A program made the position numbers and the translations under genes. A model generated the notes under the pieces. That model saw nothing but the letters and a program-made list of their open reading frames with translations, had not been told where the DNA came from and ran no database searches. Positions 1-64,000 of a stretch of 64,000 nucleotides of DNA are shown here, in pieces. Numbering within the stretch: the stretch's first letter is position 1; every line of letters starts with the position of its first letter. The stretch is from Terriglobales bacterium. Lineage in GTDB: Bacteria; Acidobacteriota; Terriglobia; Terriglobales; SCQP01. The stretch is taken from assembly GCA_025451775.1 (NCBI GenBank), contig JANWJU010000081.1, positions 11,696 through 75,695 of the forward strand. Direction: 5' to 3'.

Positions 1-1
1 G

Positions 2-916
2 GCGCTGATGCTGATCATGCGGGTCGATTATCGGCGTTTGAAGGAACCGGCGTTGGTGTACGTGCTGCTGTGCATCACCCTGTTTCTGCTGGGCTTGGTT
101 TTTTTTCTCGACCGCAGCCACAATACGCACCGCTGGATCCGGCTGGGAGCGCTGTCGCTGCAGCCGTCAGAACTGGCCAAACCGACCCTCATTTTGTTTT
201 TGGCCTTCTATCTGGAATCACGGTTGAAGACCCTCAACCAGTGGACGACGCTGGGGCCGGTGACGCTGTACCTGGCGGTGCTGTGCGGGCTGGTGGTGGC
301 GGCCGGGGATCTGGGCACGACGGTGGCCTTGGTGCTGATCGCGGTGACGATGCTCTACGTCGCGGGGCTGCGGTGGCGGTGGCTAGGGTACAGCTTTCTC
401 GCCAGCCTGCCGGTGCTGTATGTGCTGGTGTTCCATGTGGCGTACCGGCGGGAGCGGATTTTGGCGTTCCTGCACCCCTGGGCCGAGGCCCGGGGCGCGG
501 CCTTCCAGATCGTGCAGTCGCTGATCGCACTGGGCAGCGGGGGGATGACGGGCGTGGGCCTGATGAACAGCCGGCAGAAGTTGTTTTTTCTGCCGGCGGC
601 GCATACCGATTTCATCTTCGCCGTGATCGGCGAGGAGTTCGGATGGATCGGCTCGAGCTTGGTCGTGCTGGCGTTTTTGGTGTTTCTGTGGCGGGGACTG
701 CGCATCGCGCGGCGGGCGCCGGATCAGTTCGGGCGTCTGCTAGCGATCGGGGTGACGGCGATGGTGGTGATCCAGGCGCTGATCAACTTCAGCGTGGTGA
801 CCAGCCTGGTGCCAAACAAGGGTATTCCACTACCGTTCATCAGCTATGGGGGATCGTCGCTCATTTTTTCGCTGGCGGCGGTGGGAGTGCTGCTCAACGT
901 GAGCCAGCACGTATAG
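2..916 (+). CDS. ftsW: Cell division SEDS protein FtsW (5' partial)
   Basis: Multi-TM ORF with SEDS motifs RWIRLG-SLQPSELAK, LPAAHTDFIF, NKGIPLPFISYGGSS; directly upstream of murG. Confidence 0.95.
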   Translation, partial: ALMLIMRVDYRRLKEPALVYVLLCITLFLLGLVFFLDRSHNTHRWIRLGALSLQPSELAKPTLILFLAFYLESRLKTLNQWTTLGPVTLYLAVLCGLVVAAGDLGTTVALVLIAVTMLYVAGLRWRWLGYSFLASLPVLYVLVFHVAYRRERILAFLHPWAEARGAAFQIVQSLIALGSGGMTGVGLMNSRQKLFFLPAAHTDFIFAVIGEEFGWIGSSLVVLAFLVFLWRGLRIARRAPDQFGRLLAIGVTAMVVIQALINFSVVTSLVPNKGIPLPFISYGGSSLIFSLAAVGVLLNVSQHV

Positions 917-926
917 GCAGGCACCC

Positions 927-2006
927 ATGACAGACGGGCCATCGGTCGTAATTGCGGGCGGCGGCACCGGCGGGCATTTGATGCCGGGGTTGGCGGTGGC
1001 GCAGGAGCTGAGGCGATCCTCCGCACAGGTGCTCTTTGTGGGGACGGCACGGGGGCTGGAGTCGCGGCTCGTTCCCGAGGCGGGCTACGAACTGCGGCTC
1101 ATCGGCATTGCCGGATTGAAAGGGCGCGGTTGGGGGCAGCGGCTGGGGACACTGGGGCGGCTGCCGTTCGCGGTGGCGCAGAGCGTGGGCATTCTCAGGC
1201 GGGCAGGGGCCAAGGTGGTGTTCGGCATTGGCGGGTATGCATCGGGGCCAGTTTTGGCAGCGGCGGCGCTGATGCGGATTCCGGTGGTGGTGTTGGAAGT
1301 CAACGCCAAAACGGGGCTGGCCAATCGACTGGCCGCGCGTTGGGTGAAGGCGGCCGCGGTCAACTTCCCCGAGACCGGAAAAAATTTTTCGGGCGCCCGG
1401 GTTGAAGTGACGGGCATCCCGGTACGGGAGGCCTTTTTTGCAGCCACCACGGCCGCCACGCTGCCGGGCCCGCCGCTTGTCTTGGTTTTTGGCGGCAGCC
1501 AAGGCGCCCATGCGCTCAACCAGGTGGTGTCGGAGTTGGTGAGGAGCGACCAGTTGCCCGTGCGGTGGCGGCATCAAACCGGCGCGGCCGATTACGCCGC
1601 CATCGCCGCCGCGTACGAGCCACTGGGGGAGCGGGTGCGGGCGGAGACGTTTATCGGCGACATGCCCGAGGCCATGGCGGCGGCCGAGGTCGTCGTCTGC
1701 CGTGCGGGCGCCAGCACGCTGGGGGAGATCGCCGCCGCCGGCCGAGCGGCAATTCTGGTTCCCTTCCCTGCCGCCGCCGACCAACACCAACTGTGCAACG
1801 CGCAAGCCTTCGCGCGCGCCGGAGCGGCGGTGCTGCTGGAACAGCGCACGCTCACAAGCGCCACGCTGGCGGAGGCGATCACCAAGCTGCTGAACGATGG
1901 CGGTCTACGGCAAGCCATGGCAAAGGCGGCGCGCGGATTCGCCCATCCGCGCGCCGCCGAGCAGATCGCCGCCCTCATTCTGGCCGCGGCTTCCAAACCC
2001 ACTTAG
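927..2006 (+). CDS. murG: Undecaprenyldiphospho-muramoylpentapeptide GlcNAc transferase MurG
   Basis: GGGTGGH, GGYASGP, GGSQGA, CRAGAST, HQLCNA motifs. Confidence 0.97.
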   Translation: MTDGPSVVIAGGGTGGHLMPGLAVAQELRRSSAQVLFVGTARGLESRLVPEAGYELRLIGIAGLKGRGWGQRLGTLGRLPFAVAQSVGILRRAGAKVVFGIGGYASGPVLAAAALMRIPVVVLEVNAKTGLANRLAARWVKAAAVNFPETGKNFSGARVEVTGIPVREAFFAATTAATLPGPPLVLVFGGSQGAHALNQVVSELVRSDQLPVRWRHQTGAADYAAIAAAYEPLGERVRAETFIGDMPEAMAAAEVVVCRAGASTLGEIAAAGRAAILVPFPAAADQHQLCNAQAFARAGAAVLLEQRTLTSATLAEAITKLLNDGGLRQAMAKAARGFAHPRAAEQIAALILAAASKPT

Positions 2007-3664
2007 GACGTCGGCAAGCCGAAGCAGTAGAAGGTGCCGTCGTAGGTACCGAGGTAGACCTTGCCGTTGGCCACGGCCAAGCCGGAAAAGTGGCTGAACG
2101 AGGTAATCTGGTCGCCGCTCGACCACAAGACTTTGCCGGTGTGCGCGTCGAGCGCATAGATGGTCGCGCGGTTGGAGAGCGCCGCGCGGATGCTGGAGTC
2201 AAACTGCAAACCGATATCAGGGAACGCCTGCTGGGTGTTGTTGCCGGCGCCATAGGCGAAGACCATGCCGTTGGCGATCAGCGAGGGCTCACCGCGATAC
2301 ATGTCGCGGCTGATCCAGACCGGCTGCAGCTGAGGGTGGCCATCGACCATGACCATTTTGAAGGCCACTTCGCCGCCCTCTTTGGCGACCGGGGTATTGA
2401 CGATGGGAAAATCGGTGTCTTTTGAGGGCGGTCCCCAAAAGGGGGCCAGCACGTAGCGCGTACCGTCGGCATCCTGCCAACTGGAGAGCGCGCCCCAGCT
2501 TCCCTGGTTTTGGAAGTCGGCGGAATCGTTGCAGAACTGCGGCGTTTTATAGAGCGGGTGCTCGTGATCGACGCCCCCAGGATCGTTGGGATCGATGAGA
2601 TAGAGGCGGCACTCCTTGCCGGAGCTGACCATGTATTCATGACCCTGGAAGTCAAACAGGGTGGGGGTGTTGTTGGGGTCGAGGTCGCGCTGGCGGAGCC
2701 AGTCCCAATTGGGCGGGGTAAACCAGTTGACGATTTGCCAGGGGCCATCGCCGTTGACGCGCTTGAAGCCGACGAGGCTATTGCCCAAGATCAGGTGATT
2801 GGGGTTGGTGAGGTTGACCTGGCCGTCGCCCGTGGTGGTCCAGACCACGCCGTGGGAGTCAATGACGGGACCACGCCGGCCCCACTCACCACCGCCGCCG
2901 CCGAAGCCGACGGTCTTGGTGAAGACGGGATGGGGGCTGTCCACGTTGGCGGAGAAGATGCCGTCGCCCCAAGCATAGATGACATTGCCTTGGTAGAGCT
3001 GGAGGGAAAACTTGCTGGCCGTCATCTGCAGCGTGGGTTTAAGGTCAGCGCCAGTGGCGGTGGAGATGGTGTGCAGGTTGCCGCCACCATCGGTGAGGTA
3101 GAGGGGGCGGACGCCGCCGGGGCCGGGGGCACCAATGGCGGGGGTATCGGTGCTGCCGCCGGGGGCGAGGAAGTTGAGGTGCGCCGGGCTCTGCGGTCCA
3201 CGGCCGCGCCCCCCGCCATATCCGCCGCGTCCGGCACGGGCCGGCGGCAGTGCGTAGGTAAAGTGGCGCTGCCACACCATTTGGCCGGTGGCGGCATCGA
3301 TGGCGTAAAGGTTGTCAGAGCTCCCGACCACGTAGACGATCTGCTTGACGCCCGAGGCGGTGGGCACGGCATCGACGACCAGCGGGGCCATGAGGGAATC
3401 GAGGGCGCGCGGCTCATTGCCGGTGTGGACGGTCCACAACAGCTTGAGGGTTTTGACATTCTCCGTGGTGAGGGCGGTTTCGTCCTTGACCCAGCCGCTG
3501 CGCTGGTTATCGCCACCATCCATCAGCCAGTCAACTCCCTGGGCCGGCGCGGCGGCGGGAGCGACGCGCGGCGGCCGCGAAGTTCGGGGCGCCGCCGGCG
3601 GGTTGGAAGCCAAAGCAAGCCCGCAGCCCAGGGCTACGGCGATCGGCAGCAAGGAGGTCTTCAT
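2003..3664 (-). CDS. Secreted PQQ-binding-like beta-propeller repeat protein
   Basis: Signal peptide; W-x-x-x-GG-x-x-QRSG start; repeated YA(I/L)DAxTG-x-x-x-W blades; ends VANGKVYLGTYDGTFYCFG. Confidence 0.85.
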   Translation of the reverse strand: MKTSLLPIAVALGCGLALASNPPAAPRTSRPPRVAPAAAPAQGVDWLMDGGDNQRSGWVKDETALTTENVKTLKLLWTVHTGNEPRALDSLMAPLVVDAVPTASGVKQIVYVVGSSDNLYAIDAATGQMVWQRHFTYALPPARAGRGGYGGGRGRGPQSPAHLNFLAPGGSTDTPAIGAPGPGGVRPLYLTDGGGNLHTISTATGADLKPTLQMTASKFSLQLYQGNVIYAWGDGIFSANVDSPHPVFTKTVGFGGGGGEWGRRGPVIDSHGVVWTTTGDGQVNLTNPNHLILGNSLVGFKRVNGDGPWQIVNWFTPPNWDWLRQRDLDPNNTPTLFDFQGHEYMVSSGKECRLYLIDPNDPGGVDHEHPLYKTPQFCNDSADFQNQGSWGALSSWQDADGTRYVLAPFWGPPSKDTDFPIVNTPVAKEGGEVAFKMVMVDGHPQLQPVWISRDMYRGEPSLIANGMVFAYGAGNNTQQAFPDIGLQFDSSIRAALSNRATIYALDAHTGKVLWSSGDQITSFSHFSGLAVANGKVYLGTYDGTFYCFGLPTS

Positions 3665-3684
3665 GGGTGGGTCTCCAGAGGAAC

Positions 3685-5367
3685 TTAACGGAGGGTGGGG
3701 ATGCCGTAGGCGTAGAGGTTGTCGTCGTGGGTGGTGAAGTAGACGCGGCCATTGGCGACGGCAATTCCGGTGGTGGCGAAGGTCGTGGCGGTATCGCCAC
3801 TGGTGAGCAGCGGTTTACCGGAGGCGGCATCGAGCATGTAGAGGGTCGCGGGACGGGCGGATTTCTCGACTTCGGCAACGGTGGTGGATTTGCCGATGCG
3901 CGGGGTGACGCCGGTCGAGAGCGCAAAGACCAAGCCATTGGCGGTAATGGGCGCGGCGGGGGAGATTATGCCGGGCGAGATCCATTGCGGCGCCAACGCG
4001 GGGTGGCCGTTATGGCTTTCGATCTTAAACGCCACGATGGCACCCTCGGGAGTGGCGCCGTTCTCGACGGGAAACTTCATCACGGCCGGCCCGTGAATGG
4101 CGGCGTAGACCCAGCGGGCGTCGCCCTGCTGGGCGGTGGCGAAGGCTCCCCAAACGCCGGCGGAGGGGTTGACCACCTGCGGGCTGCGGTAGAGCGGGGT
4201 GTGATGATTGGCGCCGCCGAGCTGGGCGGCGTCGAGAAGGTAGAGGTGGCCGGCGCTATCAGCAGCGACCAAAAGACTCTTGCCGTTCCAATCGAAGAAG
4301 GCCGGGGTGACGCCGCTGGGGGTAACGCCCGGCTGCAACGACGGCTCCGCGTCCTCGGGAGTGAAGTAATCGGTGACGAGCAAGGATTGGGGGTCGAGGG
4401 CCAACACGCTATCGTGGTAGGCGCCAGCGACATCGCCGTGGCCGCTCGCCACTTGGCCGTAGACCGTACCATCGGAGCCGATGGCGGTACCGCCGGAGCC
4501 GGAGAAACCACTGCCGTTGGTCAGGAAGGCAGCGACGGCGAAGGAGGGGGATTTGACAAATGGCTGATCGGGCATGGTGGCCAGCACCGGAGGGGTGAAC
4601 TGGGCCGCGAAGAGGCCGTTGGGATGGCCGCCGCAACCATTGATGGTGGCGGCGTAGATGACGTTGTCGTTGACGTTGAGGCCGGAGACACGGCTGCCGG
4701 CGGGGACAAATGGAGTGGGGGCGATCCAGGTGGCGTTGCCGTCCTCCTGGCGCAGGGTGCGGAGGTAGCCATCGCTGGAGACGGCCCAGAGCACGGCGGG
4801 GCCGCGGCCAAAGCCGCCGCCACCGCGACGGGCAGCGCCGCGACCGGCGGCGCCCCGGGCGGCGGCGGCGCCGCGGCGAGCGGCGGGCGGGGGTGGGGGC
4901 GCGAAGAATCCGCGCGCCACTCCACTATTGCCGGACATGGCAACATTGGCCGTCAAGCCGCCGGGGCAGGCGACCGTCGCAGGGTCGTTGGCAGCCGACG
5001 CCTGAACCTCGAAGGCGGTGTGGAAGTAGGGCTGGCCAACGACCGAATCGAGGGAATACACGGCGTTGCCGCTGCCGCCGATGAAGAGCAGTTCCCGAAA
5101 GCCCTGGTAGCCAATAATGTTGCTCAAATCGATGGGCGCGGTCAGGGCTTGGAGGCCGACCGGCTGGTTATCGAAATGGATCTTATAGAGCAGCTTCACT
5201 TGGCCATTGGCGATGGCCTCTTTGGAGAGCTTAGTCTCCCCCTGGGACCAGCCGTCGCGCTGCGGGTTGCCGCTGGTCGAGGCCCAATCGGAGGCCCAGA
5301 GGCCGATGCAAAGCCCCGCGGCCAGACATGCCGCCCATATCCATCTCAATCTGAGAGCCATCTTCAT
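3685..5367 (-). CDS. Secreted PQQ-binding-like beta-propeller repeat protein (paralog of the downstream gene)
   Basis: Signal peptide from ATG 5367 (MKMALRL...); DWASTSGNPQRDGW; LYMLDAASGK; VANGRVYFTTHDDNLYAYG. Confidence 0.82.
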   Translation of the reverse strand: MKMALRLRWIWAACLAAGLCIGLWASDWASTSGNPQRDGWSQGETKLSKEAIANGQVKLLYKIHFDNQPVGLQALTAPIDLSNIIGYQGFRELLFIGGSGNAVYSLDSVVGQPYFHTAFEVQASAANDPATVACPGGLTANVAMSGNSGVARGFFAPPPPPAARRGAAAARGAAGRGAARRGGGGFGRGPAVLWAVSSDGYLRTLRQEDGNATWIAPTPFVPAGSRVSGLNVNDNVIYAATINGCGGHPNGLFAAQFTPPVLATMPDQPFVKSPSFAVAAFLTNGSGFSGSGGTAIGSDGTVYGQVASGHGDVAGAYHDSVLALDPQSLLVTDYFTPEDAEPSLQPGVTPSGVTPAFFDWNGKSLLVAADSAGHLYLLDAAQLGGANHHTPLYRSPQVVNPSAGVWGAFATAQQGDARWVYAAIHGPAVMKFPVENGATPEGAIVAFKIESHNGHPALAPQWISPGIISPAAPITANGLVFALSTGVTPRIGKSTTVAEVEKSARPATLYMLDAASGKPLLTSGDTATTFATTGIAVANGRVYFTTHDDNLYAYGIPTLR

Positions 5368-5509
5368 ATCGATTACCTTGGTACCGCCGGTGTCATAGCC
5401 GCGGCGACGATAGCACTGAGGTCTGCGGCGACGCAAACAGCGGCACCGGTGTTTTATCGTGCAAAATTCGATTTACTTCCCGGTCTCCGTCAGCTAGGCT
5501 GCGGATGTC

Positions 5510-6943
5510 ATGACAGGACGTCGAGGCTTTCTAAAAGGCGTGGGGGCGGCGGCGCTGGCGGCACCGGCGCTGAAGGCCCAAACAGCGGGACCAGCTTCAG
5601 CTCCCCAGCGCCCCCCCAACGTGGTGTTGTATGTGGCCGATGAGGTGCGGTGGGATTGCATCGCGGCCTACGGGCTGAACCCATCGGCGCGGACGCCCAA
5701 CCTGGATCGTATCTTCCAGCGGGGCGTGACATTCACCACGGCGGTCACCAACCAGCCCCTCTGTTCACCCTCACGGGCCTGCATGATGACCGGGCGCTAC
5801 GCTACCGAGACCAATGTTTGGACGTTGGGCCGGCAGCTCAGCCATGAGCTGCCGACGCTGGCCACGGTGCTGCGCGAGCGTGGTTACACGGCGAACTTCA
5901 TCGGCAAATGGCATCTCTCGGATTCGCAGAACCGGCCTGCGGCGCTGGGCTGGGTGAAGCCAGAGGACCGGGGCGGATTCCTCGATTTTTGGGAAGGGGC
6001 GAACGTCCTGGAGCTGACTTCGCACCCCTATGACGGCACGATTTGGGACAGCGCCGGCCAGCCCATCACCTGGAAGGACCAGTACCGGGTCGATTTCCTG
6101 ACCGACCGGGCGGTGCGGTTCCTGCAGCAGCCGCAGACCAAGCCGTTCCTGCTCTTCATTTCGCAGCTCGAACCGCACCAACAAAACGACGAAAACCGCA
6201 TGGTGGGGCCGAACGGCGGAGCCGCGCGGTTCCGCAATCCCCATGTCCCGCCGGATCTGCTGCACTTGCCCGGCGATTGGCAGCAGCAATTGCCCGATTA
6301 CCTGGCCAGCATTGAGCGCATTGATGCCTCCGTGGGACGCATTTTGCAGACGCTTGAGGCGCAGGGGCAGCTCGACAATACGATTTTTATGTTCACCAGC
6401 GATCACGGGTGCCATTTCCGCACCCGGAACGCCGAGTACAAGCGCAGCCCGCACGACAGCTCCATCCGGGTGCCGTGGCTGATGCAGGGCCCAGGACTCA
6501 ATGAATCGCTGCGGCTGGCCGAGGTGGTGGGCAACATCGACCTGACCCCGACGCTATTGGATGCGGCGGGAGCGACGGTTCCGGCGTCAATGAAAGGGCG
6601 GAGTTTGATGCCGCTAGTGCGGGATCCAAAAGCCCGGAGCGCATGGGATAACACCCAGCTCATCCAGATCAGCCAGGCGATGGTGGGGCGGGCGCTGCGC
6701 ACGCGGGAATGGACCTATGGCGTAGCGGATGCGAGTTTGAACGGCGACAAGGACGAATCGAGCGCGCATTACAGCGACTACTGCCTGTACAACAACTTTG
6801 CCGATCCGGCGCAGTTGGTGAACCTGGCGGGGCACGTGCCGGAGAAGGCGATCGCCGCGGAACTGCGAAAAGAGCTGATCGCCCGGATCACACAATCGGG
6901 GGAGGCGGCACCGAAGATCAGCGCGGCACGGCTCTATAGTTAA
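5510..6943 (+). CDS. Tat-exported Cys-type sulfatase
   Basis: RRGFLK Tat motif; CSPSR formylglycine motif; GKWHL; FTSDHG. Confidence 0.93.
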   Translation: MTGRRGFLKGVGAAALAAPALKAQTAGPASAPQRPPNVVLYVADEVRWDCIAAYGLNPSARTPNLDRIFQRGVTFTTAVTNQPLCSPSRACMMTGRYATETNVWTLGRQLSHELPTLATVLRERGYTANFIGKWHLSDSQNRPAALGWVKPEDRGGFLDFWEGANVLELTSHPYDGTIWDSAGQPITWKDQYRVDFLTDRAVRFLQQPQTKPFLLFISQLEPHQQNDENRMVGPNGGAARFRNPHVPPDLLHLPGDWQQQLPDYLASIERIDASVGRILQTLEAQGQLDNTIFMFTSDHGCHFRTRNAEYKRSPHDSSIRVPWLMQGPGLNESLRLAEVVGNIDLTPTLLDAAGATVPASMKGRSLMPLVRDPKARSAWDNTQLIQISQAMVGRALRTREWTYGVADASLNGDKDESSAHYSDYCLYNNFADPAQLVNLAGHVPEKAIAAELRKELIARITQSGEAAPKISAARLYS

Positions 6944-6961
6944 GGCAGGAGATTCCTGCCC

Positions 6962-7495
6962 ATGAAACGAGCAATGGCCGTAACGTCCCGCACCGATCTG
7001 CAGCGGCGGCAACAAGCGCCGCTCAACACCCCGACTGGCCTGAGTCCCGAAGCCACGCGTGATATCGCAGGAGCGATGAACGCCATGCTAGCGGATGTAT
7101 TTGCGCTGTACCTGAAGACCAAGAATTTTCACTGGCACATGAGCGGACCGCACTTCCGCGACTACCATCTACTGCTGGACGAGCAGGCGGACCAGATTTT
7201 TGCCATGACCGACCCGATCGCCGAGCGGGTGCGCAAGATCGGAGCCACGACGCTGCACTCGATCGGGCAGATCGCGCACCTGCAGCGCACCCCCGACAAT
7301 GATGCGGACTTCGTGACGCCGGAGGACATGCTGGCCGAGCTGCATGAGGACAATCAGGCGCTGGCCGGGCGGCTGCGCGCCACGCATGGGGTGTGCGAGG
7401 AGCGGGACGACGTGGCTACGGCCAGCTTGATCGAAGCCTGGATCGATGAAACCGAGCGGCGGGCGTGGTTTTTGTTCGAGACCCGGCGACGGTAG
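6962..7495 (+). CDS. dps: DNA starvation/stationary phase protection protein Dps
   Basis: KTKNFHWHMSGPHFRDYHLLLDE and DPIAERV ferroxidase motifs. Confidence 0.95.
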   Translation: MKRAMAVTSRTDLQRRQQAPLNTPTGLSPEATRDIAGAMNAMLADVFALYLKTKNFHWHMSGPHFRDYHLLLDEQADQIFAMTDPIAERVRKIGATTLHSIGQIAHLQRTPDNDADFVTPEDMLAELHEDNQALAGRLRATHGVCEERDDVATASLIEAWIDETERRAWFLFETRRR

Positions 7496-7503
7496 CAGGG
7501 CTG

Positions 7504-8844
7504 CTAGCGAGGCCAGTTGATCGTGCCCCGAGTTTCGATGGCGACCTGGACGGTATTGCCGACCCGCAGCAGCAATGTGCTGGGATTATGCAGACCCCAG
7601 GCGACATAGTCGATCGGGAACGATGCGGAGGCGGTGACAACGCCGCCGGCAATGTGGACGCGCGCAGGGAGTGATATCGGGTGTTCTCCGCCAGCGATGC
7701 TGATCGTGCCCTGCAGGGTCACGGTGGAATCGCCGCTGGGCGCCGGCGTGGGTGAGATGCGGCTAGGGGTGAAGACGATCTGGGGGAACTGATCGCTCTC
7801 GAGCACATCATGGCGCATGGTGCGATCGCGGCCGGCGTTGCCGGTCTCGGCCTGAGCGGCGTCGATCACGATGCGGCCGCTGGCAGCACCTGAGGCGGGA
7901 TCGAATTGGAGCCGGCCGCTAGCGAGCGGCATGGTGCCGTGCACAGTGTGGAGGAACGCGCCCAACGTGAAATGGATGATGGTGTCCGCAGGCTGGAATT
8001 GAACGGTGGCGGCGATGCGGCGCAGTTCCTGGGCGTAGAGTGGATTGCCGGGAAACTCGTTGGCGAGGTCCTCCAACCAGGGGGCAGCTTCGGCGGGATG
8101 ATGGGCGCGGAGCGCCGCCAAGGCGAGCAGGATTTTAGCGTAGGGGCGGAGCAGATGACCGTGCCGGGCAACGGCTTCGAGTTGGGCGATACCTCGCCCC
8201 TGATTGGCAGCGGCTCCATCCAGGCGGAGAAGCCAACGGATGGGCGCTGGCTCGAGGCCAAGCACGTAGTTCTCCATGCCGAGGGCCAACTCGGCATCGT
8301 AGTCGTCAGGAGCGGCCGCGAGCAGCCGATCGGCAATGGATTGGCCATCTTTCATCAACCTCAGTGCCGCCAGCGCATGGTCTTGGATCAGCACTTGGTA
8401 GTCGGCATCGAGTCCATCGCATAACGCTTCGGAGAAGTGGGCGTTCTGGTCCCCGGGGACAGCACGTAAACGTCCTGCGGCAAGACCACGGCTGAGGGAG
8501 AGATTGGCGGCGAACGCCGCAGCTGCGGCCGGGTCCGGCACACCTTGACCATGGGAGAGGAAGCGGTGGTCCTCGGTGAAGAATTGCGATTGCAGAATGT
8601 GAAGCCGGTCCATCTCGGCGAAGAGATAGGCCGCAGCGTTAGAAGCGGGGCCAAGCGGATCGGCAGGGTGGGCGTACATCCACGCCGCGAAAGTGCGATG
8701 GGCCGCTGGAAAATCGAGGTTATAGAGTTGGCGATAGCCGAGGTCCAGGCCAGTGTTGGCCAACCCTTGAGAGTGGGCACCAACAAGCAGTGCCAGCACG
8801 CCGAACACAAGACCGCAGACCCGCCGCATTGATGGTGGCATCAA
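7504..8844 (-). CDS. Secreted TPR-like helical domain fused to a C-terminal YceI-like domain
   Basis: Signal peptide; helical repeats ending EFPGNPLY; C-terminal HTVHG...TGNAGRDRTM...FPQIVF...G-I-I-G YceI pattern. Confidence 0.72.
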   Translation of the reverse strand: MMPPSMRRVCGLVFGVLALLVGAHSQGLANTGLDLGYRQLYNLDFPAAHRTFAAWMYAHPADPLGPASNAAAYLFAEMDRLHILQSQFFTEDHRFLSHGQGVPDPAAAAAFAANLSLSRGLAAGRLRAVPGDQNAHFSEALCDGLDADYQVLIQDHALAALRLMKDGQSIADRLLAAAPDDYDAELALGMENYVLGLEPAPIRWLLRLDGAAANQGRGIAQLEAVARHGHLLRPYAKILLALAALRAHHPAEAAPWLEDLANEFPGNPLYAQELRRIAATVQFQPADTIIHFTLGAFLHTVHGTMPLASGRLQFDPASGAASGRIVIDAAQAETGNAGRDRTMRHDVLESDQFPQIVFTPSRISPTPAPSGDSTVTLQGTISIAGGEHPISLPARVHIAGGVVTASASFPIDYVAWGLHNPSTLLLRVGNTVQVAIETRGTINWPR

Positions 8845-8874
8845 TGGTGTGACGCGGGGGAGCTTCAGGCGGAT

Positions 8875-11085
8875 TCAGTTTGTGATGGAGCTTACGGCGG
8901 TGCTGGAGGCGGGCTGGGCCGGGCGGATGAGGATGGGAATGCGGGGAAAGGCGAACTTCCCGGCGGCGGCATCAACCGCATTAACCTGGGCGAGATAGTA
9001 ACCAGGCTTGAGCTGATTCAACGGGATGTCGATCTGAATGACCGCGGCCTGGCGGCTGGGATCGGTGACCTTTTCCGTGGCCAGGAGCTGGCTCTCGTAG
9101 ACCTTCACCTTGCCGTGGAAGAAGGCCACGTTGGTCAGTAGGTTGATGGCATCGCCGGAGGCCTTGCCGACGATCTTGGGATCGTAGACCTCGTAGTAAA
9201 GGTACATGTGTTGGCCGGCGCTGAAGACGTGGTTGACGTCCATGACCAAGGTGCTGCCGGAAAGGGTCATGGGGTTGTTATCGTCGCGGCGGGCAGCGAT
9301 CAACTGACTGCCCACGAGTACGGGGCTCATCGCCAAATTGTGGGACGGCTTGGCCGCGTCAGCATCGATGTTGGGGATGGTGAGCACGGTTTCAAAGGCG
9401 CCCATCTGACCGGTCTGGTTCTCGCGGGCGGCGAAGCGGATCTGATACTTCTGCCCGGGCGCAAGTAGGAAGCCCGAGTTGAACTGGAGGTTTTTGTTCT
9501 GCAGTTGCTGCCCTGGGCCGGCAACGGCGGGCGTGAGCTTGATGGTTTGGGTGATGTGATCCAGCTTGCGGCCAGTCTGATCGATAACCTCGCCGGTGAT
9601 ATCAACTTCTGGCGTGGCCTTGGGGTTGACACCGTGGAGCGGGATTTCCGATCCGGGAATCACAATGGAAACGGGCACGTAATAGCGGAACGGGTTCAAA
9701 CGCAGGTAGCCGTCGGCAAGGTAGAGATCGAGGGAGTGATCGCTGACGTCGGCGTTGAGCTCGTCCTGAAGTTGCTGCTGGCGATCGGCGGTGTTGAGGT
9801 GGTTGATATCGCGAGGCGCGTAGTAGCCGGGACGGGCGGTGACGGCCACGCCAGGACGGGAGATCTTCACCTGGATTTTGCGGTACTTGCCGTCCTGGGC
9901 ATGGTCGGTGCTGGTATAGCCGACGAGGTAGTAGGAGCGGGTGTCCTGCTGGACCTTGGCATAAACGTCGCCGAAGTCGTTGCTATCGAGGAACGGCTTG
10001 CCGCCGGTGTCGGTGGAGAGGGTGGAGATCGTCTCCTGCTGCGCGAATTGGGAGTTGAAAGCGCTGGACTGGGCACCGCCGTTGAACGCGGATGCGCCAC
10101 GGACGCTGCCGCCGGTGGCGCCGCCACCGGGAGGCATGGCCTGCAGTCCCTGGGCATCGACGCTGTAGATGGCGGTATTGGCCTTCACGCAGGAGTTGAC
10201 GGCGGAGCGGAGGGTGATCTCGTTGTCGACACCCGAGCGCTGGATGCCGCTGGAGAAGTAGATCATCGACTTCTTCTGCTGAACGCCGGCGAGCATGTCG
10301 CACACCGATTGCATGGATTCAAGGCTGCGGTCGGCGTTGGCGACGTTGAACTCGGTATCGTCGGCGGTAAAGCTGTTGCCGTTGTCGGCAGTGCCGTCGG
10401 TGGTACCGTCGCCACCAGCGCCAAAGCCGCTGCTGGTGGCCGGATTCAGGGAGCGGAGCACGCGCATTAAGGAAGCCTTGTCGGCGGTAAAGTCCTGGTT
10501 GACCTGCAGGCTATCGCCCAAGGTGGTAATGGCGGCCAGATCGGCGGGCTGCATTTTGGTCTGCACGAACTTCTCCGCCTGCTCCATGACGTTCTGCACG
10601 TCTTCGGGCTGCATGGTGGTAAGGTCGAAGTACAACACGATCAGGCGGTGATCGCGGTACTGGGCGGCAGTGGCAGCGGCGGAGTTGGGCGCGGCGGCGG
10701 CCGGAGGCGCAGGGGCAGCTGCTTTTTTAGCCGCCGGGGAGCCGGCCTCGACCGTGCCGGCGGGGCCGGCTGCGGCGGCAGCCGAGGCGGTGGCGGGGGC
10801 GGCGTCAATGTTTTCGAAATCGAAGCTGGAGATGTGCTGGAGCTTGCCGTCCTCGTAGATCGAAATCTCGGAGGGCTTGAGGTCTTTCACCAGGTTACCG
10901 TTCTTGTCGCGAACGGTGAGATTGACCAGCACCAATTCGGTGGTCGCTTTGAAGGTGACAATGTTACCTTGGGCAGCGGGCTTGGCCGAACTATTGGCGG
11001 AGCCAGTGGTCTGGGCCACGGCCCAAGTGATCAGCCCAACCGTGCACAGCGCGATGGCGGACAGGAAGAGTGAACGGCGGCGCAT
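8875..11085 (-). CDS. Acidobacterial-type VWA-domain protein, secreted
   Basis: ELVLVNLTVRDKNG..VKDL; IYSVDAQGL; TDTGG; YYLVGY..DGKYRKI..V..RPGYYAP. Confidence 0.88.
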   Translation of the reverse strand: MRRRSLFLSAIALCTVGLITWAVAQTTGSANSSAKPAAQGNIVTFKATTELVLVNLTVRDKNGNLVKDLKPSEISIYEDGKLQHISSFDFENIDAAPATASAAAAAGPAGTVEAGSPAAKKAAAPAPPAAAAPNSAAATAAQYRDHRLIVLYFDLTTMQPEDVQNVMEQAEKFVQTKMQPADLAAITTLGDSLQVNQDFTADKASLMRVLRSLNPATSSGFGAGGDGTTDGTADNGNSFTADDTEFNVANADRSLESMQSVCDMLAGVQQKKSMIYFSSGIQRSGVDNEITLRSAVNSCVKANTAIYSVDAQGLQAMPPGGGATGGSVRGASAFNGGAQSSAFNSQFAQQETISTLSTDTGGKPFLDSNDFGDVYAKVQQDTRSYYLVGYTSTDHAQDGKYRKIQVKISRPGVAVTARPGYYAPRDINHLNTADRQQQLQDELNADVSDHSLDLYLADGYLRLNPFRYYVPVSIVIPGSEIPLHGVNPKATPEVDITGEVIDQTGRKLDHITQTIKLTPAVAGPGQQLQNKNLQFNSGFLLAPGQKYQIRFAARENQTGQMGAFETVLTIPNIDADAAKPSHNLAMSPVLVGSQLIAARRDDNNPMTLSGSTLVMDVNHVFSAGQHMYLYYEVYDPKIVGKASGDAINLLTNVAFFHGKVKVYESQLLATEKVTDPSRQAAVIQIDIPLNQLKPGYYLAQVNAVDAAAGKFAFPRIPILIRPAQPASSTAVSSITN

Positions 11086-11094
11086 GAGTGTCTC

Positions 11095-14000
11095 CTAATA
11101 GCGGAAGCGAGCCGAGAAGGTAATCTGGCGCGGCTGGCTGAAGCCGGCAACGCTGCCGAACGTGGGTGAGTTCAGATTGGTTTCGAGCCCTTGCCAGTTG
11201 GGGTGGTTGAGGGTGTTGGTGCTGTCGAAACGAATTTCCATGGAGCGGAACTCGCCCATGCGGAAACTCTTGCTCAACGACATATTGAGCGCAAGCTGAC
11301 CGGGTCCGATAATAATGTTGCGGCCGGCGTTGCCGTAGCCGCCGATGGCAGGGGCCACGAAGGCAGCACGGTTGAAGTAGCTGGTCAGGGTCGGGGCCGA
11401 CAAGGCCACCGCCTGGCCAGCGACGACATCGGCGCGCAAGGGGACGTTGACGCCGAGGGCTTGCAGGCCTTGGGCGTTGGAGGCGGCGTTGCTGACGGTG
11501 GGGGAGAAGGGCGAACCGGAACGGGCAGTGAAGCTCCCGCTGACTTGCCAGTCGCCCAGCGCCGAGCTCAAGAAGCTGGAGCTGTCGCCCCAATGATGGT
11601 TGAGGCCGTAGGGCAACTGCCATTCATAGCTGGCATTGAAGTTGTGGGTGACGTTGCCGCTGGAGAGCGCCCACTCGGCCTTCAGGTCTTGATCGTTTTG
11701 GGCGATGCTGCCATTGGCGCCACCACCGCCACCGATCTGGGAAGCGTCGTCCATCATCTTGGAATAGGTGTAGCTGGCGCGGAACGACACGCTTTGACTC
11801 ATGCGGCGGCTGACGGTCAGTGAGCCGCCATTGTATAGGGAGTTGCCGCCGGTGGTGTCGTACAAAAAGGCCGGAACGTTGGGAAATAACAAACCGGTGG
11901 CCGTGCGGTTGGGGGCGCGGAGCTGGTCGAGGTGCTCGCCGCGGGAACCGTTATAGTCGACTTGGATGACGTAGGCACGGCCCACTTGGCGCTGGAGGTC
12001 CAGGTTCCAGAGGTACGAGTAGCCAACGGCGTAGTCCGGGTTCACGCCGTAGGTATTGGTCACACCACTGGAGCCGGCAAAACCATTGGTGAGGCTGAGC
12101 GGCGTGGTCACAGTACCGAGGTTGGTCTGGGTCACGATGAAGGGCGACTGGTAGGCGAGCGCGGTGGCCATGTTGGCGTAGGCGCCGGTGTTATACGCCA
12201 TGCCGAAGCCGCCACGGACGATCATGTTGGCCCAGGATTTCCAGGCGAACCCGAGATCCGGCCGGACATGGCGGTAATCGGGTTTGATCACTGAATCGGA
12301 CACGCCACTTTGGCCGGCCACGACCGGAGTCACTGAGCTGAAATCGGGCGCGACGAGGAGGTTGGTGAGGCGGTTATTTTTCTCCGTGTAGGGAGAGATA
12401 TACTCCCAGCGCAGACCATAAGTGAGCGTGAACGAACCGCTGACCTGCCAGTTATCGTTGAAGAACAGGTCGGGTTCGACCTGGCGGAAATAGAACACGC
12501 CACCGCCATAGCGCTCCGAGGTCTGCTGCGGCATGCCGAGCAGGAAGTCGGCGAAATCGTAGCCGCTGTACTGGCCATCGAACGAGAAGGCGCCGTTGGG
12601 CGACTGGTCGGTTTCGGGGTTGTTCTGCAGCCAGCGGAAATCGCCGCCCAAGCGGAAATTATGCTTGCCCATGCGGCGGATCAGGCTGTCGCTCACCGAC
12701 CAGGTGTTGGAGCGGACAAAGTTGGGATGGGTATCGGAGAGGCCAGTGATGCCGGAGGTGCTAAAGGTCAGGCTGGGCAGCCCCCAATCGGTGGGGTTGG
12801 TGGACACCCCGGCAATGCCCACGGCGCCGGTGACGTTGGTGGAGTTGGCGTAGAGGTTGGTGAGGTCGGTGCGGTTGCGGTTGTAGTTAACCTGCAGAAT
12901 GTTGATCCAGCCCTTCATGGGCTGGGTATAGCCGAGGCCGGCGTTAATGCCGCGGGATTTGGTGAATCCTTCTTCGTAGGGGAAGAAGACGCCAGGGCGT
13001 TCGGCGTTGCCGCCGGAGTAGTTCAGGTTGAAGTTGAGGCTCTTGCCACGGCCAAAGCCGCCACGGCCGCCACCGCCGCCACGGCCGCCGCCGGCGCTGG
13101 AGGAACCAAAGCTATGGTTGAGGCGCAGCGAGAGGTTGTGGTTGGTGTTGAGCGAGTCGAGGGTGTTGCTGTAGTTGAAGCGTCCGGAAGAGCCGGGAGT
13201 GGGGAGCGGAATGTAGGCCAGCAGACCGGCGGCGGCGGCGGTGGGGGTGATGGAGTTGCCCGGAACAGGGTTGCCGGAGCTGTCCTTGATCACAACCGGA
13301 TGGCCCTGGGCGTCGGTGACGCCCTGGAAGTTGCCGCTGCGTTCGTTGAGCGTGGGCACCAGGGCGGTGACGTTGCTCAGGCTGGAGTCATGGGTGCCGG
13401 AGAACGATAGCGTGATATTGGTTTTGCCCTTGTCGTCGTAGATGTGGGGAATTTTGAAGGGGGTCGTGACGGTCGCCGAGTAGCGCTGATTGGCGGCGTT
13501 GGGAGGCGCGGTGGCGGTGGTCCCGGTAAGGGACATGGGGAGGGCGTTGAGAGCCGAGTCGCTCAAGGTATAGGAGAGGTTGCCGTGGGGCTGATTGAAG
13601 CGGTTGCTGAGCTGGCGGAAGTTGAAGCCGCCGCGGCCGCCGAAGCCACCGCCACCGCCGAAACCACCCCGGCCGCCACCGCCAAATCCGCCCCGGCCAC
13701 CGCCAGCGCCGCCGCCGGGACCACCCGGGCCGCCCGGCCCACCGGGCCCACCCGGGGCACCGGGACCGCCGGCATCGCGCAGGAAACCGGCGATGGCGTT
13801 GGCGTCCATGGGGCGATCATCCTGGCTGGCTTGGCCGGTAATGACAGTGGAATCGGTGGCGGTGGCGTCGGTCATGCCGGCAACGCCAGAGTTGGCAGCG
13901 AGGCTGGCGTCGTCGCCGGTGTCGGTGACCGCGCCGGTCTGGCTGATATCGAGGGACTGAAAGCTATTATCGGCGCTGGTATTCTGGCCGCCGCGGCCGC

Positions 14001-14556
14001 CGCGGCCGCCACGGCCGGCGGTGCGCACGGCGAGGCGGGGATTGGGGTTAGGCTGGGAGGCGGCGGCGCCGGGGGCAGCCGCACCACGGGGGAGCGGGGC
14101 GGCGCCACGTGACGCCGTCGCGGCGGGGGCGGCAGGCGCCGGAGAAGCAGGAGCGGTGGCGGTCAAGGCTAAAGCGATGGTGACCGGTGGGACCGGAGTG
14201 CCAGCGGTGGCGGGGACGACGACCTTGGCGTGGGCGACGGCGAAGGCTGCCATATCGGCGCTGATGTCAAACTCCCCGGGATGGCCGACGGTGGCGACGA
14301 AGACGCCACGGTCGTCGGTGGAGGTCACATACTTTTGCCCGCTGGCGGGATCGGTAAGGGTGACGGTGACGCCGGGCACGACCAAGCCGTCCACCGCCAC
14401 GGTCCCACTGACGCGTGCGGAGAAGGACGGCGCGGAGGCCTCAGCCGCGGCCGGGGCTTGTCCACGCGCCGGAACGACGACAAGGCTTCCGGCTAGGAAG
14501 CCGACGACCAAGAAAGCAGCCACGGCCAACGGGCGGTCGAGATGGTTATATTCCAT
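11095..14556 (-). CDS. TonB-dependent/Oar-like outer-membrane beta-barrel with N-terminal carboxypeptidase-regulatory-like domain
   Basis: Signal peptide; G-V..G..VPGVTVTL..TSTDDRG; FADFLLG, DNWQV..LTYGLRWE, GNAGRN; C-terminal PRQITFSARFRY. Confidence 0.88.
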   Translation of the reverse strand: MEYNHLDRPLAVAAFLVVGFLAGSLVVVPARGQAPAAAEASAPSFSARVSGTVAVDGLVVPGVTVTLTDPASGQKYVTSTDDRGVFVATVGHPGEFDISADMAAFAVAHAKVVVPATAGTPVPPVTIALALTATAPASPAPAAPAATASRGAAPLPRGAAAPGAAASQPNPNPRLAVRTAGRGGRGGRGGQNTSADNSFQSLDISQTGAVTDTGDDASLAANSGVAGMTDATATDSTVITGQASQDDRPMDANAIAGFLRDAGGPGAPGGPGGPGGPGGPGGGAGGGRGGFGGGGRGGFGGGGGFGGRGGFNFRQLSNRFNQPHGNLSYTLSDSALNALPMSLTGTTATAPPNAANQRYSATVTTPFKIPHIYDDKGKTNITLSFSGTHDSSLSNVTALVPTLNERSGNFQGVTDAQGHPVVIKDSSGNPVPGNSITPTAAAAGLLAYIPLPTPGSSGRFNYSNTLDSLNTNHNLSLRLNHSFGSSSAGGGRGGGGGRGGFGRGKSLNFNLNYSGGNAERPGVFFPYEEGFTKSRGINAGLGYTQPMKGWINILQVNYNRNRTDLTNLYANSTNVTGAVGIAGVSTNPTDWGLPSLTFSTSGITGLSDTHPNFVRSNTWSVSDSLIRRMGKHNFRLGGDFRWLQNNPETDQSPNGAFSFDGQYSGYDFADFLLGMPQQTSERYGGGVFYFRQVEPDLFFNDNWQVSGSFTLTYGLRWEYISPYTEKNNRLTNLLVAPDFSSVTPVVAGQSGVSDSVIKPDYRHVRPDLGFAWKSWANMIVRGGFGMAYNTGAYANMATALAYQSPFIVTQTNLGTVTTPLSLTNGFAGSSGVTNTYGVNPDYAVGYSYLWNLDLQRQVGRAYVIQVDYNGSRGEHLDQLRAPNRTATGLLFPNVPAFLYDTTGGNSLYNGGSLTVSRRMSQSVSFRASYTYSKMMDDASQIGGGGGANGSIAQNDQDLKAEWALSSGNVTHNFNASYEWQLPYGLNHHWGDSSSFLSSALGDWQVSGSFTARSGSPFSPTVSNAASNAQGLQALGVNVPLRADVVAGQAVALSAPTLTSYFNRAAFVAPAIGGYGNAGRNIIIGPGQLALNMSLSKSFRMGEFRSMEIRFDSTNTLNHPNWQGLETNLNSPTFGSVAGFSQPRQITFSARFRY

Positions 14557-14613
14557 TGCGTCAGTCCTAACAGGCCACCGTGGTGGAGCTTCGGCGCGCC
14601 GAGCTTGGATGGT

Positions 14614-14640
14614 AATACGTCCGCCGGGGCGGCAGGTTAC
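14614..14640 (-). promoter_or_regulatory. Putative ECF-sigma promoter for the barrel-VWA operon
   Basis: Minus strand GTAAC-N16-CGTATT matches the AAC/CGT ECF consensus about 60 nt upstream of ATG 14556. Confidence 0.45.
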
Positions 14641-14773
14641 GGAACCCGCCTGTTTTCAACCATGAACTGCGGCTCATGACGGAGGACAGCGGCGCGGCAT
14701 GAATGGCGCAACCAGGCCCGTGGAAGGCCCGTATAATGAGAGAAGTCTTGGGTGCCTGACCGGAAACTTCTCA

Positions 14774-17700
14774 ATGCAAGCCAATCTCCGTATGGCGGCG
14801 GCGCTGGCGGCCGTAGCATGTTTTGGCGCCTTCAGTTTCGGGACTGCGTTCACCACCGCGCAAACGGGGGCGCCGGCCGTCAACGCGGCGGCGACCCCGC
14901 CGCCGGCGCCTTTGGCGACGCCGGCGCAGCGGCTGGCGCAGGCGGTGCAGACGTTCACCGCCGCCGGGCGCGAGCCGGAAATAAATCTGCGCCAAGTGCA
15001 ACAGTTGGTGGCGCTGTACCGGGTGGCGGAGGCGACGGAGCTGGTCCCGCCCGCGGCGGCGCTGCAGGCGTTGGATCAGCTCAGCAGCGCGGTGCGCGGA
15101 GGCAACCCCGCCGAGGCGTTAATCGCCGCCGAAATCGATGACCAGCGCGCAAGGGACGAACTGCGAGCGGGCGATGGCGAGGCGGCGGCACGCATTTGGC
15201 GGCAGTTGGGCGAGGTCGAGAGTTGGCAGGCGGTGGGACCGTTTGACAATTCCAGCCCGGCCGCCATCGAAAAAGAAGAGGGTCCGGAGCATGGCGTGGA
15301 GCTACATGCGCACTACGCCGGCAAGCAGCGGCAGGTAGGGTGGCGGCGCATGCCGTTTGCAGCGCCGCAAGGGGTGCTGAATTTAGGCGCGTACCTCAAC
15401 CCCTCGGAGAGCGCCTCAGCCTATGTGGTGAGTTGGGTGCGCAGTCCCGCGGCGCAGGAGGTCGCGATACGGCTACGCGACAACGGGGCGACGCGGGTGT
15501 GGGTGAACGGCGGGTTGGTATTTGATGAACAGGCGGCGCATCCGAGCAGCGGGTTTGATGAGGATGCAGCCGGAGCGCGGTTGGAGGCAGGATGGAACGA
15601 GATCCTGGCCAAAACCGGGGGTACGGAATCGACGGATTGGCGCTTCAGCCTGCGCCTGACCACCCCTGCGGGCGCGCCCCTAGTCTTGGATGCCACGGCG
15701 ATGCCGCCCGCAGATATAGTGGCCAGAGTTCAGGCCGCGACAGCGCCGGCGGCGAGCGCCATCAGCGATTTGACGGCGCTGGCCCAGGCGGCGGCGAGCA
15801 GCAGTCCCAGCTACGAGTTGGATTATGCCTGGGTGCTCAACCAGAAGCACAACTTCAACACCGGCGGCCAGGATGACGCCAACGCCTTCATGGCGGCCAT
15901 CGCCGGACTTCCCAACGATGCGCAAGCGGTGTTGGATTTCGCCGCCCACGACAGCGACCAGAGCCGCCGCTACCGGTATCTGGACCAGTTGCTGACACGC
16001 GACCCTGGCAACGCCCAGGCGCACCGGATGCTGGGGTCGATCGAGCTGACACGCAACGAGTTCTGGCCCGCGCGGGAGCAGTTCCGTGCCGCGATGGGAC
16101 TCACCACCAGTCCCGACGCCAACGGGCTGGCGCCGCCGTCGGCGGCCGATATCGCGCGCGCGCCGTTGGCCGCGGTGGGCCTGCTCGGCACTTACCTGGG
16201 CACGGGCATCAGTCCGGAGGTGCTGGCGTGGGCGGCGGCGCTGCGTCAAGCGCATGTCACGAGCGCCTTGGTTGCTGGGCCGGTGGGCGCCGCGCTGCGC
16301 CGGGTGGGCGCGATCCACCCGGCACTGGAGTGGTTCGCGACGGCGCACGCCGATGACGCCGCAGACCTCGCGGTGAGCCTCCAGTTGGCGGACGTGCAGC
16401 GCCAAAGCGGCGATCTGGCGGCGGCCCTGGCCACGATTCGCCAAGCCACCGCACTGGCGGGCTCTCCACCAGCGCTGTTGGAGACCGAAGCCCGGGCCTA
16501 CAGTGGATTGGGCCGCGGACCCGAAGCGCTGGCCACCATCGAGCAGGCGGTGGCCGCCGCGCCCGACTCGCCCAATTTGCGCGTCGCCGCAGGCGAGATC
16601 GAGAGCCACTTCGGCCATCCCACCCTGGCCATCGCCGCTTGGCAGGCCGCGCTCAACCTCAACCCGCAGGACGCCGACCTGCGCGACCGGCTCCGCATTG
16701 GACGGGGCGGCGAGGCCGCGCAGGAGGCCAGCTTCGAGCGGCCCTACACCCAGGATGTGACCCAAGCCATCGCCGCCTTCAAAAAGGCCGCCAACCCCGG
16801 CCTGGAGAGCGGCCCGGTGACCGTGCTCGCCAACACCAACGTCACCAATATCTTTCCTTCCGGCAACATCGGCCGCTATGTGCAAGAGATCTTCCGCATC
16901 AACAACAGCAACGGCGCCGATTCACTGGCCTACTATCCGGTCACCTACGATCCGGCGACCGAGGACGTGCAATTTCTTACCGCTCGCGTGATTCACCCCG
17001 ATGGCACCAGTGCCGATGCCCCCAAGGCGGGGGACCAGCCGGTCAGTCAATCGGTGGGCTACGAAACCTTCTACGACGTCCGCAACAAGTTTGTGCAGAT
17101 GCCGCCCATGCGCGCGGGCGACTTCGTTGAGATCGCCTACCGCGTGCTGCCCACCACGCTGGAATCGCTCTACGGCGACTACTACGGCGACCTGGATTCG
17201 TTTGGCGGCCCGGCGCCGACGCAGTTCCAGCAGTACGTGGTGATCACGCCATCCAACAAGCCGCTGTACTTTAAAGCCATTCGTTTCGACGGCACCAGCG
17301 AGCAGCACACCGCCCAGGGCCAGACGGTGTACCGCTGGAGCGACCACAACCTACCTGCCCAAGTGCCCGAGCCCTCGGCCCCGCCCGAGATTGAGCGCTC
17401 ACCCTATATCGAAGTCAGCAGTTTCCAGACCTGGAATCAGTTCGGGGACTGGTACCGGCAACTCATCCGCGACACCTTTGTGATGGACAGCGAGATGGTG
17501 CAAACCGTCAATAGCCTGATCCAGGGTAAGACGACCGAGCAGGAGAAGGTTGATGCCATCTACCGCTGGGTGATCCAGAACACGCATTATGTGGCGCTGG
17601 AGTTCGGCATCCACGGCTACCGCCCCTACCCGGTAACGCAGGTGTTCCACCGCCGTTTCGGCGACTGCAAGGATAAGGCTTCACTGTTGATCGCGCTGCT

Positions 17701-18733
17701 GCATCAGGCCGGCATCCCGGCCGATTTCGTGCTGGTGCGCATCCGTGATCTGGGAGTGATCGACGCCACGATTCCGTCGGTGGCGGATTTCGACCACGCC
17801 ATCGTCTACGTGCCCAGCCTGCACCGGTACCTGGATGGCACGGCGGAGTACAACGGCGCCGACGAACTGCCGGCCGGCGACCAGCGGGCATTTGTACTGC
17901 GCCTGCCGGTGCTGGCCAATCCCGCGGCGGCGGAGACGCCCAGCGCGGCGCTGGGCCAGATGGGTGGGCCCTCGGCCGAGGCCGCCCCGGCGTTCCGCGC
18001 GCAGGCCAGTCAGGCGTCCGGGGCGCAAGCCGGGCTGGCGCCGGTGGTCACGCCCGATCAGCCGCCCGCCGACAACGTCATGACACGGGTGCTCAATGGA
18101 CAGCTCGAGGCCAACGGCGACCTGCACTTTGAAATGACCTGGACGCTGGAAGGCGAACATGCTCCCGTGTTCCGGCAGGCGCTGGAACTGCCCGACCGGC
18201 AGGCGGGCGCGGTGCAAGCCATGCTGCACACGCGGCTGCCCGGGATCAACATCACCGGCGCCACGGTGACCAACGAAAGCGATTGGGACGACCCCATCGA
18301 GGTCAAGCTGGTGGGCGTGATCCCGCGGTTCGCCACCGTCAACGGCACCACACTGCTCATCCCACGCCAGATCGTACCGCAACAATGGCTGCCCGAGATG
18401 GCATCGTTGGCGCAACGCAGTGAGGACCTGCTCACCGGCCCGCCGCAGATTCTGAGCGAAGAAATGCACCTAGCCTTGCCACCCGGATACCAGGTGGCGG
18501 CGCTGCCGGCACCGACGCAGCAGAATGAACCGTTTGCCAGCTTCGCCGCCGCGGCCGCGATGAACGGCGGCACGCTGACGCTGCGCAGCCGCGTGGTCAC
18601 CAAGCAGTCGTTGATCACGCCGGCCGAGTACGGGCGGTTCCGGAGTTTCTGGTCCCAGGTGGATGCCACCCTGGGCCGTCCGTTGGCCAGCGTGCCCACG
18701 GCGGGCGCGCCCGCGAACGGAGGCGGACAATGA
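14774..18733 (+). CDS. Secreted TPR + DUF3857 + transglutaminase-like protein with intact catalytic triad
   Basis: Start chosen downstream of TATAAT 14732-14737; WQAVGPF domain; TPRs; GDCKDKA...FDHAIVY...YLDGT Cys-His-Asp triad. Confidence 0.85.
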   Translation: MQANLRMAAALAAVACFGAFSFGTAFTTAQTGAPAVNAAATPPPAPLATPAQRLAQAVQTFTAAGREPEINLRQVQQLVALYRVAEATELVPPAAALQALDQLSSAVRGGNPAEALIAAEIDDQRARDELRAGDGEAAARIWRQLGEVESWQAVGPFDNSSPAAIEKEEGPEHGVELHAHYAGKQRQVGWRRMPFAAPQGVLNLGAYLNPSESASAYVVSWVRSPAAQEVAIRLRDNGATRVWVNGGLVFDEQAAHPSSGFDEDAAGARLEAGWNEILAKTGGTESTDWRFSLRLTTPAGAPLVLDATAMPPADIVARVQAATAPAASAISDLTALAQAAASSSPSYELDYAWVLNQKHNFNTGGQDDANAFMAAIAGLPNDAQAVLDFAAHDSDQSRRYRYLDQLLTRDPGNAQAHRMLGSIELTRNEFWPAREQFRAAMGLTTSPDANGLAPPSAADIARAPLAAVGLLGTYLGTGISPEVLAWAAALRQAHVTSALVAGPVGAALRRVGAIHPALEWFATAHADDAADLAVSLQLADVQRQSGDLAAALATIRQATALAGSPPALLETEARAYSGLGRGPEALATIEQAVAAAPDSPNLRVAAGEIESHFGHPTLAIAAWQAALNLNPQDADLRDRLRIGRGGEAAQEASFERPYTQDVTQAIAAFKKAANPGLESGPVTVLANTNVTNIFPSGNIGRYVQEIFRINNSNGADSLAYYPVTYDPATEDVQFLTARVIHPDGTSADAPKAGDQPVSQSVGYETFYDVRNKFVQMPPMRAGDFVEIAYRVLPTTLESLYGDYYGDLDSFGGPAPTQFQQYVVITPSNKPLYFKAIRFDGTSEQHTAQGQTVYRWSDHNLPAQVPEPSAPPEIERSPYIEVSSFQTWNQFGDWYRQLIRDTFVMDSEMVQTVNSLIQGKTTEQEKVDAIYRWVIQNTHYVALEFGIHGYRPYPVTQVFHRRFGDCKDKASLLIALLHQAGIPADFVLVRIRDLGVIDATIPSVADFDHAIVYVPSLHRYLDGTAEYNGADELPAGDQRAFVLRLPVLANPAAAETPSAALGQMGGPSAEAAPAFRAQASQASGAQAGLAPVVTPDQPPADNVMTRVLNGQLEANGDLHFEMTWTLEGEHAPVFRQALELPDRQAGAVQAMLHTRLPGINITGATVTNESDWDDPIEVKLVGVIPRFATVNGTTLLIPRQIVPQQWLPEMASLAQRSEDLLTGPPQILSEEMHLALPPGYQVAALPAPTQQNEPFASFAAAAAMNGGTLTLRSRVVTKQSLITPAEYGRFRSFWSQVDATLGRPLASVPTAGAPANGGGQ

Positions 18734-21700
18734 AGCGCCGTCAGTTTTTTGTTGTAGCCGCACTCATGGCCAGCCTGACGGGGCTCGGAATGGCGCAGAA
18801 CAGCGGCCGGGGCGGGTCCGCGAGCGGCACCGCCGCGGAGTCCCTGCTGGACCGGCTGCCGCGCGTTTCTGGCAACGGCTACGCGGCGGCACTCGCGGCG
18901 GCGCGGCAGCGCGGTCCCAACGGCACCGCCGACGTGCTGTGGCTGGAGTTGTTCTACGGCCCGCCCGCGGCCAAGGCGGAAGCGGAGACGGCGCTGGCAC
19001 GGGTGACCACCCCGCCGGCATCCGCGGCGGCGGAGATGGCGTTTGTACAGTTTGTCTCGGCCTACTCCCAAGGGCAGGACCGGCAGATGCTGGCGGCGGC
19101 GTTGCGGCTCACCGAATCCGCGCCCAACGATGTCGCGACCGAGCTCGCGGTGCGCACCTTGAGCGGGGAGTTGGAGAACCAGGGGCGGGCGCTGCTGGAT
19201 GCGGTGCCGGCCATTGAGCGGACGTTGGATGAACCGCTGGCCGATCCCACCACGGCCTATATGCTGGGGCGCTCGCTGCTGGCGGCGGTGCACGCGCCAG
19301 GGGTAGCGCTGACGCCGGAGCGGGCGCAATTGCTGGCGGGGCGGCTGGCCCACTGGCAGTTGTGGGGGCCATTTGGAAACTGGCAGAACCTGGACTTTGA
19401 CACCACCTATCCCATCGAACGCGAGCCGGCGGCGTCCTATGCCGATGGAACGCTGACGCGGCAACCGCAGGCCTTCGACAGCGCCAGCGGGGCGGTGCAG
19501 TTTCCCCTGGATTGGGGGCAGCAGGGGTTGGATTTCGCCGTGACCTATGTGCATGCCACGCGGCCGACGCGGGTCCTGCTGCGGCTCTACAGCGCCGCTT
19601 CGGCGCAGGTGGAGATCAATGGCGCCACCGTCATCGACAACGACCGGCGCGCCAGCTACACGCCAGCCACGGCGGTGGCAGCGGCCGAGCTGGCGGCGGG
19701 ATGGAGCCGAGTGGTGGTGAAGTTGGGAGGCGAGGACCGGCGGGATTTCGAACTGATGCTGCGGGCGGAATCAAGCACCGGGGGACCGGCCGCGGCCACG
19801 GCGTGGAGCAGTGCGGACATACTGCCGGCTGACGCCAAGCTGGCCGGCAAGGCGAAGATCCTGCCCGCGCCGGAGACGCTGGCGGGGTGGAGCACGGCGC
19901 GGCTGCAAGGGCAGCCGGATGACGCCTTGGCGCTGTGGGTTGACGGCATCCGGCGCGTGCAGGACGAAGATGGCGAGGGCGCGCGGGTGGCGCTGACGCG
20001 GGCGGCGGCACTGGCGCCGAACGCGGCGCCAGTGTGGCTGAATCTGGCGGAAACCTACGGCGCACTGGAGGACGCGAGCCAGAGCTGGGCTGCGGCCCAG
20101 ATGGAAACGGCGGCAGAAAAGGCGCTGAAGGCCGATCCGCGCGCGCTGCGGGCGTATGACCGTTTGGGCCACGTCTACCAATCGGAAGGAAAAAACACCC
20201 AAGCCGCCGAGCAATATGCGCACTGCACGGGCAAAGGCTATGCCGATTGCGACTGGTCGGCGTTTCACCTGGCGGCGAGCCAGCGTTGGACGCCAGAGGC
20301 GGAAACGGCGCTGAGCCATGCCTTGGTGGAATCGAGTTCGGATTGGAACTCAATCGCCAGCGCGCTGGATTTCTACTCCAGCATCGGCGATGCAGCCAAG
20401 GTGGCCGATTGGGAGCGGGTGCTTGAGGCCGATCCGCGCGCAGCAGGCACGCTGGGGGCTTACAAGTTGAATCAGGGGAACGCGGCGGCCGCCGCCGGAC
20501 TCTTGGCCACGGCGTGCGGCTTCGAGCCCTCGTCGGCGGAGTTGCGGCGACAGTATTTGGATGCGCTGCTGCTGGAGGCTCATGCGGCCGGGGGCACAGC
20601 CGAGGCCCAGGCCGCCACCGCCAAGGCGCAGTCCGAGGCAGCCAAGGCCCTGGCCGACTTTCCCCACAACCGGCAGATTGCGGCCGCGGCCAACGACATC
20701 GGACTGCAACAGAGCCTGCGACAAGGCATCGCCGATCTGCGGCGCACCGATTTCGACCGCAACAGCTTCCGGCACGAAGCCAGCTTCCTCACCGGAGATA
20801 AATTTTGGCAACCCTGGTACCACTCCGCCGCCGAGATCCTGCGGGATGCGCCCGGAAAAAGTGAGTACCCCAACGCCAGTTCGATTCTGGTTTTTGACCA
20901 GATGGTGAACCGCATCAATCCGGATTCCAGCCAGGACCAGTACATTCACCAGATTTTCCGGGTCTTGAACACGGCTGGCATCTCTCAGTTGGGCGATCAA
21001 TCGATCACGCTGGGCAGCGACCTCATCACCGTTCGCACCATCAAGCAAAGCGGGGCCATGCTACTGCCGGAGAACGTGGCCAACCTCAGCAGCATCACCA
21101 TGCCGGGGCTGGAGCCCGGCGATTACATCGAGGTTGAGTACGTGCAGCACATGCCCCCCTCAACCGTGATTCCGGGGGCGATCAACAACGAGGAGTTCTT
21201 CGTTTTCAACTCCTCCAAAGCACAGCAGCCCGACAACTACGCCGACTATGTGGTGCTGACACCGCCCCAGTATCCGCTGCTGGTGGACCAGGAGCGGTTC
21301 CCCGCCCCACCTACAGTGACGACCATGCGCGATGGTGAAATCGCGCGGGAGTGGTTGCTGCAGAAGATGCAGGAACTGGTGACCGAGCCGCACATGCCGC
21401 CCGAAGCAAACTTGGTGCCGAAAGTGTGGATCAGCAGCAGCACCATGAGTTGGAGCGACCTCAGCCAGTACATGGCCGACCATCTTTATGCGGTGCAAAA
21501 AGCCACGCCCGAGATGCAGGCGGAGGCGGCGAAGCTGGCGGCGGGGCAGGCGGGACCCATCGGCCGCGCGGATGCGATCTTCGATTGGGTAGCGGCGAAC
21601 ATTCAGCCGGCGCAGGGGGCCATGCTGCAGCCGGCACGGCAGTATTTCACCGACGGCAGCGGCAACCGGACATCGGTATTTTTAGGGCTGCTGGCGGCGG

Positions 21701-22626
21701 CGCGTGTGCCGTTCCAACTGGTGCTGACGCGCGGGGTGACGGATGATTCGTCGACCAAGATTCCCAGTTTGTACCAGTTCTCGTACCCGCTGGTCCACGT
21801 GGGTAACGGCGCGGGACCTGCGGGCTGGTATGACTTGAACGGGAATTTTGCGCGTCAAGGGTATCTTGTGCCGGACGTGCGTGGCGCGCTCGCGCTCGTC
21901 ACGGGCGCGACGGGAACGGCGGAATTTACACACGTGCCGCAGTTCGTCTCCCCGCTGGATGGGGTGGTGATCACTGCAACCGGGACGGTGGCCGACTCGG
22001 GCGATGCCACACTCAAGCTGCGGCTCGAGTTCCGGGGACCCAACGGCCAGCAGATCCGGGAGGCGCTGGCCGATCAGCCGGCCTCCAGCCTGCCACAGAT
22101 CTACCAGCAAATGGCGCTGTCCAATTATCCCAACGCTTCCGCGACTGGCGGGGAGGTGGCGAACCTCACCGACAAGAGCCGGCCGCTGGTGATCACGGTC
22201 GACGTCACCGTCCCCGGCTTCGTCCACAACGACGGCGGAACGGCGTGGGATATCGAACACCTCGCCAGCCCGACCGGATTGCTGCAGCGGTATGCCCCAC
22301 TGCCGTTCCGTACACATCCTTTGGAGATTTCGGGCGGGAGCTTCGAGCAGACCCAGGTGGCGGTCACTTTACCGGCGCGTTTTGCCGGGGTGGAACTGCC
22401 GCCCGATGCACGCATCAACAACACGTTTGGGAGCTTCAGCGCCAGCTATGCGGACCATGGCGGTAAGATCGTGTTCGACCGGAGCATGGAACTGAAGCCC
22501 AACCTGATCCCGCCCAACCAGTACGACGCGTTCCGCAACTTCGGCGAGAGCGTCGACAATCAGGACCGGCTGCGAATCACAGGCACGGTGGCAGCGGCGG
22601 CGGCCGCTCCGAGGGCGAGCCGCTAA
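18730..22626 (+). CDS. Secreted TPR + DUF3857 transglutaminase-like protein lacking the catalytic Cys/His
   Basis: ATGA overlap with upstream gene; same architecture (WQLWGPF, TPR, PGLEPGDYIEVEY); active-site region reads GNRTSVF/FSYPLV/WYDL. Confidence 0.8.
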   Translation: MKRRQFFVVAALMASLTGLGMAQNSGRGGSASGTAAESLLDRLPRVSGNGYAAALAAARQRGPNGTADVLWLELFYGPPAAKAEAETALARVTTPPASAAAEMAFVQFVSAYSQGQDRQMLAAALRLTESAPNDVATELAVRTLSGELENQGRALLDAVPAIERTLDEPLADPTTAYMLGRSLLAAVHAPGVALTPERAQLLAGRLAHWQLWGPFGNWQNLDFDTTYPIEREPAASYADGTLTRQPQAFDSASGAVQFPLDWGQQGLDFAVTYVHATRPTRVLLRLYSAASAQVEINGATVIDNDRRASYTPATAVAAAELAAGWSRVVVKLGGEDRRDFELMLRAESSTGGPAAATAWSSADILPADAKLAGKAKILPAPETLAGWSTARLQGQPDDALALWVDGIRRVQDEDGEGARVALTRAAALAPNAAPVWLNLAETYGALEDASQSWAAAQMETAAEKALKADPRALRAYDRLGHVYQSEGKNTQAAEQYAHCTGKGYADCDWSAFHLAASQRWTPEAETALSHALVESSSDWNSIASALDFYSSIGDAAKVADWERVLEADPRAAGTLGAYKLNQGNAAAAAGLLATACGFEPSSAELRRQYLDALLLEAHAAGGTAEAQAATAKAQSEAAKALADFPHNRQIAAAANDIGLQQSLRQGIADLRRTDFDRNSFRHEASFLTGDKFWQPWYHSAAEILRDAPGKSEYPNASSILVFDQMVNRINPDSSQDQYIHQIFRVLNTAGISQLGDQSITLGSDLITVRTIKQSGAMLLPENVANLSSITMPGLEPGDYIEVEYVQHMPPSTVIPGAINNEEFFVFNSSKAQQPDNYADYVVLTPPQYPLLVDQERFPAPPTVTTMRDGEIAREWLLQKMQELVTEPHMPPEANLVPKVWISSSTMSWSDLSQYMADHLYAVQKATPEMQAEAAKLAAGQAGPIGRADAIFDWVAANIQPAQGAMLQPARQYFTDGSGNRTSVFLGLLAAARVPFQLVLTRGVTDDSSTKIPSLYQFSYPLVHVGNGAGPAGWYDLNGNFARQGYLVPDVRGALALVTGATGTAEFTHVPQFVSPLDGVVITATGTVADSGDATLKLRLEFRGPNGQQIREALADQPASSLPQIYQQMALSNYPNASATGGEVANLTDKSRPLVITVDVTVPGFVHNDGGTAWDIEHLASPTGLLQRYAPLPFRTHPLEISGGSFEQTQVAVTLPARFAGVELPPDARINNTFGSFSASYADHGGKIVFDRSMELKPNLIPPNQYDAFRNFGESVDNQDRLRITGTVAAAAAAPRASR

Positions 22627-22654
22627 AGCATCAACTCCTAGCGTTGACGGTTGA

Positions 22655-23107
22655 CTAAGCGCGGAGGGCGGTAGCAGCTTCCTGCTCCCAGGGCTTGGGC
22701 TGGCGGCCCTCGTCGCGGAACCAGACGCGGTCGTAGATGTAGCGATCGCTGACCGAACCCAAGGCCTCGTTGTAGAGCGAAGGGATGCCGCAGGCATAGC
22801 GAAGCTCATTTTCGAAGCGGGCCAACGTGCTCAGCTCTTCCGGCCGGGCAGGCATTTCGGCATCGGCGGACTTGAAGAACTTTTGATAGCCGCGGTCGAT
22901 GAGGCGTGCCAACTCGCCGTTGAGGACGCGTCCAGGCGCCACCGCGATCCCGGCGGATTTTCCGCCGGCACCGGGACCGAGGATGGCGGCGCATTCGTAC
23001 TTACGCACGAGCAGGTTGCCGCCCGAAAGCGAAGTGCAGGTAAAGCCGAGGCCCGCGAGCTTCTGCTGAGCCTGCTCAAACGTGGGAGGAACGATTTTGC
23101 GCGCCAT
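22655..23107 (-). CDS. Hypothetical protein
   Basis: 150-aa ORF with normal composition and TATAAT 8 nt upstream of ATG; motifs LIDRGYQKF, SLYNEALGSVSDRYIYDRV. Confidence 0.75.
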   Translation of the reverse strand: MARKIVPPTFEQAQQKLAGLGFTCTSLSGGNLLVRKYECAAILGPGAGGKSAGIAVAPGRVLNGELARLIDRGYQKFFKSADAEMPARPEELSTLARFENELRYACGIPSLYNEALGSVSDRYIYDRVWFRDEGRQPKPWEQEAATALRA

Positions 23108-23139
23108 GAAGCAAAATTATACCTTGGTACAATTCAGAG

Positions 23140-24042
23140 ATGTTAGGTCAGAGCCTGATTGACCGCATTGGCCATACTCCGCTGCTGGCGCTGGGGAAGG
23201 CGGAGTCGGGGGCCGAGCTGCTCGCCAAGGCGGAGTGGACCAACCCCGGCGGGAGTGTGAAGGACCGGGCGGCGTGGTCCATGCTGGAGGCGGCGGAGCG
23301 GAGCGGGGCGATGAACGCCTCGCGGACGCTGCTGGAGGCCACCAGCGGCAACACCGGCATTGCGCTGGCGATGCTGTGTGCGGCGCGCGGGTACAAGGTG
23401 CGGCTGTGTTTGCCGGAGAACATCAGCCCGGAGCGGCGGCGTATTTTGGCGGCGTACGGAGCCGAGATCACATTCACGGATCCGGCCGAGAGTTCCGATG
23501 GAGCGATCCGCAAGGCGCGGGAAATCATGGCCGCGGAACCGGACAAATACTGCTACACCGATCAGTACTCGAACCCAGCGAACTGGCGGGCCCATTACCG
23601 CACGACGGCGGAGGAGATCTGGCAGCAGACCGAGGGGCGGGTCACGCATTTCGCCGCGACCATGGGGACGAGCGGGACGTTCATCGGCACGGCGCGGCGG
23701 CTGAAGGAGCTGAACCCGGCGATCCGGTGCGTTTCGCTGCAGCCGGACGCCGCCTTCCATGGTCTGGAGGGGCTGAAGCACATGGCGAGCGCCATGGTGC
23801 CGGCGATTTACGATCCCAGCGTGGCGGACGAGGACTTGGGCATCTCGACCGAAGCGGCGTACGCGGCGGTGCGGTACTTGGCGCGCAAGCAAGGACTGCT
23901 GGTGGGGATCAGCGCGGGCGCGGCGTGGGCAGGGATCAACCTGGTAGCGCGGCGGGCGCCAGCGGGTGCGGTGGTGGTGACCGTATTTGCCGACAACGCC
24001 GACAAATATTTGAGCGAGCGATTTTGGCAGGAGGGGAAGTAA
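23140..24042 (+). CDS. cysM: PLP-dependent cysteine synthase (CysM-like)
   Basis: IGHTPL, NPGGSVKDR, EATSGNTG, MGTSGT; co-located with JAB, MoaD-like and MoeZ genes. Confidence 0.88.
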   Translation: MLGQSLIDRIGHTPLLALGKAESGAELLAKAEWTNPGGSVKDRAAWSMLEAAERSGAMNASRTLLEATSGNTGIALAMLCAARGYKVRLCLPENISPERRRILAAYGAEITFTDPAESSDGAIRKAREIMAAEPDKYCYTDQYSNPANWRAHYRTTAEEIWQQTEGRVTHFAATMGTSGTFIGTARRLKELNPAIRCVSLQPDAAFHGLEGLKHMASAMVPAIYDPSVADEDLGISTEAAYAAVRYLARKQGLLVGISAGAAWAGINLVARRAPAGAVVVTVFADNADKYLSERFWQEGK

Positions 24043-24509
24043 TGGGGCTGTGGATGCCAGGGGCGCAGATGGAGGCGGTGCTGCGGCACGGCGAGGCGAG
24101 CTATCCCCATGAATGCTGCGGGCTGCTGCTGGGGCATCCGGCGGCCGACGCCAGGGCGCCGCGGCGGGTGGTCGAGGCGCATGCGATGCGCAACGCCAAC
24201 GCCGCTTCGCCGCGCAACCGCTTTGATTTCGACCCCAAGGAGCATCTGGCGGCGCAGCGGCAGGCCCGGGAGCGGGGCTTGGAAGTCATCGGTTTTTATC
24301 ACTCCCATCCCGATCATCCGGCCCGGCCATCGCAGTACGACCTCGACCACGCCGCCTGGCCGGGGTATTCTTATCTCATCGTCTCCATCATGGAGGGACG
24401 GGCGGCGAGCGGCGAAGCGGCGGCACGATCATTCGAGCTGGCCGAGGACCGCAGCCACTTTATCCAGGAGACGGTGGAGACTTCCGGGGTAGAGACTGAA
24501 TCGGCGTGA
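24042..24509 (+). CDS. mec: JAB/MPN (M67) metallopeptidase, Mec-like sulfur-carrier peptidase
   Basis: TAATG overlap with cysM; PHECCG and JAMM motif YHSHPDHPARPSQYD. Confidence 0.88.
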   Translation: MGLWMPGAQMEAVLRHGEASYPHECCGLLLGHPAADARAPRRVVEAHAMRNANAASPRNRFDFDPKEHLAAQRQARERGLEVIGFYHSHPDHPARPSQYDLDHAAWPGYSYLIVSIMEGRAASGEAAARSFELAEDRSHFIQETVETSGVETESA

Positions 24510-24571
24510 CCAATCGGTGTGACGGGCAACGGCGGCCGCGCATCGGAACACAGGAGGAAATCACTATCGCC

Positions 24572-24877
24572 ATGGCCATCAAGGTGTTCATCCCGACGCC
24601 GCTGCGCGCCTATACCGACCGGAAGGTCGAGGTGGAGGCGCAAGGCCAGGACGTGGGCGAGGTGTTGGAGCATTTGATGCAAGCGCATCCGCAGTTGCGG
24701 GGACAGTTGATGAACCCGGACGGGCAGTTGCGCAGCTTCGTCAACGTCTACCTGAACGACGAGGATATTCGCTATACTGGGAGCGAGAAGACCCCAGTGA
24801 AAGCCAACGACACGCTGTCGATCGTCCCGTCCATTGCCGGCGGCTCCCCCGCCGCTGTCGCCAGCGGGCGATGTTGA
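24572..24877 (+). CDS. MoaD/ThiS-family ubiquitin-like sulfur carrier (CysO-like) with C-terminal extension
   Basis: KVFIPTPLR..FVNVYLNDEDIR..IVPSIAGG followed by SPAAVASGRC; AGGAGG upstream. Confidence 0.88.
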   Translation: MAIKVFIPTPLRAYTDRKVEVEAQGQDVGEVLEHLMQAHPQLRGQLMNPDGQLRSFVNVYLNDEDIRYTGSEKTPVKANDTLSIVPSIAGGSPAAVASGRC

Positions 24878-24962
24878 CCTGCCCTTCCCGCCCCTGGATC
24901 CCTGACAATTTTCTAGCAGCGTAGAACCCCGCCAGCGTGGTTGGGGTGGGAGGTATTTCTCC

Positions 24963-26141
24963 ATGGCAACCGCAGTTGAACCAGCAGTGTTGAACAAAGA
25001 AGAAATCTTACGGTATAGCCGGCACCTGATCATTCCTGAAGTGGGGATGGAGGGGCAGCAGAAGCTCAAGCAGGCGCGCGTGCTGACGATTGGGGCGGGC
25101 GGGCTGGGCGCGCCGGTCGGATTATACTTGGCCGCCGCCGGCGTGGGGACCATCGGCATCGTGGATTTTGATGTGGTGGATTTCTCCAACCTGCAGCGGC
25201 AGGTGATCCACGCCACCGCCGACGTGGGGCGATCGAAGCTGGAATCGGCGCGGGAGAGCATCCTCGCCATCAACCCCAATGTCGAGGTCGTGGGCTATCA
25301 CACCCGCTTGGACAGCAGTAACGCGCTGGAGATCTTCCGTGGCTACGACATGGTCATCGACGGCACGGACAACTTCCCTACCCGGTATCTGGTGAACGAC
25401 GCCTGCGTGCTGAGCGGAATTCCCAACGTGTACGCCAGCATTTACCGGTTTGAAGGCCAGGCGTCGGTGCTGGGGCTGCCGGACGGCCCCTGCTACCGGT
25501 GCTGGTACCCGGAGCCGCCACCGCCAGGGCTGGTGCCGAGCTGCGCCGAAGGAGGCGTGCTCGGGGTCCTGCCGGGCATCATGGGAATGATCCAGGCCAC
25601 CGAGGCGATCAAGCTCATCATCGGGATTGGCGAGCCGCTGAAGAACCGCGTGCTGCTCTTGGATGCCCTGAATATGAAGTTCCGGGAGCTGAAGCTGCGC
25701 AAGAATCCCAACTGCCCGGTGTGCGGCGACCATCCAACGGTGACGGCACTGATCGACTACCAGGAGTTTTGCGGCTTGGGACGCGGCGGCGTGGCGCCAG
25801 CAGCCGAGGCCGCATCTGAGGAAAGCGTGGAGATCACGGCGGGAGAGCTGAAGCAGGAGTTGGATGCCGGCAAGGATGTGTTCATCCTGGATGTGCGGGA
25901 GCCGTTTGAGTTCGCCATTGGACGCATTCCCAACTCGGTTCTGATCCCGCTAGGTGAGCTGCCGCGGCGGATGGAGGAGTTGGACCGGGAGCGGACGATC
26001 GTGGCCCACTGCAAGATGGGGGGCCGGTCGGCAAAAGCGGTGGAGATGCTGCGCGCGGCAGGGTTCCGGCATGTGCGCAATCTGACCGGGGGCATATTGG
26101 CCTGGTCGGACCAAGTGGACCCGTCCGTGCCAAAATACTAA
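24963..26141 (+). CDS. moeB: MoeB/MoeZ adenylyltransferase-rhodanese
   Basis: RYSRH, GAGGLG, SNLQRQ, CYRC, CPVC; C-terminal rhodanese LDVREP..HCKMGGRS. Confidence 0.93.
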   Translation: MATAVEPAVLNKEEILRYSRHLIIPEVGMEGQQKLKQARVLTIGAGGLGAPVGLYLAAAGVGTIGIVDFDVVDFSNLQRQVIHATADVGRSKLESARESILAINPNVEVVGYHTRLDSSNALEIFRGYDMVIDGTDNFPTRYLVNDACVLSGIPNVYASIYRFEGQASVLGLPDGPCYRCWYPEPPPPGLVPSCAEGGVLGVLPGIMGMIQATEAIKLIIGIGEPLKNRVLLLDALNMKFRELKLRKNPNCPVCGDHPTVTALIDYQEFCGLGRGGVAPAAEAASEESVEITAGELKQELDAGKDVFILDVREPFEFAIGRIPNSVLIPLGELPRRMEELDRERTIVAHCKMGGRSAKAVEMLRAAGFRHVRNLTGGILAWSDQVDPSVPKY

Positions 26142-26142
26142 A

Positions 26143-26226
26143 GTGGCTCGCCATTTTTAGCTGGGTCGCTCCCGCCGGTCGCTTGGCAGGGTATGCCCGC
26201 CCTGCTCGCGGCCCCTCCAAGCTGCC
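26143..26226 (+). repeat. Dispersed REP/MITE-like repeat, copy A (block 1 + block 2)
   Basis: GTGGCTCGCCATTTTTAGCTGGGTCGCTCCCGCCGGTCGCTTG then GCCCGCCCTGCTCGCGGCCCCTCCAAGCTGCC; matches copies at 46144, 47728 and 50518. Confidence 0.8.
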
Positions 26227-26258
26227 GCCATGAGCAGTTGTCAGCGAGCAGTTGGCGG

Positions 26259-27002
26259 CTAGGCGGTCGCCAATTGCTCCTCGTCGGTGTCGAAGTTGGA
26301 GTAGACGTGGGTGACGTCGTCCTGGTCGTCGAGGGCGTCGAGCAACTTCATGGCCTGCTCGGCTTCCTTGCCCTGCAGCTTGACGTAATTCTGCGGCACC
26401 ATGGCGAGTTCGGCGTTGTCGGGCTCGAGGCTTTTGGCCTTCAGCGCGGCAACCACGGCATCGAAGGCCTCGGGCGGGGTGAGCACTTCCCAGGCCCCAT
26501 CCTCAGCACGGAGGTCGTCGGCGCCGGCATCAAGCACGATGCTCATCAGGTCGTCTTCGCTGGCGGCTTGGCGGGGCAAGGAGATGGTGCCCAATTTTTT
26601 GAACATCCAAGCGACGCAGCCTGCCTCGCCCATGTTGCCGTGATTGCGGCTCATGAGGTGGCGGATTTCGCTCACCGTACGGTTGCGGTTGTCGGTCGTG
26701 ATGTCCATCAGGACAGCGACGCCGCCGGGGCCGTAACCTTCGAGGGAGAACTCCTCGTAGATGGCGCCCGGGAGCTCGCCCGTGCCGCGCTGAATGGCGC
26801 GCTTGATGTTGTCGGCGGGCATGTTCTCCGCCTTGGCGGCGAGGACAGCGCTGCGCAAGCGGGGATTGGAATCGATGTCGCCGCCGCCGGCGCGGGCGGC
26901 GATGGCAATTTCCTTGATGAGGCGGGTAAAAATCTTGCCGCGTTTGGCGTCAGTGGCCGCCTTTTTATGCTTGATCGTCGCCCATTTGGAGTGCCCGGAC
27001 AT
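26259..27002 (-). CDS. yebC: YebC/PmpR family protein
   Basis: MSGHSKWATIKHKK, EGYGPGGVA, TDNRNRT. Confidence 0.95.
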   Translation of the reverse strand: MSGHSKWATIKHKKAATDAKRGKIFTRLIKEIAIAARAGGGDIDSNPRLRSAVLAAKAENMPADNIKRAIQRGTGELPGAIYEEFSLEGYGPGGVAVLMDITTDNRNRTVSEIRHLMSRNHGNMGEAGCVAWMFKKLGTISLPRQAASEDDLMSIVLDAGADDLRAEDGAWEVLTPPEAFDAVVAALKAKSLEPDNAELAMVPQNYVKLQGKEAEQAMKLLDALDDQDDVTHVYSNFDTDEEQLATA

Positions 27003-27019
27003 AGGGGTCAGTATAGCAT

Positions 27020-27484
27020 TCAGGGGATCTTGAGGGCGAGGCGGAGCACCGGCTCCAGGCCTTGGGTGAGGCGGTATTGGGGAAGGTCGGCGAGGCGAAC
27101 CCAGCGGGCTTGGACGGCGTCGGTGGCGGGAGCCAGAACGGGGGGAACGTTGCCTGCGGAAGCGTGGCGTGGACGGGCGCTGAAATCGACGATCACGTAG
27201 TGGAACTGGATGCGAGCGTCGGGGGCGATTTCGATGCGATCCACCGCAGTGAGGACGGGGCCGAGATCGATCTCCAAACCGGTTTCCTCGAAGACTTCCC
27301 GCGTGGCGGCGGCACGGGCGGTTTCGCCGAGTTCGATCAGGCCGCCGGGGACACTCCACCACCCGGCCCAGGGGGGCAGGCGGCGCTGAACTAACAACAC
27401 GTGGTCGCGCAGCACCTGGTCCCGCCAAACGACCACCACCCCGACGCCGGCGAGGGGCTGGGCAGGGAATTCGCGGGTGGGCAT
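27020..27484 (-). CDS. NUDIX hydrolase
   Basis: Nudix box GGLIELGETARAAATREVFEETGL. Confidence 0.92.
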   Translation of the reverse strand: MPTREFPAQPLAGVGVVVVWRDQVLRDHVLLVQRRLPPWAGWWSVPGGLIELGETARAAATREVFEETGLEIDLGPVLTAVDRIEIAPDARIQFHYVIVDFSARPRHASAGNVPPVLAPATDAVQARWVRLADLPQYRLTQGLEPVLRLALKIP

Positions 27485-27569
27485 GCCTTATGCTAGCGGA
27501 AGCGGCGCAAGAAGCCGAATCTGTGTATCTTAAACAAAGGAGCTGGGAGTCGAGTCGCCAGGAGGGCGC

Positions 27570-27881
27570 ATGGTTTTCTGTCCCGCATGTGAGGCCGATA
27601 TGGACTTGGACGAAGAACAACTGCAAGAAGGCGGAGTGGTGAGCTGCGGCGGCTGCGGCGTCCACTTCGAAGTCGTTAACCCCCACCCGCTCGAATTGGA
27701 GCGCCTCAGCGCCGATGCCGATGACGAAGATGAGGACGAGGACGAGGACGACGACGACGAGTTTGACGACGACGAGGAGGATGAAGACGAGGACGACGAC
27801 GAGGATGAGGATGAAGACGAGCTGAGCTACGACGAAGAGGAAAACGACGGTTACGGCGACGGCGAGGACGAGGACGAATGA
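27570..27881 (+). CDS. LysW-like zinc-ribbon protein with long Asp/Glu tail
   Basis: CPAC...CGGC..FEVV...PLEL zinc ribbon, then more than 50 residues mostly D/E; GGAGG RBS. Confidence 0.78.
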   Translation: MVFCPACEADMDLDEEQLQEGGVVSCGGCGVHFEVVNPHPLELERLSADADDEDEDEDEDDDDEFDDDEEDEDEDDDEDEDEDELSYDEEENDGYGDGEDEDE

Positions 27882-28267
27882 GAGGAGCTCAGTGCCGGCT
27901 GGTGCTGGCAGGGCTGCTGGTGGCGGGGCTCGGTGTGTGCGGAGTCGCGGCCAGTAGCCCCAAGCTGCTGGGACAAGACGTCCAGATCGCGCCGCCCAAG
28001 CTCGGCCGCAGCGTGCGCGGCACGGTGCTCAATGCCGTTCACCAACCGTTGGCCCAGGCCGTCGTTCATCTGGTCAACGCCGACAGCAAAGTGGAGCACA
28101 CGGTCATTACGGGCAACGATGGCAGCTACAGTTTTTACGACCTGAAGAAGAACACGACCTACTCGGTGTATGCGGTCTGGAAGGGACACAAGAGCGCCAG
28201 CCGCACGGATTCCCAGTACAGCCCCGAGACCGACGTCCGGCTGGACCTCACGATTCCGGTGGCCTAG
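27878..28267 (+). CDS. Secreted carboxypeptidase-regulatory-like (Ig-fold) domain protein
   Basis: ATGA overlap; signal peptide; VRGTV..PLAQAVV.L..ITGNDGSYSF.DL. Confidence 0.8.
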   Translation: MRGAQCRLVLAGLLVAGLGVCGVAASSPKLLGQDVQIAPPKLGRSVRGTVLNAVHQPLAQAVVHLVNADSKVEHTVITGNDGSYSFYDLKKNTTYSVYAVWKGHKSASRTDSQYSPETDVRLDLTIPVA

Positions 28268-29540
28268 CGGTCGCGCTCCACACAACCCGCCCGCCCACGA
28301 TCGTGTGAACAGCGGCGCCGCGCAAGCGCCATCCGGCGAAAGGGGAGTTGCGGCTTTTCGAGAGCCCGCGCGCGGGATCGTAAATCCACTCACGGCTGGG
28401 GTCGAAGACGGTAAGGTCGGCGAGGGCGCCGGCTTCGAGGCGGCCACCGCGTAAATTAAAAATGCGGGCCGGAGATGAACTCAGCGCATCGACGATGCGG
28501 GCCAGGGAGACGCGGCCGCTCTCGACGAGGCGGAGCACCAGCGGGAGGGCAGTTTCGAGGCCGATGATGCCGAAGGGAGCGCGGTCGAACTCCTGTTGCT
28601 TTTCGTGGCCGGCGTGGGGGGCGTGGTCGGTGGCGATGGCGTCAATGGTGCCGTCGGCGAGGGCGGCGATGACCGCCTCGCGGTCGGCAGCGCCGCGCAG
28701 CGGCGGGTTCATCTTGAAATTGGTATCGTAGTCAACCACATCTTCGTCGCAGAGGATAAGGTGATGGGGCGTCACCTCGGCGGTGACGCGCACGCCGCGC
28801 GCCTTGGCCGCGCGCACCAGGCGGGCGGATGCGGCGGTGGAGAGATGGGCGATGTGGATGTGGGCGCCCGATTCCTCGGCGAGAAGGATGTCGCGCGCCA
28901 CCATGGCCGCCTCAGACGCGGAGCTGATGCCCCGCAGACCCAATTGCAGCGAACGGGCTCCGGCGTGCATGGAGCCGCCAGCGGAGAGGTTGAGATCCTC
29001 AGCGTGCTCGATCACCGGGACGCCATACATGGAAGCGTACTCGAGGGCGCGGCGCAGGATTTGAGCGTTCATCACCGGGCGGCCATCATCGCTGAAGCCG
29101 ACGGCGCCGGCCTGGCACATGCCGCCGATGGCAGCGAGGCGTTCGCCGCGGCTGCCCTCGGTGATGGCGCCGATGGGGTAGACGCGGGCGTGGCCCAACT
29201 CGCGCGCCCGGCGGGCTATATGCTCGGTGGCGCCGGCGTTGTCGGTGACCGGCTGGGTGTTGGGCATGGCGCAGACGGCGGTGAATCCGCCGGCGGCGGC
29301 GGCGCGGGTGCCGGTCTCGATGGTTTCCTTGTACTCGAAGCCGGGCTCGCGCAGATGGACGTGCAGGTCGATGAAACCGGGAGCGATGATCAGGCCCGTG
29401 CAGTCGATGACGCCGGGGCCGGAGGCGGCGATGTCGGGGCCGAGACCGCGCACACGGTCGTCCTGCAGGACGACATCACCGACGCGGTCGAGGCTGAGCT
29501 GGGGATCGAAGAGGCGACCGTTTTTAAGGATGAGGTTCAT
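28248..29540 (-). CDS. pyrC: Dihydroorotase
   Basis: PGFIDLHVHLREPG, MPNT, KMNPPLR, ATDHAPH. Confidence 0.95.
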   Translation of the reverse strand: MNLILKNGRLFDPQLSLDRVGDVVLQDDRVRGLGPDIAASGPGVIDCTGLIIAPGFIDLHVHLREPGFEYKETIETGTRAAAAGGFTAVCAMPNTQPVTDNAGATEHIARRARELGHARVYPIGAITEGSRGERLAAIGGMCQAGAVGFSDDGRPVMNAQILRRALEYASMYGVPVIEHAEDLNLSAGGSMHAGARSLQLGLRGISSASEAAMVARDILLAEESGAHIHIAHLSTAASARLVRAAKARGVRVTAEVTPHHLILCDEDVVDYDTNFKMNPPLRGAADREAVIAALADGTIDAIATDHAPHAGHEKQQEFDRAPFGIIGLETALPLVLRLVESGRVSLARIVDALSSSPARIFNLRGGRLEAGALADLTVFDPSREWIYDPARGLSKSRNSPFAGWRLRGAAVHTIVGGRVVWSATARPPES

Positions 29541-30459
29541 GGCATACCAGCAGCTCGTGCAGAACCGCCATGCGGATCAGGACGCCGTTTTCCACCTGCT
29601 CGCGGATCACCGATTGGGGTGAATCGGCGACCTCGGCGCTGATCTCGACGCCGCGGATCATGGGTCCGGGATGCATGACGATGGCGTCGGGGCGGGCGGC
29701 GCGCATGCGGGCGGGGGTGACGGAGTAGCGGGCCACGTACTCGGCCTCGCTGGGGAAGAAGCTCTCCTTCATGCGTTCCATCTGGATGCGCAGCACCATG
29801 ACGACGTCGGCGCCGTTCAAAGCGTCTTCGAGATCCCAACTGAGGCGAACGTGGTCGCCGTAAGCGGCGAATTCCGGAGGCAGCAAGGTGCGCGGGCCGC
29901 ACAGGCGGACCTCGGCGCCCAAGCGGGAGAGCAATAGGAGATTGGAGCGGGCCACGCGGCTGTGGAGCACGTCGCCGATGATGGCGACGCGCAGGCCGGC
30001 AATCGTGCCGCGGTGGCGGCGGATGGTGAAGGCATCGAGCAGCGCCTGGGTGGGGTGCTCGTGCATGCCATCGCCGGCGTTGATGACGGGGACATCGACG
30101 TGGGCGGCGACGAGGTGAGGGGCGCCGCTGGAGCTATGGCGGACGACGATGCCGTCGATGGCCATGGCGCGCAGGGTGTAGACGGTATCGAGGAGGGATT
30201 CGCCTTTTTCGATGCTGCTCGAGCCGGGGGTGACGGAGACGGTTTCGGCGCCAAGGCGGCGGGCGGCGACTTCAAACGAGGTGCGAGTACGGGTGGAGGC
30301 CTCGTAGAATAGCAGCAGAAGGCGTTTGCCGGCGAGGGTGCGGGGCGGGGGCTGGCGCTGAAACTGGGCAGCGCGGTCAAGGATGGCTTCAATACGGGAA
30401 AGCGGGAGCGGCTCGATACCGAGGAGATGGGGGGCGTGCGGCTGATCCGGCAGTGGCAT
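29524..30459 (-). CDS. pyrB: Aspartate carbamoyltransferase catalytic subunit
   Basis: FYEASTRTRTSF, HEHPTQ, HSRVARS, MHPGP. Confidence 0.96.
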   Translation of the reverse strand: MPLPDQPHAPHLLGIEPLPLSRIEAILDRAAQFQRQPPPRTLAGKRLLLLFYEASTRTRTSFEVAARRLGAETVSVTPGSSSIEKGESLLDTVYTLRAMAIDGIVVRHSSSGAPHLVAAHVDVPVINAGDGMHEHPTQALLDAFTIRRHRGTIAGLRVAIIGDVLHSRVARSNLLLLSRLGAEVRLCGPRTLLPPEFAAYGDHVRLSWDLEDALNGADVVMVLRIQMERMKESFFPSEAEYVARYSVTPARMRAARPDAIVMHPGPMIRGVEISAEVADSPQSVIREQVENGVLIRMAVLHELLVCHEPHP

Positions 30460-30473
30460 GAATCCGGTTGGCC

Positions 30474-31064
30474 CTAGGCAGGTTCCATGAGCAGCACTTT
30501 TTCGGCTGCGTCGATCTCCTGCAGCCTCAACTGGACGGTTTCGTGGGCAGCGGTGTGGACGTATTTGCCGACGAAGCTGGCCTCGATGGGCAACTCGCGG
30601 TGGCCGCGGTCAATGAGGGCGCAGAGTTGCACGCGGCGGGGACGGCCATGGTCGAAGAGGGCGTCGAGAGCGGCGCGGATGGTGCGCCCGGTGTAGAGCA
30701 CGTCATCCACCAGGATGACGTTGAGGCCATTGATGTCGAAGTCGATCTGGGCGGGCTTGACCAGGGGTTTCGGCGCCTGGCGGGAACGGTCCCGCTGGTC
30801 GCTGGGGCGGGAAAGGTCGTCGCGGTAATAGGTGATATCAAGCGTACCGACCGGGACCGGCTTGCTCTCGATGCGTCCGGCCAGCGCGGCCAAGCGGCGG
30901 GCAAGCGGCTCACCGCGGCGCCGGATGCCAATCAAGGCCAGGTTGTCGACGCCGTTGTTTTTCTCGACGATCTCGTGGGCCAGGCGCACGAGGGTGCGTT
31001 CGATCTCGGAGGCGGACATGAGCTGGGCTTTTTCGCGCAGCGATGGCGCGGCGGGATCTGGCAT
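30474..31064 (-). CDS. pyrR: Bifunctional pyr regulator / uracil PRTase PyrR
   Basis: LDITYYRDDL, LVDDVLYTGRT, DRGHRELPI. Confidence 0.95.
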   Translation of the reverse strand: MPDPAAPSLREKAQLMSASEIERTLVRLAHEIVEKNNGVDNLALIGIRRRGEPLARRLAALAGRIESKPVPVGTLDITYYRDDLSRPSDQRDRSRQAPKPLVKPAQIDFDINGLNVILVDDVLYTGRTIRAALDALFDHGRPRRVQLCALIDRGHRELPIEASFVGKYVHTAAHETVQLRLQEIDAAEKVLLMEPA

Positions 31065-31142
31065 GGCGTTGCTATTCTAACAGTTGGCGGCTTCCAGTTG
31101 CCAGTTGACGGCCGCGGAGTTGCCTGTATCGAAGGAGCCTGC

Positions 31143-32438
31143 ATGATTGCCCGCTATACACGCCCTGTCATGGGCCGCATTTGGTCGGAAGAGAACCGTT
31201 TTCAAACCTGGCTCGAGGTCGAGCAGGCGGTGGCCGAGGCCGAGGCCGAACTGGGCATTATCCCGGTGGAGGCGGCGCGGGCGATCCGCGAGCGGGGGGC
31301 GTGCAACGCCGAACGCATCGCCACGATTGAAGCCGAGGTGCGGCACGACCTGATCGCCTTCACCACCAACGTGGCGGAATCGGTGGGGGAGGCGGCGCGG
31401 TACTTCCACTATGGCCTGACCTCGAGCGACACCGTCGACACGGCGCAGGCGCTGCAGATTGGGGCGGCGGCCAAGCTCTTAAAAGACGGATTGGAGCGGC
31501 TGGGGACGGTGCTGGCGCGGCGGGCGCGGGAGTTCGCGCACACGGTGCAAGTGGGGCGGACCCACGGCATCCACGCCGAGCCGACCACGTTTGGGCTGAC
31601 GCTGGCGAACTGGTACGCCGAGAACCGGCGCAACCAGCGGCGGCTGGCAGCGGCGGCCGAGGACCTGCGGGTGGGCAAGATCAGCGGCGCGGTGGGAACG
31701 TTCGCGCATCTGGGCCCGGAGGTGGAGGCGCGCACCTGCAAGCGGCTGGGGCTGGAGGCGGCGCCCATCTCGAGCCAGATCATCCAGCGCGACCGCCACG
31801 CCGCGCTGGTGTGCACGTTGGCGGTGATCGCCTCCTCGCTGGATAAGATCGCGCTCGAGATCCGTCATCTGCAGCGGACCGAGGTGCGGGAAGCGGAGGA
31901 GTTTTTCTCGCCCAAGCAAAAGGGTTCATCGGCGATGCCGCACAAGCGCAACCCCATCACCTGCGAGCAGATCTGCGGGCTGGCGCGCCTGGTGCGCGGC
32001 AACGCACAGGCGGGGCTGGAGGATGTCGCGCTATGGCACGAGCGGGACATCAGCCATAGCTCGGTGGAGAGGGTCATCCTGCCCGACTCCTTCATCCTGC
32101 TGGATTACATGCTGGCCAAGACCACCGACCTGATCGACAAGCTGCTGGTGTACCCGGAGCAGATGCAGCGCAACCTCGAGATGACGCACGGGTTGGTGTT
32201 CAGCGGGCAGCTCCTGCTCGACCTGGTGGAATCGGGCGTCACGCGGGAGGACGCCTACCGGTGGGTGCAGCGGCACGCCATGGAGACGTGGCGCACGGGA
32301 AAAGACTTCCGCAAGCTGATTACCGGCGACCCCGAAATCAGCCGGCAGGTGGCGCCGCAGACGATCGCCGCCGCATTCGAGTTGGAGCGGCACCTGCGCC
32401 ACGTGGACACAATTTTAGAGCGGGCGCTGGCGTCGTAG
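31143..32438 (+). CDS. purB: Adenylosuccinate lyase
   Basis: MIARYTRP start with AAGGAG RBS; GRTHGIHAEP; GSSAMPHKRNP. Confidence 0.96.
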   Translation: MIARYTRPVMGRIWSEENRFQTWLEVEQAVAEAEAELGIIPVEAARAIRERGACNAERIATIEAEVRHDLIAFTTNVAESVGEAARYFHYGLTSSDTVDTAQALQIGAAAKLLKDGLERLGTVLARRAREFAHTVQVGRTHGIHAEPTTFGLTLANWYAENRRNQRRLAAAAEDLRVGKISGAVGTFAHLGPEVEARTCKRLGLEAAPISSQIIQRDRHAALVCTLAVIASSLDKIALEIRHLQRTEVREAEEFFSPKQKGSSAMPHKRNPITCEQICGLARLVRGNAQAGLEDVALWHERDISHSSVERVILPDSFILLDYMLAKTTDLIDKLLVYPEQMQRNLEMTHGLVFSGQLLLDLVESGVTREDAYRWVQRHAMETWRTGKDFRKLITGDPEISRQVAPQTIAAAFELERHLRHVDTILERALAS

Positions 32439-33065
32439 AGCGGCCACCACGGCGGCTGCATCACGCTGAAAGAGGCGGATACCGGCGAGGCCAGCAGCGC
32501 CGGCCCCCAGGCAGGAGGCGGCATTGGCGATGGTGATGCCTCCCAGGGCAAGGATGGGGATGGCGCTGGTGGCGGTGGCGGCGTGCAGGGCAGCTAAGCC
32601 CATGGGCGCACCGGATTTCGAGGGGGTGGCGAACACCGGACCCAAGACACAGAAATCGGCCCCGACGGCGGCGGCGGCCTGGGCAGGCGAGTGGCAGCTC
32701 TGGCCAATGATGAAGCCCGGGGGGCCGAGTGGGCGCAGGGTGGCGGGCGGGATGCCGTCGGCAGGGAGATGGACACCGTCGAGGCCGGCGGCGACGGCGA
32801 TGTCCCAGCGGCCATTGAGCAAGAGGCGAGCGGAGGTATCGTGAGTGGCGGCGTGGAGGTCGCGGCAGAACTTGAAGAGAGCGCGGGCCGTGAGGTGCTT
32901 TTCGCGGATCTGGATCATGTCCACGCCAGCGGCGGCCGCGGCCACCAAGGCGTCAAGGCCGCTGGGGCCGGAGCCGGCGGAGATGGCGTAGAGCAGCGGA
33001 GGGGCGGCGTGTGGCTGCGCGGCGTCTAGAGGCGGAAGCCAGTGATTTCGCTGGCGGCAATCCAT
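32415..33065 (-). CDS. thiE: Thiamine-phosphate synthase / TenI family protein
   Basis: IQIREK, LLLNGRWD, DGVHL, SCHS, GPVFATPSK, ALGGI; start uncertain. Confidence 0.82.
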   Translation of the reverse strand: MDCRQRNHWLPPLDAAQPHAAPPLLYAISAGSGPSGLDALVAAAAAGVDMIQIREKHLTARALFKFCRDLHAATHDTSARLLLNGRWDIAVAAGLDGVHLPADGIPPATLRPLGPPGFIIGQSCHSPAQAAAAVGADFCVLGPVFATPSKSGAPMGLAALHAATATSAIPILALGGITIANAASCLGAGAAGLAGIRLFQRDAAAVVAALRRQRPL

Positions 33066-33304
33066 AAATTCATAAGACCGAGGCCACTGACGCCGCCGCG
33101 GAGGAAATCGCTGCGCAAGAAGTTACCCAGCCAGGGGTGTGCGGCCGGGGCTTGTGCGATCCAGAGGCTATGGTCCCAGAGGCGGGTCCAGGGGAGGGTG
33201 AGCAACAGCAGGCCCACCTCGATGCCCACGACGATCACCACGGCGCGGGCGCATTGTGGGCGCCAGTTGGGGCGGGGGGCAGATGCTGGAGCGGAATTGG
33301 GCAC
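33026..33304 (-). CDS. Small hypothetical membrane protein
   Basis: Two hydrophobic segments (EVGLLLLTLPW; RGGVSGLGLMNLWIA); -10-like box 7 nt upstream of GTG. Confidence 0.7.
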   Translation of the reverse strand: MPNSAPASAPRPNWRPQCARAVVIVVGIEVGLLLLTLPWTRLWDHSLWIAQAPAAHPWLGNFLRSDFLRGGVSGLGLMNLWIAASEITGFRL

Positions 33305-33481
33305 AAGCTCTATTGTGCAATATCAGTGGCGATTAGCAGTGGCGTCGGAGCCGGCGGGAATGCGGGCAAATCCCGTGGGGTCGAGGGTGCGGGCCGGATG
33401 GGCGTTGGAGACGTCCATAAACCATGATAGGCGGTTGGCCAGGGGAGGGGGCCGCAGGCTAATGGTAAAAAAAGACTTGAC

Positions 33482-33509
33482 TTGGCAGCGGGGAATATGA
33501 TGGTACACT
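33482..33509 (+). promoter_or_regulatory. Putative sigma70 promoter of the RRM gene
   Basis: TTGGCA-N16-TACACT with extended -10 TG. Confidence 0.45.
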
Positions 33510-33627
33510 TAGGATGCGTTTGCTCTTCTGCTCGATGCTGGTAGACCGTCCGGTACGAACCTGTTCCGTCCTGCCTATTCGCCTCAGATCAGCCAAGTCA
33601 AATAGCTCTCTGTTTGAAGGAAATCAT

Positions 33628-33981
33628 TTGAAGAATATTTTTGTTGGAAACCTGTCGTTCCAAACGACGGAAGCCGACCTGCGGACGGCGTTCGAGGCAT
33701 TCGGCGCGGTGAGCCGCGTCAGCATCATGACGGATCGGGACACTGGGCGTTCGCGTGGGTTTGCGTTCGTCGAGATGAACGATGATCAGCAAGGCGAGGA
33801 CGCCATCGCGGCCCTCAACGGCAGCGAGATGGATGGCCGGGCGTTGAACGTGAACGTGGCGCGTCCGCGTCCGGAGCGTGTCGGCGGCGGCGGTGGTGGG
33901 CCCCGCGGCGGTGGTGGCGGCGGCCGTGGCTTCGGCGGCGGCGGCGGCGGTGGCCGCGGCGGCCGCGAGCAGCGCTGGTAA
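33628..33981 (+). CDS. RRM RNA-binding protein with Gly/Arg-rich tail
   Basis: TTG start after GAAGGA; RNP2 IFVGNL and RNP1 RGFAFVEM; GGRG tail. Confidence 0.93.
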   Translation: MKNIFVGNLSFQTTEADLRTAFEAFGAVSRVSIMTDRDTGRSRGFAFVEMNDDQQGEDAIAALNGSEMDGRALNVNVARPRPERVGGGGGGPRGGGGGGRGFGGGGGGGRGGREQRW

Positions 33982-34009
33982 GCGGCTCGCAGCTTAAACT
34001 GGAAGTAAC

Positions 34010-34050
34010 CCAAGGGCGCCTCCCGAGACAGGGAGGCGCCCTTGGTGTTT
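34010..34050 (+). terminator. Intrinsic terminator of the RRM gene
   Basis: CCAAGGGCGCCTCCC-GAGACA-GGGAGGCGCCCTTGG 15-bp stem followed by TGTTT. Confidence 0.85.
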
Positions 34051-34084
34051 CAGTCGAGCCCCGCTCCGCTCGTGGCGCTGCCCA

Positions 34085-34102
34085 GCGGCCTCGAAAGGCC
34101 GC
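34085..34102 (-). terminator. Hairpin after the M16 peptidase stop (possible terminator or stabiliser)
   Basis: Minus strand GCGGCCT-TTCG-AGGCCGC; no U tract. Confidence 0.4.
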
Positions 34103-34103
34103 A

Positions 34104-36803
34104 TTATTTCGGCGCCGGGCCGCGCACCACCTGGGCGAAGTCGGCAGTTCGGAGCTGGCGGGCGAAGGCGGCCTCGACCTGGGCGGCGTTCAGAACATCA
34201 TAGATTTTCGCGGCCCGGAAAGGCTCGTCCAAGGGCAGCTCCAACTCCGCCCGCCCTAGCAACCCGCCGGCGAGGGCGCCCTCACTGGCCTCACTCAGGG
34301 GGATTTGCCGCAACAGCAGGGCTTTGGCCTGGTGCAGTTCTGCGGCGGACACGGGCTGGGTGCGCATCTGTTCCACATCGCGCAGAATCAACGCCCGCGC
34401 CTTGGCGACGTTGCCCGGGTCGCAGCCGTAGCTGATGGAGTAACTCGCGCGCGTCTTGGCGGCATTCAAACTCACGCTGACGTAGTAGACGTAGCCGTTG
34501 ACCTGGCGCAAATCGTGATAAAGACGGGTGGCGTAGAAGCCGCCACCGAGCACGTGGTTGCCGAGCTGGAGCGGATAGTAGTCGGGACTGAAGCGGTTGA
34601 GGTCAAGCTGCTCGGCCAGCACGACCGAATCCTGCACTTGTTCGGGATCGGGCACGTTGGTGGCGGCGGCGTGGCTGATGGGCACGGCGGGAAGCGTCGT
34701 ATTGGGCCGCGGCCCGGTCGCCTTCCAGCCGCCAAACCACTTTTCGATCACCTGCCGGGCTGCCTGGGGCGTAACGTCGCCGACCACGACGATGGTGGTC
34801 AGGTCGGGCCGGAAGGTAGCGTCGTAATACTGTTTCAACTCCGGCAGCGTAGCGTTGCCCACCGTGGCGGGCGTGGTTTGGCGCAGTTCGGGGTCACCGG
34901 TGGGAAGCAGGGCCAAACTGAGCGCCCGTCCGGCGCGGTAGCCGGGGCTGCGCAGATTACCGGCGACGAACTGTTCGGTTTGCTTTTTTTCCACGGCGAA
35001 GGCCGCAGCCGGCAGCGCGGGATGCAGTTCGTTGTCGGCGAGCAATTGCACGCCGCGGGAGAAGTCAGCTTTCAGCACCTGCAGGGAGAAGTGGTAGCCG
35101 GCGCTTTCGCTGGCGGCGATATCATCGAGCGCTTTCTGGAACGCCAGCCGGTCGAGGGTGGTGGTGCCGTAGGAGAAGAGACCATCGAGCAGGCTGGTGT
35201 CGCCGTCGTGGCCCGCGGGCGTCTGCAGGCCGGAGTTGTGTTTTACGGTACCGGTGACGTAGACGGTGGGGCTGATGGCTTCGGTCTCGACGATGAGGCG
35301 GAGGCCGTTGGGCAAGGTGGTGTCGCTGACCTTGAGGGTATCGGCGGGGACTTGCAGACGCCCCAGCGAGGCCGCGGCCCAGGCGGGGAGCGTAACCGGC
35401 TTGGTGGGCGCGCTGGTCACACTTTCGGCGCCGCCAAAGCCCTTCTGTGAGGCGGGCTGGCCGGAGGGCGCCGGGTTCAGGGTGGCGGTAATGGAATTAT
35501 CCGGAACCAGGTATTGCTTGGCAACGCGGTTGACGTCGGCGACGGTGACGCGTTCGATAGCCTGAACGTCTTGATCGGGTGAGGTGCGGCCTTCGGCGGC
35601 GAGCGCGTTGGACCAGACGTTGGCCAGACCGGGGATGGAGTTGCGCTGGAATTCGGCGCCGGCCACTTCACTGCGCTTGGCCGCGTCCACCAAGGCGGCG
35701 GGCACGCCGTGGGCAGCATAGTTTTCGAGAATCGTGCGCATTTGCTGAATCGCAGGTGCGATGGGGGCGCTGCTGGGCTGCGCCACCAAGCCATAGGCGG
35801 CGCTGGCCTGGCGGTAGGTTTCGGCGAGTCCGAACTCGGCGTCGAGGGCTTGACCGGCGGGCACCATGGCGTAGAGGTTGCCGCGCTGGCTGTCGAGTAC
35901 ATCAGCCAGGATTTCGGCGGCGGCGTAGTCGGGCGAGTCGGTGCCGGGGAGGCGATAGGCGATAAAACCCAGCTTGTAGGGGAGATTGCTGGCGAGAGTG
36001 AACGACTCCGACTTCACCGGGCGCAGCGTCACCGCTGGACGCGGAGGCAAGAGATGGCTGGGGACAGTGCCATACCACTGCCGGATTTTGGCCAGGGTCG
36101 CAGACGGATCCACATCGCCGGCCACCATCAGGATCATATTGGAGGGCGTGTACCAGCGCGCGGCGAAGCTCTGAAGCATGGCGCTGGTCGTAGCCTCAAA
36201 GGAGGCGCGCGTCCCCAGCGGATCGTGGGCGTAGGGGGTGCCGGCGAACATGTCCTGATTGAGGCGGACGATGAACTTGTAGGTGGGATCGGAGAGATCG
36301 CGCGACACCTCCTGCTCGATGGCGCCGCGTTCCTCATCCCATTGCGCTTGGCTGTCGTCAATGCCTTGGACGCAGGCGGCCTGAGCGCGCAGGGCCACAT
36401 CGAGATCGGCGGCGGGGACGGTGGCGTAGTACTGGGTGATGTTTTGCTCAGTATCGGCATTGTTGTCGCCGCCGAGTTCTGCGTAGATGGCCGCGGTCTG
36501 GTCCGCCGTCATGCCGGTGCAGCCGCGAAAGGCCATGTGCTCCTGCGCATGTGCCATGCCGGGAAACTGCGCCGAGGTCTCGTTGCCGCCGGCGAGAAGG
36601 TTGAGCTCGACGGTGGCCACCGGGGCGAGCGTGTCGCGCACGATGACGACGCGCAGGCCGTTGGGGAGCGTCGCCCGCAGCGGGGGCGGCGCTTGCGCGG
36701 CCTGGGCGAAGCCGCGCGCGGGGAACAGAACCGCAGCCAGGGCGGCGCAGAGCAGCAGGGCGGGCAGGCGAAGAGGGACGGCGGAGCGAGTTTTTTCGGC
36801 CAT
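34104..36803 (-). CDS. Secreted M16 (pitrilysin/insulinase-like) zinc peptidase
   Basis: Signal peptide; TLPNGLRV in both halves; inverted zincin GMAHAQEHM. Confidence 0.92.
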   Translation of the reverse strand: MAEKTRSAVPLRLPALLLCAALAAVLFPARGFAQAAQAPPPLRATLPNGLRVVIVRDTLAPVATVELNLLAGGNETSAQFPGMAHAQEHMAFRGCTGMTADQTAAIYAELGGDNNADTEQNITQYYATVPAADLDVALRAQAACVQGIDDSQAQWDEERGAIEQEVSRDLSDPTYKFIVRLNQDMFAGTPYAHDPLGTRASFEATTSAMLQSFAARWYTPSNMILMVAGDVDPSATLAKIRQWYGTVPSHLLPPRPAVTLRPVKSESFTLASNLPYKLGFIAYRLPGTDSPDYAAAEILADVLDSQRGNLYAMVPAGQALDAEFGLAETYRQASAAYGLVAQPSSAPIAPAIQQMRTILENYAAHGVPAALVDAAKRSEVAGAEFQRNSIPGLANVWSNALAAEGRTSPDQDVQAIERVTVADVNRVAKQYLVPDNSITATLNPAPSGQPASQKGFGGAESVTSAPTKPVTLPAWAAASLGRLQVPADTLKVSDTTLPNGLRLIVETEAISPTVYVTGTVKHNSGLQTPAGHDGDTSLLDGLFSYGTTTLDRLAFQKALDDIAASESAGYHFSLQVLKADFSRGVQLLADNELHPALPAAAFAVEKKQTEQFVAGNLRSPGYRAGRALSLALLPTGDPELRQTTPATVGNATLPELKQYYDATFRPDLTTIVVVGDVTPQAARQVIEKWFGGWKATGPRPNTTLPAVPISHAAATNVPDPEQVQDSVVLAEQLDLNRFSPDYYPLQLGNHVLGGGFYATRLYHDLRQVNGYVYYVSVSLNAAKTRASYSISYGCDPGNVAKARALILRDVEQMRTQPVSAAELHQAKALLLRQIPLSEASEGALAGGLLGRAELELPLDEPFRAAKIYDVLNAAQVEAAFARQLRTADFAQVVRGPAPK

Positions 36804-36903
36804 GCGGCAACATCCTAAGGGCCCGGTGGGGCCATTCTGGCGACTCCTCATTGTGTGTCAACTTCAACCTGCCCCCAAATGATGGAGTTCGGGATGGAGG
36901 TCT

Positions 36904-37479
36904 CTAGGCGCGGCTGTGGAATTCGCGGGTTTCGGTGGTGACCTTGACCTTTTCGCCTTCCTTGATAAACAGCGGGACGCGGATTTCGGCGCCGGTTTCG
37001 AGGCGGGCCAGCTTGGTCGCGCCGCCGCTGCCAGTGTCGCCGCGGACGGCGGGCTCGGAGTAGACCACGGTCAGCTCGACGTGGATCGGCAACTCGAGGC
37101 CGATGGGGTTGCCGTTGAATTTTTCGATCTGGACGATGGCGCCGTCCACCAGCATTTCCAGGCTGTCGCCCACCTGGTCCGGCGTGAGGGACAGGGTTTC
37201 AAAGCTCACCTGATCCAGGAAATAAGAACCCTCGGCCTCACTGTAGAGGTAGGCGGCGGGGACCTTTTCCAGGTCGGGCTCGCTGAATTTGTCGCCGGCT
37301 TTGAAGGTCTTCTCGCCGACGGCGTTAGTCAGCAGGTTGCGCAACTTGAGGCGCACCAGGGTCTGGCCGCCGCGGGCCGTGGGGGTGGAGATCTCCTTGT
37401 CCATGCAGACGTAAGGGGCACCTTCAAACTCCAGGAAAGATTTGCGTTTGATGTCGATTGCGTCGGTCAGAGCGGCCAT
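36904..37479 (-). CDS. efp: Elongation factor P family protein with EfpL/YeiP-type loop
   Basis: Loop TPTARGG; EPAVRGDT; LETGAEIRVPLFIKEGEKV. Confidence 0.9.
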   Translation of the reverse strand: MAALTDAIDIKRKSFLEFEGAPYVCMDKEISTPTARGGQTLVRLKLRNLLTNAVGEKTFKAGDKFSEPDLEKVPAAYLYSEAEGSYFLDQVSFETLSLTPDQVGDSLEMLVDGAIVQIEKFNGNPIGLELPIHVELTVVYSEPAVRGDTGSGGATKLARLETGAEIRVPLFIKEGEKVKVTTETREFHSRA

Positions 37480-37561
37480 CGGGGGTCCTCGCGAAAACGG
37501 GTTCTATTATAGCCGGGCATATAACTGGACCAAAGCTCGCCACCTCCGGCTTGGACGCGCC

Positions 37562-37580
37562 CACTCCGCTCATCGGAGTG
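37562..37580 (-). terminator. Hairpin downstream of vapC
   Basis: CACTCCG-N5-CGGAGTG immediately after the toxin stop. Confidence 0.4.
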
Positions 37581-37585
37581 TCTTG

Positions 37586-37981
37586 TCAGCGTAAACGCCG
37601 AACACGTGAAAGCTTTCCGAACGCCTTGTCGAAGGTGATGATTTCCTTGACGCCGGCGTCGAAGGAAATTTCTGCAATCAGATGGTCGGCAAGCCCGACC
37701 GTACCGTTTCGGGCCGCCTCCAGTGCCTTCCGCGCCACTCCCGGCGATTCTACGGTAACGCCTCGTGCCCGAAGCAGGCCATCCAGTGCGTTGAGCACCC
37801 TATCCCGCGCCCACCGGCCGCGAAGTACCCACGAGAGTTCCGCAAAGACAATGAGTGGGACGAACACTCCATCCGCGGAGCGCGCCTGCGCGAGCGCAAA
37901 TCGCGCTCTCCTTGTTTGCGCCTGTTCATCATTGAGCAGGGCACGCGCCCAGACGTTGGTATCGGCCGTGAGCATTACCAT
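37586..37981 (-). CDS. vapC: PIN-domain VapC toxin
   Basis: ADTNVWAR, VFAELSWVL, LADHLI, ITFDK acidic PIN residues; overlaps the antitoxin stop. Confidence 0.88.
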   Translation of the reverse strand: MVMLTADTNVWARALLNDEQAQTRRARFALAQARSADGVFVPLIVFAELSWVLRGRWARDRVLNALDGLLRARGVTVESPGVARKALEAARNGTVGLADHLIAEISFDAGVKEIITFDKAFGKLSRVRRLR

Positions 37982-38247
37982 TGCCTCCGCGCCTTCGCCT
38001 CATCCATTTTCTGAAAGGACATGGCGCCTTCCGGCCTGCCACCTTCGTCCGCCATCCGCCAAAGGTCCTCCAGGTCATACGCAACCCGCTCGAGCTGAAC
38101 AGGTCCGGCCGCGGGTATGTTGAAACGGATGCGGCTGCCACTGTGGATGCCGAGGCGCCTGCGCAACTCACTGGGCAGAGTGACCTGCCCCTTGGATGTG
38201 ACCTTTGCTTCGACGGTGGTGGAGGCACGATGAGAAGTCGCAGCCAT
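37975..38247 (-). CDS. AbrB/MazE/SpoVT-family antitoxin
   Basis: AKVTSKGQVTLPSELRRRLGI..G; AAGGAGG RBS. Confidence 0.9.
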   Translation of the reverse strand: MAATSHRASTTVEAKVTSKGQVTLPSELRRRLGIHSGSRIRFNIPAAGPVQLERVAYDLEDLWRMADEGGRPEGAMSFQKMDEAKARRQW

Positions 38248-38260
38248 ACCAATGCTCTCC

Positions 38261-38289
38261 TCCTTACATTATATAATCATTTTCCTTAC
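38261..38289 (-). promoter_or_regulatory. TA promoter/operator: TATAAT flanked by GTAAGGA direct repeats
   Basis: TCCTTAC at 38261 and 38283 around the ATTATATAAT palindrome. Confidence 0.55.
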
Positions 38290-38487
38290 CACACGACCTG
38301 CTCGCGCACCTCCCGGGTGCGCAATGACGACCGCCTGCCCACGACGATGCGGCAGTGTCACACTACTGCTGAAGAGTCGCCGTCAGGATGCCGTTGGCGC
38401 ACGAGTGTCCAACTGCACGGGCTGACAGGGCCATCACATTTCCAACGTCTGCGCTTCCCGACAGCCGATGCCGGCGAAGCACCCTAA

Positions 38488-38977
38488 TCAGCGCACTCCC
38501 ATGGTGGAGTGCGCGGCCGACTTCCTCGAGTCCAGGAACCCGCGGATGGCAGCTACAGAAGCCTCTGAAAGGGATGGGTCTTGCGCAATTGTCTTCAAAG
38601 ACCTCTCGATGCCTATCAAGGACGGCGTAAGTTTGCTTTGTAGTTCGGATATGGCGTCCGATTAGGTCGGCGATGGACGCAATCACTCGCGGAATAGGCG
38701 CGATAGCGATCAGGATCAGCAGCGTGTACAATCCAGCCGTCAAGAGCGCGATCTGCACGGCATTGCCATAGGTTACGGGCCCGGGCTGGTGTGCGGCTTT
38801 GTAAAGTGCAAGCCCACCCCACGCGAACACCCCAACCTCAGCCAGAATGGCCAGGAGCCGTCGGACGTGCCGTTTTTGGTCCTCAACACTCGGGACCCAC
38901 TTGAAGTAAAACTGCGCCGCGATTGTCGCAATGAAGATTGCAAACGGTACGACTACCGTAGTGATCCAAAACGACAT
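38488..38977 (-). pseudogene. Hypothetical 3-TM membrane protein, apparently frameshifted near 38597-38599
   Basis: GGAGG RBS and three hydrophobic helices; removing one T of TTT gives the helical VLKTIAQDPSLSEASVAAIRGFL ending at TGA 38488, instead of an implausible tail to 38363. Confidence 0.5.
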
Positions 38978-39177
38978 CCCGCCCTCCGTGCTTCAAACGC
39001 GGAATGAGCTGAGGGACCGGACTGCATTCCCGATTCCAGTCCAATCATAGCGTGAGTGGCGCCGGGCTTTGCGAGAATGGGCAGTCAACTGGAACCTCTG
39101 TCAAATGCGGTGCCGGTCTTTCAGGGCGGGTCACTATCACCAGGTAACGGGAGCCGAAATGGCGCGCATGGGTTTTA

Positions 39178-39417
39178 TCACGAGTGTTTGTGGGCGAAGG
39201 CGTGGCCGGAGCCGGACTTGAGGTAGCGCTCGAAGGCGAGGGCGCGGAGGGGATCGGGAAAGGCGGCGTAGGCGGTGAGGCGCCAGGGCTTGCTATGGGC
39301 GGTGGTGGGGAGTTTGCCGCGGTTGTGTTCGGCCAGGCGGGAGCGGAGGTCGTGGGTGACGCCGATGTAATGGTGGGAGGGGTGGGGATGGGACTGGAGG
39401 AGGTAGACGTAGTGCAT
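39178..39417 (-). CDS. Small GIY-YIG nuclease family protein
   Basis: YVYLL..HYIG.T.DL..RL.EHN..PW.L..A..FERYLKSGSG. Confidence 0.9.
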   Translation of the reverse strand: MHYVYLLQSHPHPSHHYIGVTHDLRSRLAEHNRGKLPTTAHSKPWRLTAYAAFPDPLRALAFERYLKSGSGHAFAHKHS

Positions 39418-39504
39418 TCGGGCAGGTTAGAGGCGGGGGTAGGGACAGGTAGACCGCAGATGGGGGGGAGTCTTCGAGGCATACGGACACGACACCCTGA
39501 GACC

Positions 39505-39597
39505 GCCCTGCTTCGCCGGGGCAATTGGGGGGATAGGCGGGGATTGAGGGACGGGCGGCTGGGGGGGACGGGGCAGAAACTTGGGGCTTCGCAGGGC
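39505..39597 (-). repeat. Hairpin with symmetric GAA/GAA internal loop and C-rich insert
   Basis: Minus strand GCCCTGC-GAA-GCC ... GGC-GAA-GCAGGGC. Confidence 0.6.
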
Positions 39598-39627
39598 ACC
39601 ATTTTCGCGCGCCGCGCGAAAATGGTG
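39597..39627. repeat. Perfect 15-bp inverted repeat overlapping the tmRNA 3' end
   Basis: CACCATTTTCGCGCG-C-CGCGCGAAAATGGTG. Confidence 0.9.
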
Positions 39628-39988
39628 GAGGCGGTGGGAGTTGAACCCACGTCCGAAAGTGCTGCCGACAGGGAGAACTACGAGCGTATTTCGTTCCGAT
39701 ACTGCTCGCGCCGCACGGTCAGAACGAACAAGAGCCGCATGACGCTATCTCCTTGCCTCGTGAGAAGCTCTCGTCCATCCGCGCCGGAGCCCGCGCGGCG
39801 GACCAGCCTGCAAAAATGACGCCCACGCCGGACCTACAGGTGAATCCGGATGAACGACGCGAACCTAATTAGGCTGCGTATGCCAGTTGTTGAGTGTTGG
39901 CATTTTTAGGTTTCCATGCGGGTACAGGGGCATGGTGCCTGGCACGCCTCCCTATCTCATCCACTTCCGTCGAATCCGGGACGCCCCC
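39623..39988 (-). ncRNA. ssrA: tmRNA (transfer-messenger RNA); tag ANTQQLAYAA at 39901-39869
   Basis: 5' GGGGGCG..GGATTCGAC; 3' GGACGTGGGTTCAACTCCCACCGCCTCCACCA; G3-U acceptor pair; resume GCC AAC ... GCA GCC TAA. Confidence 0.96.
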
Positions 39989-40011
39989 AACTCGAAGAAG
40001 CTTCGCTTTTG

Positions 40012-40020
40012 ATTATAACA
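40012..40020 (-). promoter_or_regulatory. Extended -10 promoter of tmRNA
   Basis: Minus strand TGTTATAAT about 23 nt upstream of the mature 5' end. Confidence 0.6.
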
Positions 40021-40026
40021 GGCCAG

Positions 40027-40084
40027 TTGACAAGGGGGGCGGAGGGTCTTAGGCTGGTTGATCGGACAGCGAAAAAAAAGCGAA
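40027..40084 (+). promoter_or_regulatory. Sigma70 promoter of the imu cassette plus candidate SOS operator
   Basis: TTGACA-N17-TAGGCT, then GCGAA-N6-GCGAA direct repeat with 11-bp period at 40069-40084. Confidence 0.6.
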
Positions 40085-40085
40085 A

Positions 40086-40766
40086 GTGCAAGTGGAACAT
40101 AAGGTCAAAAAAGAGCTGGAGATGCTGTTACGGCGGCGGGGCTTGGGAGCCACCCTGGACCGGCACCGCACGCAGGGCGCGAGCGCGCCGGCGGGGGCGT
40201 GGGATGAACTGCGGGGCGGCACCATCACCGAGATCGTGCCTGAAGCACGGGACGCGGCGGGGGTGACGAGCCTGGCTCTGTACCTCACGGCTCGGCATGG
40301 AGGGGACGAATGGCGGGCGTGGGTCGATCCACAGGACCGGTTCGATCCAGATTCGGCCGAACGGGCGGGGCTGAAACTCGACAACGTGCTGTGGTTGCGA
40401 GGCGGCACGGCGGAGATGGCGCTGGAAGGGGCGCAGCAGATCGTCCAAGCGGGGCGGTTCCGGGTGGTGGTGATCGATTTTCTGGAGCAGGAGAAGGCGG
40501 GGCGGCTGGCGCGTGCGGTGTGGTTCCGGCTGCTGCGGGCGGTGGAACGGGAGGGGCAGGCGAGCGTGCTGGTGCTGGGAACGCAGCCGCTCCCTGGCAC
40601 CTTCGCGGAGCGGGTGCTGGCGGTGGGGTACGAGTCGACGCGGTGGGTGGGGAGCGGTTATGTGCGGTTAGCAGGGGTACGGATGCGGGTGCAGACGGTG
40701 GGGGCACGGCGAGGGCCGGAGAGCGAGCGGCGGGCGGCGGTGAGATCGGAGGAGTTCGTGGCATGA
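40086..40766 (+). CDS. imuA: ImuA-like RecA-fold protein
   Basis: LRGGTITEI..GVTSLAL (degenerate Walker A), AWVDP.D.FDP.SA..AG, VVVIDF; first gene of the imuB/dnaE2 operon. Confidence 0.8.
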   Translation: MQVEHKVKKELEMLLRRRGLGATLDRHRTQGASAPAGAWDELRGGTITEIVPEARDAAGVTSLALYLTARHGGDEWRAWVDPQDRFDPDSAERAGLKLDNVLWLRGGTAEMALEGAQQIVQAGRFRVVVIDFLEQEKAGRLARAVWFRLLRAVEREGQASVLVLGTQPLPGTFAERVLAVGYESTRWVGSGYVRLAGVRMRVQTVGARRGPESERRAAVRSEEFVA

Positions 40767-42244
40767 GCGGGTTTTTGGCAGCCTGGGTGCCAGCGTTTGC
40801 CTTACAGGCTGCGGGTGGATTGGGCCCGCATCCGGCGGCGGCGTGGGAGCGGCAGGGGGTGTTGGAGCTGGTGGTGAGCGCCAATCCCGGGGCGCGCGCG
40901 GCGGGGGTGCGCACGGGGATGGCGGTGGCGGAGGCGCAGGGGCGGTGTCCACAACTGCAGTTGTGGCGGCGGGATGCCAGGGGCGAGCAGACGCTGGCGG
41001 CGCGGCTATGGGAAGAAGCGGGGAGGATTTCGCCACGGGTGCAGGCGGTGGGTCCGGATTTGGTGGTGATCGATTGCACCGGCGTGGAACGTCTGCAGGG
41101 GACGGCAGAGGCGGCGGGAAGGCGGCTGGCGGAGGCGATGGCCCAGGGAGGATGGCGCGTGCGCCTCGGCACCGGCGCACACGCCACGGCGGCGCTGCTC
41201 GCGGTCAAAAGCGGGCTGGGGCGGATTGCGCCGGGCCAGGAGCAGGCCACGCTGGCGGCGCTGCCGGTGACGTATTTGCGTAATGGCATCTCCAAGCTGC
41301 CTGCAGATGAGGGCACGGAAGAAGTGCTGCGGGTGCTGGAGGGGTGGGGGGTGCGGACGCTGGGGGCGTTCGCCGCCCTGCCGGCGGCGGAGGTTGCGGC
41401 GCGGATGGGGGCGGTGGGCGTCCGGCTGCACAGCGCCGCACGGGGAGAGGCGGCGGAGCGGTTCGAGGCGGCGGCCGAGCCGGGGCGGGTTCTGGAATGC
41501 CATGAGGTTTTGGATCCGCCGATTAACGACGGGGAGAGAATGCGGGCGGCATTGGAGCGGGCGGTGGCGGGGCTGCGAGTGGAACTGGAACGGCAGGACC
41601 GGGTGGTGGAGCATGGCACGGTGCGGCTCCAACGCGACCGCGGGGGAGTGGCGGAATATGAGCGTTCGTTTGCGGTGCCGACGCGGGATGGCCGGGCACT
41701 GGTGGAGCAGTTGCTGCATGTAATCGAGCAGCAGCCGCCGGGGGGGTGGATCGAACGGTTGCAACTGCAATTGCGATTGACGCGGGCGCGGCGGGTGCAG
41801 GGGCATTTGTTCGCGACCGCAGTGGTGGAGAAGGAGAAGACGGCGCGGCTGCTGGAGCGGCTGGGGGCGATCTGGAATGGAGAAGGCGTGGGGACAGCGC
41901 AGAGGATGGATACGTATCGTTCGGGAGCCTTTGAGATGCGACCTTTTGCGCCCTCTGATCACGAGGTGGCGCGCCACTTTTCAGAAGAACGGGAGGACGC
42001 ACCGCGATTGAGCCTCCGGCGGTTCCGTCCGCCCAAGCGGTGGCAGGCGGGGATGGGAGAGATTGTGCGGCGCGCGGGGCCATGGCGCAGCCGGGGAGGG
42101 TGGTGGCGAAAGGCGGGAGAAGGCTGGGCCGAGGACGAGTGGGACGCCGAGATCCGGTTTCCAGGGCGGAAGCAGAGCGGGTTGTACCGGCTACGGCATG
42201 ACCTGGAGGGGGGAGGCTGGTACATTGCCGGTCAGTACGATTGA
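40763..42244 (+). CDS. imuB: ImuB, inactive Y-family polymerase
   Basis: ARAAGVRTGMAVAEA..CP; WGVRTLG.FAALP; clamp motif QGHLF; GPWR..GGWW..DEWD..YD tail; no catalytic Asp at the N terminus. Confidence 0.85.
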   Translation: MSGFLAAWVPAFALQAAGGLGPHPAAAWERQGVLELVVSANPGARAAGVRTGMAVAEAQGRCPQLQLWRRDARGEQTLAARLWEEAGRISPRVQAVGPDLVVIDCTGVERLQGTAEAAGRRLAEAMAQGGWRVRLGTGAHATAALLAVKSGLGRIAPGQEQATLAALPVTYLRNGISKLPADEGTEEVLRVLEGWGVRTLGAFAALPAAEVAARMGAVGVRLHSAARGEAAERFEAAAEPGRVLECHEVLDPPINDGERMRAALERAVAGLRVELERQDRVVEHGTVRLQRDRGGVAEYERSFAVPTRDGRALVEQLLHVIEQQPPGGWIERLQLQLRLTRARRVQGHLFATAVVEKEKTARLLERLGAIWNGEGVGTAQRMDTYRSGAFEMRPFAPSDHEVARHFSEEREDAPRLSLRRFRPPKRWQAGMGEIVRRAGPWRSRGGWWRKAGEGWAEDEWDAEIRFPGRKQSGLYRLRHDLEGGGWYIAGQYD

Positions 42245-42269
42245 TGGGTGGGTGGAGGAGATCACAACC

Positions 42270-42950
42270 ATGTGCGGACGATTCACGTTGACGCGGCCGG
42301 TGGATGAGATCACGCGGCATTTTGGGACGGAGGCGGTCCAGGGAGCTAGCGGGCAAGCCCGCTACAACATCGCTCCGACGCAAAACATCTACGCGGTCCG
42401 CGGCAACGGCAGGAGAACGTTAAGCGAGCTGCGGTGGGGACTGATTCCAGGTTGGAGCCGGGACGGCAAGATGAAGTCGCTGCTCATCAACGCCCGGGCG
42501 GAGACGCTTACCGAGAAGCCGGCGTTTCGTGAGTGCGTGGCCACGCGGCGATGCCTGATACCCGCGGATGGGTTCTATGAATGGACCCACGCGCCCGGCG
42601 GGGGGAAGAAGCAGCCGTGGCATATCGGGCTCCAGGACAGTTCCCTGTTTGCGTTTGCCGGATTGTGGGACCGCTGGCAGGGGATCGAGAGCTGCACCAT
42701 CATTACCACCCGTGCCAACGAAGCCGTGGCGAAGCTGCATGACCGGATGCCGGTGATTGTGCCGTCCGCCGGCTACGATGCCTGGCTGGAGGCCGCCGTG
42801 CGCGAGGCGCTGGCGCTGCTGCAGGCGTATCCGGCGGAGGAGATGCGGATGTATCCGGTCTCGGGGCTGGTGTCGGGAACGAAGAACGATGAGCCGGCGT
42901 GCCGGGAGCCGTTGCGGGTGAGCCAGGCGCCCCCACCATTGAGGTTCTGA
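42270..42950 (+). CDS. SOS response-associated peptidase (SRAP/YedK/HMCES abasic-site protein)
   Basis: MCGRF, RYNIAPTQ, INARAE, DGFYEW, HDRMP; GGAGG RBS. Confidence 0.93.
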   Translation: MCGRFTLTRPVDEITRHFGTEAVQGASGQARYNIAPTQNIYAVRGNGRRTLSELRWGLIPGWSRDGKMKSLLINARAETLTEKPAFRECVATRRCLIPADGFYEWTHAPGGGKKQPWHIGLQDSSLFAFAGLWDRWQGIESCTIITTRANEAVAKLHDRMPVIVPSAGYDAWLEAAVREALALLQAYPAEEMRMYPVSGLVSGTKNDEPACREPLRVSQAPPPLRF

Positions 42951-42951
42951 G

Positions 42952-45900
42952 ATGAGTGCTTACGTGGAGCTGCGGGCGCGGAGTGCTTTCAGCTTTCTCG
43001 AGGGGGCCAGCGCGCCGGAGACCGTGGCGGAGGTGGGTGCGGAACTGGGGATGGCGGCCATGGCGCTGGTGGACCGGGGCGGGGTGTACGGGGCGCCGCG
43101 GTTCCACAAAGCGATGCGGCAGCTGGGGCTGCGGCCCATTGTGGGAGCGGAAATTCCACTCGACGACGGCACGCGGCTACCGTTACTGGCGGAGAACCGC
43201 GCCGGGTACAACAACCTGTGCCGGCTGCTGAGCCAGATGCATCTGCGCGCGCGTCCCGCTTGCGGGCAGGCCGGGCCGGGGTCCCCATTCGCCCCAACCC
43301 GGCCTGCCCGCAAGGGGGAGGGGCGCTGCCGGTTGGAGGAAGTCGAGGAGTTCAGCCCGGGGTTGGTGTGCCTGACCGGGGGCGATAGTGGGCCGCTGGC
43401 GGCGGCGGTGGGGCGGGGCGAGGGCCGGGATGTGCTGGAACGGCTCACGCACTGGTTTGGGCGGGGGCAGGTGTACGTGGAGATCTCGCGGCATTACCTC
43501 GATCCGCAGGAGCGGCTGAACGCCCGCATGCGGGAACTGGCGGATGCGATGCAACTGCCGGTGGTGGCCACCAATGCAGTGCAGTACGCACGGCGGGAGG
43601 CGAAGCCGGTGGCGGATGTGTTCGCATGCCTGCGCCACCGGGTGCGGCTGGATACGGCGGGACGGCGGCTGGAGGCCAACGCCGAGCGCTTCCTGAAATC
43701 TCCGGCGGCGATGGCGCGGCTGTTCCGAGATTATCCGGCAGCGATCGCGCACACTGCCGAGGTGGCGGAGAAGCTGCAGTTCCAGCTCGATGATCTGGGC
43801 TACCGCTTTCCGCGGGCGGCGGTGCCGGAGGGGGAGACGGCGGCGGCGCATCTGCGGCAGCGGGTGGAGCGGGGGGCGATGCGGAGGTATGGGAGCAACA
43901 GGAAGGGGGGCAACGGAAGTCTGGCGGAGCGGGCGCGGCGGCAGATCGAGCGGGAGCTGCAATTAATCGAGAAGCTGGGGCTCGAGGGGTACTTCCTAAT
44001 CGTGGATGACATTGTGGAGTTTTGCCGCCAGGAAGGGATTTTGGCGCAGGGGCGGGGCTCGGCGGCGAACAGCGCGGTGTGCTACAGCCTGGGTATTACC
44101 GCGGTTGATCCGGTGGGAATGGAACTGCTGTTTGAGCGGTTCCTGTCGGAGGAGCGGGGGGAGTGGCCGGATATCGACATCGATCTGCCGAGCGGGGCGC
44201 GGCGGGAGCGGGTGATTCAGCACCTGTACGAGCGCTACGGGCCGCACGGGGCGGCGATGACGGCGAACGTGATCACCTACCGGGGGCGGAGCGCGGCACG
44301 GGAAATGGGCAAGGTGCTGGACCTGGCCGACGAGACGGTTGCCCGGCTGCTGCACGCGATCGCGCGGATGGAAGCGGGCGCGACGCAGGCGGAGGCACTG
44401 AGCAACGCCGGGGTGGATGCGCAGCATCCGCGGGTACGGCATTTTTTGAATCTGTGCCGGGCGGTGCAGGATTTGCCGCGGCACCTGGGGCAGCACTCGG
44501 GAGGGATGATTTTCTCGGACTCCCGGCTGGACAGCATTGTTCCACTAGAGAACGCGAGCATGGACGATCGGGTGGTGGTGCAGTGGGACAAGGATGATTG
44601 CGCCGACTTGGGGATTATCAAAGTCGACCTGCTGGGGCTGGGGATGATGGCGGTACTGCAGGACGCGATGGAGCAGTTGCGGCCTCCGGGGGTAGCGGTT
44701 AACTCGGCCGAGGCGCTGGATTTGGCGCAGTTCCCTGCCGAGGATCCGGCGGTGTACGCGATGCTGCGGCGGGCGGACACGATTGGGGTGTTCCAGGTGG
44801 AGAGCCGGGCGCAGATGGCGACGCTGCCGCGGCTGCAGCCGCGGACGTTTTACGATCTGGTGGTGGAGGTGGGGTTGATCCGTCCGGGCCCGGTGGCGGG
44901 AAAGATGGTGCATCCGTATCTGGAGCGGCGGGCGGGGCGGCAGGCGGTGAGTTATCCGCACCCGGTGCTAGAGCCGATTCTGAAGCGGACCCTGGGGGTG
45001 CCGCTGTTTCAGGAACAGCTATTGCGGATGGCGATGGCAGCGGCGGGGTTCAGCGGCGGGGAGGCGGAGGAGCTGCGGCGGGCGTTTGGGTTCAAGCGGG
45101 CGGAAGCGAAGATGAGCACGGTGGAAGCGAAGCTGCGCGCCGGGATGGCGGGGCGCGGGATCACGGGGGAGGCGGCGGAGACGATTGCGGGGTTTGTGAC
45201 ATCGTTCGCGCTGTACGGGTTTCCGGAGTCGCACGCGGCGAGCTTCGCGCTGCTGGTGTATGCGTCGGCGTATTTGAAGGTCCACCATCCGGCGGAGTTT
45301 TACGCGGCGTTGCTGAACAACCAGCCCATGGGGTTTTATTCGCCCGCCACGCTGGTGCAGGATGCGCAGCGGCACGGGGTCGAGATGCTGCCAGTGGCGG
45401 TGGAGGATTCCGATTGGGAGTGCACCGTGGTGGGGCGGCGGCCGCCGGTGGTGCGGCTGGGGTTGCGGTACGCGGTGGGGTTGGGGCAGGAAAGCGGGGA
45501 GCGGATTGCGGCGGAGCGGCGGCGGGGGCGGTTCACGTCGCTGGACGATCTCCGGCGGCGGACGGGGATGCATAAGAGCGAAGCGCGGCTGCTGGGGGAG
45601 TTGGGGGGGCTGCCGGGCGCGGAGCGACGGGAGGCGCTGTGGCAAGTGGAGCGGGCGTGGCGGCCGGCGGGGCCATTGTATGAGGAAGATGCGGCAGCAA
45701 GCGCCAGCCCCTTAACCGCGATGAGCACCAAGGAGATGATGCAGGCGGATTTCCAGCGCTCGGGGCTGACGCTAGGGCCGCATCCGTTCGCCCTGCGGCG
45801 GCGGGAGTTGGAGCGGCAAGGCGTGCGGACGGCAGCCGAGATCCGGGCCATGAGTTCAGGGCGGCGGGTGGCGGTAGCGGGGATGGTGCTGGCCCGGCAG

Positions 45901-46143
45901 CGTCCGGGAACGGCCAAGGGCATCGTCTTCATGAGCCTGGAGGACGAGAGCGGGATCGCCAACATCATCGTGCCCAGCCGGACGTTCGAGGAACAGCGGT
46001 GGGTGTGCGTATCGGAGCGGGCGCTGTGGGTGGAGGGGGTGCTGCAGAACCGCGAGGGGGTGGTGCACGTCAAAGCGGAACGGATTTTACCGGTGCCGGA
46101 TTCCGAGGCGCTGCCGCTCGGGAGCGCTTACGATTTTCATTAA
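42952..46143 (+). CDS. dnaE2: Error-prone DNA polymerase DnaE2 (ImuC)
   Basis: SAFSFLEGAS, GRGSAANSAVCY, PDIDID, YGFPESHAASF, RQRPGTAKG; C-terminal YDFH. Confidence 0.96.
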   Translation: MSAYVELRARSAFSFLEGASAPETVAEVGAELGMAAMALVDRGGVYGAPRFHKAMRQLGLRPIVGAEIPLDDGTRLPLLAENRAGYNNLCRLLSQMHLRARPACGQAGPGSPFAPTRPARKGEGRCRLEEVEEFSPGLVCLTGGDSGPLAAAVGRGEGRDVLERLTHWFGRGQVYVEISRHYLDPQERLNARMRELADAMQLPVVATNAVQYARREAKPVADVFACLRHRVRLDTAGRRLEANAERFLKSPAAMARLFRDYPAAIAHTAEVAEKLQFQLDDLGYRFPRAAVPEGETAAAHLRQRVERGAMRRYGSNRKGGNGSLAERARRQIERELQLIEKLGLEGYFLIVDDIVEFCRQEGILAQGRGSAANSAVCYSLGITAVDPVGMELLFERFLSEERGEWPDIDIDLPSGARRERVIQHLYERYGPHGAAMTANVITYRGRSAAREMGKVLDLADETVARLLHAIARMEAGATQAEALSNAGVDAQHPRVRHFLNLCRAVQDLPRHLGQHSGGMIFSDSRLDSIVPLENASMDDRVVVQWDKDDCADLGIIKVDLLGLGMMAVLQDAMEQLRPPGVAVNSAEALDLAQFPAEDPAVYAMLRRADTIGVFQVESRAQMATLPRLQPRTFYDLVVEVGLIRPGPVAGKMVHPYLERRAGRQAVSYPHPVLEPILKRTLGVPLFQEQLLRMAMAAAGFSGGEAEELRRAFGFKRAEAKMSTVEAKLRAGMAGRGITGEAAETIAGFVTSFALYGFPESHAASFALLVYASAYLKVHHPAEFYAALLNNQPMGFYSPATLVQDAQRHGVEMLPVAVEDSDWECTVVGRRPPVVRLGLRYAVGLGQESGERIAAERRRGRFTSLDDLRRRTGMHKSEARLLGELGGLPGAERREALWQVERAWRPAGPLYEEDAAASASPLTAMSTKEMMQADFQRSGLTLGPHPFALRRRELERQGVRTAAEIRAMSSGRRVAVAGMVLARQRPGTAKGIVFMSLEDESGIANIIVPSRTFEEQRWVCVSERALWVEGVLQNREGVVHVKAERILPVPDSEALPLGSAYDFH

Positions 46144-46195
46144 GTGGCTCGCCACTTTTCGCTGGGTCGCTGCCGCAGGTCGCTTGAGGGCGGGC
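46144..46195 (+). repeat. Dispersed REP/MITE-like repeat, copy B (block 1)
   Basis: GTGGCTCGCCACTTTTCGCTGGGTCGCTGCCGCAGGTCGCTTGAGGGCGGGC directly after the dnaE2 TAA. Confidence 0.8.
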
Positions 46196-46233
46196 CTCGG
46201 CCGCCTCGATGCGACTATGATACGAACTGCGCC

Positions 46234-47073
46234 GTGCTGCTCTCAGAACAAGAACTCCGTAACGCGCTGGAGCCGTTGCTGGACCGGCTGCTGGTGGAGC
46301 GGTTCAAATACTTCCAGCTCCAGCTTGAGGCACGGCTGCAAAGCATGATGGATGCCGCGCGGGCGGAGGCGCCCGCAGCGGCGAGCGGCGGCGAGCTGAA
46401 TGCGGGGCTGGAACGGCTGCTGAAAGCCACGGATCCGAACCAAGTCTTTGAGGGGCTGTTTGCGGGCTCGGCGGAGCTGGCCGGAGAGGTGCGGGCCCTG
46501 CTTGTGCGCTACGAGGAAACGATCACCGTCTGGCGGCAAGAAGGTTTGGAGCTTCCCGAGCGGTTTACCGCAACCGAACAAAGCACGGTGTTGAAAGCGG
46601 GGGCGGGGCGGACGAGCGGGACGCATCCGGTACGGGTACGGGGGCAGATCGTCGGGATGCTGCACTGGCAAGCGGCGGAGGCCCCCACCGCGGATCGCTT
46701 GCAGCAACTCGATCTCATGCTGCACGCCGCCGGGTTGGCGTTGCTCGGATGGGGGCTAGCCGAAGCAGGGATGCCGGAACGCCAAACTGGACGCCAAGAG
46801 CCTTCAGCAGCGGTTTCGGAGGAGCAGGAACGGGCGCAAGCGTTCGCGCGCGTGCTGGCGGAGGATCTGGAACTGTACCTGCGGCGGGAACGACGGGCGG
46901 ATATCGGCGAAGCGGGCCGGCTCGAGGATGCTTGGGAACGGTTCCAGCCGGAGCTGGAACGGTGCCGGCGGTTTTACCTGGAACGGTATCCGAACGAGGC
47001 GGCGATCGGCGAGGAGGTCTTTCGGGAAGCGATCGCAAAACTGCAGGCGAGGAGGCCCCCACTTGCAATCTAA
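46234..47073 (+). CDS. Hypothetical protein (degenerate GAF-like middle, helical AxxFARxLxxDLxLY C-terminal domain)
   Basis: Protein-like composition from GTG 46234, with TATGAT upstream. Confidence 0.7.
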   Translation: MLLSEQELRNALEPLLDRLLVERFKYFQLQLEARLQSMMDAARAEAPAAASGGELNAGLERLLKATDPNQVFEGLFAGSAELAGEVRALLVRYEETITVWRQEGLELPERFTATEQSTVLKAGAGRTSGTHPVRVRGQIVGMLHWQAAEAPTADRLQQLDLMLHAAGLALLGWGLAEAGMPERQTGRQEPSAAVSEEQERAQAFARVLAEDLELYLRRERRADIGEAGRLEDAWERFQPELERCRRFYLERYPNEAAIGEEVFREAIAKLQARRPPLAI

Positions 47074-47119
47074 AGGGCGAAGTGATGAACTAGGATTACG
47101 CAGGAAAGGAGGTGGTCCA

Positions 47120-47179
47120 GTGGAGAAATCTGGCAGTAGTTCGGAAAGAAATTGGACTTGCGAGGTGGCTGAGGCTTAG
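47120..47179 (+). CDS. Candidate 19-aa small ORF (MEKSGSSSERNWTCEVAEA) in a structured small transcript
   Basis: Very long Shine-Dalgarno-like GAAAGGAGGTGGTCCAG ending at the GTG start. Confidence 0.45.
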   Translation: MEKSGSSSERNWTCEVAEA

Positions 47180-47259
47180 GCCTTCGTACCCCGTGGATCA
47201 GGGTCGCGGAAGCTGCGGCCAATCTCATCAGTCCACCGACAGAAAAGCCGATGGAAAAG

Positions 47260-47286
47260 CGAGGCCCCGGTTGCACCGGGGCCTCG
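47260..47286. terminator. GC-rich terminator-like hairpin (possibly bidirectional)
   Basis: CGAGGCCCCGGT-TGC-ACCGGGGCCTCG 12-bp stem, preceded by AAAA and followed by TTG. Confidence 0.7.
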
Positions 47287-47346
47287 TTGCATGTGTCCAA
47301 GCGTTGTCGGAGCACGGTCGGGCGTGGTACATTGGGGTTCTCCCCA

Positions 47347-47421
47347 GCGGGAGTAACTCAGTGGTAGAGTGCGACCTTGCCAAGGTCGAAGTCGCGGGTT
47401 CGAATCCCGTCTCCCGCTCCA
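47347..47421 (+). tRNA. tRNA-Gly (GCC)
   Basis: GCGGGAG acceptor stem, CGACC-TTGCCAA-GGTCG anticodon arm, GGTTCGAATCC, encoded CCA; TGgTACATT -10 upstream. Confidence 0.97.
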
Positions 47422-47727
47422 AAAATCCTTCAGAAATCAGTGCTTGCCACCACAGAGATGATGTGATAAACATCTGCCTGTGAGAACACTCGCCTCACGG
47501 GGAACCCAATGCATGCGCGTATCTGCGGCGCATTGGCGGTGCTGGACCTGGTGTTGCGCCGGGGGGCGCCGGTGATGGGACGGCAGCCGCCAGCGCCAGC
47601 TCCCAATGACCAGAGTTTAAGGCAGTGGCTGCATCTGCCGCGGCGCACCGGCAAAATCGCGGCTCGCCACTTTCCAAAGGAAACGGCGCCGGAGGCGGCA
47701 CCCCAGGTGGCGAAGCCGGCGAGCACG

Positions 47728-47849
47728 GTGGCTCGCTACTTTTCGCTGGGTCGCTCCCGCTGGTCGCTTGAGGGCGGGCTTCGATTGGCGGCGCACGAGC
47801 GGCACTGCCGCTCGTTGCCCCGCTCTGCTCGTGGCATCTCCAAGCTGCC
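47728..47849 (+). repeat. Dispersed REP/MITE-like repeat, copy C (block 1 + block 2)
   Basis: Block 1 at 47728-47779; block 2 GCCCCGCTCTGCTCGTGGCATCTCCAAGCTGCC at 47817-47849; extra fragment at 47659-47673. Confidence 0.8.
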
Positions 47850-47979
47850 TTCAGGAGAGCACGCGGAGACGTCGCGGTGGGTGGTGCCACTGCGGATTTA
47901 GAATTGGTTTTGCTGTCGCGACCGCGGAGAAAGATTTCCACGGTTTCTTGCTTTCGACTGAGCTAGTAACTGCAGCGGA

Positions 47980-48336
47980 GTGAGAACGATGCGGAGCACA
48001 AAGATTTTATTGTTCGATCATTCCACCATGCGGATGCCCTTTCTGAGCGAAGTGCTGCAGAACGCAGGCGAGGTGGTGGAGTTCAAGGAGATGTCCAAGG
48101 CGATGACGGCGATCACGCGCGGCTTGGACGTTGATGTCGCGGTGCTGCATTACCGGCTGGCGCTGACGCCGCTCATCCAGGCGATCCGGAGGGTACAGCC
48201 AGGGGCGAAGATTGTGGGATTTGGATCGCCGCGGCCGGACCCGCCATTGGGGGTCGATCAGTACCTCAGCCAGCCGATCTTGAGCGCGGAACTGCGCCGG
48301 GCGGTCGAGCGGGCGAGCGCCAAACAACCGAATTAG
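47980..48336 (+). CDS. Single-domain pseudo-receiver (CheY-like) protein
   Basis: KILLFD..VDVAVLHY..AKIVGFG..GVDQYLSQPI..ELRRAV fits the receiver fold with non-canonical active-site residues. Confidence 0.65.
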   Translation: MRTMRSTKILLFDHSTMRMPFLSEVLQNAGEVVEFKEMSKAMTAITRGLDVDVAVLHYRLALTPLIQAIRRVQPGAKIVGFGSPRPDPPLGVDQYLSQPILSAELRRAVERASAKQPN

Positions 48337-48355
48337 GTGGCCAGTGGCTCGCGAT

Positions 48356-48937
48356 TTAGGCGGCCGGGGGCAAATATTCCGCCAAGAAGTTGGCGAGCAG
48401 ATGTTTGCCGGCCGGGGTGAGGATGCTCTCGGGATGGAACTGGACGCCTTCGACCGGGAGTTCGCGGTGGCGGACGGCCATGATGACGCCGTCGGGGGAA
48501 CGGGCGCTGACCTCGAGGCAGGCGGGCAGGGACTCGGGCGCAATTACCAGGGAGTGGTAGCGGGTGGCTGAAAAGGGCTGCGGCAAGCCGGCAAAGATGG
48601 TGCGGCCGTCGTGCTCGATGGGGCTGGTCTTGCCATGCATGAGAACGGGGGCGCGCACAATGCGGGCGCCGAAGGCCTGGCCGATGCTCTGGTGTCCAAG
48701 GCAAACCCCGAGAATGGGGATGCGGCCGGCAAAGTGGCGGACGGCGGGGACGCTGACGCCGGCTTGGTCAGGAGTGCAGGGGCCAGGAGAAATGACGAGG
48801 GCGGCCGGGCGCAAGGCCTCGATTTCGGCCAGCGAGAGGGCGTCGTTACGGCGGACTTCGACGTGCTGACCGAGCTCGCCCAAATACTGGGCAAGGTTGA
48901 AGGTGAAGGAGTCGTAGTTGTCGAGGAGAAAGATCAT
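48356..48937 (-). CDS. trpG: Anthranilate synthase component II (glutamine amidotransferase)
   Basis: [36 protein letters not shown]. Confidence 0.93.
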
Positions 48938-48955
48938 GGCGGCCAGAGCCTCCGG

Positions 48956-50479
48956 CTAGAGGCCGGCGCGGGCGCGCTCGATGGCGCGCATCATGGCGCC
49001 GGCCTTGGCGACGCTTTCCAAGTATTCCTTTTCGGGGATGGAATCGGCCACGATGCCCGCCCCGGACTGGATGTGTGCCATGCCGCGGCGGAAGGTGACG
49101 GCGCGGATGAGGATACAAGCGCTCAGGTTGCCGGAGTAATCGAAGTTGAGGACGCTACCGCCGTAGGTGGCGCGGCGGGTGGGTTCGAGTTCTTCAATGA
49201 TTTCCATGGCCCGCACCTTGGGGGCGCCGGAGAGGGTGCCGGCGGGGAAACAGGCTGCCAAGGCATCGAACATATCACGGTCGGGATGCAGCTCGGCGCT
49301 GACCTCAGAGACCAGATGCTGCACGTGGGAGTACTTCTCGACGGTCATGAGGGCGGGCACGGTGACCGAGCCCACGGTGGCCACGCGGCCGATATCATTG
49401 CGGCCGAGATCGACGAGCATGATGTGCTCGGCGCGCTCCTTCTCGTCGGCGAGGAGCTCGCGGGCGAGCTCGACATCCAGAGCGTCTGTAGCGCCGCGAG
49501 GGCGCGTGCCGGCGATGGGGCGGTAGGCGAGCTGGCGCTGGTTGACCTGCACGAGCAGCTCGGGCGAGGCGCCGGCGATGGCGACGCGGTCGAGCTGGAG
49601 GAAGAACATGTACGGGGAGGGGTTGATGGCGCGCAGGGCGCGGTAGACCTGGAACGGCGCCACGCCGGTGGCAACGTCGAAGCGCTGCGAGATCACCACC
49701 TGGAAGGCATCGCCGGCGTGGATATACTCCTTGGTGCGCTGGACGGCAGCTTCAAACTGCGGACGCTCCCAATTGGGGAACACCGGCATAGGACCGGCTT
49801 CGGTCACTGCGCGCGGGAGTTGGGGAGCCCGGCGGAGACGTGCGGCCATGGCATCGAGGTCGGCGGTGGCCTGAAGGTACTCAGCCTTGAGGTCGGGACG
49901 GTCTCCGTCTTGGGAACCGGCGTGGACACAGGCGACGAGGGTGAGCTGGCGGCGGACGTGATCGAAGATGATCTGGCGAGAGTAGAACATGAGCAACGCC
50001 TCGTCGAGGCCGAGGTCGTTGCGGGCGGAGGTGGGCAGATGCTCGAAGGAGCGCACCATGTCGTAGCCGAGGTACCCGACGGCGCCGGCGAGAAAGGGCG
50101 GCATGTCGGGCAGGGGGGCGATGCGGCGGCGCTGGACTTCGGCGCGGGCGAGTTCGAACAGGCTGCCCGCAACTACCGGCTCCCAGCGGGAGGGCTGGGC
50201 AGAACGCAGGTTGCGGCGCACAGCCAGACGGCCATTGCGCTGGCGGAGGATGAAATCGGGATCGACGCTCAGATAGGAGTAGCGGCCGAGCTTTTCGCCA
50301 CCCTCGACGCTTTCCAGCAAGTAAGAGTACTTGGAATGGCGGCCGCGCAGGCAGTTCAGATAGGCGGCGACCGGGGTATCGAGGTCGGCGAGCAGGGTGC
50401 GGACAATAGGGATCAGGGTGTAATCGGCCGCCAGTCGCTGCACGTCATCCAGCGAAAGCGTTGACGGGTGGGGTGACAT
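48956..50479 (-). CDS. trpE: Anthranilate synthase component I
   Basis: LLESVEGGEKLGRYS, NPSPYM, KERAEHIMLVDLGRND, GTLSGAPK. Confidence 0.95.
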   Translation of the reverse strand: MSPHPSTLSLDDVQRLAADYTLIPIVRTLLADLDTPVAAYLNCLRGRHSKYSYLLESVEGGEKLGRYSYLSVDPDFILRQRNGRLAVRRNLRSAQPSRWEPVVAGSLFELARAEVQRRRIAPLPDMPPFLAGAVGYLGYDMVRSFEHLPTSARNDLGLDEALLMFYSRQIIFDHVRRQLTLVACVHAGSQDGDRPDLKAEYLQATADLDAMAARLRRAPQLPRAVTEAGPMPVFPNWERPQFEAAVQRTKEYIHAGDAFQVVISQRFDVATGVAPFQVYRALRAINPSPYMFFLQLDRVAIAGASPELLVQVNQRQLAYRPIAGTRPRGATDALDVELARELLADEKERAEHIMLVDLGRNDIGRVATVGSVTVPALMTVEKYSHVQHLVSEVSAELHPDRDMFDALAACFPAGTLSGAPKVRAMEIIEELEPTRRATYGGSVLNFDYSGNLSACILIRAVTFRRGMAHIQSGAGIVADSIPEKEYLESVAKAGAMMRAIERARAGL

Positions 50480-50517
50480 AGGCGAGTTTTCATTGTAGCC
50501 CAGCGAAACCGCACCAG

Positions 50518-50555
50518 GTGGCTCGCCACTTTTCGCCGGGCCGTCCCGCTGGTCG
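50518..50555 (+). repeat. Dispersed REP/MITE-like repeat, copy D (degenerate block 1)
   Basis: GTGGCTCGCCACTTTTCGCCGGGCCGTCCCGCTGGTCG. Confidence 0.7.
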
Positions 50556-50584
50556 GCGGAGGCGACGCGTACAATGGAAGCAAC

Positions 50585-51325
50585 ATGCCAGCTGGAGCGC
50601 CCATGGCGAGCAACCCCGTGCGCAGCGACGAGTTTGCAGAGATACGGGCGGCAGCGGGATGGACATGGCGGCAGCGGGCGACGCTGGCGGCGGCGCGGTG
50701 GCTGGGGCCGGCGCTGCTGCGCACGTTGGGGTGCATGTGGCGACTTGAGCTGCCCGACGGTCTGCCTCCACATGCGCTGGACAGCCCGCCGCCGGCGGCG
50801 ATCTATGTGTTTTGGCATCGCTGCCTGCTACCAATTGCGTGGAAGGCACGGGGACAGGGCTACGGCGTCCTCATCAGCCAGCATTACGATGGCGAGATCG
50901 TGGCGCAGGTCGCCGAGGGACTGGGGTATCGGCTGTTCCGGGGATCGAGCACGCGGGGCGGGCGGGAAGCGATGGAGGCGATGACGGCGGCGCTGCAAGG
51001 CGGGCGGCCGATGGCGCTGACGGTGGATGGTCCACGGGGGCCGCGGTTTCAGGCCAAGGCCGGCGCCATTCAACTGGCGCGGGTGACGGGGCTGCCGATC
51101 TACGCGCTGCAAGCAGCACCGCAGCGCAGTTGGACGCTCAGAAGCTGGGACGGGTTTCAAATACCCAAGCCGGGGAGCCGGATTCGCGGCTATTGGGCTG
51201 GTCCGATGTATGTATCCCGGAGAGCCGGACCGGAGGAGATGGAACTCCGGCGGCAGGAGATGGAAGCAACCTTGAACCGGCTGCGCAAGGCCGGAGAAGC
51301 CGAGATGAAGGAGGAGAGCGCGTGA
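50585..51325 (+). CDS. DUF374 lysophospholipid acyltransferase family protein
   Basis: FWH, LISQHYDGE, RGSSTRGG, TVDGPRGP, SWDGFQIPKP. Confidence 0.88.
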   Translation: MPAGAPMASNPVRSDEFAEIRAAAGWTWRQRATLAAARWLGPALLRTLGCMWRLELPDGLPPHALDSPPPAAIYVFWHRCLLPIAWKARGQGYGVLISQHYDGEIVAQVAEGLGYRLFRGSSTRGGREAMEAMTAALQGGRPMALTVDGPRGPRFQAKAGAIQLARVTGLPIYALQAAPQRSWTLRSWDGFQIPKPGSRIRGYWAGPMYVSRRAGPEEMELRRQEMEATLNRLRKAGEAEMKEESA

Positions 51326-52227
51326 AATTAGGCATGGTGGGACTGGGCCGCATGGGCGGCAACATGACAGAACGGCTGCTGCAAGGCGGCCACCAAGTGG
51401 TGGTCTATGATCCGGCGGCGGCGGCGGTGCAACAGGCGGCGCAGCGGGGCGCGACGGCGTCGGGCGGGCTGGCCGAGTTGGTGAAGCAACTACCCACGCC
51501 GCGGGTGGTGTGGATGATGGTGCCGTCGGGGGCGATCACCACCAACACCGTCAATCAACTGCTGGAATTGCTGGCGCCCGACGATGTGCTCATCGATGGC
51601 GGCAACTCCTATTACAAGGATTCGGTGGTGCATGCCGGGCTGGCCAGCACAAAGCAGGTGCACTTTTTGGATGCGGGCACGAGCGGCGGGGTGTGGGGAT
51701 TGAAGGTCGGATACTGCCTCATGGTAGGCGGCGAGAAAGCCGTCTTCGAGCGCGTGTCGCCGATCCTGAAGACGCTGGCGCCGCCAGATGGTTTCCTCTA
51801 CACCGGGCCTGCCGGGTCAGGGCATTTCGTGAAGATGGTGCATAACGGGATCGAGTACGGGATGCTGCAGGCGTACGGCGAGGGTTTTGAAATCCTGGAG
51901 AAATCGGAGTACCCCGTGGATTTGGGGGCGGTCGCGCATTTGTGGAACCAGGGGAGCGTGATCCGGTCGTGGCTGTGCGAGTTGGCGGAGCGCGCCTTCG
52001 CCCGGGAGCCGCACTTGGAGAGTTTGCGCGGGTACGTCGACGACTCCGGCGAGGGGCGGTGGACGGTGCAGGCGGCGATCGACGAGAACGTGCCCGCGCC
52101 GGTACTGACGCTCTCGCTGCTGGCGCGGCTGCGTTCACGGCAGGAGGAGTCGTTCAGCGCCAAAGTAATTGCGGCGCTGCGTAATGAGTTTGGCGGACAC
52201 GCGGTGAAGAAGGAAGGCGCGAAGTGA
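51322..52227 (+). CDS. gnd: Decarboxylating 6-phosphogluconate dehydrogenase (short type)
   Basis: GLGRMG, IDGGNS, DAGTSGG, GHFVKMVHNGIEYG, DSGEGRW, RNEFGGH. Confidence 0.95.
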   Translation: MKLGMVGLGRMGGNMTERLLQGGHQVVVYDPAAAAVQQAAQRGATASGGLAELVKQLPTPRVVWMMVPSGAITTNTVNQLLELLAPDDVLIDGGNSYYKDSVVHAGLASTKQVHFLDAGTSGGVWGLKVGYCLMVGGEKAVFERVSPILKTLAPPDGFLYTGPAGSGHFVKMVHNGIEYGMLQAYGEGFEILEKSEYPVDLGAVAHLWNQGSVIRSWLCELAERAFAREPHLESLRGYVDDSGEGRWTVQAAIDENVPAPVLTLSLLARLRSRQEESFSAKVIAALRNEFGGHAVKKEGAK

Positions 52228-52916
52228 ATGTAGATTGGGTGCGGCGGCCACGACCGGAGGAGGTGACGGCAGAGTTTTGCCAACGTCTGCATGATCTGAC
52301 GGCGCGGCTGCCGGGGACGTGCCCGGTGGCGCTGACGGGCGGGGAGTCGGCGGCGGTGTTCTACGACGCCTGGGCGGCCTCGGGAGTGGCGGGGGCACTG
52401 CGCTTTTATTGGAGCGATGAACGCCTGGTGCCGGCGAACGATCCGGACAGCAACGTCAAGTTGGCCGTCGATCACCTGCTGCGGCCGGCGCAGGTGGAGG
52501 AGAAGCATATGCATCCGCCCGCCACCAGCCTGGGGCCGGCGGCGTGCGCGGCGGCGTATGCGGACGAGATTCGGCGCCAGGTCCCGGGAGGACGGGGGAG
52601 CACGCCGCAGTTTCCGCTGATCATTTTGGGCTTGGGCGAGGATGGGCATACGGGATCGCTGTTTCCCGGACGGGACCCGTATGAAGACGACGCATTGCTG
52701 GTGCGGGCGGTGGAGGCGGCGCCAGATCATCCACATGCGCGCATCACCTTTACGCCGCGGCTGATCAACGCCGCGCGCGAGGTGTGGTTCGTCATCACAG
52801 GGGCCTCGAAAGATTGGGCAGTGGAGCAACTCGAGCAGCGCCAAGCTCCGGTGACCCAAGTTCCGTCGCTGGTTGTGGATCCGAACCAGACACGGATCAC
52901 GGTGTTCCGGGCTTAG
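52224..52916 (+). CDS. pgl: 6-phosphogluconolactonase
   Basis: ALTGG, WSDERLVP..DSN, LGLGEDGHTGSLFP, RITFT. Confidence 0.92.
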   Translation: MNVDWVRRPRPEEVTAEFCQRLHDLTARLPGTCPVALTGGESAAVFYDAWAASGVAGALRFYWSDERLVPANDPDSNVKLAVDHLLRPAQVEEKHMHPPATSLGPAACAAAYADEIRRQVPGGRGSTPQFPLIILGLGEDGHTGSLFPGRDPYEDDALLVRAVEAAPDHPHARITFTPRLINAAREVWFVITGASKDWAVEQLEQRQAPVTQVPSLVVDPNQTRITVFRA

Positions 52917-52946
52917 TTGTGGCAGAGGGTTAGGTATAATTTTGCC

Positions 52947-53993
52947 ATGTCCAACGTACCTGCATACGCGGCTGCAACGGCCAAGTCACGGCTGGCCCCG
53001 TTTTCCATTGAGCGGCGGGCGCCCGGGCCCAAGGATGTGGCCATCGAGATTCTCTACTGCGGGGTGTGCCACTCCGACGTGCACCAAACCCGGGATGAGT
53101 GGGGCGGGGCGATTTTCCCCATGGTGCCCGGGCACGAGATCACGGGGCGGGTCACGGCCGTAGGGGGGCAGGTGACGAAGTTCCGGCCGGGCGATTTCGC
53201 CGGAGTCGGCGTGCTGGTGGACTCCTGCCGCAAGTGCGGCAATTGCCGCGAGGGGTTGGAACAGTTCTGCGACAAGGAGGCGGTGCAGACCTACAACTCG
53301 CGCGATAAGGCCGGGGCAGTGATGTATGGCGGCTACTCGAAAAGCATCGTGGTCGATGAAGCGTTCGTCCTGAAGATCCGCCACCCCGAGGCACAACTGG
53401 CGGGCGTGGCACCGCTGCTATGCGCGGGGATCACCACCTATTCGCCCCTGCGGCGCTGGGGCGCCGGACCGGGAAAAAAGGTGGGGGTGGTGGGTCTGGG
53501 CGGATTGGGGCATATGGGGCTGAAGCTGGCGCACGCCATGGGCGCGGAGGTGGTGCAGTTCACAACCTCGAAGAACAAGGTGGAGGACGCGCGCCGGCTG
53601 GGAGCGGATGCGGTGGTGCTATCGAGCGACGCGGGGGCGATGCAAGCGCAACACCGGAGCTTCGATTTCATTCTCGACACGGCGGCGGCGAACCACGACA
53701 TCAACGCCCTGCTGGGCCTGCTGAAGCGGGACGGAACCCTGGCGCTGGTGGGAGTACCGAGCACGCCCTATACGGTCGCGGCCGGGCCGCTGATCATGGG
53801 GCGGCGGTCGCTGGCGGGGTCGGCGATCGGCGGACTGGCGGAGACGCAGGAGATGCTGGACTACTGCGCGGCGCATAAGATTGTGAGCGATATCGAGATG
53901 ACGCCGATTCAGGCGGTCAATGAAGCCTATGAGCGCGTGGTGCGGGGCGACGTGAAGTACCGCTTCGTGATCGATTTGGCGAGCTTGAGTTAG
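52947..53993 (+). CDS. Zn-dependent NAD(P)H alcohol/aldehyde dehydrogenase (cinnamyl-ADH/YahK type)
   Basis: CGVCHSD, PGHE, four-Cys structural Zn site, LLCAGITTYSPL, GLGGLGH, YRFVID. Confidence 0.93.
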   Translation: MSNVPAYAAATAKSRLAPFSIERRAPGPKDVAIEILYCGVCHSDVHQTRDEWGGAIFPMVPGHEITGRVTAVGGQVTKFRPGDFAGVGVLVDSCRKCGNCREGLEQFCDKEAVQTYNSRDKAGAVMYGGYSKSIVVDEAFVLKIRHPEAQLAGVAPLLCAGITTYSPLRRWGAGPGKKVGVVGLGGLGHMGLKLAHAMGAEVVQFTTSKNKVEDARRLGADAVVLSSDAGAMQAQHRSFDFILDTAAANHDINALLGLLKRDGTLALVGVPSTPYTVAAGPLIMGRRSLAGSAIGGLAETQEMLDYCAAHKIVSDIEMTPIQAVNEAYERVVRGDVKYRFVIDLASLS

Positions 53994-54003
53994 GAGCCAC
54001 TTC

Positions 54004-55101
54004 TTGGACGCACACAGCACGGCGGGCGAGGCACTGCGGCGGCTGACGGCGCGGGAACACCTGAGCCGGGAGCAGGCGCGGCGGCTGCTGCAGGAGATCT
54101 TCGCCGGCCACGCCAGCGAAGCCGCGATCGCCGGCGTGCTGGTGGCATTGGCGATGAAGGGTGAGACGGTGGACGAGATCGTCGGCTTCGCCGAAGCCAT
54201 GCGGGCGGCGGTGGTCGATATCGGTCTGGACCAAGGCAAGGGCGCCGGCGCTGGCGCGTATGTGGACACCTGCGGCACGGGCGGCAGCGCGCGCAATTGC
54301 TTCAACATTTCCACGGCGGCGGCGTTTGTGGCGGCGGGTGCGGGCGCGGCGGTGGCGAAACACGGCAACCGAACCAACACCAGCGTGAGCGGCTCAGCCG
54401 ATGTGCTGGAGGCGTGCGGGGTGAATCTGGCCTTACCGGCGGAGCGGCTGGGGCCCTGCTTGCGCGCCATCGGGGTGGTGTTTTTATATGCGCCGCTGCT
54501 GCACGGGGCCATGCATCGGGTGATCCCGGCGCGGCGGGCGCTGGGCATCCGCACGATTTTCAATTTATTGGGACCGCTGACGAACCCAGCGGGGGCGCGG
54601 GCGCAGGTCGTCGGGGTGCCATCGGCGGGGCTGATACCGGTAATGGCGGAGGCGCTGCTGCGGTTGGGGACCCGGCATAGTTTCGTGGTGCGCAGCGAGG
54701 ACGGCCTGGGTGAGTTCTCGACCACGGCCACGACTTGGGTGGCGGAGATCCAGCACGGCGAGATACGGGAGTACCGGCTGGACGCCCGCAAACTGGGATT
54801 GCCGCGGGCGCAGATTGCCGATCTCACCTGCAGCAGCCGCGAGGATGCGGCGGCGGCGCTGGCGGCGGTGCTGGAGGGGGAGGCGGGAGCGCGGCGGGAT
54901 ATCACCTGCCTCAATGCCGCTGCGGCGCTGGTGGCGGCGGGGCGGGCTAGCGACATGGATCAGGGATTGGAGCTGGCGCGCGCCGCGATCGACTCGGGAG
55001 CAGCGCGGGAGAAGCTGGCAGCGTTGGTGCGCTATACCAAGGAGCAGAGCGGGGCCGACGTGCCCGCGCGCGAGACTGCGGGGAACGCGACCGGCAGATA
55101 G
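54004..55101 (+). CDS. trpD: Anthranilate phosphoribosyltransferase
   Basis: TTG start after AGGAG; DTCGTGG, NISTA, KHGNR, GSADVLE, RTIFNLLGPL.NP. Confidence 0.95.
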   Translation: MDAHSTAGEALRRLTAREHLSREQARRLLQEIFAGHASEAAIAGVLVALAMKGETVDEIVGFAEAMRAAVVDIGLDQGKGAGAGAYVDTCGTGGSARNCFNISTAAAFVAAGAGAAVAKHGNRTNTSVSGSADVLEACGVNLALPAERLGPCLRAIGVVFLYAPLLHGAMHRVIPARRALGIRTIFNLLGPLTNPAGARAQVVGVPSAGLIPVMAEALLRLGTRHSFVVRSEDGLGEFSTTATTWVAEIQHGEIREYRLDARKLGLPRAQIADLTCSSREDAAAALAAVLEGEAGARRDITCLNAAAALVAAGRASDMDQGLELARAAIDSGAAREKLAALVRYTKEQSGADVPARETAGNATGR

Positions 55102-55119
55102 CGCAGGTGGAAGGCGAGC

Positions 55120-57201
55120 ATGTCCAGAATGTCCGGGCCGCTACAACGCGTGGTGGTGTTGGGAGCCGGGACGATGGGCGCACGGCTCGCTGCCCATTGT
55201 GCCAACTGCGGGCTGCATACCACGCTGCTGGACCTCAACCTCGAGGCGGCCCAAGCCGGCGTCCAGGCAGCGAGCAAGAGCCGGCCGGGTGCATTTTTCC
55301 TCCCGGAGTTGGCGCAGCACATTCACTTGGGGAGCTTTGACGCCGACGGCGGGGCCATCGGGTGCGCGGACTGGGTGATCGAAGCCATCGTCGAAGACCT
55401 GGGAGCGAAGCGGGCGCTGCTGGCGCGGGTGGCGCCGCAGCTCGCCTCGGAAGCCGTCCTCAGCACCAACACCAGTGGCCTGCCGGTGCGGGAGGTGGGA
55501 GCGGAGCTGCCGGCGGCGGTGCAAGGGCGGTGGCTGGGAACGCATTTCTTCAATCCCCCGCGGTATATGAGGCTGGTCGAGGTGATCGACGGCGCGGCCA
55601 CCGACCCGGAGCGGAAGGCCTGGCTGCTGCGTACGCTTGAGGTGCGGCTGGGCAAAGGCGTCGTGCAGGCGCGGGATACACCCAATTTCATCGCCAACCG
55701 GATTGGACTGTTTGCCCTGCTGAACGTGCTGCGGCTGATGCAGGAGATGCGGTTGAGCGTGGAGGAGGTCGATGCGCTCACCGGGCCGGTGATGGGGCTG
55801 CCGAAATCGGCGACGTTCCGCACGCTGGATTTGATCGGCGTGGATACGCTGGCGCGGGTGATCGAGAACTCGCATCAAAACCTGGCAGGCGATGAGCGGC
55901 GGGAGATTTTCAAAGTGCCGGGATTCGTGCAGGCCATGGTGGAGCGGGGCTGGCTGGGAGAAAAGACGGGACAGGGGTTTTATCGACGGCGCGGAGACGA
56001 GATTCTGACGCTCGATCTGAACACGCTGACATATCAACCGCGGCGCAAGGCTTCCCTGCCCTTTGATCGACTGCAGGCGGCGTATGCCCAAAGTCCGCTG
56101 GTGCGCCAGCATTTGCAGGACCTGTTTGCGTATGCGCATGCGCGGGTGGGGGAGATCACCGATGCCCCCGATGACATCGACCGCGCGATGCGGTGGGGGT
56201 ACAACTGGCGGTGGGGGCCGTTCGAGCTGGAGCAGATGATCGAGAGCGGCCGGGCACCGGAACGGCCCCTGGGCAAGAGGGTACGGCACAACCCCGGCTG
56301 TTCCCTGCTGGAGTTGGGCGGCGGAATCGGTTGCCTGGAGTTTCACACCAAGATGAACGCGATCGGCGGCGATACGGTGGCGATGGTCACGGAAACGCTG
56401 GCCGATAGCGATTCGGCGTGGGACGGGTTTGTGATCAGCAATGGCGCGGAGAACTTTTCCGTAGGCGCCGATCTGCTGTACCTGCTGGCGATTATTCGAG
56501 ACGAAGAGTGGGATGAAGCGGAGGCGGCGGTGCGGCATTTCCAAGCCATGACGCTCGCCATCAAGCGCTCGCCACGTCCGGTGGTGGTAGCGCCGTTTGG
56601 GTTGACGCTGGGGGGCGGTTGCGAGGTGATGCTGCACGGGGCGCGGGTGGTGGCGCACGCGGAGTTGTACGCCGGCTTGGTCGAAGTGGGAGTAGGGTTG
56701 ATTCCGGCCGGAGGCGGGACGAAGGAGATGGCGCTGCGGCTGGACGCGAAAGCGGCGTTTGAGACGATCGCGATGGCGCAGGTGTCGACGTCGGCGGCGG
56801 AGGCGAAGGCGCTGGGATTCCTGCGGCACGGGGATGGCGTGATCGCCAACCGGGAGCGGGTGCTGGAGGCGGCGCAGCGCACGGCGCGAGATTTGGCCGA
56901 CGCCGGGTATGCGCCGCCGGCGGAGGCGCACTTGAGCGCGCCGGGGCCGTCGGTGGAGGCGACGCTGCGGCTGGGAGCGTATTTGATGCGGGAAGCCGAA
57001 CAAATCACGGAGTACGAGCGCGGGATCGCGGACCGGCTGGCGCACGTGATCTGCGGCGGGGGTGCGCCAGCGGGGATGGCGGTGAGCGAGGAGCGGCTGC
57101 TGGAGCTGGAGCGGGAGGCATTTTTAAGCTTGTGCGGCGAGGTGAAGACGCAGGACCGCATGGCGCACATGCTGAAGACCGGCAAAACGTTGAGGAATTG
57201 A
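55120..57201 (+). CDS. fadN: 3-hydroxyacyl-CoA dehydrogenase / enoyl-CoA hydratase (FadN-like)
   Basis: GAGTMG, NTSG, HFFNPPRYM, FIANRIG; C-terminal crotonase LGGGCE..GLVEVGVGLIPAGGG. Confidence 0.88.
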   Translation: MSRMSGPLQRVVVLGAGTMGARLAAHCANCGLHTTLLDLNLEAAQAGVQAASKSRPGAFFLPELAQHIHLGSFDADGGAIGCADWVIEAIVEDLGAKRALLARVAPQLASEAVLSTNTSGLPVREVGAELPAAVQGRWLGTHFFNPPRYMRLVEVIDGAATDPERKAWLLRTLEVRLGKGVVQARDTPNFIANRIGLFALLNVLRLMQEMRLSVEEVDALTGPVMGLPKSATFRTLDLIGVDTLARVIENSHQNLAGDERREIFKVPGFVQAMVERGWLGEKTGQGFYRRRGDEILTLDLNTLTYQPRRKASLPFDRLQAAYAQSPLVRQHLQDLFAYAHARVGEITDAPDDIDRAMRWGYNWRWGPFELEQMIESGRAPERPLGKRVRHNPGCSLLELGGGIGCLEFHTKMNAIGGDTVAMVTETLADSDSAWDGFVISNGAENFSVGADLLYLLAIIRDEEWDEAEAAVRHFQAMTLAIKRSPRPVVVAPFGLTLGGGCEVMLHGARVVAHAELYAGLVEVGVGLIPAGGGTKEMALRLDAKAAFETIAMAQVSTSAAEAKALGFLRHGDGVIANRERVLEAAQRTARDLADAGYAPPAEAHLSAPGPSVEATLRLGAYLMREAEQITEYERGIADRLAHVICGGGAPAGMAVSEERLLELEREAFLSLCGEVKTQDRMAHMLKTGKTLRN

Positions 57202-57202
57202 G

Positions 57203-58387
57203 ATGGGCAGGGCCTTCATCATTGCCGCGGTGCGGACGCCGGTGGGGCGGGCGCCACGGGGCGTGTTCCGGGCGACGCGACCGGACGAGCTGGCGGCGAT
57301 TGCACTGCAGGCGGCGGTGGAGCGCGCCGGGGTGCCCGCGGGGGCGGTGGAGGACGTGATCTTGGGCTGTGCCATGCCGGAGGCGGAGCAGGGCTTGAAC
57401 GTAGCGCGGATCGCGGCGCTGCGCGCGGGATTTCCGGTGACCACGGCGGGGGCGACGGTGAACCGGTTTTGTGCCTCCGGGATCGAGGCGGTGGCGGTGG
57501 CGGCGCAGCGGATCGAAACGGGGATGGGAGCGGGCGCCAGCGTGATCGTGGCAGGCGGAGCGGAGAGCATGAGCCTGGTGCCGAGTTCGGGGCATACGCC
57601 CCGCATCAACCCCTGGCTAATGGAGCATCATCCGGACACGTACCTGAGCATGGGATTGACGGCGGAGCGGGTGGCACAGAAGTACGAGATCAGCCGCGAG
57701 GACGCGGACGCGTTCGCGCTGGAGAGTCACCGCAAGGCGATCGCGGCGCAGGATGCGGGAGCCTTTGACGACGAACTGGTAGTGGTGGAGACGCGCGTGC
57801 CCGATACGGCAACGGCGTGCGGATGGACTGCGGTGCGGGTCAGCCAGGACGAAGGGCCGCGGCGCGACACGACGCTGGAGGCCCTGCGCGGGCTCAAGGC
57901 GGCATTCCATGCCCATGGCACGGTCACGGCGGGCAACTCCTCGCAGCGCAGCGACGGCGCAGCGGCGGCGCTATTGGCCAGCGAAGAGTATGTGAGGGAG
58001 CACGGGTTGGAACCGGTCGCGCGGCTCGCGGCGTATGCGACGGCCGGAGTAGAACCAGGTTTGATGGGCATGGGGCCGGTGGCGGCGATCCCGCGGGCGC
58101 TGCGCCGGGCCGGCATCGGGCTGAACGATATCGATTCCATTGAATTGAACGAGGCGTTTGCGGCGCAGGCGCTGGCGGTGATCCGGGAGGCGGGGTTGGA
58201 CCCGGAGCGGGTGAACCGGCGCGGGGGCGCGATCGCCCTGGGACATCCGTTGGGATGCACGGGAGCGAAGCTGTTGGCGACGCTGTTGCGCATCCTGCAG
58301 CAACGCCACGCGCGGTGGGGGCTGATCACGATGTGCGTGGGCGGCGGGCAGGGGGCGGCGGCGGTGATTGAAAATCTGCGGAGTTGA
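57203..58387 (+). CDS. fadA: Acetyl-CoA C-acyltransferase (thiolase)
   Basis: NRFCASG, NEAFA, GHPLGCTG, MCVGGGQG. Confidence 0.92.
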   Translation: MGRAFIIAAVRTPVGRAPRGVFRATRPDELAAIALQAAVERAGVPAGAVEDVILGCAMPEAEQGLNVARIAALRAGFPVTTAGATVNRFCASGIEAVAVAAQRIETGMGAGASVIVAGGAESMSLVPSSGHTPRINPWLMEHHPDTYLSMGLTAERVAQKYEISREDADAFALESHRKAIAAQDAGAFDDELVVVETRVPDTATACGWTAVRVSQDEGPRRDTTLEALRGLKAAFHAHGTVTAGNSSQRSDGAAAALLASEEYVREHGLEPVARLAAYATAGVEPGLMGMGPVAAIPRALRRAGIGLNDIDSIELNEAFAAQALAVIREAGLDPERVNRRGGAIALGHPLGCTGAKLLATLLRILQQRHARWGLITMCVGGGQGAAAVIENLRS

Positions 58388-58393
58388 TGCGAT

Positions 58394-60043
58394 ATGGACA
58401 GCGAGAACGACATCGGCGGCGGGTTTGTGCTGGGCGCGCCCACGGCAACGTTCACGCCCGAGGGGTTCAGCGAGCAACAGCGCCTCATGGCGCAAACGGC
58501 TGAAGGGTTTGCCCAGGATGTGGTGGTGCCGGCGTCGGAGATCATCGAGCGGCAGGACCTTGGGGAACTACGGCGGCTGATGCGCCAGGCAGGGGAGTTG
58601 GGGCTCACGGCGGTGGACATTCCGGAGGCGTACGGGGGGCTGGGGCTGGATTTGGTGGCATCGGCGATTGTGGCCGATCACTTGGCGGTGCAGGGGTCGT
58701 TTTCGGTAACGTTTGGGGCGCATGCGGGGATCGCAACGCTACCGCTGGTTTATTTCGGAAGCGAGGAGCAGAAGCGGCGGTATCTGCCCAAGCTGGCGAC
58801 GGCGGAGTGGATCGGCGCGTATGCCCTCAGCGAGGCGGGGGCGGGTTCGGACGCATTGGCGCTGCGGGCGGAGGGGCGGCTGGCGCCAGATGGAACGCAT
58901 TACCTGCTGAGCGGCGAGAAGATGTGGATCAGCAACGCGGGCATCGCCGACCTGTTCACGGTTTTCGCGCGCACCGGGGACAAGATCTCCGCCTTTCTGG
59001 TCGAAGCCGGATTTCCTGGGGTGGCGACGGGAGCGGAGGAGCACAAGATGGGCATTCAGGGCTCGTCCACGCGTCCGCTGCTGCTGCGGGAGGCGCAAGT
59101 ACCGGTGGAGAACGTCCTGGGCGGGGTGGGCGAGGGCGGCCACGTTGCGTTTCAGATTTTGAACGCCGGGCGCTTCAAGCTGGGAGCGGCGTGCATTGGG
59201 GGGGCGCGGAATACCATCCGGGAGGCGGTGCGCTACGCCGCGGAGCGGCACGCGTTCGGGAAGCCCATCGCCCAGATGGGGTTGGTGCAGCAGATGATCG
59301 CCGATATGGTGCTGGCGCTGTACGCCAGCGAGTCGGCGGTGTACCGAACGGCGGGGTTGATGGCGGCGCATAGCGGACTGGATGAGTTCGCGGCGGAGTG
59401 CTCAATTGTCAAGATTGACGCCAGCGAGATGCTGGACGGCGTGGTGGACCGGGCGGTGCAGATCCACGGAGGCAATGGGTTCGTGCGGGGTAACCGAGCC
59501 GAGCAGGCCTATCGGGATAGCCGGGTGAACCGGATCTTCGAGGGCACCAACGAGATCAACCGCCTGCTGCTGAGCGGAATGCTGCTGCGGCGGGCGCAGA
59601 AGGGGCGGCTAGGTCTGATGGCGGCGGTGCAAGCCGCATTGGCGGAGTTGATGTCCGGCACCGCCACGACGGAGCCGCAGGAGCAAGCGCGCAAGGCGGC
59701 GCTGCTGATCATGGGACTGGCGTGGCAGAAGTTCGGCGAAGGGCTGGTGCAGGAAGAGGAGGCGCTGGCGGCGATTGCGGACCTGTTGATTGGCGTCTAC
59801 CGGATGCAATCGGTCGAGGCGCGGGCACCGGGGAGCACGGCGGCGACAGTGATCGCCAGCGAAGCATTGGACACGATCGAGGTACAAGCGCGGCGGGCAT
59901 TGGCGATGCTCAGCGAAGGCGACGCGCTGCGCACGCAGTTGGCGTGGCTGAGGCGGCTGTTGAAGCGGGAGGCGGTGAACGTCATCGCGCTGCGGCGGGC
60001 GGTAGCAGAGCAGGCGATCGAGCGGGGCGGGTATCCGTTTTAA
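58394..60043 (+). CDS. Acyl-CoA dehydrogenase
   Basis: ALSEAGAGSD, GEKMWISN, KMGIQGS, QIHGG.G, RIFEGTNEI. Confidence 0.93.
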   Translation: MDSENDIGGGFVLGAPTATFTPEGFSEQQRLMAQTAEGFAQDVVVPASEIIERQDLGELRRLMRQAGELGLTAVDIPEAYGGLGLDLVASAIVADHLAVQGSFSVTFGAHAGIATLPLVYFGSEEQKRRYLPKLATAEWIGAYALSEAGAGSDALALRAEGRLAPDGTHYLLSGEKMWISNAGIADLFTVFARTGDKISAFLVEAGFPGVATGAEEHKMGIQGSSTRPLLLREAQVPVENVLGGVGEGGHVAFQILNAGRFKLGAACIGGARNTIREAVRYAAERHAFGKPIAQMGLVQQMIADMVLALYASESAVYRTAGLMAAHSGLDEFAAECSIVKIDASEMLDGVVDRAVQIHGGNGFVRGNRAEQAYRDSRVNRIFEGTNEINRLLLSGMLLRRAQKGRLGLMAAVQAALAELMSGTATTEPQEQARKAALLIMGLAWQKFGEGLVQEEEALAAIADLLIGVYRMQSVEARAPGSTAATVIASEALDTIEVQARRALAMLSEGDALRTQLAWLRRLLKREAVNVIALRRAVAEQAIERGGYPF

Positions 60044-61554
60044 ACCGGACAGGGGGCCGTAGCAGGCGGGGCGGCGGCGCGCAGGCGCTCGTAAACCGCC
60101 CAGCCGGAGCCAAATTCGGGAAGGTTGCTGGGGGCGGCTTGGAGCCGGTGGAGCAATTCGGGCTCGAGATGGAGTTGCAGGGCCTCGCCCGCAAGTTCGA
60201 CCGCGCGAGCGGCGTAGGCGAGGACCTGAGTCGCCTCGATTCCCGAGATATCGTTGAAAAACCAGCCGCAACTCGTGTACATGAGCATGGCGTAGCGCTG
60301 CATTTCGAGCAGGCGCCAGACGAGCATGCGCTCCTCAGGCACAAGCGGACGGCGGGCGTGGCGCGCGAGAAAAGTATCAAAGACGGCAGGACGGGGAGAG
60401 AGCACGACGTCGATGTAGTCGTTGCGAGCGGACCAGGGGTCCCAGAGCAGGCGCTGAGCAACCTGACCGAAAGGGGGCACCAACTGATCGCGCAGCCAAT
60501 CGAGCGCGGCCCGCAAGGGCGCGCGCCAGGCCTGGTGCCAGTCCGCCGGGGCGCCAGCGTTGCAGCCGCAGTCGGAACGCCACCGCTCGACACCATGCAC
60601 GCAACTCCAGGAGGAGTTCTCAAAGATCTTGACCTCGTCGCCGGGAGGATGGGTGGCGAGGTAGGCGCGGTAGGTGGTGAGGACAGCTTCGGCCGCATGG
60701 GGCTGGGCGGAGAGATAGCGCACAGCGGCGGCGAGGGCCATTTCACCAAAGCGGTGATGGTGCCCATAACTCTCGCCGTCAGTGGCAACGCTCACGATTT
60801 GAGGCTGCTGGCGCCGGGGATCGAAGCTGCGCAGGAGGCGGCGGGCGAACTCCTCACCATCGCGCAGAGCGCCTTCAAAGGCGACGGCCTGGGCGAGGGC
60901 GGCGTCGTAGAAGAACACGGTGATGGTCCGTTCGGAGGGGAGGCGGACTTGATAGGCGGTACGAGGATCGATGCGGCCGCCGGAGACATCGCGCCACTGC
61001 CGGGAACCGAAGCGGCGGACGCGGTGGGCCTGGCGGGGAGCCAGGATGGTGAACTGGATGCCAGCGGCGGCGAGCGCATCGAGGACGTCCAGGTTGGCAG
61101 CGGTCTCCGGGAGCCACATGCCTTCGGCGTCACGCTGAAAGCGGTAGCGAAAATCGCGGCTGCCCCAGAGGATTTGGGTGGCCCGGTCGCGCGCGTTCGC
61201 GAGCGGCATGATCATGTGATTGTAGGCTTGGGCGATGGCGCCGCGGGAGGAGCGATCCGCATCCAGAATGGCCGCGTAGGCGGCGGGGGCGGCGGTTTCC
61301 AACCAGGACAGGAGGGTGGGACCGAAGTCGAAGCTGATGTGAGCGTAATTGTTGCTGGTGGCGATCAGGTTGCCATGCTCATCCAGAATGCGGGCGGCAG
61401 TGTTGGAGGTATAGCACTCGGCGGCAATGCGTTCGTTCCAGTCATGGAAGGGCTGAGCCGAGGGCTGCGGTTCAATCACCCCCGACCAGGGGCTTTCCCG
61501 CGGCGGCTGGTAGAAGTGGCCGTGGAGACATAGGAACCGCTGCGCCAGGGCCAT
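60040..61554 (-). CDS. GH57-family glycoside hydrolase (DUF3536-type)
   Basis: HGHFYQPPRE, GMWLPET, ATDGESYGHH, SWSCVHGVERW, MYTSCGWFF. Confidence 0.88.
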   Translation of the reverse strand: MALAQRFLCLHGHFYQPPRESPWSGVIEPQPSAQPFHDWNERIAAECYTSNTAARILDEHGNLIATSNNYAHISFDFGPTLLSWLETAAPAAYAAILDADRSSRGAIAQAYNHMIMPLANARDRATQILWGSRDFRYRFQRDAEGMWLPETAANLDVLDALAAAGIQFTILAPRQAHRVRRFGSRQWRDVSGGRIDPRTAYQVRLPSERTITVFFYDAALAQAVAFEGALRDGEEFARRLLRSFDPRRQQPQIVSVATDGESYGHHHRFGEMALAAAVRYLSAQPHAAEAVLTTYRAYLATHPPGDEVKIFENSSWSCVHGVERWRSDCGCNAGAPADWHQAWRAPLRAALDWLRDQLVPPFGQVAQRLLWDPWSARNDYIDVVLSPRPAVFDTFLARHARRPLVPEERMLVWRLLEMQRYAMLMYTSCGWFFNDISGIEATQVLAYAARAVELAGEALQLHLEPELLHRLQAAPSNLPEFGSGWAVYERLRAAAPPATAPCPV

Positions 61555-63498
61555 CTACCGCGGGCTCCGAAAGAAGACACAGGCCAGCGGCGGAAGGCTG
61601 ATGGATACAGAGTCGGGCTGGCCGTGCCATGGCTGGCCGGTGGTGGCGACACCGCCGAAGTTGCCGACGCCGCTCCCGCCGTAGAGCTCGGCATCGCTGT
61701 TCAACAGTTCCTGCCAAAACCCCGCAAGGGGCACGCCGACACGGAAATCGAGGCGCGGTACGGGGGTCAGGTTGCAGACGACCAGAACACTGTCCGACGC
61801 TCCGGAGGGGCCGAGGCGCAGCCAGCTAATCGTGCTCTGCAGGGCGTCAGCGCAGTCGATCCATTGAAACCCGCGGGGATCAAAATCGAGGACATGAAGG
61901 GCCGGGGTGGAACGGTAGAGGCGGTTCAGGTCCGAGGTCCAGCGCAGCATGCCGGCGTGCACCGGATATTGCAGGAGGTGCCATTCGAGGCTGGAGTCGT
62001 GGTTCCACTCGTTGCCTTGGCCAAACTCGTCGCCCATGAAAAGGAGCTTCTTACCGCACTGGCCAAATTGGAGACCGAGCAGGACGCGGAGGTTGGCGAA
62101 CCGCTGCCACTCATCGCCGGGCATTTTTGACAAGAGCGAGGCCTTGCCGTGGACCACCTCGTCATGGGAGAGGGGCAGGACGAAATTCTCGTGCCAGGCG
62201 TAGAGCTGGCGGAAGGTGAGCTCGCCGTGGTGGAAGCGGCGGTGAATGGGGTCGTGGGACATGAAGGCTAGGATGTCGTGCATCCAACCCATATCCCACT
62301 TCATGCCAAAGCCGAGTCCGCCGACGTAGGTGGGGCGGGAGACCATGGGCCAAGAGGTGGATTCTTCGGCGATGGTTTGGACATCCGGGTAGTTGGCGTA
62401 GACATCCTCGTTGAACTGGCGGAGAAAGCTGATGGCGTCGAGGTTTTCGCGGCCGCCGAAGGAGTTGGGGATCCACTCGCCCGGCTGGCGAGAGTAGTCC
62501 AGGTAGAGCATCGAGGCCACGGCATCGACGCGCAGACCGTCGGCGTGGTAGAGGTCGAGCCAAAAGAGCGCATTGCTGAGCAGGAAGCTGCGGACCTCGT
62601 GGCGGCCGTAGTTGAAGATGCAGGAGTGCCAATCGGGGTGAAAACCTTGGCGGGGATCGGCATGCTCGAACAGGTGGGTACCGTCGAATTCGGCCAAGCC
62701 GTGGGGATCGTTGGGGAAGTGGGACGGAACCCAATCGAGGATGACGCCAAAGCCGTGCTGGTGGAGTTGGTCGACCAGGAACATCAGATCCTGGGGCGAG
62801 CCGAAACGGCTGGTAGGAGCAAAGTAACCAGTGACTTGGTAGCCCCAGGAGCCGAAGAAGGGGTGCTCCATCAGGGGCAGGAATTCGACGTGGGTAAAAC
62901 CGGAGGCTTGGAGGTGGTCGATGAGGCGGGGAGCGAGTTCACGGTAGGTGAGGGAGCGGTTGCCTTCCTCGACGACGCGCATCCAGGAGCCGAGGTGAAG
63001 CTCGTAAATCGACAGGGGGGCGGCGGCCGAATTGGCCTGATGCCGCGATTGCATCCACTCGCGATCGGACCAGTCATAGTGCAGGTCAGCAACGACGGAA
63101 GCGGTGCGGGGTGGCACTTCGGCGCTGAAGGCGAAGGGATCGGCCTTTTGCAACCATGTGGTGGTGCCGCGGGGCCGGATCGCGAACTTGTAGATGGCAC
63201 CGGAGCCGACGCCGGCGACGGCGCCGGCCCAAATACCAGAGTCCGCCTGGGGATGGAGAGGCGCGGCGAGAGGATTCCAGGAGTTAAAATCTCCGATGAC
63301 ACCGACCTGCTCCGCATTGGGGGCCCAAACGGCAAAATGGGTGCTGGCGGGCGAACCCGCGGCAACGGGCTGAATGTGGGCTCCAAGCTTCTGGTAGAGA
63401 CGAAGGTGGCGGCCTTCGCGGAACCAATGCAGATCAACGTCGGTCAGTTGCCATGCCGACGGCAGAGGCGCGGATGGCGACGAGCGTTTAGGAAGCAT
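61555..63498 (-). CDS. glgB: 1,4-alpha-glucan branching enzyme
   Basis: FAVWAPNA, IYELHLGSW, DWVPSHF, DGLRVDAVASM, IAEEST, LSHDEVVHGK. Confidence 0.96.
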   Translation of the reverse strand: MLPKRSSPSAPLPSAWQLTDVDLHWFREGRHLRLYQKLGAHIQPVAAGSPASTHFAVWAPNAEQVGVIGDFNSWNPLAAPLHPQADSGIWAGAVAGVGSGAIYKFAIRPRGTTTWLQKADPFAFSAEVPPRTASVVADLHYDWSDREWMQSRHQANSAAAPLSIYELHLGSWMRVVEEGNRSLTYRELAPRLIDHLQASGFTHVEFLPLMEHPFFGSWGYQVTGYFAPTSRFGSPQDLMFLVDQLHQHGFGVILDWVPSHFPNDPHGLAEFDGTHLFEHADPRQGFHPDWHSCIFNYGRHEVRSFLLSNALFWLDLYHADGLRVDAVASMLYLDYSRQPGEWIPNSFGGRENLDAISFLRQFNEDVYANYPDVQTIAEESTSWPMVSRPTYVGGLGFGMKWDMGWMHDILAFMSHDPIHRRFHHGELTFRQLYAWHENFVLPLSHDEVVHGKASLLSKMPGDEWQRFANLRVLLGLQFGQCGKKLLFMGDEFGQGNEWNHDSSLEWHLLQYPVHAGMLRWTSDLNRLYRSTPALHVLDFDPRGFQWIDCADALQSTISWLRLGPSGASDSVLVVCNLTPVPRLDFRVGVPLAGFWQELLNSDAELYGGSGVGNFGGVATTGQPWHGQPDSVSISLPPLACVFFRSPR

Positions 63499-63573
63499 TC
63501 AACTTGCACCTTATCACCTTCCCATGGAAACCGGAGAGTGGCGGCGCGGCGTGGGTATACTAAACAGGGAAAC

Positions 63574-64000
63574 ATGGCGATATCGGCAGTCATCGTAGAC
63601 GACGAGAAGCTGGCGCGGGAGGAGCTGCGGTTCCTGTTGGGCAGCTTCCCGGAGGTCGAGGTGGTCGCCACCGGGCAAAATGGGGTGGAGGCGGTGAAGC
63701 TGGTGAAGCAGCATCAGCCGGACGTGCTGTTTTTGGATGCGCAGATGCCCGGGCTCGATGGATTCGCCACGGTCAAGATGTTGGAGAGCAAACATCTGCC
63801 GGTACCGTTTCTGGTGTTTGCGACGGCGCACGATCAGTACGCGCTGCAGGCGTTCGACGTGAACGCGGTGGATTACCTGCTGAAGCCGTTCGACCAGGAG
63901 CGTTTGGCCAAGACGGTGGAAAAGGTGAAGCGCCATCTGCAAGCAGGCGAATCGGTCGAGGGCAAGATCGACCGGGTGATCCGGATTCTGGACAACCGGA
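63574..64000 (+). CDS. LytTR-family response regulator (3' partial)
   Basis: MAISAVIVDDEKLAREEL..FLDAQMPGLDG..VFATAHDQYALQAF..AVDYLLKP; runs off the window end, so absent from the ORF track. Confidence 0.9.
   Translation, partial: MAISAVIVDDEKLAREELRFLLGSFPEVEVVATGQNGVEAVKLVKQHQPDVLFLDAQMPGLDGFATVKMLESKHLPVPFLVFATAHDQYALQAFDVNAVDYLLKPFDQERLAKTVEKVKRHLQAGESVEGKIDRVIRILDNR

Follow-up and report, generated by a model that had tools for sequence, protein, structure and literature searches.

How a cell would use a small RNA whose ribosome-binding site can pair with 17 nucleotides of the 16S rRNA tail, and whether the RNA, the peptide or the act of translation matters, is the question raised by one locus in the 64,000-nucleotide stretch of Terriglobales DNA that we analysed (hereafter the window). 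An earlier note, made without database searches, had proposed a separate small unit built for 30S binding, acting as a ribosome trap or encoding a highly translated micropeptide. We find that the locus, at about 47098-47290, is a genuine, conserved RNA gene of about 190 nt with a tiny reading frame that ends inside an RNA fold (Table 1). The view of a separate unit built for 30S binding is supported as a reading, binding being argued by analogy with the alphaproteobacterial RNA rreB. The promoter, the helices that connect the end of the frame to a 3' arm and a second Shine-Dalgarno (SD)-like hexamer, GAGGTG, ahead of the stop had escaped the earlier note.

Table 1. Features of the element and its surroundings (positions in the window)
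Feature	Position	Strand	Remarks
-35-like hexamer TTGCAA	47063..47068	+	overlaps 3' end of the upstream 309-aa ORF; TTGC/TTGA at the same spacing in 19/19 family loci
Extended -10-like TG-n-TGAACT	47083..47091	+	17 nt after -35; TG kept in 15/19 family loci; putative, from conservation
Predicted transcription start A47098 and short leader ACRC	47098..47103	+	conservation starts here in three alignments
Extended SD	47104..47120	+	17 nt complementary to 16S 3' end; last base is base 1 of the start codon
19-codon ORF, GTG start	47120..47179	+	C-terminal W-T-C-E-V-A-E-A-stop
Helix P0	47114..47158	+	47114-47120 with 47152-47158; may cage SD extension and start behind the Trp-Thr codons
Second SD-like hexamer GAGGTG (Glu-Val codons)	47162..47167	+	9 nt before stop
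Helix P1	47164..47237	+	47164-47171 with 47229-47237, one bulge; ORF end paired to 3' arm
Helix P2	47173..47220	+	47173-47182 with 47211-47220; spans stop codon, closes a length-variable insert
Internal-loop strand, AAU-pyrimidines, between P2 and P1	47221..47228	+	AAT nearly invariant, 46 rows, three phyla
12-bp terminator-like hairpin	47260..47286	+	no plus-strand U run in the window copy
Neighbour outside the element: -10-like box and tRNA-Gly(GCC)	47325..47421	+	tRNA is 47347-47421

The 17-mer GAAAGGAGGTGGTCCAG runs into the GTG that opens the 19 codons and had been read as the complement of the 16S 3' end with a single G-U pair. Against the 16S ends of one genome of the same genus (L296) and two of the same family (L295, L299), the host metagenome-assembled genome (82% complete) having no assembled 16S, 17 of 17 positions pair, one as G-U, and the match extends well beyond GGAGG. 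The claim that this complement exceeds other ribosome-binding sites is borne out genome-wide: a run of 17 pairs with the tail occurs at one position only on both strands of the 2.86-Mb genome, and the runner-up has 14. The duplex energy is -21.2 kcal/mol with a 13-nt free tail and -31.0 kcal/mol with 17 nt. Going by the established structure of 16S rRNA, three of the 17 pairs, the last ones, draw on the end of helix 45 and on base 1 of the start codon; about 13-14 pairs therefore represent the realistic duplex in an initiating 30S subunit. Covariation between the G/A letter of the SD and the base after the Trp codon was rejected; the count (G with TGGAC 14, A with TGGAT 32) is crude, confounded by lineage and shows a trend only.

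A similar ribosome-binding site is carried by rreB, an RNA of unknown function that co-sediments with 30S subunits and is weakly translated, owing to its long SD and GTG, and whose half-life is 10 min with the start codon and 37 min without it (Hahn et al., RNA Biol 14:1353, PMC5711450). Because only the ribosome-binding site is held in common, the behaviour of rreB serves as an analogy for the window element.

The succession of promoter-like elements, RNA and terminator-like hairpin suggests that 47098-47290 is transcribed as a stand-alone unit. A strict consensus promoter scan missed the -35-like TTGCAA. In nine loci (L032, L033, L036, L037, L038, L040, L308, L314 and L316) a GC-rich structured stretch lies directly 5' of the SD in place of a nearby promoter, and transcripts there probably start further upstream. 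The 12-bp hairpin of the earlier note stands as a hairpin, but the scan calls it terminator-like on the minus strand only, because the plus strand of the window copy lacks the U run that most relatives have. The predicted transcript is more stable than 200 of 200 shuffles (z -2.86), much of which is owed to this hairpin. The tRNA-Gly downstream does have a -10 box of its own, as had been noted: an extended -10-like TGnTACATT at 47325-47333, echoed in relatives.

The upstream 309-aa ORF (46144-47073, plus strand) matched no Pfam family, and its true start probably lies downstream of 46144. The plus-strand ORFs at 40310-46143 we take, from their translations, to be Y-family-polymerase-like, SRAP-like and DnaE2-like (1063 aa), presumably an imuB-dnaE2-type mutagenesis cassette. 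A dispersed, REP-like intergenic repeat, GTGGCTCGC-ACTTTTCGC..., stands after genes at 46148-46210, 47722-47790 and 50518-50560; in one read run, probably of DNA, it drew hundreds-fold contig depth from other organisms. One low-depth contig of a probable DNA run carries a 9-nt in-frame gap in the ORF, too thin for use. The tmRNA gene lies about 1 kb or less from the element in loci L007 and L011 and 7 kb away in the window. A tRNA-Gly stands beside the gene in two unrelated classes, the window family (GCC) and the rreB class (TCC; 5/5 loci: L194, L202, L212, L221 and L229). Between gene and tRNA-Gly, a second conserved small element (L002:1722-1833, plus strand), made up of a terminator hairpin, the motif AACCCGTWAGCGCAC and a stem of GGGTT with AACCC, occurs in 12 of 19 family loci, three of them from unpublished genomes and one the distant locus; in 11 of these 12 its distance from the SD is 210-290 nt. 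This element was not found in the window genome, and its best Rfam score, to ar14, is 25.1 bits (cut-off 58.8).

BLAST bore out conservation in relatives, detecting the window element in 18 of 24 same-family genomes (14 of 20 without the unpublished G004, G005, G013 and G023) and in 0 of 16 genomes of the sister family; there is one copy per genome. At the Rfam gathering score the window contains only tRNA and tmRNA. An Acidobacteria-specific Rfam motif, with Acido-1 and Acido-Lenti-1 as candidates, had been suspected; neither matched at the gathering score or among the 12 hits up to E 10, and homologues in Actinomycetota and Methylomirabilis speak against any such restriction. Two families align with the element end to end below their cut-offs: Ms_IGR-5 (RF02471; 18.5 bits, E 0.058, cut-off 45) and CC2171 (RF01867; 20 bits, cut-off 75), the latter matching only at the SD and the terminator.

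A pattern scan of species genomes returned at least 120 loci; the 80 that are titled comprise 74 from Actinomycetota, 4 from Acidobacteriota, 1 from Methylomirabilis and 1 from a Gammaproteobacteria bin that may be misassigned. Homology thus indicates that the element is not confined to Acidobacteria. Among 20 loci scanned, the Ms_IGR-5 cut-off was passed by 7 of actinobacterial type, the Methylomirabilis copy (L063, 67.7 bits) and two from the window's phylum (L028, 60 bits; L026, 50.6 bits), and six family loci fell below it. Model R1, built from 32 hand-picked rows (one from the unpublished G175) with the window family left out, has its sole match in the window at 47098-47239 (54.7 bits; E 3.3e-15, rough) and gives 31.7-65 bits to 18 of 18 family loci; where the SD is all that a locus has in common, the score is 8-16 bits. 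These scores indicate that the window element is a diverged Ms_IGR-5 homologue, below Rfam's formal cut-off and linked to the family via intermediate members. With 22 candidates scored per genome, R1 matched at least 17 of 151 genomes of the phylum, that of the window among them; for the sister family the figure is 4 of 11. One exact pattern gave 0 matches in viral contigs; a CC2171 search of 81 genomes centred on G325 gave none over the cut-off, and its two weak matches belong to the class of the window element.

A metagenome scan with the A-version of the SD returned at least 120 loci. Among the matches listed, the frame does not exceed 31 codons in 115 of 120, is long in 1 and runs off the contig in 4; the background expected for GTG frames closing at 12-31 codons is 0.29. 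By peptide, the 115 short-frame loci among the matches listed divide into 61 CC2171-like, 23 rreB-like, 11 that we assume from length to be rreR-like, 11 of the window class and 9 others. Two of the four CC2171-like loci scanned (L224, L167) pass the RF01867 cut-off, and the 5' end of the rreB-like group matches the rreB primers.

Ms_IGR-5, perhaps the scr4389 of Streptomyces, is filed by Rfam as an 'Actinobacteria sRNA', non-coding. RNA-seq supports it in S. lividans (PMC8079986), it forms a transcription unit in S. avermitilis (PMC8780764) and ribosome footprints are recorded in M. abscessus and M. smegmatis (PMC4974804). According to the M. abscessus tables of the last source, transcription of the homologue starts 2 nt before the Rfam-defined start, and RPKM values of 70 in RNA-seq and 3737 in ribosome profiling give it the top ratio (53) and the top footprint of 36 ncRNA rows; this ratio is no proof of translation, because several tRNAs exceed 100 in the same table, where 6C and F6 have footprints too. 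The peptide and DNA motifs did not occur in the supplements of two mycobacterial ribosome-profiling papers, files that may give coordinates only.

The 19-codon GTG frame proposed earlier is confirmed. Every family copy has the promoter-like -35 and extended -10 elements, a predicted start at ACRC, the SD and a frame of 15-22 codons, with indels in multiples of three, and in-frame stops are absent from 15 of 15 distinct 19-codon family copies. The class as a whole keeps a start codon, a frame of 11-22 codons and a fixed stop: in the species-genome scan, whose pattern fixed neither the stop nor third codon positions, exactly 9 nt separate GAGGTG from the stop that follows it in 120 of 120 loci among the matches listed, and start, frame and stop are kept in 17 of 17 model hits of the phylum sample. 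Picking 17 phylum loci on the 5' SD alone yielded 13 with the same ending, 3 ordinary long genes and 1 six-codon frame. A standard in-frame start is present in 152 of 161 loci; 6 lie outside the motif and 3 lack such a start under the rule used, including one real exception, the actinobacterial copy L135, and one double-counted locus, later resolved. Because the sampled genomes are kin, these locus counts overstate independence.

The uncorrected pN/pS is 0.96 over codons 2-11 (15 distinct family frames) and 0.87 over the variable codons of 49 frames of 12 codons. Selection appears to maintain the frame, the stop position and the fold, but hardly the peptide, most of which seems free of amino-acid selection. 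A highly translated micropeptide is unlikely given the former value and the lowering of translation by the same type of binding site in rreB. The C-terminal W-T-C/S-E-V-A, common to copies from Terriglobales to Mycobacterium, could nevertheless mean that the peptide is the product, its W-T-C/S-E-V-x-x-x end acting within the ribosomal exit tunnel or on a partner, with RNA features that do no more than hold the dose low. This would agree with pN/pS values of 0.43 and 0.29 over the last eight codons in two groups (uncorrected and confounded by RNA constraint) and with the argument of Hahn et al. from the lineage conservation of RreB and RreR (PMC5711450). The conserved codons are, however, located in helices and fixed as nucleotides: GAG GTG is invariant in 120 of 120 loci among the matches listed, whereas GTG makes up 416 of 874 Val codons in flanking ORFs, and the Thr of the motif is mostly ACA or ACT, which account for 35 of 660 Thr codons there. 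Length and sequence vary freely in the N-terminal part, several Acidobacteriota families have lost Trp-Thr, two distant copies (L235, L162) keep GAGGTG with the stop 8 or 11 nt later in another frame, and pN/pS in the 13-codon group (n=11) is 1.53 and 1.25 (uncorrected). As RreB and RreR are also unstructured, and overproduction of RreB had no growth effect (PMC5711450), we regard a peptide product as unlikely.

The fold is best supported for P1 and P2. In 32 rows from outside the family, 83.8% of their cells are paired and 10 of 17 pairs show double changes; the observed covariation was reached by 0 of 500 shuffles on four of five measures and by 25 of 500 on the fifth. The structure was drawn from these same sequences, which biases the comparison with slid controls in its favour. 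In 18 family rows (4 unpublished) 88.9% of the cells are paired, and covariation within the family alone is not above shuffles (101-337 of 500 as high). Taken singly, P1 covaries in the 32 non-family rows and is 94.4% paired in the 18 family rows, without covariation there; P2 has 7 of 10 pairs in the window copy and is 77.8% paired in the family and 75.2% outside it, where 5 pairs are doubly changed. The pairing probability of P1 in the window copy is 0.09, the forced fold reaching -80.7 kcal/mol against -81.5 for the minimum free energy (MFE) structure, a cost of 0.8. For P0, 98.4% of cells are paired in 18 rows with zero double changes, and the pairing probability is 0.06 in the window copy and above 0.5 in 7 of 19 family copies; these predictions are only suggestive of a cage around the SD extension and start.

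A P2 register shifted by two codons (47167-47175 with 47212-47220) and exclusive with P1 forms 8 of 9 pairs in the window and 6-9 of 9 in 19 family loci; it is 90.7% paired in the family, yet its covariation is below all shuffles. The nested stem reported earlier (47193-47198 with 47231-47236) did not hold up: it forms in the single-sequence MFE region, but sits in the length-variable insert, where 41.7% of its cells are paired in 18 family rows, like slid controls (15-45%). Pairing of the 3' arm with the 5' SD was rejected as a conserved switch, a probability above 0.5 being predicted for 1 of 19 copies in the family and 1 of 34 outside it.

The duplex of GAGGUG with the 16S tail has 7 bp (-10.7 kcal/mol), and the hexamer lies 8 nt from the last sense codon, inside the 5-9 nt quoted for SD spacing. 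Because its GGUG/CACC core is invariant and never covaries, a second-SD role is not separable from that of a protein- or structure-bound motif. A further hairpin, 3' of the 3' arm, can hold a GUCC that complements the Trp-Thr codons. This is so in 112 of 115 actinobacterial-group loci among the matches listed (control 26), in 9 of 27 family loci and in 11 of 13 other loci from Acidobacteriota (control 5), and in L026/L027 the two strands change together. The two strands may form a pseudoknot that the window family mostly lacks (examples L055, L063, L026-L029).

Could the RNA act by binding ribosomes in bulk, as a stoichiometric anti-anti-SD trap, storing or blocking 30S subunits during stress to the benefit of leaderless mRNAs? 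Its site is the strongest 16S complement of the genome, rreB stays on the 30S even without a start codon (PMC5711450), and the M. abscessus homologue has a high footprint value (PMC4974804). A pure trap would, however, need neither the conserved frame nor the stop, 20-fold rreB overexpression left growth unchanged with ribosomes far outnumbering rreB (PMC5711450), there is one copy per genome, and the M. abscessus homologue reaches an RPKM of 70 against 79,735 for tmRNA (PMC4974804). The trap suggested earlier is thus improbable.

We also give little credence to a trans-acting base-pairing RNA, whether its SD serves as a decoy for C/U-rich anti-SD sRNAs or translation sets its 3' arm and AAU loop free to bind target mRNAs in the manner of an sRNA. 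Complementarity beyond AGGAGG and the fixed stop would be left unexplained, and the C/U-rich conserved element that stands next in 12 of 19 family loci, with its weak ar14 score, was not found in the window genome; on the other side are the element's own predicted promoter and terminator, the conserved unpaired loop, a 3' arm ending in anti-SD-like CCACC and the filing of Ms_IGR-5 and CC2171 as sRNAs. A leader or attenuator for the downstream tRNA-Gly or gene is very improbable, for although tRNA-Gly(GCC) follows 12 of 14 family loci scanned, tRNA-Gly(TCC) adjoins the rreB-class loci and the window hairpin lacks a U run, the tRNA has its own -10-like box, no tRNA is near the other 2 family loci or 9 of 11 other Acidobacteriota loci, the frame has no Gly codon run, and the flanking genes are unrelated between lineages and often convergent, which disfavours a role in cis.

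The reading that we favour, and hold to be probable by a modest measure, is that of an rre-type ribosome-docking mini-mRNA of the Ms_IGR-5 structural class, acting as a translation-coupled RNA switch in which the act of translation matters rather than the peptide. Its complementarity, frame, stop position and covariation are observed. The element would be transcribed alone, as about 190 nt, and the purine-rich 5' part of the extended SD would seed pairing with the 16S tail and load the 30S subunit tightly. By analogy with rreB, the long duplex, the GUG and P0 would make initiation slow and yield little peptide. An elongating ribosome, given the geometry of the helices, would melt P1 and P2 on its way to the stop and free the 3' arm; the exposed second SD, at its initiation-like distance, could hypothetically re-pair with the 16S tail and delay release. 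Translation would also open the RNA to decay, again as for rreB, so that RNA level and fold might report the supply of active ribosomes, and any downstream output is likewise hypothetical. This mini-mRNA reading is supported by the 17/17 pairing and its uniqueness in the genome, the rreB-like layout of the binding site, the short frames at loci picked by their SD alone, the fixed stop spacing, the covariation of P1 and P2, the pN/pS of 0.96, the unrelated flanks and the M. abscessus footprints. It is weakened by the low equilibrium probabilities of P1 and P0 in the window copy, the lack of family-only covariation and the exception L135.

A wider proposal, which we advance tentatively and consider doubtful, is that Ms_IGR-5, CC2171, rreB, rreR and the window element form one ancient cross-phylum class of ribosome-handling RNAs. 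In the subclass of the window element, loading by the 5' super-SD and unzipping of P1/P2 would leave a ribosome held at the caged stop by the second SD, a dedicated post-termination complex by which slow-growing soil bacteria would store ribosomes or sense their capacity for termination and recycling.

The rre mini-mRNAs have so far been an alphaproteobacterial curiosity without an assigned function. By its layout, the window copy ties them to Ms_IGR-5, an RNA filed as non-coding that nevertheless keeps a start codon, frame and fixed stop in Actinomycetota, Acidobacteriota and Methylomirabilis. The rre question now reaches tractable hosts, such as M. smegmatis and Streptomyces, with separable features for mutation: the 5' SD, the start, the second SD, P1/P2 and the stop position. 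If the second SD does hold terminating ribosomes, this would be a new use of SD pairing.

The window RNA appears to be distantly related to an RNA of Actinobacteria that is catalogued as non-coding, and it resembles the little-understood rre mini-mRNAs. With Ms_IGR-5 it shares the 5' ACRC, the extended SD, the Trp-Thr-Cys-Glu-Val codons, the stop position, P1, P2 and the AAU loop. It differs in a frame of 19 rather than 12-13 codons, in a start directly after the SD rather than 15-17 nt from the first G of the SD, in the P1 bulge and in lacking the extra GUCC 3' hairpin able to pair with the Trp-Thr codons. CC2171, a Caulobacter sRNA Northern-validated in Methylorubrum (bioRxiv 10.1101/2022.01.24.477521), shares the 5' extended SD and GTG, and its loci L224 and L167 likewise have a small frame (22-25 codons), a 3' arm and a terminator hairpin; its 3' arm, however, is complementary to the start of the frame, whereas that of the window element is complementary to the end, and the peptides differ.

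The rre genes were reported only in Alphaproteobacteria (PMC5711450), and our literature search, which covered few subscription papers, found no paper placing them elsewhere or assigning an ORF to Ms_IGR-5. Like rreB and rreR, the window element would be a stand-alone unit of 165-190 nt, with a 17-nt 16S complement running into the first base of GTG, a 14-19-codon frame, the SD extension in a predicted hairpin cage and a tRNA-Gly neighbour. Of the marks of an rre gene, it has a complement of at least 16 nt upstream of a small ORF (judged on the 16S of relatives, the host's being unassembled), which runs into the GTG of a lineage-conserved frame. The conserved promoter-like and hairpin elements, recognised from sequence, may point to a transcript of its own. 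The rre complement is perfect, whereas that of the window element includes one G-U, and the second SD-like hexamer and the stop held in P1/P2 are not described in the text of PMC5711450. Similarity is limited to the ribosome-binding site: under R1, rreB-, rreR- and CC2171-type loci score 13.7-15.9 bits (L194 14.4, L184 15.1; rre-type loci down to 10.7) against 54.7 for the window, and the peptides are unrelated, which places the element outside rreB and rreR as sequence families (14-aa and 18-aa genes). To the rre-like genes the window thus adds a lineage and evidence, not a new kind.
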